From TPA_inf: Saccharomyces (taxonomy: Eukaryota): a DNA stretch of 64,000 nucleotides. The notes beneath the pieces were generated by a model. The model was not told the origin of the DNA. It was given only the letters and a program-made list of their open reading frames with translations, and ran no database searches. The stretch is from positions 32,001 to 96,000 of the forward strand of contig BK006942.2 in the NCBI GenBank assembly GCA_000146045.2, in the 5' to 3' direction. Position numbers and translations under genes: made by a program. Position 1 is the stretch's first letter, and every line of letters starts with the position of its first letter. Positions 1 to 64,000 of this stretch are shown here, one piece after another.

Positions 1-570
1 TCCGGGATGAACCCGCCCTGTACCATTCCTAATAAGCATCTAGTAGCAATAAATTGACCTCGATTTTTCAGACCAGCTTGAGTAATACAAATTACACTCC
101 ACAACACAATTTGAACCGGAATGACCCTTTCTGGACCAAATCTTTTGGACAGCAGATTGCCGGGTAGTTCACTTGCTAGAAATATAACTAGATAAACAGT
201 TTGGCCAAGGTTGTAGTCGTTCGTGTTCATTTTCAAGTCAACAATGAAGTTGTCTGAAACTGCCCTTGCAATATTTTTCCTTATTAAATCCAAAAAGGCA
301 AACATAATAAAAACCCACAAAAAAATCTTCAAGTCCATTTTTCTTACCAATTTCTTTTCCTCATCCTTTGTCCATGTAAACTCAGGATCGAATTTAGACA
401 AGCCTTCATAACCACTGGATTCATAGACTTTTCTCCAACGCTCTGCTTTATGAAAATCGTCAAATGGGTTATGTGAAATACTCTCCGAATCTGATGTTAA
501 GCTTTCTGCGGACACAGATAATTGGGCCTTTTCTACAATATCGTATTCTTCTTTTTGTACGGACATAGAT
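1..570 (-). CDS. SOA1: YIL166C, major-facilitator transporter of the Dal5 family; 5' part only, runs off the window start
   Basis: Minus-strand ATG at about 568-570. Translation MSVQKEEYDIVEKAQLSV... continues through hydrophobic segments (IFLWVFIMFAF, VYLVIFLASELPG, GMVQGGFIP) typical of an MFS permease. Sits directly upstream of NIT1 as in S288C. Absent from the ORF track because no stop lies inside the window. Confidence 0.75.
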
Positions 571-1717
571 GAAACTTTGTTTGTTGATTGAATTTTTTAT
601 TAATTGTTTGTACAATAAATAATTTCAATAATCAACAATTGAACGCTGCCTTTTTATACTAAATGATTCAGTAGAAGACGAACCTAGCGCAGGGAATACG
701 TCATGTATTTGATAGTAAGCGCCAAACCTATTAGGCAATAAAGTGTGACAAATTGGTAGCATTGATAGTTATTCCCAATTGACCCATAGGCTGTTGAAAT
801 GAAACCATCAGTATATGTTGAAACCTCAAGTGAGGCGTCAACCTCTAAGTGAGGCTTCAAGCTTCGCCAACTATTATATATGCCACATGACTGCAGGGTC
901 CTTATTTTAAGGAGCTAGCTGCAACGACTTTGTGCTGTAAAGGGGTGCAGCAGCAAATGTAGCCTATTTGCTCGAGGTTTTTCTTTCTTACGAGAATGCT
1001 AGCAATTCAAGATAGTACGTTGTAATATGATGCATTTCGGCACAATTATCCGAGAAACGGACTATTTCGGGATTATATCGATCCGAAATTCTCTGCGTCG
1101 AGCCGAATGCCAAGGAAAAAAGTTCAGAGAATGACTACAAACAGCCTTGGCGACGGCAAAAGTAAGCTTGGTAAGAATGGCTTGATCCACACGGTGATTC
1201 TTGTATCGGGTCAATGCATAATTTTGATTGTGAAAGGCGCAATTATTAAGGCTGCATTCTTTAGCTTGTCTTGACTCCTACCCGTCATCGTACAATCTCC
1301 ACATTAAAAAATATCACGACATTTATAAATCTTCTTCACACCGGATTAAACAAAAAAACTGTGTTAATCGGATCCGGGAGAAAATGCTAATATCTCCTTC
1401 TTGTTTGTGAAATGATGATAACTGGGCTGTTGAACGAAAATGAAACTTCTCAAATACACCTATTTATTAATAAATGTTAATTTATATTTTAAAAAAAGGT
1501 AAAAATTAAATGATCAGGTTTGCGATCCTGATTTCAAAATCATGGCTTGGATTATATCTTAGAGACGTATGGATTTCAAACAAATGCCTATTTGATTGAA
1601 TATTACAGATCTACATTATCTCTTGTACATAAAACATTATATAACAGACATATTGATATTAACGAATATTTTCGAGCCACCATTCATGAAAGCCTAGTTA
1701 ATGGATTTATGCGGTAT

Positions 1718-2686
1718 TCATTTCGTAAACTTGACATCGTGTGACCTTTCATTGACAGTCAACTGGAAGACATCTCCCCTAGCATAATGTCCGACAGGGT
1801 CAAGATCAAAGCGAGCTTCAGCAATCAAGTCAGTGTTAATTTCGGCGGTTAAAAGGCCCTCCTGCCCTAGCAATGGCCCTGCAATAATCTCTCCATAAGG
1901 ATCAATAATAACACTACCTCCATTAATACAGTTGTCGTCAGCAGATGGCCATCCAGGTAATTTTCTCTTACCTGTAGCTTGGTCAATAATCTCCCCAAAG
2001 CCCATTGCTGTCGCATCTGGCATGAACTGCACTGCACTAATCAAGAATAGACGACCTTCGTATGCAATATTTTTCATCACAGTCCTCTAAATAGGCCTAG
2101 CATCCACCGTTGGGGCACACCAGATCTCAACCCCTTTTTTATACATGGCGTATCTCAGTAGAGGCATCATGTTCTCCCAGCAGATAGCACCGCCAATCTT
2201 CCCAGCAGCGGTATCCACGACAGGCAGAGTCGAACCATCGCCTTGACCCCATATCAGTCTTTCGCCAGCTGTCGGCATCAGTTTTCGATGCTTCCCAACG
2301 TAGCCATCTTTAGGATCTATATAAACCATGGTACAATATAATGTCGTCCCATCGCGCTCTATACACCCCACACATAAGGATGCGTCGGTGGCCTTCGATA
2401 GTGCGCACAACTGACTAATTTCTGGATATTTCTCTCCGTTTCCGATCTCAATTGCTTCGGCAAGATACTTAGCATACTCCTCCCTTCCTTCTTGAAGACG
2501 GTAGCCTAGATAAACCCCAAAGTTCGATCCCTTTGGATAACCACCAAGAGTGGCTTCTGGGATAACGACCAACTTGGCACCAGATTCCTTGATCTCCTTC
2601 TCATATGACAAAATTTTTTTCAAGGTATCCTTAGTAGAGCCCGGACAAGAGCCGATTTGAAGGGCAGCAACAATGTGTTTCGCCAT
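1718..2686 (-). pseudogene. NIT1: Nitrilase split by an in-frame TAG: N-terminal 199 aa (YIL164C, 2087-2686) and C-terminal 119 aa (YIL165C, 1718-2077) in the same frame
   Basis: Carbon-nitrogen hydrolase sequence: [14 protein letters not shown]...[12 protein letters not shown]...GKHRKLMPT...ICWENMMPL. The TAG at 2087-2089 is in frame with the downstream segment (...DARPI * RTV MKNIAYEG...), and the C-terminal fragment (GGSVIIDPYGEIIAGP...) is contiguous. Confidence 0.85.
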
Positions 2687-2791
2687 TGTGGTTAACTAGA
2701 GGTAGCCTCGAAAAGTGATTGGCTAACCCTAAGTCATAATATCACCCTTTCTTATTGAAGAGCTTTTATTATTTATATACACTGCCCTTTA

Positions 2792-2798
2792 TGAGTCA
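2792..2798. promoter_or_regulatory. TGAGTCA (Gcn4/GCRE-type palindrome), about 105 bp upstream of the NIT1 ATG
   Basis: Exact TGAGTCA heptamer in the NIT1 5' region. A single occurrence; functional status unknown. Confidence 0.3.
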
Positions 2799-4883
2799 CG
2801 GAGGCCTGGGCTCCATTTTTTTTACGAAGCAAAAAAGATAGCTCATATTTCGTAAGCATTAGGCCAACTTTACTGATAACCGTTTTCAAATCGCGGTGGG
2901 ATTAATATAATGTGGCGTTCATAGTGAAATGTGGCTCCAAAGTATAAGCGTAAATGCGTTTGCTTATCGAACCGCAAGTAACTTGTAATTTCACCTCTAT
3001 AATTTCGAGCGGTTTTTAAGATACACCATGTTTCAAGTAACCACCTTTCGCCTTTTTCCTCTGTTATCGAACTTCCATCTGTAAAAAGTTCGCTTGCAGA
3101 AGAAAAAAGGCACTACACGGAAGAGGACTGATAATTAATGAAAATCAAGCTATGATCAAACAACTACTGGCTCTAATATATGGTTTCGGCTACATAATCT
3201 AATTGTCATATCTGTTATCTCGACACTCGTCTCTCGATAAACGAGTTCTTCACTGTTGCTAGGTGCAGTGGTCGGCCATAGTTATCCATACAAAATTCCA
3301 ATTTCTTACGCGCATAGCAGTCGATACATGCAAACATCTCGACTATTCTGGCGATAGCAGTACCAACAATCACCAGCACAAATTTTGTCACCTGTGCTTT
3401 GCTAGAGTTACTTCAGTACTAATTAGATTATAATATTTTGCAGCATTTATTGGTATAGAAAGAAAAGCTCGAGCACTACCAACTTTTATCTGATATACCG
3501 AAAAATGCATAAATATCTTCTCTAGTTTGTGCGTTTTCTTGTCGCCCTACCTCACAAAAGAGAAGTACTGATGGCTAATAATTGTTGGATCGATTCATTG
3601 TATCTCTTAAATGTCAACAGAGCATAAGTCAGACTCTTTGCCATTTTTAAAAAGCTGCGAAGGCGAACGTGACTACGGGGTGCGGGTTTTTGTATTGCTA
3701 ATGTAGCATGACAGCTTATCCAATGTTTTGTTGTGTTCATTCAAACTATTTTGAGCCTCACTTCAATTTTGTTTGACTACTAACATGGCAGCATGCGTCG
3801 TTTCTAGGTGCTAGCCAGGCTGTGAGAACGTAAAATTAGCCTATGTTCAACATTCTCTGCTTTTCAATGTCACTGTTCATTTTGTTACTATGAAAGTAGT
3901 TCGTCGCAATTTGTACTTTTCTTCGAAAGTCTTCTTTTGCAGTAGATGAAGTGTGTTCTGAGAAATTGATGCTTTCAAATGGCCTTAAAAAATTTTTGTA
4001 TCATAGCTAACAACATACTGTTGCGCCAGGGGAAGTGAAATCATGGTTGTATATTACAATAGCATTATGTGCATTTACCAAGTATGGAAAAGCGGAAAGT
4101 GTGAAAGAAGTTTATGAAAAAAGCGGAAAATAAAAAAAAAAAGTTTATTTTCCTGTGACTTCTGGGAAGCAGTTAGACCTCCTTCGCTGTATTCTTAGGT
4201 GCTATACCTCATTTCCACGATGGTAATAGACGATCAGTCTATTAATGCGCTAAAGAACGTAGAAAAGTTATTAACTGAAGAAGCTTTGCTAATGCCGTCG
4301 CACATTAAACGGCTAGACATTGCCTTGAATAGGAAGCCGAATAATCTACGAAATATCATGGAGCTTCAGGGCCTTGCATATACTATAGTAAAAAAAAAAC
4401 TAAGTTTTCCCCTGTAGTAAACAGGGAGATACCGTACGGAGGTCTGAATTCCCTACAGAAGTAGCTGTAAAAATTCAGAATTCGCAACAACCTATAATTG
4501 AGTTAAGTGCCTTTCCAAGCTAAAAAGTTTGAGGTTATAGGGGCTTAGCATCCACACGTCACAATCTCGGGTATCGAGTATAGTATGTAGAATTACGGCA
4601 GGAGGTTTCCCAATGAACAAAGGACAGGGGCACGGTGAGCTGTCGAAGGTATCCATTTTATCATGTTTCGTTTGTACAAGCACGACATACTAAGACATTT
4701 ACCGTATGGGAGTTGTTGTCCTAGCGTAGTTCTCGCTCCCCCAGCAAAGCTCAAAAAAGTACGTCATTTAGAATAGTTTGTGAGCAAATTACCAGTCGGT
4801 ATGCTACGTTAGAAAGGCCCACAGTATTCTTCTACCAAAGGCGTGCCTTTGTTGAACTCGATCCATTATGAGGGCTTCCATTA

Positions 4884-4898
4884 TTCCCCGCATTTTTA
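4884..4898 (-). promoter_or_regulatory. SUC2 upstream Mig1 GC-box site A (AAAAATGCGGGGAA on the minus strand), about -495 from the ATG
   Basis: AT-rich run followed by GCGGGG, the Mig1 consensus (W-rich + SYGGGG), at the position reported for the SUC2 upstream repressing element. Confidence 0.7.
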
Positions 4899-5252
4899 TT
4901 ACTCTGAACAGGAATAAAAAGAAAAAACCCAGTTTAGGAAATTATCCGGGGGCGAAGAAATACGCGTAGCGTTAATCGACCCCACGTCCAGGGTTTTTCC
5001 ATGGAGGTTTCTGGAAAAACTGACGAGGAATGTGATTATAAATCCCTTTATGTGATGTCTAAGACTTTTAAGGTACGCCCGATGTTTGCCTATTACCATC
5101 ATAGAGACGTTTCTTTTCGAGGAATGCTTAAACGACTTTGTTTGACAAAAATGTTGCCTAAGGGCTCTATAGTAAACCATTTGGAAGAAAGATTTGACGA
5201 CTTTTTTTTTTTGGATTTCGATCCTATAATCCTTCCTCCTGAAAAGAAACAT
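4899..5252 (-). CDS. YIL163C, 117-aa hypothetical ORF lying inside the SUC2 promoter (overlaps the TATA box and Mig1 sites)
   Basis: ATG-initiated 117-aa ORF, basic and low-complexity, with no recognisable domain. Its position matches annotated YIL163C. It may be a by-product of the long stop-free stretch upstream of SUC2. Confidence 0.3.
4941..4956 (+). promoter_or_regulatory. SUC2 upstream Mig1 GC-box site B (ATTATCCGGGGGCGAA), about -440 from the ATG
   Basis: AT-rich flank plus CCGGGG. This is the second classic Mig1 site of the SUC2 UAS region. Confidence 0.7.
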
Positions 5253-5259
5253 ATAAATA
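5252..5259 (+). promoter_or_regulatory. SUC2 TATA box (TATAAATA) at about -133
   Basis: TATAAATA 133 bp upstream of the SUC2 signal-peptide ATG, the documented SUC2 TATA position. Confidence 0.65.
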
Positions 5260-5384
5260 GATATGTATTATTCTTCAAAACATTCTCTTGTTCTTGTGCT
5301 TTTTTTTTACCATATATCTTACTTTTTTTTTTCTCTCAGAGAAACAAGCAAAACAAAAAGCTTTTCTTTTCACTAACGTATATG

Positions 5385-6983
5385 ATGCTTTTGCAAGCTT
5401 TCCTTTTCCTTTTGGCTGGTTTTGCAGCCAAAATATCTGCATCAATGACAAACGAAACTAGCGATAGACCTTTGGTCCACTTCACACCCAACAAGGGCTG
5501 GATGAATGACCCAAATGGGTTGTGGTACGATGAAAAAGATGCCAAATGGCATCTGTACTTTCAATACAACCCAAATGACACCGTATGGGGTACGCCATTG
5601 TTTTGGGGCCATGCTACTTCCGATGATTTGACTAATTGGGAAGATCAACCCATTGCTATCGCTCCCAAGCGTAACGATTCAGGTGCTTTCTCTGGCTCCA
5701 TGGTGGTTGATTACAACAACACGAGTGGGTTTTTCAATGATACTATTGATCCAAGACAAAGATGCGTTGCGATTTGGACTTATAACACTCCTGAAAGTGA
5801 AGAGCAATACATTAGCTATTCTCTTGATGGTGGTTACACTTTTACTGAATACCAAAAGAACCCTGTTTTAGCTGCCAACTCCACTCAATTCAGAGATCCA
5901 AAGGTGTTCTGGTATGAACCTTCTCAAAAATGGATTATGACGGCTGCCAAATCACAAGACTACAAAATTGAAATTTACTCCTCTGATGACTTGAAGTCCT
6001 GGAAGCTAGAATCTGCATTTGCCAATGAAGGTTTCTTAGGCTACCAATACGAATGTCCAGGTTTGATTGAAGTCCCAACTGAGCAAGATCCTTCCAAATC
6101 TTATTGGGTCATGTTTATTTCTATCAACCCAGGTGCACCTGCTGGCGGTTCCTTCAACCAATATTTTGTTGGATCCTTCAATGGTACTCATTTTGAAGCG
6201 TTTGACAATCAATCTAGAGTGGTAGATTTTGGTAAGGACTACTATGCCTTGCAAACTTTCTTCAACACTGACCCAACCTACGGTTCAGCATTAGGTATTG
6301 CCTGGGCTTCAAACTGGGAGTACAGTGCCTTTGTCCCAACTAACCCATGGAGATCATCCATGTCTTTGGTCCGCAAGTTTTCTTTGAACACTGAATATCA
6401 AGCTAATCCAGAGACTGAATTGATCAATTTGAAAGCCGAACCAATATTGAACATTAGTAATGCTGGTCCCTGGTCTCGTTTTGCTACTAACACAACTCTA
6501 ACTAAGGCCAATTCTTACAATGTCGATTTGAGCAACTCGACTGGTACCCTAGAGTTTGAGTTGGTTTACGCTGTTAACACCACACAAACCATATCCAAAT
6601 CCGTCTTTGCCGACTTATCACTTTGGTTCAAGGGTTTAGAAGATCCTGAAGAATATTTGAGAATGGGTTTTGAAGTCAGTGCTTCTTCCTTCTTTTTGGA
6701 CCGTGGTAACTCTAAGGTCAAGTTTGTCAAGGAGAACCCATATTTCACAAACAGAATGTCTGTCAACAACCAACCATTCAAGTCTGAGAACGACCTAAGT
6801 TACTATAAAGTGTACGGCCTACTGGATCAAAACATCTTGGAATTGTACTTCAACGATGGAGATGTGGTTTCTACAAATACCTACTTCATGACCACCGGTA
6901 ACGCTCTAGGATCTGTGAACATGACCACTGGTGTCGATAATTTGTTCTACATTGACAAGTTCCAAGTAAGGGAAGTAAAATAG
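5385..6983 (+). CDS. SUC2: Invertase (beta-fructofuranosidase), 532 aa
   Basis: [19 protein letters not shown] signal peptide, then [26 protein letters not shown] (GH32 NDPNG motif), RDP and EC catalytic motifs. The track ORF begins at 5001 only because no in-frame stop precedes the true ATG at 5385; an internal Met21 at 5445 also sits in the same frame. Confidence 0.97.
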
Positions 6984-7432
6984 AGGTTATAAAACTTATT
7001 GTCTTTTTTATTTTTTTCAAAAGCCATTCTAAAGGGCTTTAGCTAACGAGTGACGAATGTAAAACTTTATGATTTCAAAGAATACCTCCAAACCATTGAA
7101 AATGTATTTTTATTTTTATTTTCTCCCGACCCCAGTTACCTGGAATTTGTTCTTTATGTACTTTATATAAGTATAATTCTCTTAAAAATTTTTACTACTT
7201 TGCAATAGACATCATTTTTTCACGTAATAAACCCACAATCGTAATGTAGTTGCCTTACACTACTAGGATGGACCTTTTTGCCTTTATCTGTTTTGTTACT
7301 GACACAATGAAACCGGGTAAAGTATTAGTTATGTGAAAATTTAAAAGCATTAAGTAGAAGTATACCATATTGTAAAAAAAAAAAGCGTTGTCTTCTACGT
7401 AAAAGTGTTCTCAAAAAGAAGTAGTGAGGGAA

Positions 7433-8140
7433 ATGGATACCAAGCTATCTGTAACAGGAGCTAAAAAATCTCAGGGAAAAGCTTCTGGTTTGGGAAACGA
7501 AGGAACTCCAATCGGGAATGAGGAGAGCACAAATAAAGCTAAAAATGGAAATAAAAAGCGGAATAAAAATCGAAACAGAAATAAGAAGACAGAGACAAAG
7601 GAACAAAATGAACCTAAACCTGTGACTGGAGGGGAAGAAGTGAGAGTCGAGAAATCTCAAGCGAAAAACAGAAGGCGGAAAAACAATAATGGAGCTAATA
7701 AAAAGAATACCCTACACTACTCAAAGGAAATTAATGTAGAAGAGCGAAAACAAATCGCAAAAAGGCAAGAAGAAATCGAACAATGCATTCACACCTTATC
7801 CGATTTTAAACTGTTTAAAAAGGGTAAGCACGTTACCTCATATGGCTATCGAATCTCCCCCATGACAGACTCCGGTAAGATTTCTTTGAAAATTTTATTC
7901 AACATACCTTTGGATTATCCAAAGGCCCCAATAAAACTAACGATGAAAAGTAATGAAGAAGTTTCCTCTTACATGGACACCGTGATAGCGAATTTCAACT
8001 GGAAAGCCCGTCAATTGGTTAAGGAGGACTGGAGGATATTATCTCAAATAAACTATTTGGTTAGTGAGTTAGAAATATTGAAAATGGAAAATTATAAACA
8101 AATTGATAAACTACGTAATAGCTTTTACAAAACCATATAA
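7433..8140 (+). CDS. YIL161W, 235-aa protein of unknown function with a Lys/Asn/Arg-rich N-terminus
   Basis: The track ORF starts at a GTG (7424); the first ATG is 7433 (MDTKLSVTGAKK...). No catalytic motif recognised. Confidence 0.7.
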   Translation: MDTKLSVTGAKKSQGKASGLGNEGTPIGNEESTNKAKNGNKKRNKNRNRNKKTETKEQNEPKPVTGGEEVRVEKSQAKNRRRKNNNGANKKNTLHYSKEINVEERKQIAKRQEEIEQCIHTLSDFKLFKKGKHVTSYGYRISPMTDSGKISLKILFNIPLDYPKAPIKLTMKSNEEVSSYMDTVIANFNWKARQLVKEDWRILSQINYLVSELEILKMENYKQIDKLRNSFYKTI

Positions 8141-8190
8141 ATATGAGCATAATAAAAAGGGAGAATATTAACTATTATCAAGTATTAAAA

Positions 8191-9444
8191 CTATTCTTTA
8201 ATAAAGATGGCGGCGGCACCCATACCAGTACCGATACACATACTAACAACCCCGATTTGATCCTTTTTCAGTTCTCTTAGTATGGTAGCTACTTGCCTTG
8301 CGCCAGTACAACCCAAGGGATGGCCTAACGCGATTGCACCACCTCTTGGATTTACTTTATTCAAATCGATGCCCAGTTTATGGATGCAGTATAATGCTTG
8401 GGCCGCGAATGCTTCATTTATTTCAAAAATATCGATATCTTGGACTTGCAAGCCAGTAGCTTCCAGGACTTTTGGTATGGCGTATGCAGGGCCCACACCC
8501 ATGATTTCAGGGGGAACCCCCACTGTTTGAAAATCGATGTAGCGACCTAGCACAGGCAGATTTAACTGGTTGGCTACGGACCTGCGGGCTAACAAGACAC
8601 CTGCCACACCATCGGAGACCTGGGATGCATTGCCCGCAGTTGTGGTTCCTCTGTCTTTGATAAAGGCAGGCCTGATGCTTGAAAGCGACTCCGCAGTGAC
8701 GTTAGGGCGTGGCCCTTCGTCCGACTGGCAAATTGAGCCATCTGGTAATTTTATAGGTAAAATTTCATCTTCGAAAAGCCCCTCATTTTTCGCCTTGTAA
8801 GCTTTTTGATATGAATTCGCAGCGAACTCGTCTTGATCCTTTCTACTGATCTTGAAATTAGCGGCAACATTCTCATTAGTAATGCCCATTGGTATTAGAC
8901 ATTTCTTCGCTTCTCGGTTTTTTTGCAGCTCTTCAGAGGAGATCATGCCCAAGGGATTGACGTTTTTGTAGTTATTGGTCATTGATTCCACTCCCAGCGC
9001 CAAACCAATATCAATTTGCCCAACCTTAATCTTGTTGGCAATATCGTTCACCGCCGTTAAACCTGAAGAACATTGTCTGTTTAAAGCGACAAATGGCGTC
9101 GAGTAGGGAATCCCACTTGCCAAGCATGCAGCCCTGTGTTCTGTAGCACCGGCTCCAACATTGAGAACATTTCCACAGGCAACTTCTTCGATTAAGTTCA
9201 AATCAGCCCTCAAAGGTTCCGGAAACCTCCCGATGAACTCATTGAGAAAGTTGTATAATAAGTAGTCTGTGTTTACATCTTTGAAGGCACCTTTAAAACC
9301 TTTACCGATGGCAGACCTGTTAGCAGCCACAATAACTACATCTTCGGGTCTTTTCTCCAGCAACGAGTTCTTCCTCTTCGATTCACCCTTACCCATGGCG
9401 CTCTCCACCAAATGATCCTTGATACTTTGTAGTCTTTGAGACAT
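8191..9444 (-). CDS. POT1: Peroxisomal 3-ketoacyl-CoA thiolase, 417 aa
   Basis: N-terminal PTS2 RLQSIKDHL (R-L-x5-H-L). Thiolase motifs: active-site Cys region NRQCSSGL and C-terminal GARQV...CIGTGMGAA. Confidence 0.96.
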   Translation of the reverse strand: MSQRLQSIKDHLVESAMGKGESKRKNSLLEKRPEDVVIVAANRSAIGKGFKGAFKDVNTDYLLYNFLNEFIGRFPEPLRADLNLIEEVACGNVLNVGAGATEHRAACLASGIPYSTPFVALNRQCSSGLTAVNDIANKIKVGQIDIGLALGVESMTNNYKNVNPLGMISSEELQKNREAKKCLIPMGITNENVAANFKISRKDQDEFAANSYQKAYKAKNEGLFEDEILPIKLPDGSICQSDEGPRPNVTAESLSSIRPAFIKDRGTTTAGNASQVSDGVAGVLLARRSVANQLNLPVLGRYIDFQTVGVPPEIMGVGPAYAIPKVLEATGLQVQDIDIFEINEAFAAQALYCIHKLGIDLNKVNPRGGAIALGHPLGCTGARQVATILRELKKDQIGVVSMCIGTGMGAAAIFIKE

Positions 9445-9609
9445 TGCTTTTATGTAGTGTTATATTCACTCTGTACTCAGAGCCACAAGAAATAACCATT
9501 CGATTTCAATAGAACTGAGATGCAAAAGTATACCCTATTTATATCTCTTCTTTCTAGTAAAACTCCAATAAATTTGAAACCAATAGAGGGAGAAAGGAAA
9601 AAAAAGCTG

Positions 9610-9632
9610 CGGTGTTAATACTATTATCCCCG
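9610..9632. promoter_or_regulatory. Oleate response element (CGG-N17-CCG, Oaf1/Pip2-type) in the POT1 promoter
   Basis: CGGTGTTAATACTATTATCCCCG about 170 bp upstream of the POT1 ATG. Fits the ORE consensus CGG-N3-TNA-N8-12-CCG known for POT1/FOX3. Confidence 0.6.
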
Positions 9633-9824
9633 TTTCCCTTTGATAGCGCCTTACACGGCGCTACCACATCATTACCCTCCTCATGTTGACGCGTCAAGTT
9701 TTTTTTCTTTTTTCGCTATTTGTGGCATAGGTTCAAAACTAGCAAATTCTTGATCTTTTGAAGATTACATAGTGATGATGATCGTGACACAAAAGCAGAT
9801 AAAAAAATAGCACAATCATCAGCG

Positions 9825-12800
9825 ATGGACTCTTCCCCGAACAAGAAGACGTACCGCTACCCTCGCAGATCGCTGTCACTTCACGCGCGTGATAGGGTCA
9901 GCGAAGCCCGTAAATTGGAAGAATTGAATTTGAACGATGGGCTGGTTGCCGCTGGCTTGCAGTTGGTCGGTGTAGCGTTAGAGAAACAAGGTACAGGATC
10001 ACATATATACATGAAACAGAAGAATTTCTCAGCTAATGACGTTTCTTCGTCACCAATGGTTTCCGAAGAAGTGAACGGATCGGAAATGGATTTTAATCCG
10101 AAGTGCATGCCTCAGGACGCATCACTCGTCGAAAGAATGTTTGATGAGCTTTTAAAAGATGGAACTTTTTTTTGGGGGGCTGCTTATAAGAATTTACAAA
10201 ACATCTCTCTACGAAGGAAATGGTTATTGATATGTAAAATCCGTAGTTCCAATCATTGGGGGAAAAAGAAAGTGACTTCGAGCACGACATACTCTACACA
10301 TTTGGCCACTAATGAACTAGCTGAAAACGCACACTTTTTGGATGGCCTAGTTAGAAACCTTTCAACAGGTGGCATGAAGTTATCGAAGGCTCTATATAAA
10401 CTAGAAAAATTCCTGCGAAAGCAAAGCTTTTTGCAACTTTTTCTCAAGGATGAAATTTACTTGACGACATTGATCGAAAAGACTTTGCCACTCATATCCA
10501 AGGAATTACAATTTGTTTATCTTCGGTGCTTTAAAATACTGATGAACAACCCACTGGCGAGAATAAGAGCACTACATTCTGAGCCTTTAATTCGCTGGTT
10601 CACCGAGCTTCTGACGGATCAAAATTCTAATTTGAAATGTCAGTTACTTTCTATGGAGTTACTTTTATTATTAACGTATGTTGAGGGTTCCACGGGTTGT
10701 GAGTTGATATGGGACCAGCTTTCCATATTATTCACCGATTGGCTAGAATGGTTTGACAAAATCCTTGCGGATGATATTGCAATTCATTCATCCCTTTATT
10801 TGAACTGGAACCAATTAAAAATAGACTATTCGACAACTTTCCTACTGCTAATAAACTCCATACTGCAAGGTTTCAACAACAAGACTGCACTAGAAATTTT
10901 GAATTTTTTGAAAAAGAATAATATACATAACACTATCACATTTTTAGAACTGGCCTATAAAGATGATCCTAATAGTGTCGTGATCATGGAACAAATAAAA
11001 CAATTCAAATCCAAAGAATCTGCGATATTTGACTCGATGATAAAAACTACCAACGATACGAATTCGCTTCACCCAACAAAAGATATCGCAAGAATAGAAA
11101 GCGAGCCTCTATGTCTTGAAAATTGCCTGTTATTGAAGGCAAAAGATAGTCCCGTAGAGGCACCAATAAACGAGATTATTCAATCGCTGTGGAAAATCTT
11201 AGACTCTCAAAAACCATACTCAGAATCTATTAAACTATTAAAATTGATAAATTCTTTGCTGTTTTATCTCATAGATTCCTTTCAAGTGTCAACGAATCCT
11301 TCTTTTGATGAAACCTTGGAGTCCGCAGAAAATGTGGATTATGTTTTTCAAGATTCTGTTAATAAATTGTTGGATTCTCTACAATCTGATGAAATTGCTA
11401 GAAGAGCGGTCACAGAAATTGATGATCTTAATGCTAAGATTTCTCATTTGAATGAAAAATTAAATTTAGTAGAAAATCATGATAAAGATCATTTAATAGC
11501 AAAACTAGATGAAAGTGAATCTTTGATATCTCTGAAAACCAAGGAAATTGAAAATCTGAAACTGCAGTTGAAGGCAACCAAGAAAAGACTAGACCAAATT
11601 ACCACGCATCAAAGGTTATATGACCAGCCACCTTCATTGGCAAGTAGCAACTTGAGTATTGCCGGCTCGATAATAAAAAATAATAGTCATGGAAATATCA
11701 TTTTCCAAAATTTAGCAAAAAAGCAACAGCAGCAGCAAAAAATTTCTCTGCCCAAGCGTTCAACTAGTCTACTAAAAAGTAAAAGAGTTACGTCCCTTTC
11801 ATCATATTTAACTGATGCAAATAACGAAAATGAGTCCCAAAATGAATCCGAAGATAAATCAAAAGACTCATTATTTCAAAGATCTACGTCAACCATTAAT
11901 TTTAATATCCCTTCTATGAAAAATATTACTAATATGCAAAATGTCTCTCTAAATTCGATACTTTCAGAGTTGGAATTTTCAAATAGCCTAGGAACACAAC
12001 CTAATTACCAATCGTCTCCCGTGTTGTCTTCGGTTTCTTCTTCACCAAAACTTTTCCCTCGACTTTCCTCAGATAGTCTTGATAATGGAATCCAACTAGT
12101 ACCTGAAGTTGTTAAACTACCTCAACTTCCACCGCCCCCTCCTCCACCTCCCCCTCCTCCACTTCCACAGTCTCTTTTGACTGAAGCAGAAGCTAAACCG
12201 GATGGTGTTTCCTGTATTGCAGCACCTGCACCGCCACCCCTTCCAGATCTATTTAAAACTAAAACTTGTGGCGCCGTTCCACCACCACCACCGCCACCGC
12301 CTTTACCCGAGTCCTTGTCGATGAACAAAGGCCCCTCCAATCACGATTTAGTTACTCCTCCAGCTCCACCTTTACCAAATGGTCTTCTTTCTTCCTCCTC
12401 AGTGTCTATCAATCCAACGACAACCGATTTAAAACCACCTCCAACTGAAAAGCGATTGAAGCAAATCCACTGGGATAAGGTGGAGGATATCAAAGACACA
12501 CTTTGGGAAGACACGTTTCAACGCCAAGAAACAATCAAAGAATTACAAACTGATGGTATATTCTCTCAGATTGAAGATATTTTTAAGATGAAAAGTCCGA
12601 CTAAGATTGCAAATAAAAGGAACGCAGAATCCTCAATTGCCTTGTCTTCAAACAATGGCAAGTCTTCCAATGAGCTGAAGAAAATTTCATTCTTATCAAG
12701 AGATTTGGCTCAGCAATTTGGTATTAATTTACACATGTTTTCCCAATTATCTGATATGGAATTTGTTATGAAAGTATTGAACTGTGATAACGACATTGTC

Positions 12801-13952
12801 CAAAATGTTAACATACTGAAATTTTTTTGTAAAGAAGAGTTAGTAAATATACCAAAAAGTATGCTTAATAAGTACGAGCCATATTCACAGGGTAAGGATG
12901 GTAAAGCAGTAAGTGACTTACAAAGAGCTGACAGAATATTTTTGGAGTTGTGTATCAATTTAAGATTTTATTGGAATGCAAGATCAAAGAGTCTGCTGAC
13001 ATTGTCAACATACGAGAGAGATTATTACGATTTGATTTTCAAGTTACAAAAAATTGATGATGCAATTTCACACTTAAATCGTTCACCTAAATTTAAAAGT
13101 TTGATGTTTATTATCACGGAAATAGGCAATCATATGAATAAAAGAATTGTTAAGGGTATCAAATTGAAGTCATTGACTAAACTTGCCTTTGTCAGATCCA
13201 GTATTGATCAAAATGTATCATTTTTGCATTTTATTGAAAAAGTCATAAGAATAAAATATCCTGATATATACGGTTTTGTGGATGATTTGAAGAACATTGA
13301 AGATTTAGGTAAAATCTCACTAGAACACGTTGAATCAGAGTGTCATGAATTTCATAAAAAAATTGAGGATTTAGTTACTCAGTTTCAAGTAGGAAAGCTA
13401 TCCAAAGAGGAGAACTTAGACCCCAGAGATCAAATTATTAAAAAGGTCAAGTTTAAGATTAATCGGGCCAAAACAAAAAGTGAATTATTGATTGGTCAAT
13501 GTAAATTAACTTTAATAGATTTGAATAAACTGATGAAATATTACGGTGAAGATCCCAAAGATAAAGAGAGTAAAAACGAATTTTTCCAACCCTTTATTGA
13601 ATTTTTAGCCATGTTTAAGAAATGTGCCAAGGAAAACATTGAAAAGGAGGAAATGGAAAGAGTGTACGAACAAAGGAAGAGCTTGTTAGATATGAGGACA
13701 AGCAGTAATAAGAAAAGCAATGGAAGTGATGAAAACGATGGTGAAAAAGTAAACAGGGATGCTGTTGATCTACTCATATCTAAATTACGCGAAGTAAAGA
13801 AGGATCCAGAACCTCTAAGAAGAAGAAAGAGTACAAAACTCAATGAAATAGCCATTAACGTACATGAAGGAGATGTAAAAACGAGAAAGGATGAAGATCA
13901 CGTTTTACTAGAGAGAACGCATGCTATGCTGAACGATATTCAAAATATATAG
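9825..13952 (+). CDS. BNR1: Formin (Bni1-related), 1375 aa
   Basis: N-terminal GBD/FH3-like region, FH1 polyproline tracts (PPPPPPPPPPPLP, APAPPPLP, PPPPPPPPPLP at about 12120-12360), and C-terminal FH2 with the formin GN..M motif (EIGNHMN...). Confidence 0.95.
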   Translation: MDSSPNKKTYRYPRRSLSLHARDRVSEARKLEELNLNDGLVAAGLQLVGVALEKQGTGSHIYMKQKNFSANDVSSSPMVSEEVNGSEMDFNPKCMPQDASLVERMFDELLKDGTFFWGAAYKNLQNISLRRKWLLICKIRSSNHWGKKKVTSSTTYSTHLATNELAENAHFLDGLVRNLSTGGMKLSKALYKLEKFLRKQSFLQLFLKDEIYLTTLIEKTLPLISKELQFVYLRCFKILMNNPLARIRALHSEPLIRWFTELLTDQNSNLKCQLLSMELLLLLTYVEGSTGCELIWDQLSILFTDWLEWFDKILADDIAIHSSLYLNWNQLKIDYSTTFLLLINSILQGFNNKTALEILNFLKKNNIHNTITFLELAYKDDPNSVVIMEQIKQFKSKESAIFDSMIKTTNDTNSLHPTKDIARIESEPLCLENCLLLKAKDSPVEAPINEIIQSLWKILDSQKPYSESIKLLKLINSLLFYLIDSFQVSTNPSFDETLESAENVDYVFQDSVNKLLDSLQSDEIARRAVTEIDDLNAKISHLNEKLNLVENHDKDHLIAKLDESESLISLKTKEIENLKLQLKATKKRLDQITTHQRLYDQPPSLASSNLSIAGSIIKNNSHGNIIFQNLAKKQQQQQKISLPKRSTSLLKSKRVTSLSSYLTDANNENESQNESEDKSKDSLFQRSTSTINFNIPSMKNITNMQNVSLNSILSELEFSNSLGTQPNYQSSPVLSSVSSSPKLFPRLSSDSLDNGIQLVPEVVKLPQLPPPPPPPPPPPLPQSLLTEAEAKPDGVSCIAAPAPPPLPDLFKTKTCGAVPPPPPPPPLPESLSMNKGPSNHDLVTPPAPPLPNGLLSSSSVSINPTTTDLKPPPTEKRLKQIHWDKVEDIKDTLWEDTFQRQETIKELQTDGIFSQIEDIFKMKSPTKIANKRNAESSIALSSNNGKSSNELKKISFLSRDLAQQFGINLHMFSQLSDMEFVMKVLNCDNDIVQNVNILKFFCKEELVNIPKSMLNKYEPYSQGKDGKAVSDLQRADRIFLELCINLRFYWNARSKSLLTLSTYERDYYDLIFKLQKIDDAISHLNRSPKFKSLMFIITEIGNHMNKRIVKGIKLKSLTKLAFVRSSIDQNVSFLHFIEKVIRIKYPDIYGFVDDLKNIEDLGKISLEHVESECHEFHKKIEDLVTQFQVGKLSKEENLDPRDQIIKKVKFKINRAKTKSELLIGQCKLTLIDLNKLMKYYGEDPKDKESKNEFFQPFIEFLAMFKKCAKENIEKEEMERVYEQRKSLLDMRTSSNKKSNGSDENDGEKVNRDAVDLLISKLREVKKDPEPLRRRKSTKLNEIAINVHEGDVKTRKDEDHVLLERTHAMLNDIQNI

Positions 13953-14200
13953 TGAAGACTTAGTATTTTATGTAGTTGTGGAGCTTATATAAAGAAATGG
14001 ACAATATTCGCAATCGCTTCTCAAAAGGGAAATATTTTCCCTTTTCGGGCGGTGGTCGTGTTGACAAATTTCCTAGTTAAGAACTAAGATTTGGAGATGG
14101 ACAGATTCATTAATAAATTTCAAAATAAGCACAGAAAGCATCGAATTTTTAGCTCAAAACAATCTACTTTTCAATCATCAAAACAGACTATTGAATAAAG

Positions 14201-14815
14201 ATGGGCAATGTGTCTGTGGCAGTGGGAACGGCAGTTGGGATTCCAATTGCTGTGGGCGTAATAATAGCCCTGATATTTTGGTGTAAATTACAACGACGTT
14301 ACAAAAAAGAAGAGATTAGAGATGCTGATTTGGAGAAGATGGTAATGGAAGAAGTGGCAGTGTCGGTATATGATGGTTTTAAAGCCGAAATTAACAGCTC
14401 AAGTGAAGCTTCCACGATAAACGAAAAGGAAGCAAACCAGGATCTTAAACCCTGCCAAGAAAAAACCGCCAAGGCAGGGTACACACCAGCATACAGAAGG
14501 CAATTGAACGCTAGTATGGGGACTTTGCGTCCAAAAAAGCAGAGCACTGCATATACCAATGTCCCCGTCATTTTCAGCGGCGAAAAGGTGAATTATGGGA
14601 TGGTCAGAGATCCTTCCTATAGTTTTATGTATCCACTGACGCTATCGCGCAAAGAAACGAGTAGTTTGAGATCAGCTTCTACGTCAAACTTGTCATCGAG
14701 CACAGAAAATACTGCGTTACACGAAGAAATAAAACTGGATGACCCATATGAAAACGATTTTACGAATTATACTGTCAACAAGAGAGAATTTATTGACAGC
14801 TTACGGCCACACTAA
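14201..14815 (+). CDS. AIM20: Small single-pass membrane protein, 204 aa (YIL158W)
   Basis: N-terminal TM helix [23 protein letters not shown] followed by a basic stop-transfer stretch. Its position between BNR1 and COA1 matches YIL158W. Confidence 0.85.
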
Positions 14816-14948
14816 TATATATGCATATAGATATATAAACGTACCTACATAGTTTTGCATTTGTATAGATACCCAGACCACTTGTAATAACGATAAAAAT
14901 AAAATAATAATAAAGGATATTTACAGACAAATAGCACCATACTTGCTA

Positions 14949-15542
14949 TTAAATTGGTGTCTTGGTATTTTCAGCTAGCAAATCGATCTTTTGGCCAGCG
15001 GCAGTGACGCTCCATTCATGAATCAAAAACTCTTCGTCGTGAGTGTTCCTATCGGCAACCAGTCTAACGGTTCCAGTAACGTTTTTGTCCCCCTTGATAT
15101 AAAACGTAATGTTAATCCTACCCTTCACAGAGTTCAGTTCACCGTAGACCCAAGGGATGATACCATCAAATTCTATGCTCTCACCCAGTATGTTTTTAGT
15201 TGCTGGAGACCGTCTTATATAATACAGCGTGTTGGAGATAATGGGGGACTCCGTCTTTTCATAGTTGAAGATCAAAGATAGTGCGGACCCAATGGCCACA
15301 GAAAACAACAAAAATCCAGCTATTCGCTTTCTCCTCTCCGTGGTTGGGTCAGGCAATTCTCTGTCAATTCTCAATGGCCTGTTCTTGTCTTTCAAAACGA
15401 TCTTGGCCTCATCTTCAGCGACACTATTATTGAATCTAGCGCTGGTAGAGAATGAGTGCAGCAAGGAACCACGCACTAGCACAGCCTTAGCTGCAGAAGG
15501 TGTCACTTTCGGCAACCCTTTAGTTACTAGTCTTAACATCAT
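14949..15542 (-). CDS. COA1: Cytochrome c oxidase assembly factor, 197 aa
   Basis: MMLRLVTKGLPKV... mitochondrial presequence-like N-terminus, one TM segment (IAGFLLFSVAIGSALSLIF). Length and position match YIL157C. Confidence 0.85.
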   Translation of the reverse strand: MMLRLVTKGLPKVTPSAAKAVLVRGSLLHSFSTSARFNNSVAEDEAKIVLKDKNRPLRIDRELPDPTTERRKRIAGFLLFSVAIGSALSLIFNYEKTESPIISNTLYYIRRSPATKNILGESIEFDGIIPWVYGELNSVKGRINITFYIKGDKNVTGTVRLVADRNTHDEEFLIHEWSVTAAGQKIDLLAENTKTPI

Positions 15543-15693
15543 GTATAGTCTGTTTTATCTTTTACTTTTATGTCGTGGACTGGTACGGAGAGAAAGATCG
15601 AACTGTTTTAAAACTGGGATTAAAATGACAAGAAGGCGCTTTCTTTCTCTCCACAATGATCAAAACAAGAACAAGCAAAACGCAAAGAGATGA
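15292..15693 (+). CDS. YIL156W-A, dubious ORF antisense to and overlapping COA1
   Basis: ATG ORF lying entirely or largely inside the COA1 coding strand complement. No features of a real protein; reported for completeness only. Confidence 0.15.
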   Translation: MATENNKNPAIRFLLSVVGSGNSLSILNGLFLSFKTILASSSATLLLNLALVENECSKEPRTSTALAAEGVTFGNPLVTSLNIMYSLFYLLLLCRGLVRRERSNCFKTGIKMTRRRFLSLHNDQNKNKQNAKR

Positions 15694-15973
15694 CATTAGT
15701 AAGTACCCAAATGAGCTACTAACAACGCATCCGGTAATACTAACAAGAGAAATTGGTTAGGTAGGGAAACTAGTACACATATCCATAGATTTGGTCTTGG
15801 TATCAACGTGCCTCGCGGGGATTAAACGCAATACAGGTTTGACGCCTAAACTGGAGACTCTGGACAATCAGACTATGAGAAACTACATGAAGCGGTACTT
15901 GAACTTGGGAGAGTCTGTATACGACTATTCTGTTGCCACTTGTGGCTCCTCGACGTATTTCGCTAGGAAATAG
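15690..15973 (+). CDS. YIL156W-B, spliced micro-gene, 73 aa: join(15690..15698,15761..15973) with a 62-nt intron
   Basis: ATGACATTA then GTAAGT 5' splice site; two TACTAAC branch points inside the intron; 3' splice TTAG at 15758-15760. Exon 2 is in frame (VGKLVHISIDLVLVSTCLAG...YFARK*). The track shows only the TTG-initiated exon-2 piece (15791-15973). Confidence 0.7.
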
Positions 15974-16090
15974 GTACGTTTATATTCTATATATGTTGAT
16001 AATATTTTGTATAACGGCACCCAGCCGGGGGCCAAAATTAATAACCGCAACTTAAAGAGCTATCGCTATCGATTACGCATAGAACTTTAA

Positions 16091-19000
16091 ATGCTAGACG
16101 ATGATAAGGGCACGGCCATGCATCCACATATAACGCCGTTCACGCCTGAGTACTCAAATGAATTACTGCGAAGGGTCCAGGACCTGTACCACGAAGATAT
16201 CAAGCACTACTATCCGCAGCTAAAACTGGAGAAGCTGCTGGACCTTCTGGAGCATACAGAGTACCTATTCGAGTTATATCTAGATTCAATCCATCACGAT
16301 AGGCCCAACGATGCACTGACAGCGTTTATCATTGGATGCTACTACGTGTTCTTAATTATTCCACAATCTTTGCAGTTCCAAACACGAAACAAGTCCTACA
16401 GCATCTATACAGATCTAAAAAAGATGTATGAGAATGAAATGAACATGACCAATGTTGTGCTTATGGTGAAGAAAGAAATCGGTGTGGTCCTAGATGAATC
16501 GGTTAAACACGGGGCCGGTATTGAGCACAGAATCACCAAGAAGAGGGCATTTTCAGTTCCAGCTGACGATCTTTCAGGTCAGGTAGCTTCACTATCACTT
16601 GACACCGCGGCACCGCAAGATCATGGCCTCAAAGGCACGTTTACTGAAGACGACGCAGAACAATCTTCACCTGTTTGGACAGCACCAAACTTAGAGCCCA
16701 ACGACCAATTGAAACTGGCTTTATTGCCCGAAGTGATACCAACGCCAGCTTTTCGTGAGCCTGAAAGAAAGACAAGTGTTCCAGTGAGACCATCTGTTTT
16801 ATTGGAAGATGTACCCTCCATATACCACGAGGATGACACTAGTTTCGCATCTTTGAACCCACCATTTCGAGAAATAACCGCAGATAGATCAGTAACTCAT
16901 CGAAAGGATTCTTACCATTCTGTTTATATGGTGGATAGCGGCAACCTCAAGGAAGACAATGATGATCTGTTCAACGTTGAGAATGATGGCTTCATCCAGA
17001 GTTTGGATATTTTACAAAAGCAGAGTATAATCACAGCACCAGAATTGTTTAGTATTTTATCGAATCGCGTTGAACGTGAAAAGGTTTTACTCATCGACTT
17101 GAGAATACCACAAAGATCTGCAATAAATCACATTGTGGCTCCGAACTTAGTGAATGTGGATCCAAACTTGTTGTGGGACAAGCAGACGAACACACCTATC
17201 TACAAGGATGACATATTGGAACATTTACTGAAGGAGAATGAGAATTTTATAAACCGTAATAAATTTGATTACATTGTTTACTATACTGATGTGAAGACCT
17301 TCATGACTATAAATTTTGATTATGCATTTATTTTTTTTTATTTGATGCTGACTTCTCAGAAGACTCCTTTAACAACTGTACCTACTACCCTCTTAGGTGG
17401 GTACGAAAAATGGAAGAAAACTCTGCATTCGTATGCCCAGGAGTATCATATCTCTATTGAAGATTACTTGTACAGACCTTACTCACAGAAGGCGCGCTTA
17501 CAACAGGAGCAGCAGCAGCAGCAGCAGCAGCCGGATTCTCAGGACTCTTTTTCCGCTAAGGAATCATCTACAAAAGTTCCTGAGCCTCCCTCCTGGAAGC
17601 CCCCTGACCTGCCTATAAGGTTAAGGAAACGTCCTCCACCTCCACCGCCTGTATCAATGCCCACAACCCCAGAAATTCCACCTCCTCTGCCCCCTAAGAT
17701 AATGGTTCATTCACAAGTCAGTTCTATCTCTCGAAAGCCGCCAATACCAGCAAAGCAGCATGTCAAAAAGGAACAACTTAACTCCAATGAAATTATTCAA
17801 AGAAAAAGACAGCACCAGCATCAGCATTACGACCAACAAATATTACAACCGCAAAGGGCGTACAATATTCCAACTATTGAACGCAGTCCAAACGTATACG
17901 TTTCGTTGTCCATCACGGGACTAAGAAATTTGGGCAATACATGTTACATTAATAGTATGATACAATGTCTATTCGCTGCGAAAACATTCCGGACACTCTT
18001 CATTTCATCCAAATATAAGAGCTATCTGCAACCAATAAGGAGCAACGGATCTCATTATTCTCCTAAACTTTCGAATTCACTAAGTATGCTCTTCAACAAG
18101 ATGTATCTAAATGGTGGTTGCTCAGTTGTCCCAACAGGATTTCTCAAAGTTATCAATCAATTGCGTCCCGATTTGAAAATTCCTGATGACCAACAGGATA
18201 CCCAAGAGTTCCTAATGATACTTTTAGACAGGTTACACGATGAACTTTCCGACCAACAGCATGTAGCGAACGATTATCCGAATTTATTATTGTATAATGC
18301 AGATGCCCTAAAGGTTTCAAACAACGAATATAAGCACTGGTTTGACAAAAATGTCATTGGTAATGGTATATCTCCTATTGATGACATTTTTCAAGGGCAA
18401 ATGGAGAACAGCTTACAATGTAAAAGGTGCGGTTACACTACTTTCAACTATAGCACATTTTATGTTTTATCACTGGCTATACCAAGACGTTCCATGAAGT
18501 TGAGTAAACTTGGTAGGTCTACTGAGAAAAGAGTTAAGTTAGAGGATTGTATTAATATGTTTACAAGCGATGAGGTACTCTCTGGTGAAAATGCATGGGA
18601 TTGCCCACGCTGTGGCCCCACGGCGTCTGTGTCTACATCTGTGTCTGCATTAGAGAATGAGCCATCCATTGTTAAGAGTAAAAAGAAAAAAAGTCGGTTT
18701 TTTACATTACATACAGGAACCAAGCGTCGTCATCTCGACTTTTTTGGAGACGGTATTACTGAGGGCCATAATAGCAATAATAATAATACGACAATCTTTG
18801 AACGAGAAAGGTCCAGATCACCCTTCAGGATGTTGGGTGGTAGTGGGAAGAGGTCCAGTTCCAGTACACCGTTCAGTACTGGTGGTAATGATAGTAACAA
18901 CTCGAGTGATTACAAGAACAAAAAATTGACAACAGTGAAAACGATAAATTTTGTAACTTTACCAAAAATCTTAGTCATCCATTTATCGAGATTTTATTAC

Positions 19001-19306
19001 GATTTGACCAAGAAAAATAACACCGTCGTAACATATCCATTGATACTAAACATTATATTGAAAAACAATGACACTATGAAATATAAGCTATTTGGAGTGG
19101 TTAACCATACAGGCACATTAATCAGTGGCCATTACACGTCACTGGTGAATAAAGACCTTGAACACAATGTGAATATTGGGCGTTCTAAATGGTACTATTT
19201 CGACGATGAGGTTGTCAAGGCAGATAGGAAACATGGATCTGATAAAAACTTGAAAATTTCAAGTAGCGATGTCTACGTATTGTTTTATGAAAGGGTTTAT
19301 GACTAG
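16091..19306 (+). CDS. UBP7: Ubiquitin-specific protease, 1071 aa
   Basis: Cys box GLRNLGNTCYINSMIQCLF and His box (VVNHTGTLISGHYTSLV...WYYFDD), central poly-Q and poly-P linker, rhodanese-like region upstream of the catalytic domain. Confidence 0.95.
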   Translation: MLDDDKGTAMHPHITPFTPEYSNELLRRVQDLYHEDIKHYYPQLKLEKLLDLLEHTEYLFELYLDSIHHDRPNDALTAFIIGCYYVFLIIPQSLQFQTRNKSYSIYTDLKKMYENEMNMTNVVLMVKKEIGVVLDESVKHGAGIEHRITKKRAFSVPADDLSGQVASLSLDTAAPQDHGLKGTFTEDDAEQSSPVWTAPNLEPNDQLKLALLPEVIPTPAFREPERKTSVPVRPSVLLEDVPSIYHEDDTSFASLNPPFREITADRSVTHRKDSYHSVYMVDSGNLKEDNDDLFNVENDGFIQSLDILQKQSIITAPELFSILSNRVEREKVLLIDLRIPQRSAINHIVAPNLVNVDPNLLWDKQTNTPIYKDDILEHLLKENENFINRNKFDYIVYYTDVKTFMTINFDYAFIFFYLMLTSQKTPLTTVPTTLLGGYEKWKKTLHSYAQEYHISIEDYLYRPYSQKARLQQEQQQQQQQPDSQDSFSAKESSTKVPEPPSWKPPDLPIRLRKRPPPPPPVSMPTTPEIPPPLPPKIMVHSQVSSISRKPPIPAKQHVKKEQLNSNEIIQRKRQHQHQHYDQQILQPQRAYNIPTIERSPNVYVSLSITGLRNLGNTCYINSMIQCLFAAKTFRTLFISSKYKSYLQPIRSNGSHYSPKLSNSLSMLFNKMYLNGGCSVVPTGFLKVINQLRPDLKIPDDQQDTQEFLMILLDRLHDELSDQQHVANDYPNLLLYNADALKVSNNEYKHWFDKNVIGNGISPIDDIFQGQMENSLQCKRCGYTTFNYSTFYVLSLAIPRRSMKLSKLGRSTEKRVKLEDCINMFTSDEVLSGENAWDCPRCGPTASVSTSVSALENEPSIVKSKKKKSRFFTLHTGTKRRHLDFFGDGITEGHNSNNNNTTIFERERSRSPFRMLGGSGKRSSSSTPFSTGGNDSNNSSDYKNKKLTTVKTINFVTLPKILVIHLSRFYYDLTKKNNTVVTYPLILNIILKNNDTMKYKLFGVVNHTGTLISGHYTSLVNKDLEHNVNIGRSKWYYFDDEVVKADRKHGSDKNLKISSSDVYVLFYERVYD

Positions 19307-19639
19307 CAAAATTTTGCATTTTTTTTTTTGCACCATAAATATGTATTGCGTATGCACCAGGACGTTGAAGAATATTATTTAGTGTTTCTATATTTTATGA
19401 TAAAACTAGAGATAAAGGGGATAATTAAAACGATATTAAAACGGAAGTCTACACAATGATTATATAGATTATATTATGTATTGGAAATAGAATATAAACA
19501 CTAGGAAGGTCATAATTTGAAGATCAATTGTAGTAGTAGAGTCTATTACCTCTTTTTTTTTTTTTCTTCATATATTTTTGTAGTTTTTTTAGTTTACTTT
19601 AACTCTTCCATTAAGGAAAATAGGTAATAATAGCGATTT

Positions 19640-19725
19640 CATTGCCATTACCACCATTATTATTATTGTTATTACTATCATTATTATTATTATCATCATT
19701 ACCATTATTATTACTCTTGTGAATG
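19640..19725. repeat. Imperfect (ATT/AAT)n trinucleotide microsatellite, about 85 bp
   Basis: attattattgttattactatcattattattattatcatcattaccattattatt sits in the convergent 3' region between UBP7 and GUT2. Confidence 0.8.
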
Positions 19726-19758
19726 TTATCTTTGTCACCCTTAACTATCATGATCGAT

Positions 19759-21708
19759 TTAGACACCAAACGTCTTGATGAAGTTCACAGTTTTTTCAAG
19801 TTCCCACTGCCTCTTTTTCTCCGACCAATTGAACTCATCACCCATAACTTTGACGGTGGCATGCACGGCATTCAAAGCTTCCTTGGCGTCCAAGAAGGCG
19901 AATCTTGTTCTTCTTAAAAGGAAGTCCAAGGGAGTTCTACAATATTCGTACTGCATGGAATACTTTAACTCACCGATTGTGAATGGATATCTGAAAGTAT
20001 CAAAATTGACCAAGTTGTTCTCCTCGCTAGAGTAGATTACGTTATTTTCCTTGTCGGCTAAGGACAAAGGCAGTTTATTTTCCATGGATTCTTTGAAAAA
20101 TTCGCAAATGATAGAGGAACGGGTTCCGTAGTTTTGAACCAAGTAGTTGGACATTTTTGATGATAAATGGTAGTTTTGAGCCAATAAAGCCACATAGTTT
20201 TGCGTCCATTCTTCTGCACCAGCAAGCTTAATATCTCTTGTGTGACAAGGTTTCAGGTTGTGGAATCCGCCAACTTCGACAACTTTGTCGACTGTTTCCT
20301 CAGCCATTTGTCTGTAAGTAGTCCATTTACCACCTGCAATAGTAATTAGGCCATTATCCGAAGTGAACAAGAAGTGGGATCTTACCACGCCCTGAGTGGC
20401 AGAGCCCTTCTTCCCGTCTGCGGGGATTGTACGTGGATCTCTGACCAAAGGTCTGACACCAGCCCATGCACTTAGCACGTCTTCTCTTTTCACGGGGAAT
20501 TCGATATAGTGCTGTAGTTCTTTCAAGATATCTTGAATATCAGCCTCTGTAGGCATAGGGTTTTCTGGGACTTGCTTTAGTGGGATGTCTGTGGTGCCGG
20601 CAAGGACTTTGCCCTGCCAAGGTAAAAAGAACATCACTCTGCCATCAGAGGTTCTGACGTCCAACAAACCCATATCCTTCGGGCAGTAAAAAGAGGGCAA
20701 TACGATGTGAACGCCAATAGATGGGATGACCATTTTCGGGTCCATGACGGCGATTTGATTGAAAGTCGACTTGATCTTGGAGTTGTCGTTTAGCGGGGAG
20801 TCCGGCAGACCGGATGGGTTGCGGTCCATTTGCAAAATGGCGTCACTGTATGGGCCCGTGGCATTGACCACACATTTAGCGTTGATTCTGACAAGCTCAT
20901 TAGTCTCAACGTCCCGGGCCTCGGCACCGATAACCTTACCAGAAGTTGGGTCTTTGATCAATTTTTGTACCTCGACATAGTTCAAGACGGTAGCGCCGTT
21001 CTCCACAGCCGTGATGGCTAAAGTGGCGTTCAAACGCGAGTCGTTAAAGGACCCATCATGGTACACAAGCGAGGCCTTTAAATTGTCTGTGGTAAGCATG
21101 GGAGCCTTCTCCACGGTGGCGGATTTGGACAGTAGGTATGATTTTTTCAAGTTTTGGGAACCGGCAAAGAAATCGTAGAATTTACAGCCCATATAGATGT
21201 ACGGGACCTGCCAGGTGCTGTAGATGGGGATCAGAATTGGTAGCACCGTGCACAGGTGAGGGGCAGTGTTGATAAGATGTTTACGCTCGTTGAGTGCCTC
21301 GATGACCAGATCCAGTTGTGCCTTGGAGAACTCCCAGAAGGCCTTCTCTAAGTACCGCACCCCACCGTGAATCATCTTGGTAGATTTGGACGACGTTCCC
21401 GAGGCAAAATCCCCCTTTTCAACAAGGGCCACATTGAGTCCCCTGGTCGCAGCATCTAGGGCACATCCTGTCCCCGTGGCCCCGCCACCGATGATCAACA
21501 CGTCGAATTGATGCGTCTTGGCCAGACGGTCCAGCAGGTCTCGTCTAGAGACCTGCGGTGGAGCGGCGGTGGGGAATTGCACCATGTAGCTCGGGTCATT
21601 GTGCACTAACGGCCTATCACCTTGGCTAGTCATCCAGTACAGCGTCCCCGTGGCTGTGGCCATGGCAGCAGCTGCACCGGCAGCTCTTCTTCTCGTTACC
21701 GAAAACAT
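19759..21708 (-). CDS. GUT2: Mitochondrial FAD-dependent glycerol-3-phosphate dehydrogenase, 649 aa
   Basis: Arg/Ala-rich presequence (MFSVTRRRAAGAAAAMATA), FAD-binding DVLIIGGGATGTGCALDAATRG (GxGxxG), G3P dehydrogenase family conservation throughout. Confidence 0.96.
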   Translation of the reverse strand: MFSVTRRRAAGAAAAMATATGTLYWMTSQGDRPLVHNDPSYMVQFPTAAPPQVSRRDLLDRLAKTHQFDVLIIGGGATGTGCALDAATRGLNVALVEKGDFASGTSSKSTKMIHGGVRYLEKAFWEFSKAQLDLVIEALNERKHLINTAPHLCTVLPILIPIYSTWQVPYIYMGCKFYDFFAGSQNLKKSYLLSKSATVEKAPMLTTDNLKASLVYHDGSFNDSRLNATLAITAVENGATVLNYVEVQKLIKDPTSGKVIGAEARDVETNELVRINAKCVVNATGPYSDAILQMDRNPSGLPDSPLNDNSKIKSTFNQIAVMDPKMVIPSIGVHIVLPSFYCPKDMGLLDVRTSDGRVMFFLPWQGKVLAGTTDIPLKQVPENPMPTEADIQDILKELQHYIEFPVKREDVLSAWAGVRPLVRDPRTIPADGKKGSATQGVVRSHFLFTSDNGLITIAGGKWTTYRQMAEETVDKVVEVGGFHNLKPCHTRDIKLAGAEEWTQNYVALLAQNYHLSSKMSNYLVQNYGTRSSIICEFFKESMENKLPLSLADKENNVIYSSEENNLVNFDTFRYPFTIGELKYSMQYEYCRTPLDFLLRRTRFAFLDAKEALNAVHATVKVMGDEFNWSEKKRQWELEKTVNFIKTFGV

Positions 21709-21843
21709 ATATTAGTACGTATTTAGTCTTGTAGCAGTGATGGCAATAGCACGGTCAAGATAAGGGAGGGAGAGTCCTTGCTTTAGACCAAAGTTCCCTA
21801 TTTGTGGCTGTTCTCTTTTAAGTTTAAATACGATTTTTAGCGT

Positions 21844-21849
21844 GCGGGG
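21844..21849 (+). promoter_or_regulatory. Candidate Mig1-type GC box (TTTTTAGCGTGCGGGG) in the GUT2 promoter, with a CCAAT (reverse, about 21976-21980) further upstream
   Basis: AT-rich + GCGGGG about 140 bp upstream of the GUT2 ATG. GUT2 is glucose-repressed and HAP-activated (established knowledge); these specific sites are inferred from sequence only. Confidence 0.3.
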
Positions 21850-21980
21850 TTGTGAAATTTCCCCTGCCAAAACTGAAATAAAGTTGGGTGGATAACGTAT
21901 CGGAGCAGAGAAAAGACATAAGGTCTGTTGCTGTATATAAGTATGTGTTGCTAAAAAGGAATTAGTGCAGTGATTATTGG

Positions 21981-23021
21981 TCACTCGCTGATGCCCTTGC
22001 GCTTGGCACGTTTCAGCTTCTTTCTAACCGCGAGGATGGGCACAGAGCAGACGAAGTTCTGCAGAGTGGACAGGATGACCGAGAGGGAGCAGCACAGGGC
22101 GACTGGCTTGAGGCCGTGGATCATCTCGTTGAGGAGGTGTTTTGGGTACGGATGGGTCAAGGAGAGGACGACGACGTCGAGGTCGTCGAGCACGCCCGCG
22201 ACGCAGTCAAACAGGTGCATGACGTGCTTTCTGATTCTGGCAACGTTGGCGAACATCTGGGAGTCGTCCGTGGGCTTCGAGGGCTCCCAGTGGACAATGT
22301 AGACGGTGTCTCCCTGGTTGACAGCTGCGCCCATGAGATAGGTCAGGGCGTAGGTGGACTCGCTGCTCAGGTCCGTGTAGAGGATGAAGGACCTTTGGTT
22401 CCCGGCCTCTGCGCCGGCACCCTTGGTGAGTAGTTGCATGGCTCTGACGTAGCCTCCGTCGAGTTGCTCCAGAGACACGTCTTCGTTTTCGTGGCCACGG
22501 ATGCTGATCTCGTACTTGGCTATCCAGGGCTTGCTGGAGTCTAGCACTTCGTTTATGCTGGTACAAAAGTTGGGTAACACTTTCATGCCCAGATCGTAGT
22601 GGAACTCCTCGTCAATCTCTAAATCGTTCTCTATATCGCTCACTTGCTCTTCATCGGACTCTTCCTCGTCCATATCGTCGCCGTCGCCGTCGTCGTCATC
22701 TTCGTCGTTGCCCTCACCTTCCTCTTCAGAATCCACATCCACGACCCTCAACCGCATCGAGGGGTCCTGCCTCAACACGGTCCACTTGAGGAACTCTTCC
22801 TCCCTTACTCTGCTGCGGCTACTGGCCCTGCTTCTCGACCGCGACAGACTGCTCACGTTTGAGTCTCGTTCGCCTCTTTTCTTCTTGCTACGACCTCTTT
22901 CCCTGTGGCCCCTTTCCATCTGCTCCGAGTCGAACTCCACCGTGGTGGGCGTTTCCGTTTTGATGCTGTGTAGATTCGATTGTGTTCCGTCAGGTTTAGT
23001 CAGCAATATGCTCTTCTGCAT
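21981..23021 (-). CDS. IMP2': Transcriptional co-activator IMP2', 346 aa
   Basis: Basic Ser/Arg-rich N-terminal region (RSKKKRGERDSNVSSLSRSRSRASSRSR), then a strongly acidic stretch (EEEGEGNDEDDDDGDGDDMDEEESDEE). Length and position match YIL154C. Confidence 0.85.
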   Translation of the reverse strand: MQKSILLTKPDGTQSNLHSIKTETPTTVEFDSEQMERGHRERGRSKKKRGERDSNVSSLSRSRSRASSRSRVREEEFLKWTVLRQDPSMRLRVVDVDSEEEGEGNDEDDDDGDGDDMDEEESDEEQVSDIENDLEIDEEFHYDLGMKVLPNFCTSINEVLDSSKPWIAKYEISIRGHENEDVSLEQLDGGYVRAMQLLTKGAGAEAGNQRSFILYTDLSSESTYALTYLMGAAVNQGDTVYIVHWEPSKPTDDSQMFANVARIRKHVMHLFDCVAGVLDDLDVVVLSLTHPYPKHLLNEMIHGLKPVALCCSLSVILSTLQNFVCSVPILAVRKKLKRAKRKGISE

Positions 23022-23197
23022 TGCGTACTTGGTTGTTTCTCTTGTTGGTTCTTTTGGTACTCACCCTTTCCATAGTCTCTTGTGTTTGATCAAGCCTTTT
23101 TTCCGGACCTTTAAAGCTTTCTTAAAAAGATAAAATAGGAAGAAAGTGCAAAGTGCAAAAGAACGCACATATGAACAAGCATTAAACGAGCAAAGAA

Positions 23198-24379
23198 ATG
23201 TCTCTGGATCGTGTAGATTGGCCGCACGCCACCTTCTCTACGCCGGTGAAGCGTATCTTCGATACGCAGACAACGCTGGACTTCCAATCGTCACTAGCCA
23301 TTCACAGAATCAAGTATCATCTTCACAAGTACACTACGTTGATATCGCACTGTTCTGACCCCGACCCGCACGCTACTGCGTCGTCGATCGCCATGGTTAA
23401 CGGGCTGATGGGAGTGTTGGACAAGCTGGCACACCTGATCGACGAGACACCGCCTCTTCCAGGTCCTAGAAGGTATGGTAACCTAGCATGCCGCGAGTGG
23501 CATCACAAGCTGGATGAACGTTTGCCTCAGTGGCTGCAGGAAATGCTTCCCTCGGAATACCATGAGGTGGTGCCTGAATTGCAGTATTACCTGGGCAACA
23601 GCTTTGGTTCGTCGACAAGATTGGACTACGGCACGGGCCACGAACTTTCGTTCATGGCCACGGTCGCAGCACTGGACATGCTGGGGATGTTTCCGCACAT
23701 GAGGGGGGCAGACGTTTTTCTGCTGTTCAACAAGTACTACACGATCATGAGGAGGCTGATCCTGACGTATACGCTGGAGCCCGCTGGGTCACATGGCGTG
23801 TGGGGGCTTGATGACCATTTCCACTTGGTGTACATCTTGGGCTCGTCTCAATGGCAGCTGCTTGATGCGCAAGCACCCTTGCAACCAAGAGAAATACTGG
23901 ATAAGTCTCTGGTGCGCGAGTATAAGGACACCAACTTCTACTGCCAAGGCATAAACTTTATTAATGAGGTGAAAATGGGGCCCTTTGAAGAGCATTCCCC
24001 CATCCTATACGATATTGCCGTCACCGTTCCACGCTGGTCCAAAGTGTGTAAGGGGCTTCTAAAAATGTATTCTGTAGAGGTTCTGAAGAAGTTCCCCGTG
24101 GTGCAACATTTCTGGTTCGGCACAGGCTTCTTTCCCTGGGTCAACATTCAAAACGGCACTGATCTTCCAGTCTTTGAAGAAAAGGAGGAAGAGAGTATAG
24201 AACAGGCTAACGCAGGATCGCCCGGTCGAGAACAGACTTCAACACGATTCCCAACGTCCACGTCAATGCCTCCCCCAGGCGTTCCGCCGTCAGGTAACAA
24301 TATCAACTATTTACTAAGCCATCAAAACCAGTCGCACCGGAACCAGACTTCTTTTTCAAGAGATAGACTACGTAGATAA
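23198..24379 (+). CDS. RRD1: PTPA-type peptidyl-prolyl isomerase / PP2A phosphatase activator, 393 aa
   Basis: PTPA family conservation (GNSFGSSTRLDYGTGHELSFMA, HGVWGLDDHFHL). Divergent from IMP2' with a 177-bp shared promoter. Confidence 0.93.
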   Translation: MSLDRVDWPHATFSTPVKRIFDTQTTLDFQSSLAIHRIKYHLHKYTTLISHCSDPDPHATASSIAMVNGLMGVLDKLAHLIDETPPLPGPRRYGNLACREWHHKLDERLPQWLQEMLPSEYHEVVPELQYYLGNSFGSSTRLDYGTGHELSFMATVAALDMLGMFPHMRGADVFLLFNKYYTIMRRLILTYTLEPAGSHGVWGLDDHFHLVYILGSSQWQLLDAQAPLQPREILDKSLVREYKDTNFYCQGINFINEVKMGPFEEHSPILYDIAVTVPRWSKVCKGLLKMYSVEVLKKFPVVQHFWFGTGFFPWVNIQNGTDLPVFEEKEEESIEQANAGSPGREQTSTRFPTSTSMPPPGVPPSGNNINYLLSHQNQSHRNQTSFSRDRLRR

Positions 24380-24544
24380 TATTAATTAAACATATAAATG
24401 TGTATGACAAGCATTATGACTTCTATTTTCGTTCTTTTTTACTTGCGTCTACAATATATAAGCATATAATCAGATGAAAAAAGGAAAAGGAAGCGGTAAT
24501 ACAAATAAACAAAGAAGTGGAAAAAGTCGCCACAGTGTAAGCAA

Positions 24545-25252
24545 ATGAGTCACAAGAGAAGGGGCCTGGTAATATATCAGGATCAGAAGCAGCAACAACA
24601 ACACCCCCCGGGGCAGTCCCTAAGCTCTATATCCTGGTCTCCAACCAGGCGACCTCATCACCCTTTAAAACAACAAAGCACCAACAGTTTCTCAGAAATA
24701 CTATCGAAATCAAGTGTGCAACCGAACGTGCAACATGACGGTAATCATATGCCCATTTCATTGCTAGTTCTGAAACAAGAACATCATAAGCAGCAGCAGC
24801 AGCAGCAGCAGCGCCAGAATATCCGATCACAAAACTCTACGCCTCCCCTGCGACAGTTGGTTCAGGAGTCGCAGTGGACGAGCTCCGCAAGTAATAGTTC
24901 TCTAAAGAAACAGGAAAAGCAGCCGCAAACATTCTACAACACTGACTCTAAACTTGTTTCTCAACTGCATAGCTCCGTGAAGGACCTGGATGCCATAATC
25001 CAGACGCATAAACCAAAGTTTGACACAATTATTCGCGATTTCTCTCAAGCAACCATACTGTCCTCAAACGAGTTACTCATCAAACTTCCGAAGGACCAAA
25101 CAATAATATTGCATAGCAGAGCGCCAAAAATTAACGCAGAATGGCTACAGAACAAGGTTAATGACCCTAGTGCCTCGTTAGTGATCGATTCAAGATCTTT
25201 TCTAACCTTGTGTAACAATATAAAATGGTACCTGCATTGGAAATTTATATGA
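24545..25252 (+). CDS. YIL152W, 235-aa protein of unknown function with poly-Q tracts
   Basis: ATG ORF; Gln runs (QKQQQQHPP, QQQQQQQRQ) encoded by CAG/CAA repeats at about 24590-24820; no known domain recognised. Confidence 0.7.
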   Translation: MSHKRRGLVIYQDQKQQQQHPPGQSLSSISWSPTRRPHHPLKQQSTNSFSEILSKSSVQPNVQHDGNHMPISLLVLKQEHHKQQQQQQQRQNIRSQNSTPPLRQLVQESQWTSSASNSSLKKQEKQPQTFYNTDSKLVSQLHSSVKDLDAIIQTHKPKFDTIIRDFSQATILSSNELLIKLPKDQTIILHSRAPKINAEWLQNKVNDPSASLVIDSRSFLTLCNNIKWYLHWKFI

Positions 25253-25337
25253 AAAGTAATTGTAGAATGGAGTGTTCAAAAAAAAAAAAAAAATGCACAG
25301 AAATATATATGTGATCATATATATGTATATATACATA

Positions 25338-28300
25338 TTAGTTGGTACATAATCCACTATTAATACCAAGCTTGCTACCTAACGAAAATAAATACTTTGT
25401 ATTGCACGTTTTTATCATTCTGTCCTTCGCTTTTTGGTTCATATTATCATCATCCGTTACCAGCACTGCAAACTCCTTGCCTTTGTTCTTGTTTTCATCA
25501 GTCAATCTTTCAGCTTGAAACCTTTGGTTCAGTTTGGCGATAGCATCAATAACAAATTCATCGACGTGCGTCTTCCAAGTAATTTGCTCTTCGAACTCCA
25601 GATTTTCTTCAACATGTGTTGCAATATTCCCCGTGAATCTCATAGGAATAATTTTCTTTTCATCGTACAACTGGCGAATAGTAATTACCGACCTTGTTGC
25701 TGCTTCGACGACAGTATCGTCTTTCGATCCTCTTAGATAACGTAGTTCTTGAAATGTGGTCAGACAAATCGCAAATTTAAGAGTATTGTTTTTGGCTAGT
25801 TTGAAAATATGTGCAAAGTGTCTTAACCATGAGGTAGCATCGATGACAAAATAAAGCGTACAATTGTAGTTTTCGTCACTGCCTTTAGATGCGGCGGCAA
25901 TTTTATCGAAGAATATTTTCTCCCAATGCAGGCTCAAGTTGTTGTTGGCAACATCGTATATAGATTCGCCGCTTACATCCAGTGTTACACCATTACCAAC
26001 ATTGGACCATTGGCTGTAGATAAATGCACTGTTGAACCCGCCGTTTTTATCAAAACAATGATAATCTGGTGCCAATCTCGTATAACCAGTATATTCGAAA
26101 ATACTTTCACCAGAAACGACGCTCAAATTCGGTGTGGCTTGTGGGTCCATGTTAACAGCCTCGATTTCTTCATTTATTTCAATTGTGTCATATAGATCAT
26201 CTAATTCGTTGTTGTCGTTATAATTATCTTCGTCATATGCATCTAGCTTAAAGGTCAAATTCTTTAGGAAATAATCTGGAGGTATGTCATTTCGACGACA
26301 AAACACAGAAGCTTGAAAGCTTACTTTCAACCCCAAATCGGGAAATTTCTTGGCAATACCTTTCAAAAGTAAAACTGCTCTCACACTGCGCATCCAGAAT
26401 TTTTCACCAACTTCATCTTTTTCATCAAAGACTATACCATCAAGGGGAGAATCGAAAAAAAGATGGTCTTGAACGCCAGGAATTTCCATTACATCGCACT
26501 TCTTGATAGCGTCAAACCACAATGTTCCCCAACATTTCCAAATCTCCGGAAGATTTTCATTTTCGTTATAATATTCGATCAAATCATCCAGTTCCAATGA
26601 ATAAAACTTTTCCAATTCTTTTTTCAAAAAAGGGTGTAAATTATCCAGCATGTAACAAACTAATACATTACCTAAGGTCACTATTGAATTCCAAGGCATT
26701 GTCCTTCTTAAAAAATGTATCCAGAATGCTACTACTTGCTTTGAATTTACCATTTCTAATTTTTTCAAAATAGCAACTATAAAATGTAACCACGTCAAAA
26801 AGTGCGGTAAGGCAACCACTAATGGTGCATGAAGAAATTTTGTTAATACATGTATACTGCATTGTATTGACGTCATGTTGATATGATTCAAAGAATCCAG
26901 CCAAATATTGAGATTGGTTGGGATATCATTGAAACTTGAATTTAAAGCATCGATATTCTGGAAGTAGCTTTCTGAACTTATTTGAACATCGAATGGATCT
27001 GTATAGGAAGATGTTTCTGTTGCTTCGGATCTCTTTTTTTCTCTTTTATCCTTCTTTAATTTCAAATACTTAGGCAACTGAAACAATAATGCAAATGGGT
27101 TTTTAGGATTGCCAAATCCGATTAGCTGTAAAAGCTGAGATTCAGCAAATGCAGGGGCATGCCTAAAATAATAACGCAATGATTCTGGATTTTGGCAAAA
27201 CATGTCTTTTGTATCGAAAACGTCATTTCCGTTAAAATCTTTACCAAACTTGTCTTTGAAGTACATAAGCACAACATGCTGTAAATCCATATTCTCCAGG
27301 AAACTAGGTAATAGCATTACTTCAGTATGCTTTAAATAATCAATTAATTGAGAATTTCTATGGGCAATTTCATTATTGTTCGCACTACCAGAACTTCTAT
27401 CTATGAATGCAGATTGATAGATATTTTCAATCAATAACTGTAACGTTTGCTGAGACGGAGTGAAGGGATCCTGACAAAAAACACTTTTTCCCAAGTTTAC
27501 GAACGCTTCTAAACTGTTCTGTTGAACTGTGGCAATATGATAATATAGTTTTCCGCACCCATATATGTATTTCATTGATTCGGTATACCAATATTCGGCG
27601 CTTAGCCTCCAATCTATGAATCCTGATGGGTACAGCGATATTGCCATTCTAGACAAATCACCCAATCTTTGTCTCCACAAAATAGAATATTTCAACGGTA
27701 TATCCTCAAGCATATTTGAGACAGAGATGAAAGCGTATATAATAAACTGACAACATACCTCTGGGTCCATAAAGTTCGAAAAGTTCTTTAGTACATCCAA
27801 GAAGGTTATTATACCATAAACCCACAATCTTTTTTCTATTCTGTAAATATCCAAAATTTCTTGGCCCATAATCAAGTCGTTTATAGGTTGTGTAGTTAAT
27901 AATGCAGTGATGATGAAATTGATGTAATTTTTGATCAGTTCTGTGTTCAGTCTGTATATTGCCCACAAACTTTTTAGTTCTGTGGTTTGAGAGGTGGTTA
28001 AATAAAGGCATCTTTGTTGTAACTCGGTTTCCTGCACCACTATGATTTTATAAATTTCCTGCAGTTTTTTAATAAACGTCTGATTTGGCTGCGCCGAAGG
28101 AAGTTGCCTTATCATCGGCGGGGGTGAAGCAGCAACTACAGGAGCTCTTCTAATATCGGATAAAGTTACTTGGCTTTGGGGTTGCGAATTGCTATAAATA
28201 CCATTTGAAGCGACTAATGGCTCGTCAGCTCTCATTTGTGGATTTGCGTTATCTTCATAAGTGTCTCTAGAAACAACCTTCATATTTCGAGCAAGCATAG

Positions 28301-28694
28301 TTCTATTCACATAATATGGAGATTTAGGAACATCCATTGTTGGAATAGAACTGGTCTTAACTTGTGGTGTCGATTCCATAACTTTGCGAGAGATGCTCGG
28401 TCTTCTAGATGCATCATCAGTTTTGGAGGGTGTGTTTTGTGCAGAGATCTGGCTATTAGTTATTCCATCTATAAATCCTTTCCCTACGGGATCTACAATT
28501 CCAGGCACCCTTCTTTTAGCGAACGACGACTCTGGTGTATCATTGTGCGACGAAGAACTATGTCGCTTTTGATGAAGAAATGCGGCGGAGGTCGGGCGCA
28601 TATCGCTCACAATATGAGTGTGGTTGTTGTTGGATCTAGAATAATCAGTTTCATTACTAGGGTCATCATTCGCCGGCACCATTAGGTCAACCAT
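25338..28694 (-). CDS. ESL1: Est1/SMG5-7-like protein with a C-terminal PIN-like domain, 1118 aa (YIL151C)
   Basis: Length and position match YIL151C. Central Est1/TPR-like region and C-terminal PIN-type region; N-terminal low-complexity Ser/Pro segment. Confidence 0.85.
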
Positions 28695-29012
28695 ATTATG
28701 CGATATCCGTGGTCTTGTTGTTATGTATTGAACCTAAAAATAACGTTAGATGCTGCCAAAGATCGGCCAAAAACGACTGTAAAGTGAAGTAAAGAGTACA
28801 GAATGAAGGATGCGCCCAAGAGGGAGATGTTTTCGGAGCGTTTTGTGTCTCACAAGATGTTCTCTTCTGTTCTTTCTCACTTTAAGGATTGATTCCCTAT
28901 ATTGCAACCAAAATCACTCAATTTTTCATCATAATTTTTCAATCATTACCCGCGCCATTGTCCATCAAAAGTAATACCATTTTGGGGCCCTGAAAAGCAC
29001 ACCAATACTTAT

Positions 29013-30728
29013 TTATATTATCTCAAGATCGCTGGCACTACCGTCAGAAGTTTCTTTAGTTTCCTTGGATCCGAAATGTTTTTGCCAAACTTCTTCGCGA
29101 TGGCTTCTTTTCTTGAACCATTCGTTCTTTGAAGGTGCGAGAATGACTTTTTCCTTCTTGTAATGCAAGAGATCGTTTATAACAGTTTTTTTTTTACCGA
29201 GTAAGTTGTTCTTAGGTTCGCTCCCTGATACAGAAGACTTGAGTACTTGGGAAATTTTTCCATGAGTGGGATCGAATCCTAGGCGTTGGATAAGCCCTGT
29301 CTGGAGGGCACTTTCTGTGGTTCGTTTCATTTTCTGTCGCTCTCCGACGCTCTTATCTTCTAATCCGCTGGATTCCCTCCTTCTCATAATTTTGCCTAGT
29401 TCGCGGCTCAGTGCTGTCGATTTCTTAGTTTCTATTATTTTCCTTCTTTTATTGTCTAAGTTTGCCAGCATATCTGGATTCTGAAATTTCTCGTCGAAAA
29501 ATGCTTTGGCAGAATTACTATTCGTAAAATTGTGAGAGCTCTTTTTAAGTCTTTCCTCCTCTTCTGACAGGCGCTTACGAGTACCTTTGATTATATTAAA
29601 CCCGTTTTCCCCTTTGGCCTTATATAGGCTTGGTTGAGAGTCCACTTTCGTAGGCGCGCCCAAGGCGTACCCACCATTTAATTCAATTCTTTTAGCACTT
29701 GTTCCACGAAATTGCACTTCTCTATGGTAATCGCAACACTTATGAAGAGATATGTTAATGGGAGAGCCACATTTTTTGTGAGTCTTTTTATTCACTATGG
29801 GACACCAACCTAAATCTCTACTTGAACCTATCTCCAGGATACATTTGAAGTCATGACTAATTCGAAGGTTGAAGGATTTGATAAAATTTCCTCGCCCTGA
29901 GGGTCTCCATGGTAGTACTTCTGGGTTTAATATTGCTATCACATCACCCAGGCGAAGATTATAATATCTTTCTACACCCTTTTTCCCGAAGATATAAACA
30001 TCTAGTGTATGCTGAAAGTCCGTTATGGTGAACATGAAGAATTTGACTGGCTTTTCAGATGATGTAAATTTGATGTCCGATTTGTGGCTAATGAGGCCTA
30101 CGGTGGCCCAGTTGGCGTATTCAGGCTCTTGAAATTTAGGTGGGCGAATTTTAGCAAAAAGTTTGCCCAACCGAAGGATTTTGATCTCATGCAAAGCCCG
30201 TTTTAAGTCATCTTCAGGTATGTACCTCTTTTTAACCCAAAGATTTGAAAAGCTTTCTAATTCGTTTGTGATTATCGGCACATATTTCTTCTCATCGGTA
30301 CTGAACGTATGTACTCTTGCATTCATCATGCTTTCAAACTTGGCAATTTGTTTATCTTCGTTCTTCTTTGCGTTTTGAAATTTCTCCATAAAGTATGTGG
30401 TTGTACTAGCTGGTGGTTTTGGTTGCTGCTGTAATTGAGATAACCTTACTTCATTAATATTCGAACCTTCGAATTTTGTGCCTTGTTGTGTAGCATTATG
30501 AGACCCCACTTTCACACGGTTTTTGGTAGGAGATTGAGGTACCTCGATGGCTTCAAAATTAGGATCCTGGGGTTTCTTAAATTCTTGCTTTCTTTTTAAT
30601 CGTTCCACTAAGGCCTGCCTCTTTCGTTCCATAAATTCAAGTTCTCTCGCGATGGCTTGCTCATCCTCTTCATCAGAAGTAATATTATTGTACGGATCAA
30701 CCGCTAAAATTTCACGAGGATCATTCAT
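29013..30728 (-). CDS. MCM10: DNA replication initiation factor Mcm10, 571 aa
   Basis: True ATG at 30726-30728 (MNDPREILAVDPYNN...); the track starts 5 codons earlier at a TTG. Mcm10 OB-fold/zinc-finger region with CHC.C spacing (CGSP...HKCCDYH...). Confidence 0.93.
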   Translation of the reverse strand: MNDPREILAVDPYNNITSDEEDEQAIARELEFMERKRQALVERLKRKQEFKKPQDPNFEAIEVPQSPTKNRVKVGSHNATQQGTKFEGSNINEVRLSQLQQQPKPPASTTTYFMEKFQNAKKNEDKQIAKFESMMNARVHTFSTDEKKYVPIITNELESFSNLWVKKRYIPEDDLKRALHEIKILRLGKLFAKIRPPKFQEPEYANWATVGLISHKSDIKFTSSEKPVKFFMFTITDFQHTLDVYIFGKKGVERYYNLRLGDVIAILNPEVLPWRPSGRGNFIKSFNLRISHDFKCILEIGSSRDLGWCPIVNKKTHKKCGSPINISLHKCCDYHREVQFRGTSAKRIELNGGYALGAPTKVDSQPSLYKAKGENGFNIIKGTRKRLSEEEERLKKSSHNFTNSNSAKAFFDEKFQNPDMLANLDNKRRKIIETKKSTALSRELGKIMRRRESSGLEDKSVGERQKMKRTTESALQTGLIQRLGFDPTHGKISQVLKSSVSGSEPKNNLLGKKKTVINDLLHYKKEKVILAPSKNEWFKKRSHREEVWQKHFGSKETKETSDGSASDLEII

Positions 30729-31027
30729 TTCTCCACGAACCAAGTGCTTAATGTGCGTTGAAAATGTGAGGTTGAATTGACAAACTTACGTTCCTTTATC
30801 TTCGATGGCCTATAAAGTTGATATTTCTTAGTGGTGTTAGAAAAGGTGGGTTTGCGCATCCAAGAAACCCGCGTGAAAAAAAATGGCAAATAAACCCAAA
30901 ATTTGTTCATACTTAACTACTAGTACGGATGTGTCATAAATCACTTTATGTCCTCTGTAATGACATTAGTGACATTTAAAATATGTAGATGTTTCATATT
31001 TATATAATTACATTGTTTAATATTACA

Positions 31028-34000
31028 TCACTCGTTGGAAGCTTGATCATTTGCTGGACTCTCTTTAACCTTTTTGGTGTCTGGATCAGAAGATGTACCG
31101 CTCTCAATTGGCCGTTTAGATGTACTTCCAATTTCTGTTATTTTTGCTCCATCGGTGCTATTGTTAGTTAGATCGGTTACGTTGGAAAAGTTAATCGCCG
31201 CTTTGACTGCAACTTCAGGTTGAATATTGAGTGTACGTAGGGGGGCATTCGTATTGATATTAGATTGGGATGCTGTGAATGGGTTCTGAAAACTTTGAAG
31301 AGATGATGTATTAGAGGAGAAGAATGGCTTACCAAAACTAAAGGTTGGAATGGCCTTGTTACCAGCAGCGCTACTATCCACGATATTATTTTCTTTATTT
31401 GTAACCATTGACTGGCTGTCATTGAAGGAAACGTCATTCTTCACATTCTTCAATTGTTCTTGAGGTTTAAGGTTTTTTTGATTTATAAAGCCAGCGACAG
31501 CCGACGGCCTCTCAGAATTCCCCTTCGATGGACTGTTCCATAATTCTTCTTCGGCATCTTCCCCGCTACCTTTGTTATCAAGAAACGTTAAGCTTCCCGC
31601 GTTTTCTTTCAATTTCTTTCGAAATTCTTCTTCTAATTCTTCTTTACGCTTACTAATGATCTTTTGTATCCTTTCCTCGCTTGGTAACCTTATTCTTTTC
31701 TTTAAATTCTCTTCTGCTTCCTTAATTCTCCTTAACGTTTCATCTTCATATTCCTTTAGCCATTCCTTTTTCAATGTTTCGATATCTTTACTGTATTCTG
31801 CTTCTGAGCTTGTACTCTTATTTAAGGTCTCTTGTAATTTTTTTTCAAATTCCTTCGTTCTTTCGTCAATAATTCTGTCCTTTTCTTTCTCCATGTTAAC
31901 TTTCAATTTCTCAAATGCATCAGATGAGCTATTCGCAGTTTTGAAAATTTGTAACTCCTTTTTGAGTGATTCAATTTCCTCCATTAATGTCCGATAAGTG
32001 TCCTTTTCGTGATCTCTCGAGACGTCTTCTGATTGGAGTTCATGTGCTTTGAGCTTCGTATCTAGATCAATAACTTTAGCGTTTTCAAAGTGTAGATCTT
32101 GTTCTAATTTGTCTTTAATTGCTTTTAATTCGTTGAGTTCGTTAGTTAAAGCAGCTTGTTGTTTCTTAGATGCGTCCAATTTTTCATGAGCCTGCTTCTT
32201 TAGCCTATTGAATTTATTTTCCAAGTCAGCGTTTGCGTTCTCAGCGCTTGAAAGTTTTCCCTTCAAATCACTAATCTCATTAGTTAGCTTTTCAATGTCT
32301 TTTTTTTGGGCATCTTTTTGTTGTTGAGATAAGTCCTGGTACCTCTGTTTACATTGCTCCATTTCACTTTCATATACTAAAATTTTGTTAGAATTTATCG
32401 AAACTTGTTCTTTTGTTTGTATGAGATCACGCTGTAATCGAGAAATTTCTTCTTGCCTATCATTTAATTGTTTATAAATTTCCCTGTTTTTTTCGGTTAC
32501 GTTTTTGAGACTCTTTTGTAAGATGGCATTATTCTCTTTTAAAATGTTAACTTGAGTAACTTCTTTCGTGATATCCTTGAATTCGTCAATAATAACTGCA
32601 GAGCATTGGTATTCCTTCTCCGATAAAGTCTGGGTTCGTTGCAGGTCATTTATCGTTTTTTCTAAACTATCGTTCTTTTGTTTAACGAATGCCAATTCTC
32701 TCTTACAGGTGGTTAACTTCGTCTCTAAAGAATTTCTTTCATGACGTAAGTTTGAAAACAAAGAAACTAGCTTCAAATGATCTTTATCGCCATTATTTGC
32801 TGCTGTGTCATCAACCTTTTCAATCAATACCGAATTTTCAACACGCAAGGATTCCGTCTGTTCAATATTAGATATCAATTCTCTTTCATAATCAGCCTTT
32901 TCCTCCATCCATTTCCTTTCATGTTTATCGAGTAAATCCTGAGCGCTATACAATGAGGATTTGGTTTTTGTTAATTCTGCTTGGCAATCAGCCGCATCCT
33001 TTTCAAGGCGGATAACCAATTCAGATAGATCTTTATTTTCCTTCATTGTGGACTGATATTGGGACATTTCTTTTTTTTTGCACAGTTGGACAATCGTACT
33101 CATTTTTTCAATTTTTTCTATCATTTTTTGGATCCTTTCTACCTCATTCCTCAACTTTTCTGATTGTTGAACGAAATGCAATGCACCTTCTTTTAGTTTC
33201 GGTTGCAAAGCTCTTATTTCACCGAGCTCTCCGCGTAAACGAGATAGATCTTCTTCCCTCGCCCATTTTTCCTTCTTCTCTAGTTCAATCTTAGCATCGT
33301 AATTTTCTTTGGTTTTTGCTAGTTCATTTTTCAATTCTATTAGCGCATTTTCATTCGATGATATAATTTCTTCATAAGCCTGTATCTGTGAGTTTGCATC
33401 CTTCAATTGAACTTGGATTTGCTCTAATTCTTTTCTCAAAGTCGGTTCTAACGTGCTTGCATCACTATTTTGATCCAAGAATTTATATTGGAATTTGGTT
33501 TTTCTTAGTTCCTTATCCAGGTTCTCTATTTCTGATGAAAGTTTTTCAATCGTTGTTTCCTTATTTGATAATTCAGTTAGTAAGGACTTCATTTTCATTT
33601 CTGTATCATCGATGGTATTTTGAGCCCATTTGAGTTGCGAATCCTTGCATGAGCGTATCGATTCTATTTCTTGTATCTTTGATTGTAAGTCGGAACGTAA
33701 TCTTTCCAAATTGTTTTCCAATTCTTTGATTTTGGCTTTGTATTGGCCCTCTTTCGAGCTAAAATCCATTTTATTTTCATTATGACTGATTTCAGACTCC
33801 TTTAGTCTCATCTGCAATTCTTTTTTTTCTTTGCAGCATTGTTCGAAATCTCTAGTTAAAGATTCTTTCGTGGGTATAAAGCTGGCAGTTTCCTTTTTCA
33901 GTTTGGAAATCTCGTACTCCAAAGATTTGATTTTGATCCTAGACTGTGACAGTTCAGTTGAGGCTCTTTCTTTCTCAACATGTATGTATGATGGAACCCA

Positions 34001-36067
34001 TGATTTTTGTTTCTCGAGTTCAGCTTTTAGGTGGTCTATTGCTTCCTCTAACATACGTTCTTTTTCCTTTGCCAAACCCTTGAAATTTTCAAAATCCTCT
34101 AAAGTTGTTTTTTTTTTGCATTGTGATTTCTTATAAATTAACAACTCTTTTCTTAAATTCTGAATAATAGCAGAGTTTTCGACTTTTGTAGATGAAAGTT
34201 CTGCCTCAAGTTCTCTAATCTTCTTTTCACGGGCTGCTTCCATAGAAGTGACAGAATTTGTGTTGGCCTTGTTTTCTTCAGTTGATGCCAGCAATTTGTA
34301 AGAATCCCGCTCTCTTAATAGGATATTTATCCGGGTTTCCATCTTCGCATTGATGTTCTCCAGTTCAATTATTGCATCTTTTGCTTCTTTAATGGTCTGG
34401 TTTTCTACCTTTTGTAAGGTCTTGTCTTGTTTTCCTTCATAATTTTCTAATTTATCAGCCAAAATCCGAATGCAATTCAAGAGTTCAACATTTTTTTCTT
34501 GTAGCTCATTCACATTACTGAATTCAACCAGTCTTTCCGTAATGATGGCTTGGGAATCATTTTCATTTACGATATTGCTCGACTCCAGTATTTTTCTTAA
34601 TGATATCAGTTCATCTTGCGATAACGGCGATGCCGTTTCCTGTATCGCAGATGTATTTAAAAGAAGTAGTTTAACTTGACGGGCCAAATCCAAACGTTGT
34701 TTCACCAGAGAATGAATATTTGCTTCACAGCCATTTATCTTCTGTCTCAGTGAAGTTATTTCTCTTTCTTGCTTACGCTTAGTCAAAGAAACAGTTTCTA
34801 GTAGTTCTGTGGAACGTTTTAGTTCATGTTCCAATGATTTTGTTCTTTCCTTAAAAGAGATCAGTTCAGGGGTTTTATGCTCTAATTCTAGTATAAAATC
34901 CTCCAGTTGATTCTGTAATTGAAATTTCTGATTCCTTTCCTTTATCAATTGTCTTTTCAGCACTTTGATATCAGAAAATAGTTTACCTACTGTGGGAGAA
35001 ACTGCACTCGTAGTCATTGTAGCTTCTTCTTCCTTGGTACAATCCATAACTATATTCTGTAACCTTTGACACTCATTTTTTGATTTTTCGAGTCTTAATT
35101 TTGTGTCTATAAGTTCGTCTATCACATCAGTATGTTCAGGGTTCCTGCAGGAATTATCATCATTTTTCTCTATTGCTCTCAAGGAACAATCTTTTTCCAA
35201 TGATGTTAGTTGTGAGCGTAGCAAATCGTTCATATTTTTTTGTAAAGTCATTTCTTTGGAGAATTCTGCTTTTTCCACACTTGCGGTATCTTTCAAATTT
35301 TTCATTTCCAGTACTTTCTCTTCCACCGACTGGGATAATTGTTTATTTTGATTTAGTAAAAACTTATTGTACGTAAAGACAGATTCATAGTTGGATTGCA
35401 TTTGGTATAGTTTTTCTTCGAGGTTCTCTACGTGCGATGATTTTGTGACTTCTTCTGTTAGCGTTTTTTTGCTAAAAGATGATAATTTTTCTTCAATTAA
35501 TTTTTTACTTTGTAACATTAATTCTTTTTCCTGTACTGAGGTATCGTACTTTAACTGTAATGATATAGCATTGGACTTGCACCTTTGTAGTATATTTTCC
35601 ATTTCCATCAGCTTTCTTCGAAGAAGCTTATTTTCTTTGTTCAAATCATCATTTAAAGAATCATTCCCCTGATCTCTACTCTGCCAAATGTCATATTCTT
35701 CTTTAACTCGTTTTTCGTCATTTACTTCTCTCATAGCTTCATGGCTCACATGCAATTGTTTTTTTAGTGCATCTATTTCCCGCCTATATCTGGAACGTTC
35801 TTCATTCAGCTGATCTTTCAAGCCATTCAATTCTTCTTTAGCTGTGTTCTTCTGCTCAGAAGATTCATCTAGTAGCTGCTTAAGTTTTGAAATCCTTGAA
35901 TAGTACTGCGATTTGATCTCATCGACCAAAACATTGAGTTTTGTCACTTCCTCTTCAGAACGTTCAAACTTGGCTATTTTCTTGTATAACTTTCTTAAGA
36001 CAGGATAGGTAACACCTTGAAGTGATTCGAATGGAACATTTAAAAACTCAGATATTTTGTCCTCCAT
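31028..36067 (-). CDS. MLP2: Myosin-like nuclear-basket coiled-coil protein (Tpr homologue), 1679 aa
   Basis: Almost uninterrupted heptad-repeat, E/K/L/Q-rich coiled coil, with an unstructured Ser/Thr/Asn-rich tail. Size and position match YIL149C. Confidence 0.95.
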   Translation of the reverse strand: MEDKISEFLNVPFESLQGVTYPVLRKLYKKIAKFERSEEEVTKLNVLVDEIKSQYYSRISKLKQLLDESSEQKNTAKEELNGLKDQLNEERSRYRREIDALKKQLHVSHEAMREVNDEKRVKEEYDIWQSRDQGNDSLNDDLNKENKLLRRKLMEMENILQRCKSNAISLQLKYDTSVQEKELMLQSKKLIEEKLSSFSKKTLTEEVTKSSHVENLEEKLYQMQSNYESVFTYNKFLLNQNKQLSQSVEEKVLEMKNLKDTASVEKAEFSKEMTLQKNMNDLLRSQLTSLEKDCSLRAIEKNDDNSCRNPEHTDVIDELIDTKLRLEKSKNECQRLQNIVMDCTKEEEATMTTSAVSPTVGKLFSDIKVLKRQLIKERNQKFQLQNQLEDFILELEHKTPELISFKERTKSLEHELKRSTELLETVSLTKRKQEREITSLRQKINGCEANIHSLVKQRLDLARQVKLLLLNTSAIQETASPLSQDELISLRKILESSNIVNENDSQAIITERLVEFSNVNELQEKNVELLNCIRILADKLENYEGKQDKTLQKVENQTIKEAKDAIIELENINAKMETRINILLRERDSYKLLASTEENKANTNSVTSMEAAREKKIRELEAELSSTKVENSAIIQNLRKELLIYKKSQCKKKTTLEDFENFKGLAKEKERMLEEAIDHLKAELEKQKSWVPSYIHVEKERASTELSQSRIKIKSLEYEISKLKKETASFIPTKESLTRDFEQCCKEKKELQMRLKESEISHNENKMDFSSKEGQYKAKIKELENNLERLRSDLQSKIQEIESIRSCKDSQLKWAQNTIDDTEMKMKSLLTELSNKETTIEKLSSEIENLDKELRKTKFQYKFLDQNSDASTLEPTLRKELEQIQVQLKDANSQIQAYEEIISSNENALIELKNELAKTKENYDAKIELEKKEKWAREEDLSRLRGELGEIRALQPKLKEGALHFVQQSEKLRNEVERIQKMIEKIEKMSTIVQLCKKKEMSQYQSTMKENKDLSELVIRLEKDAADCQAELTKTKSSLYSAQDLLDKHERKWMEEKADYERELISNIEQTESLRVENSVLIEKVDDTAANNGDKDHLKLVSLFSNLRHERNSLETKLTTCKRELAFVKQKNDSLEKTINDLQRTQTLSEKEYQCSAVIIDEFKDITKEVTQVNILKENNAILQKSLKNVTEKNREIYKQLNDRQEEISRLQRDLIQTKEQVSINSNKILVYESEMEQCKQRYQDLSQQQKDAQKKDIEKLTNEISDLKGKLSSAENANADLENKFNRLKKQAHEKLDASKKQQAALTNELNELKAIKDKLEQDLHFENAKVIDLDTKLKAHELQSEDVSRDHEKDTYRTLMEEIESLKKELQIFKTANSSSDAFEKLKVNMEKEKDRIIDERTKEFEKKLQETLNKSTSSEAEYSKDIETLKKEWLKEYEDETLRRIKEAEENLKKRIRLPSEERIQKIISKRKEELEEEFRKKLKENAGSLTFLDNKGSGEDAEEELWNSPSKGNSERPSAVAGFINQKNLKPQEQLKNVKNDVSFNDSQSMVTNKENNIVDSSAAGNKAIPTFSFGKPFFSSNTSSLQSFQNPFTASQSNINTNAPLRTLNIQPEVAVKAAINFSNVTDLTNNSTDGAKITEIGSTSKRPIESGTSSDPDTKKVKESPANDQASNE

Positions 36068-36349
36068 TGCCGGTTTGCTTCCGCCCAGTGTTCTTTCGCC
36101 TTAAATTTCTTTTGGTAAACTTCCACTAGAAAAAGAAAAGCCACCAGAGAAATAAGCGCTTGCAATTTAACGCCGATATTGTTTTCTTCTTCTATTATCT
36201 TCAATTATCGATCAACTCTATCCAACAATTCTATAATATCCACTGTTCATTAACGAATATTGGTCTTTTTCCCTTATGGTGAAGTAAATTTTCCATGCAA
36301 TATCCGGGTAAGCTATCGACAAGTTTATTGACTGCAATTTGAGTTTATT

Positions 36350-36381
36350 ACATCCGTACATTACTAAGATGTATGGTTTTT
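36350..36381. promoter_or_regulatory. Two adjacent Rap1-like sites (ACATCCGTACATT forward; AACCATACATCTT on the reverse strand) about 330-360 bp upstream of RPL40A
   Basis: Both are close to ACACCCRYACAYM. Paired Rap1 sites 250-450 bp upstream are the standard architecture of yeast ribosomal-protein promoters. Confidence 0.5.
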
Positions 36382-36707
36382 CTATTTTTGTGCTCCGTGT
36401 CGATATTTCGTGGAGCAAACCAGAAAAGATGCGGAACCTCTTAGCACTCCGCCTGGACATAGGCGGAGCATATTCCTCCTATGGGATGGGTTTTGTTGTA
36501 CTCTTTTCTCTCTAGACAGGACCTCCGATTGCCTCCCTGAGGGTGAGATGGTTTCCGGCCTCAGGACGGCCTTCTCCAGTTTCTAGCGAGGCATACATTC
36601 CAACCAAAGGTGTATCAAGAATATCTGAAATTAAAGGTAGTTGAATCTCTATTTGTTGTTGTTATTACCGCTTATTATCCCATAGTTGAGACGACCAAGA
36701 TTCAAAC

Positions 36708-37528
<821 letters not shown>

Positions 37529-37790
37529 TCTGTTTCGCCCAATCAATCTATACATTTATTTACTGTATACTTTAATGTACATCTTCTTTTATCATACCTA
37601 CTGTTAAAATCATAATATTAATTCATACAATATACTTAAGAAAACAATATACTTTTCTTAGTTTCATAACTTTGGAATCTATAATGTTGTTTTTTTTTTT
37701 TTAAGTATATTTGTATATTATGCATATAAGTCAACGCGTAGCGGTGGTATTACGCGCAAGCTTTTGATTTCTCTTACTATTCTTGGTTGT

Positions 37791-40700
37791 TCATTTGTTA
37801 TTTTTCTTTCCCTGATATGCTGCACAAAACTCAGTAAGAATAGTTTTCAATTTTGGTCTTTTGATTGGTTTCGATAAAAATCCGTTCATTCCTGATTCCA
37901 AACATTCTTTAATGTTGCTATCGTCAGCAAAAGCGGTTAGAGCGACAATAGGTGAGGTATAACCTAAATCGCGCCTTATCATCTTGGTAGAAAGTAAACC
38001 ATCCACTTTAGGCATCTGGACATCCATGAAAATCATATTATAATTTTCGCCCTTAGATGTCAATTCTTTAACTTTGTCGAATGCTTCTTGGCCATCGCAA
38101 GCCAGTTCAATATTTTCAATGCCCTCCAAGTTCAACATTCTTTTGATAACTTCCTGATTTACATGATTATCTTCTACAACCAAAATTTTGACACTTGTTT
38201 CATTTTTATCGTCGTCTTTGACTGTGGGGATGTTTCTACTTGATGTGGCTGTACCAGTACTTTGCAAAAATGGTCTATCAAGATTGACAGAACCTAGACC
38301 TTCATGTCGAGAACGATGCTTAGAAGACAAGGAATTTTGTTCGTTAACTTCAGCACCTGTAAGACATATAGAAGGTTTAATATTTTTTTCCTGCAGTTGT
38401 TCAAGCCCTCCATTGTCGTTTTTTTCTTCTCTTCCCATGTTAGGATTTCCAACATCTTTCGTCTCATGCTTACCTTTACTTCTTACCTCCGGTAGCACGT
38501 CGTTGGTTAGGCTACTTCTATTTGTAGCTGGTGTTGCAACAGATGATGTGGATTGTCGGCTCTTGATGCTTTTAGCAACACTAAACTTGACTCTTCTGTT
38601 CTTTCTACTCTCAGGATTAAATTCGTCCTCAAAAGGAAACTCCATATCTGCAAAACTGATCTCTTTAGTTTGATTTAATGGCAAGGTAAAAGTGAATTTA
38701 CTACCAACACCTACTTTCGACTCTAATTTCATCGTTCCATGCATCATATTTGCTAACTGTCTACAGATTGATAGACCTAAGCCAGTACCACCATATTGCC
38801 TGGACAATGTTTGATCACCTTGAACAAATGGATGAAATACAGATTCTTGTAAGGAAGGGTCAATACCAGGCCCAGTGTCTTCCACTTCAATAGAAATAAC
38901 CCACGTTTTGGGGTTTTCGATAGGTCTTCCTAGGTTACCACCTTCTTCATCATCTGAGCCAGGTGCTTTATTGAACTGACTATTGAAGATAGCGTTATCA
39001 TACGAGCTGGTAGTTGTTGATACTATAGAAGATACATCATCATTCGAAGCTTTTTCCCTGTCATTCACTTTCTTATAGATACTTTCATTCGCAACAGTAT
39101 TTCTTTTTGTTATCTCTTCCTGAATTGTCGAAGTGTCTCTATTACTTCCTAGGGAAGTAGCGCTGGATTCTAAATCGACACTTTTCCTATGGTTCGATAA
39201 AGTTGGAAGATCGTATTTATCTGTAGTTTCTAAATTTTCGGTTACTTCTGTCCCTTTTTTGATATACACTTCTTTGTATTGCTTCTTCTCGCTTAATTCT
39301 TTGTCGTATTCACCCAACAGTTTCATTCTTACATCAACGGTACCATCTACAGGGGTGAACTTTAGTGCATTGGACACTAGATTCATCACAATTTGAATAA
39401 TTCTGTTGGAATCACCCCAAAGAACCATTGTCCTTATCAAATTAGGAAACAATGATATTGAAAGACGAACACGCTGATCCTTTGCAACTTTACCAAATAT
39501 CGATTTTATTTGTAAGGCAACATCGGTAATGCAAAAATCTCTTTTCTCCAGTTTCGTTCTTTGAAGAACGTTTTTGGAAAAAGTTAACAATTCCGTTAGA
39601 ATATGAAGCAAAAGCTCACCTGATCTAAAAATGAGTTTTAAACTATTTCTTATTTTGTTAACATCGGTTTCTTCCATTGAAATAGCCGTCATACCCAGAA
39701 TACCATTTAAAGGCGTTCTCAATTCGTGCGAAATATTGGCAATAAAGACGGTTTTTGCTTCATTTGCGGCCTCTGCCTCAATCTTGGCAGCTTCGAGTTG
39801 TTTTGTCCTCGCCCTAACTCTTTCTTCTAGAAGAGCATAATGTTGGTCTAATGCGTCTGTCATAGTATTGAAGGTTTCTGTTAAATCGGAAAGTTCATCA
39901 GAAAATAGTCTTCTATAATCTGGTAGCCTAGCTTCAGTTAAATTTGCAGAAGTTGTGAGAATGTGAGATCTATTGGAACTTCTGTCAGTGTCATTATGTC
40001 TCAAGGAATGTGGTCCAAGCAAATCGTGATTTAGCGAGCCATCCATTGATATTTTAGCATCGGTGTGGTTATTCGGTATTTTGTTCTCCTCCTCTGGAGG
40101 TGACATTTTCTCATTTCCAAGGTTTATAGCGCTTTTCATGCTACTATTTGCTGAAAAAGCTGCACCACTGCCATGGCCACTGCCTCCATGGCCACTTACG
40201 CTTGTGGTGCTGCCAGCTTCAGCAGTATTAAATTGTAATAACGAAGAAGGAACAGCAAATCCAGAACTAAATCCTCTTTTGAATGAACTGGCTCTGCTTA
40301 TCGTTCTTGGGGTGCTCGGTCGAAGGCCTCTCCCCTCTGTAATTAATTCAGTTGCCTTTTGTAGACGTACAATTGGTTGCACTGCCCAGTGTGCTAGAGG
40401 AAGGGTTAACAAAATGACAAAGACACCAATAGCGATGACAGTGCCGGTGATGATTTTTGCTAGTTTCGTTGCTGGAGAAAGGAAAACCGACTCAGGCTGT
40501 GAAACTATCGCGACCCAATTAACTAGGTTAAACGAACATGGTGAATAGCCTAAAGCAGTATTCCGTGTAGAAAGGATATTGGTTTGTTTCAAAGACCCTC
40601 CCTTCCCGTTTCTAAATGCGCTACTAATGAATGTATCATTTTTTATAGAAAAAACTTTTTGCGGGAGGTCTGATCGTGATCCATACGGTGGAAAGACAAA

Positions 40701-41453
40701 ATGATACCCTGAAGCTTTGCCTTGACTATTATATACTGCAGAAATAATGGCAATTGTGGAATGTTCTAAAGCAGTTGTATCGTTGAACACACTTTTCAGA
40801 CCCTCTGCCGACATTATTATAGTAATGTATCCGTAAACCCTTGAATCAGTCAAGATAATAGAAGGATTGGCAAAAATAGGTAAAGACATAGACATCAAAT
40901 AGTCGGTGCTATTTAGTACTGGATCCGTCAATATACCTATAGTTTCCAGTGAAGAAGGTAGCGGTGTATCGGTGGATAATGGGAACAAACTGTCTAAAAC
41001 ATCTTCTGGAATTAGATCACCAGTTCCATTATTCGTAGCGTTCAAAACAGCATTAAATGAAGAATCGTAAACTTTAGCAACATAAAACAAGTTTGAAGAG
41101 CTCAAAAATTTTTGAATCACACTCAAGGAATCTACCCAATTATCTGCACTCTTGTTACCTGCAACGTAACTTGTTAGTGAGCTTTGCAGGGCGTCTCTTG
41201 ATGCCAAATAGTACGCCTGGTAATATAAGTAGTTTAGAGTTTGGTCAATCTGTGATGACTTTAACTGAGCGGCAATGTACAGTCTATCGGACCTTAAATT
41301 TTTATAGTTCGAGGTAAAATAGACCCCTGTCGTTACAGCCAGAATAATCAGTGAGCCCAAAGCCACTATACTAACTAGTGCCGTTAGTTGAGTTCGGATG
41401 CCTATCCTAAACGGAGGAGTGAGTTCCAATTTTGATGGCAGGCCAAATCGCAT
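37791..41453 (-). CDS. SLN1: Transmembrane hybrid histidine kinase osmosensor, 1220 aa
   Basis: Two TM segments flanking an extracellular domain. H-box ISHELRTPLNGI (His576 codon at 39726-39728). G1/G2 ATP-binding boxes. C-terminal receiver domain with IFMDVQMP (Asp1144 codon at 38022-38024). Confidence 0.96.
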   Translation of the reverse strand: MRFGLPSKLELTPPFRIGIRTQLTALVSIVALGSLIILAVTTGVYFTSNYKNLRSDRLYIAAQLKSSQIDQTLNYLYYQAYYLASRDALQSSLTSYVAGNKSADNWVDSLSVIQKFLSSSNLFYVAKVYDSSFNAVLNATNNGTGDLIPEDVLDSLFPLSTDTPLPSSLETIGILTDPVLNSTDYLMSMSLPIFANPSIILTDSRVYGYITIIMSAEGLKSVFNDTTALEHSTIAIISAVYNSQGKASGYHFVFPPYGSRSDLPQKVFSIKNDTFISSAFRNGKGGSLKQTNILSTRNTALGYSPCSFNLVNWVAIVSQPESVFLSPATKLAKIITGTVIAIGVFVILLTLPLAHWAVQPIVRLQKATELITEGRGLRPSTPRTISRASSFKRGFSSGFAVPSSLLQFNTAEAGSTTSVSGHGGSGHGSGAAFSANSSMKSAINLGNEKMSPPEEENKIPNNHTDAKISMDGSLNHDLLGPHSLRHNDTDRSSNRSHILTTSANLTEARLPDYRRLFSDELSDLTETFNTMTDALDQHYALLEERVRARTKQLEAAKIEAEAANEAKTVFIANISHELRTPLNGILGMTAISMEETDVNKIRNSLKLIFRSGELLLHILTELLTFSKNVLQRTKLEKRDFCITDVALQIKSIFGKVAKDQRVRLSISLFPNLIRTMVLWGDSNRIIQIVMNLVSNALKFTPVDGTVDVRMKLLGEYDKELSEKKQYKEVYIKKGTEVTENLETTDKYDLPTLSNHRKSVDLESSATSLGSNRDTSTIQEEITKRNTVANESIYKKVNDREKASNDDVSSIVSTTTSSYDNAIFNSQFNKAPGSDDEEGGNLGRPIENPKTWVISIEVEDTGPGIDPSLQESVFHPFVQGDQTLSRQYGGTGLGLSICRQLANMMHGTMKLESKVGVGSKFTFTLPLNQTKEISFADMEFPFEDEFNPESRKNRRVKFSVAKSIKSRQSTSSVATPATNRSSLTNDVLPEVRSKGKHETKDVGNPNMGREEKNDNGGLEQLQEKNIKPSICLTGAEVNEQNSLSSKHRSRHEGLGSVNLDRPFLQSTGTATSSRNIPTVKDDDKNETSVKILVVEDNHVNQEVIKRMLNLEGIENIELACDGQEAFDKVKELTSKGENYNMIFMDVQMPKVDGLLSTKMIRRDLGYTSPIVALTAFADDSNIKECLESGMNGFLSKPIKRPKLKTILTEFCAAYQGKKNNK

Positions 41454-42183
41454 TTGTATTGTTAAATCAAAACAAAGTAGATTATACCCAACGTGTTCTT
41501 ATTTCAATTCTATGCTTATTATAATTGGATGATAGATCTATAAGATCTTCTCCACTGCTGTTACCTGTCTTTATAGAATTCGTAGTAGGAAATGGAAAAC
41601 AACAAACAAGGACAGAATCAAAACTCCGGACGGAATCTGCTAAAATGTAGTGAGTTGGCTTTTGTTCGTGCTGTTTTCGATGAACTATTAATCCCAAATT
41701 TATGTAGTAATAATCACTAAAAAATGCGAAGAGGAAATATTAACGCGCGGCGCAAAAAGATCGGGTAATTTGGGCGTTTAAGTACATGAAGGTAGAATAT
41801 TTCAAATATGATGTCAAAGGCGATAATAGTAACTTCTAAATGCATTCACATTTACAGCGATAGTTTCCTTGAAGTCGTCGGAATACGCTCTATGCGCTAT
41901 GGTTGATTTTTAATTGTTTTTTTGTGTTGAGACGCGAAAGTAAGGAATATATAAAGAAACTTAAATTTGCTAACAGAAGAAATATTTTATAAGCTGTTTG
42001 TTTATGTATTTATGAAACCAAACAAAAAATTGCCTGTATAATGAAAGAATTTTCATATTTGATAAGCTTCTATGTAATTAAGGAAAGGAACCAAACGGGG
42101 AATATAGATACGCAGTGAGAGAAACAGAAGTGATAGTAAAAAAGTGAGTAGGAACGTGTATGTTTGTGTATATTGGAAAAAGG

Positions 42184-43773
42184 TTACAATAGAATATAAC
42201 CCAGTGCCAAAATCCGATTAGATTCATCAATGGAAAATTCAGAGCTTTTATTAAGGTTCTCCAAAAATTTTAAAGGTTTAGAAAGAGCATGCAAGACAAA
42301 AGTATTCATTTTGCCCCAAGTCTCCTTGATTATGGTAAGACTTTTCATAATGAATCCATCGGAGTGGAAGTTTATCTGAAGCGTACCCTTATCAAACCAT
42401 AAAAACTGCTCAGTTGAAGAAGGAGATGCAGTGGCGGGCGTATTGATTGTGTCGCTAGAGGAATCTAAGGAAAGTAAAGAGGCCAATATGGAGGGCCGCA
42501 AACTTAAAGACTTAACTGTTTGGTGTTCGTATGCTGCAGTGACAAAGTATGTCACACAACATCCAAAACTAATTCCTATAGTAATTGAAATGCCCCAAGT
42601 GAACCAGCTCGTGAAGAACTTCTGCTTCTTTCTCTTGGGTTTTTTATTCGATTTAGGGGATTTCTTTTTTGAGTTTTCGGCTTTTTTGTTACGACAATAG
42701 GACCGAGACTTTGTATGTATAGCTTCGTCATCATTATCTTCCTCATTCACATCTTCTCCGTATTCCAAGGATAAATCTTGTAATCTTTGAAACATTTTTT
42801 TCAAATCTCTTTTGTTGGTCACAACAACTGGAGGAAACAATAATTTAACAAGTTTATTCCTTAAGAATGACTTCAGGACGTTTTTCACTTGGATGACTTG
42901 CCCAGGCTGGCAGATCGGTATTACAGGCTTGCCTTGAGAATATTGAACGATCCTGTTTAGCAGAGATACCATCTCTCTCAGCTCCTGAAAAATTATGACA
43001 ATCCCCGTATATTGCGGGAATGTTGCGGAATCGTGATATTTGGGTAATTCAAAAAGAGATTGGTATTCTTTTGGTATTGATTGATAAAAGCTGGAACCAG
43101 TCCTTCCCAGTATTAGAAGGCGAAAAACTGGATTCTTTTGTGTTAGTGATAGTTTGGGCATAACAAAAGAGTTTGTCGAAGAAGTCAAGCTTTTTGTTAT
43201 CGTCACACTATCTTCCTCAAAAGCCTCATCTTCATCACCATCATCATCTTGCTCGTTAAAAGGAGTTTTTTCCTTACCAGGCAAGGGCAGCGATATTATC
43301 TTCTGTAACTGTTTAAAGGGATGAGACGGTGAAACGACATTTGCTCCTTCTTGTCCTTGTTTAATAATATTTATTATATCAGCAGCAGGCGCTTGAAGCA
43401 GCTCTTGTTCTTCTTCAGAAGTATCACTAGATGATAGAATACTTCCATTAGTCGTTTGAGAAGAGCACCTTTCTGGGATGAAAGAAGCGCCCAAGTCCAA
43501 AGGCTGAATGGCTTGCCACGATCCTGATATACTATCGTTTACATTGTGGTTGCCGGATATGTCAATGGACGTAACCAAGTTCTGTCCCATTGGCGAAGGC
43601 GAATGCCCTGTCTTACTCAACAATTCCAATACTGATAGATGAGGGTCAAGTAAGCCTTTGTCTTCCCCAGTTTGTGCTTCAGAGCATGTGTGAATAGTCG
43701 TTGACGAGGAATCAGGTGGCATGCTTTTAGATGAGGATCCTTTACCTTCCCTTTGTTGGTATTCCAAAACCAT
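42184..43773 (-). CDS. ATG32: Mitophagy receptor, 529 aa
   Basis: Atg8-interacting motif W86-Q-A-I (43507-43518), Ser-rich phosphoregulatory patch just downstream ([13 protein letters not shown]), single C-terminal TM ([19 protein letters not shown]). Confidence 0.92.
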
Positions 43774-44353
43774 ATGTTTACTGTTCCTGGCAGATTTTTT
43801 TTGCTTTTGTGATTAGGACTTCAATATTGCTTATCGATAAGAGAAGTCACAACTGATAAGAAAAATTGTCAAAAACGAGAAATGGGCTTTGTAAGAAAAT
43901 ATTTCAACAATAACCCAAAAATATAGATTTTAAAAGTATAATGATTATGCCTCAGGAAGCTTACTGCACCTTATTTCCTAAATAACTTTTTTATTACTTA
44001 ATAGATCTGTTTCTTTTTTTTTTTTTTGTAAAAGGGGTGCGTCAAACAATAGATATATGCTCTAGACAGACGGTGATCTAAGATATTTGAGAAAGCACGA
44101 AACAAGTGCCAAACAACTTCAACTTTGCTGAAGTAGTATAAACTTTGCTTTTACTATGCAAACTGTGAAAGACGATTTGTCCTTTCCATATTTGTGTTTT
44201 GAGCGATGGGGATGTCGTCCCTTCAGCCGTCTAAAAAAAAAGTCATCAAGCGTGAAATCTATCATCCCGTTGTTGGTTTAAAAGAATATCGTGCATACTG
44301 TATAAGAGTGGTATATACTGCAACACAGACACGGGAAGGCCCAATCACCTAGT

Positions 44354-45283
44354 TTAAATAACGATGTTATCTATTAGTCTGACGACCGTATCGGGTTTTT
44401 CGCGGTCAGTCACGTATACAGCACAACTAATGACTATTGGCTGCTGTTCGCTGGTGTTTTCAACATCGGAGAGTTCATCAAGAGTCTTAAAATCTGCTAA
44501 GGAAACATAGTCGATTTTGAAATCGTGGGAATCAACGTAGGGTGCCCATATTTGAGTCACAGTATCGATGATTTCTGATCTGGAGAGACGTCCCCCTGGT
44601 GCTAGTCTCCTAATAGCATTTTCCGCAGCTTTCAGCCCGCGGTAAAGGTTTTCAGAGATCTTTAAAGACTCTGGACAAAGATATTTGTTTCTACTACTCA
44701 GAGCCAGTCCATTATTGTTTCTTACAATAGGCATCATTTGTAGCCTTGTATTAACAAACAGTTCGTCCACCATACACTGTAAAACAATGAACTGTTGAAT
44801 GTCCTTCTGCCCAAAATAAGCCACATCCGCCATAACGATATTGAATAGTTTAGTCACGACAGTTGCCACGCCCCTAAAGAAGTTAGGTCTCGTCTTCCCC
44901 TCTAATTTTTCACTCAATCCAAGAACACTAACAAAAGGGCCTTTCTGCTCTTCTATGTCGAGCGGAATTCCCTGTGGATACATCACGTGTGCATTAGGAG
45001 CAAATAGAACATCCACCTTCAACGACTCAAGCAATTTGATGTCGTCTGGCAAAGTTCGAGGATAGTTATCTAGATCTTCCGTTGGCGCAAACTGGGAGGG
45101 ATTTACAAATATACTGACCACAGTATAGGTGTTTTCCTTCACAGACTGCGAGATCAAACTAGCGTGACCCGAATGCAGGCAACCCATTGTGGGAACGAAC
45201 CCAATAGTTTCTCTAAATCTAGTTTCCCTCAGCTCCTGTGTTCTCCATTGAACAACTTCTTCGACAGTATGGAAGATTTTCAT
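44354..45283 (-). CDS. PAN6: Pantoate-beta-alanine ligase (pantothenate synthetase), 309 aa
   Basis: True start at MKIFHTVEEVVQW (M37 of the track ORF). HIGH-type nucleotidyltransferase motif PTMGCLHSGHASL. The 36-codon N-terminal extension in the track lies in the promoter. Confidence 0.93.
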   Translation of the reverse strand: MKIFHTVEEVVQWRTQELRETRFRETIGFVPTMGCLHSGHASLISQSVKENTYTVVSIFVNPSQFAPTEDLDNYPRTLPDDIKLLESLKVDVLFAPNAHVMYPQGIPLDIEEQKGPFVSVLGLSEKLEGKTRPNFFRGVATVVTKLFNIVMADVAYFGQKDIQQFIVLQCMVDELFVNTRLQMMPIVRNNNGLALSSRNKYLCPESLKISENLYRGLKAAENAIRRLAPGGRLSRSEIIDTVTQIWAPYVDSHDFKIDYVSLADFKTLDELSDVENTSEQQPIVISCAVYVTDREKPDTVVRLIDNIVI

Positions 45284-46073
45284 CAATTCTATATGGATAT
45301 GCAGTATAAAAACTTGTATAAAACAGTGCAGTATCAACACACACCACTTCTTGTACACATAAATATGTACGCTACATCGAGAAATGTTCATTAATCTCTT
45401 GTTGGAAAATATGACAAAAGAAAAAAACTCGTTAAAGTAACATTTACCCGGATATCTGTTCAGCCAACATTATAAAAAAGATGGGCGCTTAATTTCCACT
45501 CTTACAGATATCACTCCTTCTAATTAACTTACATCAGTAAGAAAGTAAAAAGAGCAACAATTCGCCACAAGAAGGTCTCTGTAGGGTCAATAGTAGCAGG
45601 GCTCTTGTCAGGGAAAGACTGTGAATGCAAAGGAAAGACGGTTGGAGGTCCGAAAAGCATTACTGATGTTAGGATTGAAGAGAAATTCACCGTACTATGT
45701 GCCAGATGGTTATAACTGAACATTGAAATAATATCGTGATTATGGGCTGGTTGAGAGCCCCGTTAAGTATTGTTAAAGATGTAAGCAGTCTATTGCGATT
45801 AGCGGTTAAAATACCATTTCAAGGGTTACCCATACTGAAAGTGCCAAAAGAAAAAAAGATAACGTATGGAATGATATAGTCACAAAACTAATATTTCCTA
45901 AAATAAACAAACAACACCAAAAATGGTAGAAATAATTGGAATACATTCACAGGAGAGGTAGAATCGTCCCTGTAAAAAAAATTGAAACGGAACAAGAAAA
46001 ATAACTGACGTTCCTTTCTTTAAACGTTAGGGTGTACTATAATATATTCCATAAGAGATACCCGTTTCTATAA

Positions 46074-48149
46074 ATGCAAAGCTCAACAAGTACTGATCAA
46101 CATGTGCTACATCACATGGACCCTCATCGGTTTACGTCCCAAATACCAACTGCAACATCGTCACAATTGAGGAGAAGAAACAGCACGAATCAAGGTCTAA
46201 CCGACATGATCAATAAGAGTATTGCCAGGAATACAATAAGCGGGACTGGCATTCCCACAGGAGGCATAAATAAAAATAAGAGGACAAGAAGCACGGTTGC
46301 AGGAGGTACAAATGGTACAGCATTGGCTCTAAATGACAAATCCAACAGTAGAAACAGCGTCAGCAGATTATCAATAAATCAACTTGGCAGCCTGCAGCAA
46401 CATCTGAGCAATAGAGATCCAAGGCCACTAAGAGACAAAAACTTCCAAAGCGCTATTCAAGAGGAGATTTATGACTATTTGAAAAAGAATAAATTTGATA
46501 TTGAAACAAATCATCCCATTTCAATAAAATTTCTAAAACAACCCACTCAAAAGGGGTTTATTATCATTTTCAAGTGGTTATATTTAAGACTCGATCCAGG
46601 TTACGGCTTTACTAAGTCTATCGAGAATGAGATCTATCAAATTTTAAAAAATCTGCGTTATCCGTTTTTAGAGTCAATAAATAAATCACAAATTTCGGCT
46701 GTAGGTGGCTCTAATTGGCACAAATTTCTTGGCATGTTGCATTGGATGGTACGAACAAATATTAAACTGGATATGTGCTTGAATAAAGTAGATCGTTCAT
46801 TAATTAATCAAAATACACAAGAAATAACAATTCTGAGCCAGCCTTTAAAGACTTTGGACGAACAGGACCAAAGACAAGAAAGATATGAGCTAATGGTGGA
46901 GAAACTGTTAATTGATTATTTTACAGAGTCTTACAAAAGCTTTTTGAAACTTGAGGATAATTATGAGCCTTCGATGCAAGAACTAAAGTTAGGTTTTGAA
47001 AAATTCGTTCACATAATTAATACTGATATAGCTAATCTACAAACCCAAAATGACAATCTTTATGAGAAATATCAAGAAGTAATGAAAATAAGCCAAAAGA
47101 TCAAAACCACCAGGGAAAAATGGAAGGCTTTGAAAAGCGATTCTAATAAGTATGAAAATTATGTCAACGCGATGAAGCAAAAGAGTCAAGAATGGCCAGG
47201 TAAACTGGAAAAGATGAAATCCGAGTGTGAACTGAAAGAAGAAGAAATTAAAGCCTTACAAAGTAATATTTCCGAATTGCACAAAATTTTAAGAAAAAAG
47301 GGAATTTCAACTGAGCAGTTCGAATTACAAAACCAAGAAAGAGAAAAGCTGACTAGGGAACTTGATAAAATAAATATCCAGTCTGATAAATTGACAAGCT
47401 CAATTAAATCCAGAAAGCTGGAAGCCGAGGGAATATTCAAAAGCTTACTGGATACGTTGAGGCAATACGATTCGTCGATACAAAATTTAACCAGATCGCG
47501 TAGTCAATTGGGTCATAATGTTAATGATTCATCTCTAAAAATTAACATTTCAGAGAACTTATTAGACAGAGATTTTCATGAAGGTATCTCCTACGAGCAA
47601 TTGTTTCCAAAGGGATCTGGAATTAACGAGTCTATTAAAAAATCTATCTTAAAATTAAACGATGAAATTCAAGAAAGAATAAAAACCATTGAGAAAGACA
47701 ACATAACATTAGAAAAAGATATCAAAAACTTAAAGCATGACATAAATGAGAAAACTCAAATTAATGAAAAACTTGAATTGGAATTGTCCGAAGCGAATTC
47801 CAAATTTGAGCTCTCTAAGCAGGAGAACGAACGATTATTAGTAGCGCAAAGAATTGAGATTGAAAAAATGGAAAAAAAAATTAATGATTCAAATCTCTTG
47901 ATGAAAACTAAAATTTCAGATGCTGAGGAATTGGTAACTTCAACGGAACTAAAATTGGAAGAATTGAAAGTTGACTTAAACAGGAAACGATACAAACTAC
48001 ACCAACAAGTGATACATGTTATTGATATAACAAGTAAATTTAAAATTAATATTCAATCGTCATTGGAAAACTCTGAAAACGAATTAGGAAACGTCATTGA
48101 AGAGTTACGAAATTTGGAGTTTGAAACTGAACATAACGTAACAAATTAA
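46074..48149 (+). CDS. NDC80: Kinetochore Ndc80 complex subunit, 691 aa
   Basis: Basic N-terminal tail, calponin-homology-like region, then long coiled coil. Length and position match YIL144W. Confidence 0.93.
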   Translation: MQSSTSTDQHVLHHMDPHRFTSQIPTATSSQLRRRNSTNQGLTDMINKSIARNTISGTGIPTGGINKNKRTRSTVAGGTNGTALALNDKSNSRNSVSRLSINQLGSLQQHLSNRDPRPLRDKNFQSAIQEEIYDYLKKNKFDIETNHPISIKFLKQPTQKGFIIIFKWLYLRLDPGYGFTKSIENEIYQILKNLRYPFLESINKSQISAVGGSNWHKFLGMLHWMVRTNIKLDMCLNKVDRSLINQNTQEITILSQPLKTLDEQDQRQERYELMVEKLLIDYFTESYKSFLKLEDNYEPSMQELKLGFEKFVHIINTDIANLQTQNDNLYEKYQEVMKISQKIKTTREKWKALKSDSNKYENYVNAMKQKSQEWPGKLEKMKSECELKEEEIKALQSNISELHKILRKKGISTEQFELQNQEREKLTRELDKINIQSDKLTSSIKSRKLEAEGIFKSLLDTLRQYDSSIQNLTRSRSQLGHNVNDSSLKINISENLLDRDFHEGISYEQLFPKGSGINESIKKSILKLNDEIQERIKTIEKDNITLEKDIKNLKHDINEKTQINEKLELELSEANSKFELSKQENERLLVAQRIEIEKMEKKINDSNLLMKTKISDAEELVTSTELKLEELKVDLNRKRYKLHQQVIHVIDITSKFKINIQSSLENSENELGNVIEELRNLEFETEHNVTN

Positions 48150-48509
48150 TAAAATAAATGATATATAATACCCGAGCAATCTACAGCAAAGCTCAGCCCC
48201 ACCTTTCCGCATTTTAATAACCTGCATTTTGTTCAATTCCACCCTCACTCCCCTTCTCAAGTATTCCAAACCAATTTAAGTAAGTATTGATATGTAGTTA
48301 TTTTTAAAATAAATATATGTAAGTATATTTGGATGCTTTAATTAGGAATGTTCTATTTTTTTTTTATTTTTTATATTATGGAAGAAAATGGACGTGACGA
48401 ATCAATAAAAGAAAGAACAGCGACGAAAGAATAAGAAGACGGTGGGAACAAAAAGGTATTATGACTGAATAGATTCAAAATAGGAAGGTGACAATGAAAC
48501 CAAGCCTAT

Positions 48510-51041
48510 TCACTTCTTCAAATTCTTATAATACATCTTTCTGATTAATGGATGATGTTCCTTCAGTTCTTTGTTTTTATTGGTACTGTATTCCATATAT
48601 GCCATATCTTCACCGCCAGCAAGACCAGACAATGAACCTTCACCTCTAACGGCCTTTGATTTAAATCTTTTGTGGCCATTTGAACCTCTCCCAACAGAAT
48701 TGTCAGCGTCATCACCGACCTCGATACCAGCAGCTTCTTCGTTCTTCAATAATACTTCTTGCAATAGCTCTCTACGTTCTCTGGGTGAAGCATATGCCAA
48801 ATTTGGAATGTTCTCCATTCCGTGTAAATGTGTAATGACTTTGAATGCGTAACCTTGATCTACCAAAAACGCTTGTCTCTTTGTTGAGTAGTACATTTCT
48901 TGCGTATCCTTAGAAACCAGAGAATAAAAGAACGCATTGAAACCTTCGTCATTACGTCTTTTAGCTCTTAAAATTCTTCCTAATCTTTGGGCTTCTTGAC
49001 GACGAGACCCATAGTGCGAAGATATTTGAATTAAACAGGTAGCTTCTGGTAAATCGATGGAAGTATCACCAACTTTTGATAGAAATATGGTATTGATTTG
49101 GTCATTGTACTGGAAATTTTGCAGAATGTTCATACGCTCTTGTTGTGGTGTGGAACCATAAATAAATGGTTTTCCCATTTTCAAAGCATATTCTTGTAAG
49201 GCGTAAACATTATCTGAAAAAACGATGATCTTATCACCCCTCCTTTCGTGATATTGAATTAAGAATTGGCATGCCTGAAACTTTGTTGGATTCATGATAT
49301 ACAGTAGCATTCTTTTCCTTGCAGTTTCTCTTAAATACTCTTGGTAAAATTCTGCTGTCATGGGACACCAAACCTCTGCACATTGGACATTTGCAATATG
49401 TCCTTTTTGGGATAATTCCATCCAATTTGCTTCATAAAGTTTTGGACCAATTAAAAAATTCAGATCACCAATTTTATCATCTTCTCTAACCAGCGTTGCG
49501 GTCAGTCCCAATTTGGCGTGTGCTGCGATGGTGGAGACCACCCTACGGAACATTGCGGCGGGCACCACATGAACTTCGTCAAGAATAATGAACCCCCATT
49601 CCCTACCGGTCAAGAAATCCATAACTTTTTGTGAATCATGAGACCTGTTTCTTGTGTTTGCCACCATTGAATAAGTGGAAACAACCAAACCGGATTCTGT
49701 CTGGAACATTTCCTTATTATCAGAGGTGAAAACAGCACAATTTTCAGGTTGTAAGGTACACCATTGTAAAAATTGCTGCCTCCATTGCATGACGGAGACT
49801 GATGAAGTACATAAAACAATTACGGATTTTTTTATAGTACATGCTGCGGTAATACCGACCAAAGTTTTACCTGCGCCACATGGCAAAACAATAATCCCTG
49901 AACGAGCACGCCCATTACCAAACATTTTACTCAGCGATTTTTCTTGATAGGGTCTGATTTGAGTGGAAGGTTTCAAATCAATATCTAAATCCGGGTTTCT
50001 ATGGTCGTTTCTAAAGTCGTATTCTTCCAACACGGGATAATCGATTTCTTGACATCTTTTCTTTACGACTTCAACAGACTCATTGGCAATTTCAAAGGAG
50101 TGAACGGCATCAATATCATCATCTTCTTCTTCCCGCTCATTATCACCACCTATAACTGCACTAAACACGGCTTCCACATCGTTCGGATTAACATTAGTAG
50201 CGGGTTTTCCAGCGGTTTGCTGAAGTTGTTGCTGTAGTACATCCTCTGGTGGCTGTACTTGATGATCGCTATCTATTCTTAGGGGCCCGATGACGGAATC
50301 ATTCAGCAACATTTGCAGAATATCTGCTTGTGTAGTCTCCACGAAATATCTATTATGCTTAATAACTAGTTTCACTTTACCGTATGAAATGGTAGCCCCT
50401 TTAATGAAGTTGATTATCGATTCAGCAACGGGTACTTTGGATAATCTATCCAGAACTGAAATGATATCATCCGTCTCCAACCCTACAGAAACAGCTGCAT
50501 ACAAAGAGTATGCTGTGATCTTGTATTCATGAATATGGGAGGGTCTACTTATAGGCTCTGCAATGGTGACCAGAAAGTCCTGAGCCTGTTCTGCTAATGG
50601 AGAGAAACTCTCCAGAATGATCCTACCGTCACTTGGCGAGATCCAAAGGGGCCTGGAAGCATGGTCTGGTCTTAACCGCAAATAACTAAAGTCATGGCTT
50701 CTGAACATTCCAGAGACGGAATCTGGAACGAAATCTGCTGGTATATCGCTATTAGTGTCCTGCAAAAGCGCTTTATCCTTAGCGTCCATTTGATTCATAG
50801 AGGAATCCGCCGCTGTATGCCTGCTACTCTTGGTCTTTTTCCGAGGCTTCTTCAACCCTGTTACCATGGCGCCGGTATCCCTTTCTCCACGTCCTTCTGA
50901 CGTTTCCCTGTTATCATCATAGTTCTCATCGATCTCTGCATCAGTAGCTGGTGAATCCTCATCTGATGAGAAAAAGGACTCACCCATATCTGGAAAGATT
51001 TTCCCCTTGCTCTTAGGTTGGTAGCCTTCAACGTCCGTCAT
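48510..51041 (-). CDS. SSL2: TFIIH XPB-type DNA helicase (Rad25), 843 aa
   Basis: SF2 helicase motifs: Walker A GAGKT, DEVH box, and QxxGRxxR-like (QRLGRILR). Confidence 0.96.
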
Positions 51042-51301
51042 GATTTATCTTCCACTGATTCCAACGTCAGTAGATGCTACTTTTACTAAATAATGTAGAT
51101 ATCATTACTATTATCTATCCTTACTAAGGACCTTTTTCCTTATACTTCTTAGAAGAAAAACCTCGTTTCTAACGATCTGAAATTTTTTTCTCTTCGCGGT
51201 GGCGAGTTTAAAAGACAAGAGCAGAGCAATAAAAAAGAGGATGAAAGGTGGCCATTAAATAGGCAAGAAGAGTCAGTCGTACAAAGCTCAAAAGATTCAG
51301 G

Positions 51302-52885
51302 ATGAGTGTACAGATATTTGGAGACCAGGTTACAGAAGAAAGAGCGGAAAACGCCCGTTTGTCGGCGTTTGTCGGTGCCATTGCCGTGGGTGATTTGGTG
51401 AAAAGCACATTAGGCCCAAAAGGGATGGATAAATTATTGCAAAGTGCGTCCAGTAACACTTGCATGGTAACAAACGATGGTGCTACGATTCTGAAGTCAA
51501 TTCCGCTGGATAATCCCGCAGCCAAAGTGTTGGTGAACATCAGTAAGGTGCAGGATGACGAAGTTGGAGATGGTACCACTAGTGTTACTGTTTTGAGCGC
51601 AGAGTTGCTTAGAGAAGCAGAGAAGTTGATTGATCAATCCAAAATCCACCCTCAAACTATTATTGAAGGTTACCGACTAGCTTCAGCAGCCGCATTGGAT
51701 GCGTTAACGAAAGCGGCTGTTGACAACTCTCATGATAAGACCATGTTCCGTGAAGATCTGATCCATATTGCCAAGACTACTTTATCTTCCAAAATTTTGT
51801 CTCAGGATAAGGATCACTTCGCAGAATTAGCAACTAATGCTATTTTGAGATTGAAGGGCTCCACTAACTTAGAACATATTCAGATCATTAAGATTCTTGG
51901 TGGAAAGCTATCAGATTCGTTCCTTGACGAAGGTTTCATTCTTGCCAAAAAATTTGGTAACAACCAACCCAAGAGAATTGAAAATGCTAAGATTCTAATC
52001 GCCAATACAACTTTGGATACAGACAAGGTCAAAATATTCGGCACCAAATTCAAAGTCGATTCTACTGCTAAATTGGCACAACTAGAAAAGGCAGAACGTG
52101 AAAAGATGAAGAATAAAATTGCCAAGATTTCCAAGTTTGGTATCAACACTTTCATCAATAGACAACTAATTTATGACTATCCAGAGCAATTATTTACAGA
52201 TTTGGGCATAAACTCAATTGAGCATGCTGATTTTGAAGGTGTAGAAAGGCTCGCCCTGGTTACAGGCGGTGAGGTGGTGTCTACATTTGACGAGCCAAGT
52301 AAATGCAAACTGGGAGAATGTGACGTGATCGAGGAAATTATGCTTGGTGAACAGCCATTCTTGAAGTTTAGTGGTTGCAAAGCTGGTGAAGCTTGTACCA
52401 TCGTCCTAAGAGGTGCTACCGACCAAACGCTTGATGAAGCTGAGAGATCCCTGCATGACGCATTGTCCGTGTTGTCACAGACCACAAAGGAAACAAGAAC
52501 TGTTCTTGGCGGCGGTTGCGCCGAGATGGTCATGTCAAAAGCTGTGGACACCGAAGCTCAAAACATCGACGGAAAGAAGTCCCTTGCCGTGGAGGCTTTT
52601 GCCCGTGCTCTGAGACAACTGCCAACCATTTTGGCAGATAATGCTGGTTTTGACAGCAGCGAACTTGTGTCCAAACTAAGATCCTCCATATACAACGGTA
52701 TCTCCACCTCAGGTTTAGATCTCAACAACGGAACCATTGCCGACATGAGACAGTTAGGTATCGTCGAGAGTTACAAGCTAAAACGAGCAGTAGTCAGCTC
52801 TGCATCTGAAGCCGCTGAAGTTCTACTAAGGGTGGATAACATCATCCGTGCAAGACCAAGAACCGCCAATAGACAACATATGTAA
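51302..52885 (+). CDS. CCT2: Chaperonin CCT/TRiC beta subunit, 527 aa
   Basis: TCP-1 family signatures ([26 protein letters not shown]). Divergent from SSL2 with a 261-bp shared promoter. Confidence 0.96.
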
Positions 52886-53052
52886 CATATTTAGGATATA
52901 CCTCGAAAATAATAAACCGCCACACTGTCATTATTATAATTAGAAACAGAACGCAAAAATTATCCACTATATAATTCAAAGACGCGAAAAAAAAAGAACA
53001 ACGCGTCATAGAACTTTTGGCAATTCGCGTCACAAATAAATTTTGGCAACTT

Positions 53053-53442
53053 ATGTTTCCTCTTCGAGCAGTACTCGAGCCCTGTCTCAAGAATGTAATA
53101 ATACCCATCGTAGGTATGGTTAAAGATAGCATCTCCACAACCTCAAAGCTCCTTGCCGAGAGTCGCCCTCCTTTGTCGAGTAATTTTCACTTTTCATATG
53201 AGAACTTATTTTCTTATTCTTTACTCTCACATCCTGTAGTGATTGACACTGCAACAGCCACCATCACTAGAAGAACAGAACAATTACTTAATAGAAAAAT
53301 TATATCTTCCTCGAAACGATTTCCTGCTTCCAACATCTACGTATATCAAGAAGCATTCACTTACCATGACACAGCTTCAGATTTCATTATTGCTGACAGC
53401 TACTATATCACTACTCCATCTAGTAGTGGCCACGCCCTATGA
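53053..53442 (+). CDS. YIL141W, dubious ORF overlapping the AXL2 start
   Basis: ATG ORF spanning the AXL2 5' region, out of frame with AXL2. No protein-like features. Confidence 0.12.
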   Translation: MFPLRAVLEPCLKNVIIPIVGMVKDSISTTSKLLAESRPPLSSNFHFSYENLFSYSLLSHPVVIDTATATITRRTEQLLNRKIISSSKRFPASNIYVYQEAFTYHDTASDFIIADSYYITTPSSSGHAL

Positions 53443-55837
53443 GGCATATCCTATCGGAAAACAATACCCCCCAGTGGCAAGAGTCAATGAATCGTTTACA
53501 TTTCAAATTTCCAATGATACCTATAAATCGTCTGTAGACAAGACAGCTCAAATAACATACAATTGCTTCGACTTACCGAGCTGGCTTTCGTTTGACTCTA
53601 GTTCTAGAACGTTCTCAGGTGAACCTTCTTCTGACTTACTATCTGATGCGAACACCACGTTGTATTTCAATGTAATACTCGAGGGTACGGACTCTGCCGA
53701 CAGCACGTCTTTGAACAATACATACCAATTTGTTGTTACAAACCGTCCATCCATCTCGCTATCGTCAGATTTCAATCTATTGGCGTTGTTAAAAAACTAT
53801 GGTTATACTAACGGCAAAAACGCTCTGAAACTAGATCCTAATGAAGTCTTCAACGTGACTTTTGACCGTTCAATGTTCACTAACGAAGAATCCATTGTGT
53901 CGTATTACGGACGTTCTCAGTTGTATAATGCGCCGTTACCCAATTGGCTGTTCTTCGATTCTGGCGAGTTGAAGTTTACTGGGACGGCACCGGTGATAAA
54001 CTCGGCGATTGCTCCAGAAACAAGCTACAGTTTTGTCATCATCGCTACAGACATTGAAGGATTTTCTGCCGTTGAGGTAGAATTCGAATTAGTCATCGGG
54101 GCTCACCAGTTAACTACCTCTATTCAAAATAGTTTGATAATCAACGTTACTGACACAGGTAACGTTTCATATGACTTACCTCTAAACTATGTTTATCTCG
54201 ATGACGATCCTATTTCTTCTGATAAATTGGGTTCTATAAACTTATTGGATGCTCCAGACTGGGTGGCATTAGATAATGCTACCATTTCCGGGTCTGTCCC
54301 AGATGAATTACTCGGTAAGAACTCCAATCCTGCCAATTTTTCTGTGTCCATTTATGATACTTATGGTGATGTGATTTATTTCAACTTCGAAGTTGTCTCC
54401 ACAACGGATTTGTTTGCCATTAGTTCTCTTCCCAATATTAACGCTACAAGGGGTGAATGGTTCTCCTACTATTTTTTGCCTTCTCAGTTTACAGACTACG
54501 TGAATACAAACGTTTCATTAGAGTTTACTAATTCAAGCCAAGACCATGACTGGGTGAAATTCCAATCATCTAATTTAACATTAGCTGGAGAAGTGCCCAA
54601 GAATTTCGACAAGCTTTCATTAGGTTTGAAAGCGAACCAAGGTTCACAATCTCAAGAGCTATATTTTAACATCATTGGCATGGATTCAAAGATAACTCAC
54701 TCAAACCACAGTGCGAATGCAACGTCCACAAGAAGTTCTCACCACTCCACCTCAACAAGTTCTTACACATCTTCTACTTACACTGCAAAAATTTCTTCTA
54801 CCTCCGCTGCTGCTACTTCTTCTGCTCCAGCAGCGCTGCCAGCAGCCAATAAAACTTCATCTCACAATAAAAAAGCAGTAGCAATTGCGTGCGGTGTTGC
54901 TATCCCATTAGGCGTTATCCTAGTAGCTCTCATTTGCTTCCTAATATTCTGGAGACGCAGAAGGGAAAATCCAGACGATGAAAACTTACCGCATGCTATT
55001 AGTGGACCTGATTTGAATAATCCTGCAAATAAACCAAATCAAGAAAACGCTACACCTTTGAACAACCCCTTTGATGATGATGCTTCCTCGTACGATGATA
55101 CTTCAATAGCAAGAAGATTGGCTGCTTTGAACACTTTGAAATTGGATAACCACTCTGCCACTGAATCTGATATTTCCAGCGTGGATGAAAAGAGAGATTC
55201 TCTATCAGGTATGAATACATACAATGATCAGTTCCAATCCCAAAGTAAAGAAGAATTATTAGCAAAACCCCCAGTACAGCCTCCAGAGAGCCCGTTCTTT
55301 GACCCACAGAATAGGTCTTCTTCTGTGTATATGGATAGTGAACCAGCAGTAAATAAATCCTGGCGATATACTGGCAACCTGTCACCAGTCTCTGATATTG
55401 TCAGAGACAGTTACGGATCACAAAAAACTGTTGATACAGAAAAACTTTTCGATTTAGAAGCACCAGAGAAGGAAAAACGTACGTCAAGGGATGTCACTAT
55501 GTCTTCACTGGACCCTTGGAACAGCAATATTAGCCCTTCTCCCGTAAGAAAATCAGTAACACCATCACCATATAACGTAACGAAGCATCGTAACCGCCAC
55601 TTACAAAATATTCAAGACTCTCAAAGCGGTAAAAACGGAATCACTCCCACAACAATGTCAACTTCATCTTCTGACGATTTTGTTCCGGTTAAAGATGGTG
55701 AAAATTTTTGCTGGGTCCATAGCATGGAACCAGACAGAAGACCAAGTAAGAAAAGGTTAGTAGATTTTTCAAATAAGAGTAATGTCAATGTTGGTCAAGT
55801 TAAGGACATTCACGGACGCATCCCAGAAATGCTGTGA
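53366..55837 (+). CDS. AXL2: Type I membrane glycoprotein needed for axial budding, 823 aa
   Basis: True start at MTQLQISLLLTATISLLHLVVA (signal peptide). The track ORF starts 41 codons earlier. Extracellular domain rich in N-glycosylation sequons, Ser/Thr-rich stalk, TM AVAIACGVAIPLGVILVALICFLIFW followed by RRRR. Confidence 0.93.
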   Translation: MTQLQISLLLTATISLLHLVVATPYEAYPIGKQYPPVARVNESFTFQISNDTYKSSVDKTAQITYNCFDLPSWLSFDSSSRTFSGEPSSDLLSDANTTLYFNVILEGTDSADSTSLNNTYQFVVTNRPSISLSSDFNLLALLKNYGYTNGKNALKLDPNEVFNVTFDRSMFTNEESIVSYYGRSQLYNAPLPNWLFFDSGELKFTGTAPVINSAIAPETSYSFVIIATDIEGFSAVEVEFELVIGAHQLTTSIQNSLIINVTDTGNVSYDLPLNYVYLDDDPISSDKLGSINLLDAPDWVALDNATISGSVPDELLGKNSNPANFSVSIYDTYGDVIYFNFEVVSTTDLFAISSLPNINATRGEWFSYYFLPSQFTDYVNTNVSLEFTNSSQDHDWVKFQSSNLTLAGEVPKNFDKLSLGLKANQGSQSQELYFNIIGMDSKITHSNHSANATSTRSSHHSTSTSSYTSSTYTAKISSTSAAATSSAPAALPAANKTSSHNKKAVAIACGVAIPLGVILVALICFLIFWRRRRENPDDENLPHAISGPDLNNPANKPNQENATPLNNPFDDDASSYDDTSIARRLAALNTLKLDNHSATESDISSVDEKRDSLSGMNTYNDQFQSQSKEELLAKPPVQPPESPFFDPQNRSSSVYMDSEPAVNKSWRYTGNLSPVSDIVRDSYGSQKTVDTEKLFDLEAPEKEKRTSRDVTMSSLDPWNSNISPSPVRKSVTPSPYNVTKHRNRHLQNIQDSQSGKNGITPTTMSTSSSDDFVPVKDGENFCWVHSMEPDRRPSKKRLVDFSNKSNVNVGQVKDIHGRIPEML

Positions 55838-55978
55838 TTATACGCAACGATATTTTGCTTAATTTTATTTTCCTGTTTTATTTTTTATTAGTGGTTTACA
55901 GATACCCTATATTTTATTTAGTTTTTATACTTAGAGACATTTAATTTTAATTCCATTCTTCAAATTTCATTTTTGCAC

Positions 55979-56716
55979 TTAAAACAAAGATCCAAAAATG
56001 CTCTCGCCCTCTTCATATTGAGAATACACTCCATTCAAAATTTTGTCGTCACCGCTGATTAATTTTTCACTAAACTGATGAATAATCAAAGGCCCCACGT
56101 CAGAACCGACTAAAGAAGTGAGTTTTATTTTAGGAGGTTGAAAACCATTATTGTCTGGTAAATTTTCATCTTCTTGACATTTAACCCAGTTTGAATCCCT
56201 TTCAATTTCTGCTTTTTCCTCCAAACTATCGACCCTCCTGTTTCTGTCCAACTTATGTCCTAGTTCCAATTCGATCGCATTAATAACTGCTTCAAATGTT
56301 ATTGTGTCATCGTTGACTTTAGGTAATTTCTCCAAATGCATAATCAAACTATTTAAGGAAGATCGGAATTCGTCGAACACTTCAGTTTCCGTAATGATCT
56401 GATCGTCTTTATCCACATGTTGTAATTCACTAAAATCTAAAACGTATTTTTCAATGCATAAATCGTTCTTTTTATTAATAATGCAGATGGAAAATCTGTA
56501 AACGTGCGTTAATTTAGAAAGAACATCCAGTATAAGTTCTTCTATATAGTCAATTAAAGCAGGATGCCTATTAATGGGAACGAACTGCGGCAAGTTGAAT
56601 GACTGGTAAGTAGTGTAGTCGAATGACTGAGGTGGGTATACATTTCTATAAAATAAAATCAAATTAATGTAGCATTTTAAGTATACCCTCAGCCACTTCT
56701 CTACCCATCTATTCAT
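55979..56716 (-). CDS. REV7: DNA polymerase zeta accessory subunit (HORMA domain), 245 aa
   Basis: The full 245-aa sequence MNRWVEKWLRVYLKCYINLILFYRNVYPPQSF... matches Rev7. Confidence 0.93.
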   Translation of the reverse strand: MNRWVEKWLRVYLKCYINLILFYRNVYPPQSFDYTTYQSFNLPQFVPINRHPALIDYIEELILDVLSKLTHVYRFSICIINKKNDLCIEKYVLDFSELQHVDKDDQIITETEVFDEFRSSLNSLIMHLEKLPKVNDDTITFEAVINAIELELGHKLDRNRRVDSLEEKAEIERDSNWVKCQEDENLPDNNGFQPPKIKLTSLVGSDVGPLIIHQFSEKLISGDDKILNGVYSQYEEGESIFGSLF

Positions 56717-57229
56717 AAAGCTGACGCAACGATTACTATTTTTTTTTTCTTCTTGGATCTCAGTCGTCGCAAAAACGTATACCTTCTTTTTCCGACCTTT
56801 TTTTTAGCTTTCTGGAAAAGTTTATATTAGTTAAACAGGGTCTAGTCTTAGTGTGAAAGCTAGTGGTTTCGATTGACTGATATTAAGAAAGTGGAAATTA
56901 AATTAGTAGTGTAGACGTATATGCATATGTATTTCTCGCCTGTTTATGTTTCTACGTACTTTTGATTTATAGCAAGGGGAAAAGAAATACATACTATTTT
57001 TTGGTAAAGGTGAAAGCATAATGTAAAAGCTAGAATAAAATGGACGAAATAAAGAGAGGCTTAGTTCATCTTTTTTCCAAAAAGCACCCAATGATAATAA
57101 CTAAAATGAAAAGGATTTGCCATCTGTCAGCAACATCAGTTGTGTGAGCAATAATAAAATCATCACCTCCGTTGCCTTTAGCGCGTTTGTCGTTTGTATC
57201 TTCCGTAATTTTAGTCTTATCAATGGGAA

Positions 57230-57715
57230 TCATAAATTTTCCAATGAATTAGCAATTTCGTCCAATTCTTTTTGAGCTTCTTCATATTTGCTTTGGAATT
57301 CTTCGCACTTCTTTTCCCATTCATCTCTTTCTTCTTCCAAAGCAACGATCCTTCTACCCATTTGCTCAGAGTTCAAATCGGCCTCTTTCAGTTTATCCAT
57401 TGCTTCCTTCAGTTTGGCTTCACTGTCTTCTAGCTGTTGTTCTAGATCCTGGTTTTTCTTGGTGTAGTTCTCATTATTAGATCTCAAGTTATTGGAGTCT
57501 TCAGCCAATTGCTTTGTATCAGACAATTGACTCTCTAACTTCTCCACTTCACTGTCGAGTTGCTCGTTTTTAGCGGACAAAGATTTAATCTCGTTTTCTT
57601 TTTCAGTGTTAGATTGCTCTAATTCTTTGAGCTGTTCTCTCAGCTCCTCATATTTTTCTTGCCATGACTCAGATTCTAATTTTAAGCTATTCAATTTCTC
57701 TTTGATCTTCTCCAT
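57230..57715 (-). CDS. TPM2: Tropomyosin minor isoform, 161 aa
   Basis: Continuous heptad coiled coil (MEKIKEKLNSLKLESESWQEKYEELREQLKELEQ...). The 161-aa length distinguishes it from the 199-aa Tpm1. Confidence 0.93.
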   Translation of the reverse strand: MEKIKEKLNSLKLESESWQEKYEELREQLKELEQSNTEKENEIKSLSAKNEQLDSEVEKLESQLSDTKQLAEDSNNLRSNNENYTKKNQDLEQQLEDSEAKLKEAMDKLKEADLNSEQMGRRIVALEEERDEWEKKCEEFQSKYEEAQKELDEIANSLENL

Positions 57716-57947
57716 TTTGCTAATTGCTATTTTAGATGCTTTCTCAACCTCATGAGAAAAAAATTACTAGATTAATATTCCTTATGTTTACATTCTTTTA
57801 TACCAACCTATTATTGTTGAATCTACAGGTTTTTCGTAGTATATGACAATAATAACTCGAATTCTGCTAAGAGAACATCGTTTATAGTACTATTTTAGAA
57901 GACTACTAAATCTACGTACGATAGTGTGTTGAAATACTTGTAAAAAA

Positions 57948-60788
57948 TCAGACCAAGGAGGCCAAGTCTCTTCTTATAGTCTTTCTGGACTCTTCATCTT
58001 GCTGGACAGAGGCCCAGATGTCGTCCAAAGATAACAAGCTTTGACCCAACTTCTCTTTCTCCAAATTAATAAACTTTTCTATCTTCTGTGGCTCGTCTGC
58101 TACAAACATTTGAAAGATTATCAGGGAAATACTCCTTAACGCCTTGTGTAGATGATCCCCCGTGGTGGTACCTTTCCTTGTAGCCTTCCGTGCCCATTGG
58201 TCAAAATTGCCCATATACCACTCCCAGATCGTTTCACGAACGACTTGGTCTTGAGGTTTCTCGTTTTTGTTCAGCCTCTTCTTAAAGTTGTAATTAAATC
58301 CGAATAATGCCAGTTCCATCCCCTCTGACTCAATATTGGAAGTGATAAAATTCAAAGTTTTTTTCACGATATCAGAATCTAAACAGAATCCAAGAGATTC
58401 TATTGCACCGTTTTGAATCAACATGGCGGTTTCGCTACTGTTTTGGTCATACATATTAATGACATGGTTTGTGATACCAGTACAGGAACTGCGTTTCACC
58501 AAATCGAATATTTTCTTCCACTGCTTGATGTTTGCACAATGTTGCGATACGACGACAAGGATTGAGTTCACTAATTCTAACGGTACGCTCGAACGTGGGC
58601 CCTGTAATAGATGTTTAAAATAAATTTGACACAATTCAGCACATTTTGCGGAGTTTTTATTTAAAAACAAGACTTGAGACATGACTTTCAACTCGTGAGG
58701 GTTTGTGCTTTTATCAAATTCACCGTGGGGCCAATCAATCTTATTGAAAAGGGGAATGACAATTTTTTTCTTTAAGAAAGATTGTAATTTAGAGCTCGTT
58801 AAACTGGCACGATCGATCGTTTGCAGAACTTCCAACCCCTTGGAAAGAGGATCCCAATATTTTGATGCAATCTTTGTGGAAGGAGAAGCGATATGGTTTA
58901 GTATCTTAAAGAGACCGTGCAAATGAATAGAATTCTGGAAACCCTCATCTCCAATAAACTGCGACAAGTCTAAGAAAATCTTCCGAAGGTCAATCTCGGA
59001 TAACGTCTCCTCAGTTATTTTATCATTAATCAATGCATAGCACTCTTCGGACTCATATGAAACGCGGTAATAACCTTGGGCTAAATGGTTAATTACTAAG
59101 ATAGGATAATCGAACTTTAAGGTCCTATCCGTCAATAGTACATTTTTAGTATCCATTTTACCATCTGGCAGAACCCCGAATAAGGGTACCTGATATGGGA
59201 CATCTTCTAACTGATCCTTTTCTTCAGTAGATAATTGATTGATAAATCTGTGTTGAGTCAATTTTGTTTGCGTTTTCCCGTCTTTCTCTTCTACTTCGAC
59301 CTTAACGACAGGTAAGCCTGGCGTTCTTGTCCAAGATGAAACAAAGTTTGTAATATTTTGAGACTTCAAAAATTTTCCGATATGATTCCATATATCCATT
59401 GGTTTGACGCTTCTCGCATGAAATGTTTTAGTATCTTCAAATACACTTTCCAGGCCCTTTTGTAGATGAGATTCGCCTGTAGCCAATTGCAGGGACCTCA
59501 GCATGATAATACCCTTTGTGTATGCCTCAGGATCAAAAATATCGGAGGTTTGAGAATCTATGCCAGTGTTCCGTTGCGCAATCTGAAATATGCTTCTTCC
59601 ATTAACGTCAGCTGCATCTCTGCACATGGTCGGCTCCACTTGCTGTAGTAAATAAGGTTCCGAGGTCCAATAATGGGATAGGTCACCATTCTGTTCTAGT
59701 ATGTGGCAAGCTAACCAAGTAGCGAAAGACTCATTAAACCAAAGAGATTCCCACGAGTCAAAAGATATGTAGTTGCCCATCCATTGATGAACGAGTTCGT
59801 GGACAATGAGTTGCTGTGCTTGCTCTCTGACGGTTTCATTGGCCAAGGCATTTGGTGGTATGAGCAGGTGGTTTAGTTGGATGGTGATCATACCAAAGTT
59901 CTCCATTGCCATGTCACTTAAATATGGTAGTAGGACGAAATCTAACTTTGGCAGAGGGTATGGACATTTAAAATAGGATTCCAACAAAGGTAGATATTTC
60001 TGGACTGTATCTAAAGTGAAAGCTGCATTAGCAATATCCCAAGGTGCATAAATTGAAACGGGAATAGTCCTATCACCTTCCAACTTGATTTCCGTTTTCA
60101 AAAATTCTAAATCACCAATAGAAAAACCAAATACGGAAGTAGTCATCAAAGGTGTCTTGGCAAATTTCACCAAATGTTTTTGAGAACTATCCAAAGCTTC
60201 GACCATCTCTACAGGAGTATTGGAAACGGCTTTATATTGTGCATCCGTTGCAATGTTCAATTGAAAAGTGGACTTGTTTGAAGGCTCGTCAATACATGGG
60301 AAAATATTGCTAGCGGAAAACGGTTGGCAGTGAGTAGCAACGACGTGATTATTGGCAGTACCGGTTTTACGATCCATAAAATTGGTTTTGAAAATACCAA
60401 AAGTCTTATCATGATGTGTTTTTATGTCACGAATTTTACCCACGTATTGCACGGACAAAATCAGAGGGCAATCGTTGGACAATTGAATAGGAGATTCAGA
60501 GTTGAAAATCGACAAATGCTTTCCAGTGTCCTGAGAAATTTTTAGATCAAACTTAGTAGACCCTATGGTGGCATGTGCAGACAACACAATCAAATCCTTG
60601 GAATGTAACTTGAACTGGGTAAAACTGTCTTCGATAGAAGCTAAGGTGGTGGAGTTCGGATTGAATTTCAAATGGATTATGGCGGATCCTTTGAAATTGG
60701 GCGACGACTGCTTAGGGTCAATTTCTAGACGCAACTCATAGTGACTAGGCACCACCGGATTCTCTAAAGATAACAAATTATCAGACAT
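57948..60788 (-). CDS. TMA108: M1-family (aminopeptidase N-like) zinc metallopeptidase homologue associated with translation machinery, 946 aa
   Basis: Gluzincin HExxH-x18-E motif (HELVHQWMGN...WFNESFATW). GAMEN-like exopeptidase motif degenerate (MAMENFG). Length and position match YIL137C. Confidence 0.9.
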   Translation of the reverse strand: MSDNLLSLENPVVPSHYELRLEIDPKQSSPNFKGSAIIHLKFNPNSTTLASIEDSFTQFKLHSKDLIVLSAHATIGSTKFDLKISQDTGKHLSIFNSESPIQLSNDCPLILSVQYVGKIRDIKTHHDKTFGIFKTNFMDRKTGTANNHVVATHCQPFSASNIFPCIDEPSNKSTFQLNIATDAQYKAVSNTPVEMVEALDSSQKHLVKFAKTPLMTTSVFGFSIGDLEFLKTEIKLEGDRTIPVSIYAPWDIANAAFTLDTVQKYLPLLESYFKCPYPLPKLDFVLLPYLSDMAMENFGMITIQLNHLLIPPNALANETVREQAQQLIVHELVHQWMGNYISFDSWESLWFNESFATWLACHILEQNGDLSHYWTSEPYLLQQVEPTMCRDAADVNGRSIFQIAQRNTGIDSQTSDIFDPEAYTKGIIMLRSLQLATGESHLQKGLESVFEDTKTFHARSVKPMDIWNHIGKFLKSQNITNFVSSWTRTPGLPVVKVEVEEKDGKTQTKLTQHRFINQLSTEEKDQLEDVPYQVPLFGVLPDGKMDTKNVLLTDRTLKFDYPILVINHLAQGYYRVSYESEECYALINDKITEETLSEIDLRKIFLDLSQFIGDEGFQNSIHLHGLFKILNHIASPSTKIASKYWDPLSKGLEVLQTIDRASLTSSKLQSFLKKKIVIPLFNKIDWPHGEFDKSTNPHELKVMSQVLFLNKNSAKCAELCQIYFKHLLQGPRSSVPLELVNSILVVVSQHCANIKQWKKIFDLVKRSSCTGITNHVINMYDQNSSETAMLIQNGAIESLGFCLDSDIVKKTLNFITSNIESEGMELALFGFNYNFKKRLNKNEKPQDQVVRETIWEWYMGNFDQWARKATRKGTTTGDHLHKALRSISLIIFQMFVADEPQKIEKFINLEKEKLGQSLLSLDDIWASVQQDEESRKTIRRDLASLV

Positions 60789-61618
60789 GATGGTTAGTGA
60801 TGATCAACCTGGCGTTATATATCCTTTACACGTCTTCGGACCTTTTTTTTGTATAGCACATCCAGGAATGGTTTGACTGCAAAACTCGTTTTTCACTGAA
60901 AAATTACCGGCGAATTGTATAATAGAAAGGATCGATTTATACTAAAGAAAAGAAGGATTAATATACAAGACTACAACCAAGGGTGGTACCTCACTTGAAG
61001 GGGGTTCTCAAAGTACTCGAGAATTTTGATATTCTGTCCTGTGTGTGCTGAGCCGTTCCAGCCAGTCTTGTTCCAGAAATATGTTGACAAAATTGAAGTT
61101 CGTAAATATATATACATTTCATATAATAATTGACAAGCTGATACATACGGTGTGCGGACGGTTACATTAATGCAGGAATCTATAAATGCTATGGCCAGCT
61201 GGCGTCCTTCTGTTATGCAGATTTCTTAAAATAATTGGCATATTGGTGGTAAACATGAAATGTGAAGACGTTGCCCCTCGTCATAGGTAAGCGGTGGTCA
61301 TCACAACCATCAGCGGTGACAATAACACAGCAAACAGTCTTGTTTGACTCTCCTGCCTGCATGGTGTTTGAAAGTGAATCGTCAGGATTTGCAACAACCA
61401 ATAGTGTACTGCTATTCGCAGGAGCACAAGCTCGCCGGTGGCCCGTGTGGGTTAAGGGAGGAGTTTGTTGACCCTTATTTTGTCGAGTTCCTTGAAGAGG
61501 AGTATATATAAGGGGAAACGGTTCTTGCTAAAGTCCTGCTTCTTTGCCCTTTCTTGAAATAAAGGGTATTTTTGATTGGCCAGTAACGTTAATCATTTAA
61601 TAAAACAAGCAGATAAGG

Positions 61619-62800
61619 ATGTCATCAAGAATAATTGTCGGCAGTGCAGCATTGGCAGCTGCCATCACAGCTAGCATCATGGTCAGAGAACAGAAGGCCA
61701 AGGGTCAGAGAAGAGAGGGCAACGTCTCCGCTTACTACAACGGCCAGGAGTACGGCAGTTCAGCACCCCCACAGTTGGGAAAGCTACATAACATAAAGCA
61801 AGGCATAAAGGAAGATGCCTTGTCGTTAAAAGACGCGCTTCTGGGCGTATCTCAAAAGGCTAGGGAAGAGGCTCCAAAGGTAACTAAGCGTGTGATATCA
61901 CCGGAAGAGGATGCTCAGACACGCAAGCAGCTAGGCCAAAAAGCCAAGGATTCTTCCTCGCAAAGCATCTTCAATTGGGGGTTTAGTGAGGCTGAAAGAA
62001 GGAAAGCCATAGCCATCGGGGAATTTGATACTGCTAAGAAGCGTTTCGAAGAGGCAGTGGATCGTAATGAGAAGGAGCTCTTGTCCACGGTGATGAGAGA
62101 GAAGAAGGCCGCTCTGGACAGAGCATCCATTGAGTACGAAAGGTACGGGAGAGCCAGAGACTTTAATGAGCTTTCGGACAAGCTAGACCAACAGGAAAGG
62201 AACAGTAATCCTTTGAAACGCCTGTTGAAGAATAACACGGGTGACGCTAATACTGAAGAAGCCGCTGCAAGAAGTGTCCAAGGCTGGGGTGATACGGCAC
62301 AGGAGTTTGGTAGAGAAGAGTTGGAGGAAGCCAAGAGAAATGCTTCTTCAGAGCCAAGCGAGGCGCAAAAACGTCTTGACGAGCTGAAGAAGATCAAGGA
62401 AAAGGGCTGGTTTGGTTACAACAAAGGGGAGCAAAGCGAGCAACAGATTGCTGAACGGGTAGCCAGAGGTTTAGAAGGATGGGGTGAAACAGCCGCTCAA
62501 CTTTCCAAGGACGAAATGGACGATTTAAGATGGAATTATGAGAATTCAAAGAAACAACTGGATAAGAACGTGTCCGATGCCATGGACTCGTTATCTAAGG
62601 CGAAGGAGGACTTGAAACAGTACGGCAGCCACTGGTGGTCTGGATGGACTTCCAAGGTCGACAATGACAAGCAGGCTTTAAAAGATGAGGCCCAAAAGAA
62701 GTACGATGAAGCGTTGAAAAAGTACGATGAAGCCAAGAACAAATTCAAAGAATGGAATGATAAGGGTGATGGTAAATTCTGGAGCTCGAAAAAGGACTAG
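61619..62800 (+). CDS. OM45: Mitochondrial outer-membrane protein of 45 kDa, 393 aa
   Basis: N-terminal signal-anchor ([18 protein letters not shown]), rest hydrophilic with charged repeats. TATATAAGG about 110 bp upstream. Confidence 0.92.
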
Positions 62801-63064
62801 TTAGATAGCTAATTGTAAAGGGTTGGTTCCCGCATAACATATATACATATTCACATGTTTCTCATTTTTTATATTTGAAATCACATATGGTCTTTGCTGA
62901 TTATGGATTGGAAAACGGAGTAAATTAGTGGCATTATTGGGGTATACGTGCATACATAAAATACCGTTATATATCTATATATATGGAAAAAAGAGACTTA
63001 AATGAATTTTTAGAGTAGGAGAAGAAGGTTGAAGAAATGAACAATCGCGGCCCTTCAGTTTTCT

Positions 63065-64000
63065 TTATTTGGTTGTGTCTGGATTCATAGAGGTTATTGT
63101 AGAGTTTGAATTTGATTTTGAACTTGGATTCGAGTTTGTGAACGCAGGGCTATTTTTGATGTTATTATTAATAGTATTCTTGTGTTTATTAGTATTATTG
63201 TGATTATCGTTAACCATGTTGGCAATTGATGGTGGTTGTGCCAGTTGTGACTGCAATTTTTGCTTTAGATTGAGTTTATCTCTTTCAATCATAGTGTTGT
63301 CCTCCTCTTCGGAAGAAAACCCTTCACTGCCACTGGATTCCATATGGAATTTGGATTTAGGTTTCCCGATCATAATGTTGGCAGCACTGCCGGGCCTATT
63401 GCTGTTTCTTCTTGAACGGGCGCTCCCTGAAGGTGACCTTTGTTGTTTAAGTAAGTACTGTTGGTTCGATGGCGATCTTGATAGTGCGGCCCCCGTAGTG
63501 CTTCCAGCGCTGGTTCCCCCATTGGCATTGTTGATCGTTGTGTTAGAGTAACGTCTAGATATGATGAAAGGGTTGGTGAAGTTCATATGCTGAGGTGGTG
63601 ATGCCGAAGCTGATGGGGGGGAAGGCAAATGAGAAGGAGAATTCAAAAGGGACGACGAGAACGAGTAGTGACCTTGCATTGGGGGTCTTCTCAAGGGGTT
63701 CGCAGTTGATGATGTTGATGTCGCATTACTAACGTTGTTATTGTTGTCATCGGACAACATGTCAGCGTAGGAATAAAACCTTAGTAGTCTTGAACCATGG
63801 TCGTTGGGAGATCTTGGATGCGCAGGCGACGTTTCGTTATCAAAAGATTGTGACGAAAGACTTCTTGTCCTACCTAGGGCTCTATCCAGGCCGATGGTAG
63901 ATGGCCTTCTCGAATAAACCATATCAACGTCATCAAGGCCAGTCGTGTCGTCAGTTACAATAGAACAGCCAGCGTCTAATGCAGGAGGGACGAAATTCTC
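63065..64000 (-). CDS. VHS2: YIL135C, Ser/Asn-rich regulator; 3' part only, the ORF stays open to the window end
   Basis: The minus-strand frame has no stop between 63065 and 64000, so the gene extends past the window. Low-complexity S/N/T-rich sequence consistent with Vhs2 (436 aa in S288C). Confidence 0.75.
   Translation of the reverse strand, partial: ENFVPPALDAGCSIVTDDTTGLDDVDMVYSRRPSTIGLDRALGRTRSLSSQSFDNETSPAHPRSPNDHGSRLLRFYSYADMLSDDNNNNVSNATSTSSTANPLRRPPMQGHYSFSSSLLNSPSHLPSPPSASASPPQHMNFTNPFIISRRYSNTTINNANGGTSAGSTTGAALSRSPSNQQYLLKQQRSPSGSARSRRNSNRPGSAANIMIGKPKSKFHMESSGSEGFSSEEEDNTMIERDKLNLKQKLQSQLAQPPSIANMVNDNHNNTNKHKNTINNNIKNSPAFTNSNPSSKSNSNSTITSMNPDTTK

Follow-up and report, generated by a model that had tools for sequence, protein, structure and literature searches.

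In the 64,000-nucleotide stretch of Saccharomyces DNA analyzed here (the window), the nitrilase gene NIT1 is cut by a single in-frame TAG, and we put the probability at roughly 0.93 that the window carries an S288C-type null or severely crippled NIT1 allele, the result of one young, segregating TGG-to-TAG change. The essentials of the NIT1 split in S288C have already been published (PMC1657058; PMC4207643; 10.1101/2025.08.15.670413). To this the present analysis adds DNA-level evidence on which codon is ancestral and how young the TAG allele is, together with its sharing by other strains and the presence of other disabling alleles. The 199-amino-acid product of the interrupted gene was identical to NP_012102.1, Nit1p of Saccharomyces cerevisiae S288C, in public protein collections, and the locus is the documented S288C NIT1 (YIL164C)/YIL165C split.

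Translation of window positions 1715 to 2689 gave a single minus-strand frame of 322 codons, running from 2686 to 1718, with MAKH as its first residues and DVKFTK as its last, and closed by a terminal TGA (1720 to 1718). The sole internal stop in this frame was the TAG of codon 200 (2089 to 2087, minus strand), followed by an A, and the conceptual peptide across the break read ...VDARPI, stop, RTVMKNIAYEG.... A program-made list of open reading frames reported the gene as two minus-strand pieces, at 2087 to 2686 (199 amino acids) and at 1718 to 2080. Codons 1 to 199, which constitute NIT1/YIL164C, occupy 2090 to 2686. Within the premature stop (2087 to 2089) the derived base is an A at gene nucleotide 599 (a T on the plus strand, window position 2088), where the ancestral codon was TGG (Trp). 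Nine in-frame bases then follow (2078 to 2086, AGG ACT GTG), which encode R201-T202-V203 of the intact protein and, in the reference annotation, belong to neither ORF; YIL164C and YIL165C have been reported to lie 9 bp apart (PMC1657058). The first in-frame ATG beyond the TAG, at 2077, is the annotated start of YIL165C, which comprises codons 204 to 322 plus the TGA (1718 to 2077, minus strand) and is identical to residues 204 to 322 of a 322-amino-acid S. cerevisiae protein (P0121); in the TAG allele it is the untranslated C-terminal rest of NIT1. Retranslation thus upheld the original prediction of one continuous frame broken only by this TAG and free of frameshifts, including its peptide, its coordinates, and the A after the stop. 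One paper (PMC4520285) calls the NIT1 lesion of BY a "frameshift mutation"; the sequence has a nonsense substitution and no frameshift.

Both pieces matched the CN_hydrolase profile PF00795, the N-terminal piece at profile positions 2 to 171 of 256 (E = 2.1e-34, 119.5 bits against a cutoff of 23.2) and the C-terminal piece at positions 189 to 255 of 256 (E = 1e-7, 32 bits). Together they cover one CN_hydrolase domain, and this domain-wide match places the product in the nitrilase superfamily. When the joined sequence was searched against a database, 322-amino-acid S. cerevisiae proteins matched at 99% identity, followed by a graded series through other Saccharomyces, Lachancea, Candida-clade yeasts, and bacteria. 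Origin of the two halves from different paralogues, a weakness that the original prediction had itself named, is ruled out, as both match one and the same 322-amino-acid protein and supply complementary parts of PF00795.

The catalytic Glu-Lys-Glu-Cys residues of the superfamily correspond to E44 (in PEA), K135 (in HRK), E142, and C169 (in CWEN). All four were invariant in an alignment of 20 sequences and all lie upstream of the TAG, so that at the sequence level the Glu-Lys-Cys triad and the second Glu are in place. Among solved structures, Arabidopsis thaliana NIT4 (PDB 6i00, E = 3.6e-80, residues 18 to 315) came closest to the reconstructed 322-residue protein; next among the PDB matches were Nit6803, several cyanide dihydratases, and further nitrilases. 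The nearest relatives are thus characterized nitrilases of branch 1 rather than amidases or branch 10 Nit proteins. The best NCBIfam match was a Nit6803-family nitrilase, at 151.6 bits against a cutoff of 502.6; because all NCBIfam matches fell below threshold, no specific equivalog can be claimed and Nit1 lies outside the Nit6803 equivalog. We file the product as a branch-1, NIT4-like nitrilase. A literature search for work on yeast Nit1 as an enzyme, or on its substrate, returned nothing specific.

Compared along their full length with yeast Nit1, nitrilases of Pseudomonas and Dickeya (P0060, P0068, P0085, P0087, and others) showed 57 to 61% identity, and for some bacterial homologs at this level the source records give the name cyanoalanine nitrilase. 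Proteins of Candida and Scheffersomyces, at 59 to 62% identity, were as close to Nit1 as the bacterial ones. This closeness may indicate either unusually strong conservation or a transfer between kingdoms at some time in the past of this clade of nitrilases.

The polarity of the change at codon 200 follows from the relatives. Position 200 was Trp in at least 90% of the 20 aligned sequences, which covered all Saccharomyces species, distant yeasts, and the Pseudomonas and Dickeya nitrilases, and W200 was present in the 322-residue proteins of S. paradoxus, S. mikatae, S. kudriavzevii, and S. eubayanus. Within S. cerevisiae, P0121 differed from the conceptual protein of the window only by having Trp in place of the stop at position 200. 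This allele was found on 179 contigs, a number that, like all contig and block counts per protein given here, mainly reflects how often laboratory strains have been resequenced and is not a population frequency. The cluster of full-length proteins (cluster 1) held 80 distinct sequences, and intact 322-amino-acid alleles are common in S. cerevisiae. At the DNA level, gene nucleotide 599 was an A in the window and in at least 10 other assemblies encoding the exact 199-residue product (L001 to L010), and a G at eight full-length S. cerevisiae loci, at three S. paradoxus-type loci (L019 to L021), and in S. mikatae (L022). Since the outgroups have TGG, TGG is ancestral and the lesion is a derived G599A transition that turned TGG into TAG. 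Codon 200 is therefore a sense codon in many other S. cerevisiae strains and in S. paradoxus, as the comparison proposed with the original prediction was meant to establish.

The haplotype that carries the TAG is short and little changed. Across the 969 nucleotides of NIT1, the 10 TAG carriers had zero or one difference from the window, and no second disabling lesion (stop or frameshift) was seen in any of them. The closest TGG alleles differed from the window at 2 of 969 nucleotides, the causal G599A and a synonymous change at nucleotide 678. In 4.7 kb of flanking DNA, however, the carriers differed from the window by 6 to 109 single-nucleotide polymorphisms (SNPs) and 2 to 9 indel events, and the span identical to the window around the TAG measured 0.9 to 5.4 kb. 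Because their flanks diverge, the carriers are distinct strains and not resequenced copies, with a young, short haplotype in common. Judged from these alignments, the TAG is a single young nonsense mutation that segregates among S. cerevisiae strains. One lesion, intact alleles in the same species, and a sense codon in outgroups are the marks of a polymorphic (unitary, recent) pseudogene, and all were found. The change had been predicted to be recent and probably strain specific. With carriers free of further lesions and intact alleles two nucleotides away, recency stood; specificity held only in the sense that the TAG is polymorphic within the species, as a stop private to S288C is ruled out by its presence in at least 10 other assemblies with different flanks.

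Three substitutions were seen among the TAG carriers, two of them nonsynonymous, downstream of the stop, and at conserved residues. S258N (gene nucleotide 773, window position 1914), in carriers L007 and L009, replaces a Ser that is invariant across yeasts and bacteria, and A291P (gene nucleotide 871, window position 1816) was found in carrier L006. These two changes may hint at relaxed constraint on the untranslated part of the gene, although the events are so few as to be anecdotal. A separate observation concerns locus L019 (GCA_029990665.1, an S. cerevisiae assembly, locus positions 1501 to 2469), the protein of which was identical to P0139, named S. paradoxus Nit1 by its source and distant from the window protein by 13 amino-acid differences. 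The NIT1 of L019, at a locus close to the subtelomere, is a candidate for introgression from S. paradoxus.

The same clusters also contained shorter proteins, and tracing these led to at least five more alleles that disable NIT1 in other S. cerevisiae assemblies, each of them with TGG at codon 200. In order along the gene these were an added A in an A7 run at gene nucleotides 61 to 67 (window position ~2620 to 2626; L023 to L026, on 22 contigs, among them one from an older assembly made independently, GCA_000190215.1), an added G after nucleotide 317 (window position ~2370; L030), an added A in an A6 run at nucleotides 546 to 551 (window position ~2136 to 2141; L027), loss of an A at nucleotide 613 (window position ~2074; L028), and C627G, which turns Y209 into a stop (window position ~2060; L029). 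Homopolymer indels found in a single assembly may be assembly errors; the added A at 61 to 67 and the two nonsense alleles (at W200 and Y209) look solid. This series suggests that NIT1 may have been lost repeatedly in S. cerevisiae while sister species keep the gene, and it offers a hint that the nitrilase could be dispensable in many S. cerevisiae niches. A stronger version, in which the six disabling alleles represent recurrent, independent inactivation across S. cerevisiae lineages through relaxed selection or through selection for loss in human-associated niches, is tentative, and we consider it rather unlikely as it stands. If it were true, what is being lost would be a nitrogen-scavenging or cyanide-detoxifying enzyme, and the S288C TAG would be one case of a wider trend of gene loss rather than an isolated accident.

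Readthrough, whether programmed or leaky (as might occur in [PSI+] cells), could in principle let S288C make useful full-length nitrilase, and it would fit the undamaged frame that follows the TAG in the window; that the mutation is young, however, suffices to explain that intact frame. A programmed readthrough signal should also be conserved, yet a stop at codon 200 occurs in no relative outside the TAG haplotype, the sister species and many strains having TGG, and this lack of conservation counts against readthrough. The base after the TAG is an A, as readthrough might have it, but the full context (TAG AGG ACT) departs from CAR-NBA, the consensus that Namy et al. reportedly described in 2001 for the bases after yeast stops that are read through. 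Near-cognate insertion at UAG is said to yield Gln, Tyr, or Lys (Blanchet in 2014 and Roy in 2015), and any basal readthrough would then put one of these residues, and not the nearly invariant Trp, at position 200. Although the sensitivity of NIT1 mRNA to NMD is independent of the TAG (PMC1657058), which could be taken to favor readthrough, published profiling points the other way. Albert et al. (2014) found by ribosome profiling of BY/RM hybrids that BY terminates at the TAG and RM translates the whole ORF, with YIL165C footprints ~11-fold lower (log2 ratio of −3.5) from the BY allele than from the RM allele, a reduction that the authors attributed to premature termination (PMC4207643). Likewise, 40S/80S profiling in a 2025 preprint on what it terms the "NIT1-YIL165C pseudogene" located the 40S peaks for start and stop within the first ORF, with the stop at that ORF's end (10.1101/2025.08.15.670413). 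Useful readthrough is consequently very improbable, and the low-level readthrough that had been entertained in the original prediction found no support in conservation, 3' context, or published profiling.

An equally slim chance attaches to YIL164C and YIL165C being two separately functional genes, with the C-terminal piece translated from the ATG at 2077 and serving a role of its own. That ATG does lie 9 nucleotides past the TAG. Deletion of YIL165C is also reported, in its SGD description, to cause a mitophagy phenotype, a possible sign that the locus has some function in S288C. The C-terminal piece is nevertheless the last third of one domain (PF00795 positions 189 to 255) and is identical to the corresponding residues of intact alleles. 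Moreover, the same BY profiling data show strongly reduced footprints over YIL165C, which is termed a "dubious" ORF (PMC4207643), and YIL164C/YIL165C is a single bicistronic transcript (PMC4302112). As these and earlier papers state, RM, other strains, and other species have a single nitrilase ORF in place of the two (PMC4207643; PMC4302112; PMC1657058).

Less probable still is an old pseudogene that is decaying throughout the species and of which the window happens to show just one lesion. The different disabling mutations in other S. cerevisiae assemblies and the nonsynonymous changes at conserved residues past the stop in some carriers (S258N and A291P) are what such decay might leave behind. 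The former occur on TGG backgrounds, however, and are thus independent events rather than accumulated decay, and the TAG haplotype is 2 of 969 nucleotides from intact alleles, which are common, with no additional stop or frameshift in 10 carriers. A sequencing or assembly error in the window, for which there was no specific support, is the least probable explanation of all, as the TAG is present in 10 independently assembled genomes and has been experimentally mutated and profiled in S288C-derived strains (PMC1657058; PMC4207643).

The reading that we favor is thus loss of function by a young nonsense mutation, and nothing in the sequence speaks against it. A G-to-A transition changed the conserved Trp200 codon from TGG to TAG, ribosomes terminate there, and a 199-residue fragment is made. 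This fragment keeps the catalytic-motif residues but is without the last 123 residues (200 to 322), which make up over a third of the alpha-beta-beta-alpha fold. Because the alignment to 6i00 spans residues 18 to 315, the segment lost in the TAG allele is integral to the fold; in helical nitrilases, the C-terminal segment also takes part in oligomerization, and it falls in the removed region. The fragment is therefore predicted from sequence to be enzymatically inactive, even though all catalytic-motif residues are upstream of the stop, which leaves a small chance of residual function. The 122 codons beyond the TAG, with the internal ATG annotated as the start of YIL165C, are in effect a long 3' untranslated region of a single transcript. 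The intact gene has meanwhile been retained in sister species and in many strains.

The fate of the transcript involves more than the internal stop. Guan et al. (2006) described YIL164C/YIL165C as a "disabled ORF" and its mRNA as a direct NMD target; the NMD sensitivity persisted when the TAG was changed to TCG or TGG, and a putative upstream open reading frame (uORF) in the 5' untranslated region was proposed (PMC1657058). The 2025 preprint distinguished a short transcript induced in poor nitrogen and a 5'-extended, uORF-bearing repressive transcript, both NMD sensitive (10.1101/2025.08.15.670413). In the window, a two-codon uORF (ATG ACT TAG; 2729 to 2737, minus strand) lies 51 nucleotides upstream of the NIT1 ATG, and the region from −130 to −392 relative to NIT1 (upstream to window position ~3078) contains six further ATGs, each opening a short ORF. 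The element TATATAAATA was also found upstream of NIT1, at 2770 to 2779 on the minus strand. The two-codon uORF is a candidate source of the stop-independent NMD sensitivity, and together with the other upstream ATGs and the TATATAAATA element it is consistent with the published NMD sensitivity through uORFs and 5'-extended transcripts (PMC1657058; 10.1101/2025.08.15.670413).

The neighborhood agrees with this identity. Upstream of NIT1 on the opposite strand is a 532-amino-acid invertase (5385 to 6983, plus strand; Glyco_hydro_32N/C), a glycoside hydrolase family 32 enzyme that corresponds to SUC2 on the yeast map; the program-made ORF for it, starting at 5001, overextends the 5' end. Downstream of NIT1 is an MFS_1 transporter gene of 542 amino acids, the 5' part of which lies at window positions 1 to ~558 (minus strand) and the rest beyond the window start. 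This transporter is also length polymorphic, being called as 531, 466, 455, or 298 amino acids in some strains.

A "synthetic construct" record (L012, CP125382.1), the protein of which is named "YIL164C [Saccharomyces cerevisiae synthetic construct]," was colinear with the window over 5,686 nucleotides and differed by only 27 substitutions. The substitutions look like designed changes, and the colinearity is consistent with an S288C-type backbone. Two synonymous recoding blocks fall within its NIT1, at locus positions 3288 to 3315 and 3573 to 3594 (window positions 2372 to 2399 and 2093 to 2114), and four further substitutions are at window positions 5019 to 5025. Codon 200 of this record (locus position 3599, window position 2088) is TGG, not TAG or TAA, and the nitrilase ORF is back to 322 codons; a literature search for the reason behind TGG-200 in this synthetic-chromosome record found no paper.

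For users of the reference genome, the practical point is that two ORFs (NIT1 and the "dubious" YIL165C) stand where the species has one nitrilase gene. Since one gene is split in S288C/BY, functional-genomics data on either ORF in that background refer to an allele that is null or truncated. For premature stops and NMD, the locus also offers a convenient natural test case, and it has already been used as one. Its importance beyond annotation hygiene is small.

Three known systems frame these results. The "disabled ORF" pair YIL164C/YIL165C of S288C has the same TAG, 9-bp gap, 199-amino-acid product, and SUC2 and MFS transporter neighbors as the window, with no difference at the locus. A. thaliana NIT4 (6i00), a beta-cyano-L-alanine nitrilase/hydratase, has in common with Nit1 three motifs (PEA, HRK, and CWEN) as well as a Trp at the position of W200, whereas the Nit1 allele of the window ends at residue 199. 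YIL168W/YIL167W (SDL1) and other disabled ORF pairs of S288C likewise have one in-frame stop in one NMD-sensitive mRNA (PMC1657058). In YIL168W/YIL167W, the internal stop itself triggers NMD (PMC1657058); in NIT1, by contrast, an additional mechanism involving a uORF or a 5'-extended transcript is indicated (PMC1657058; 10.1101/2025.08.15.670413).
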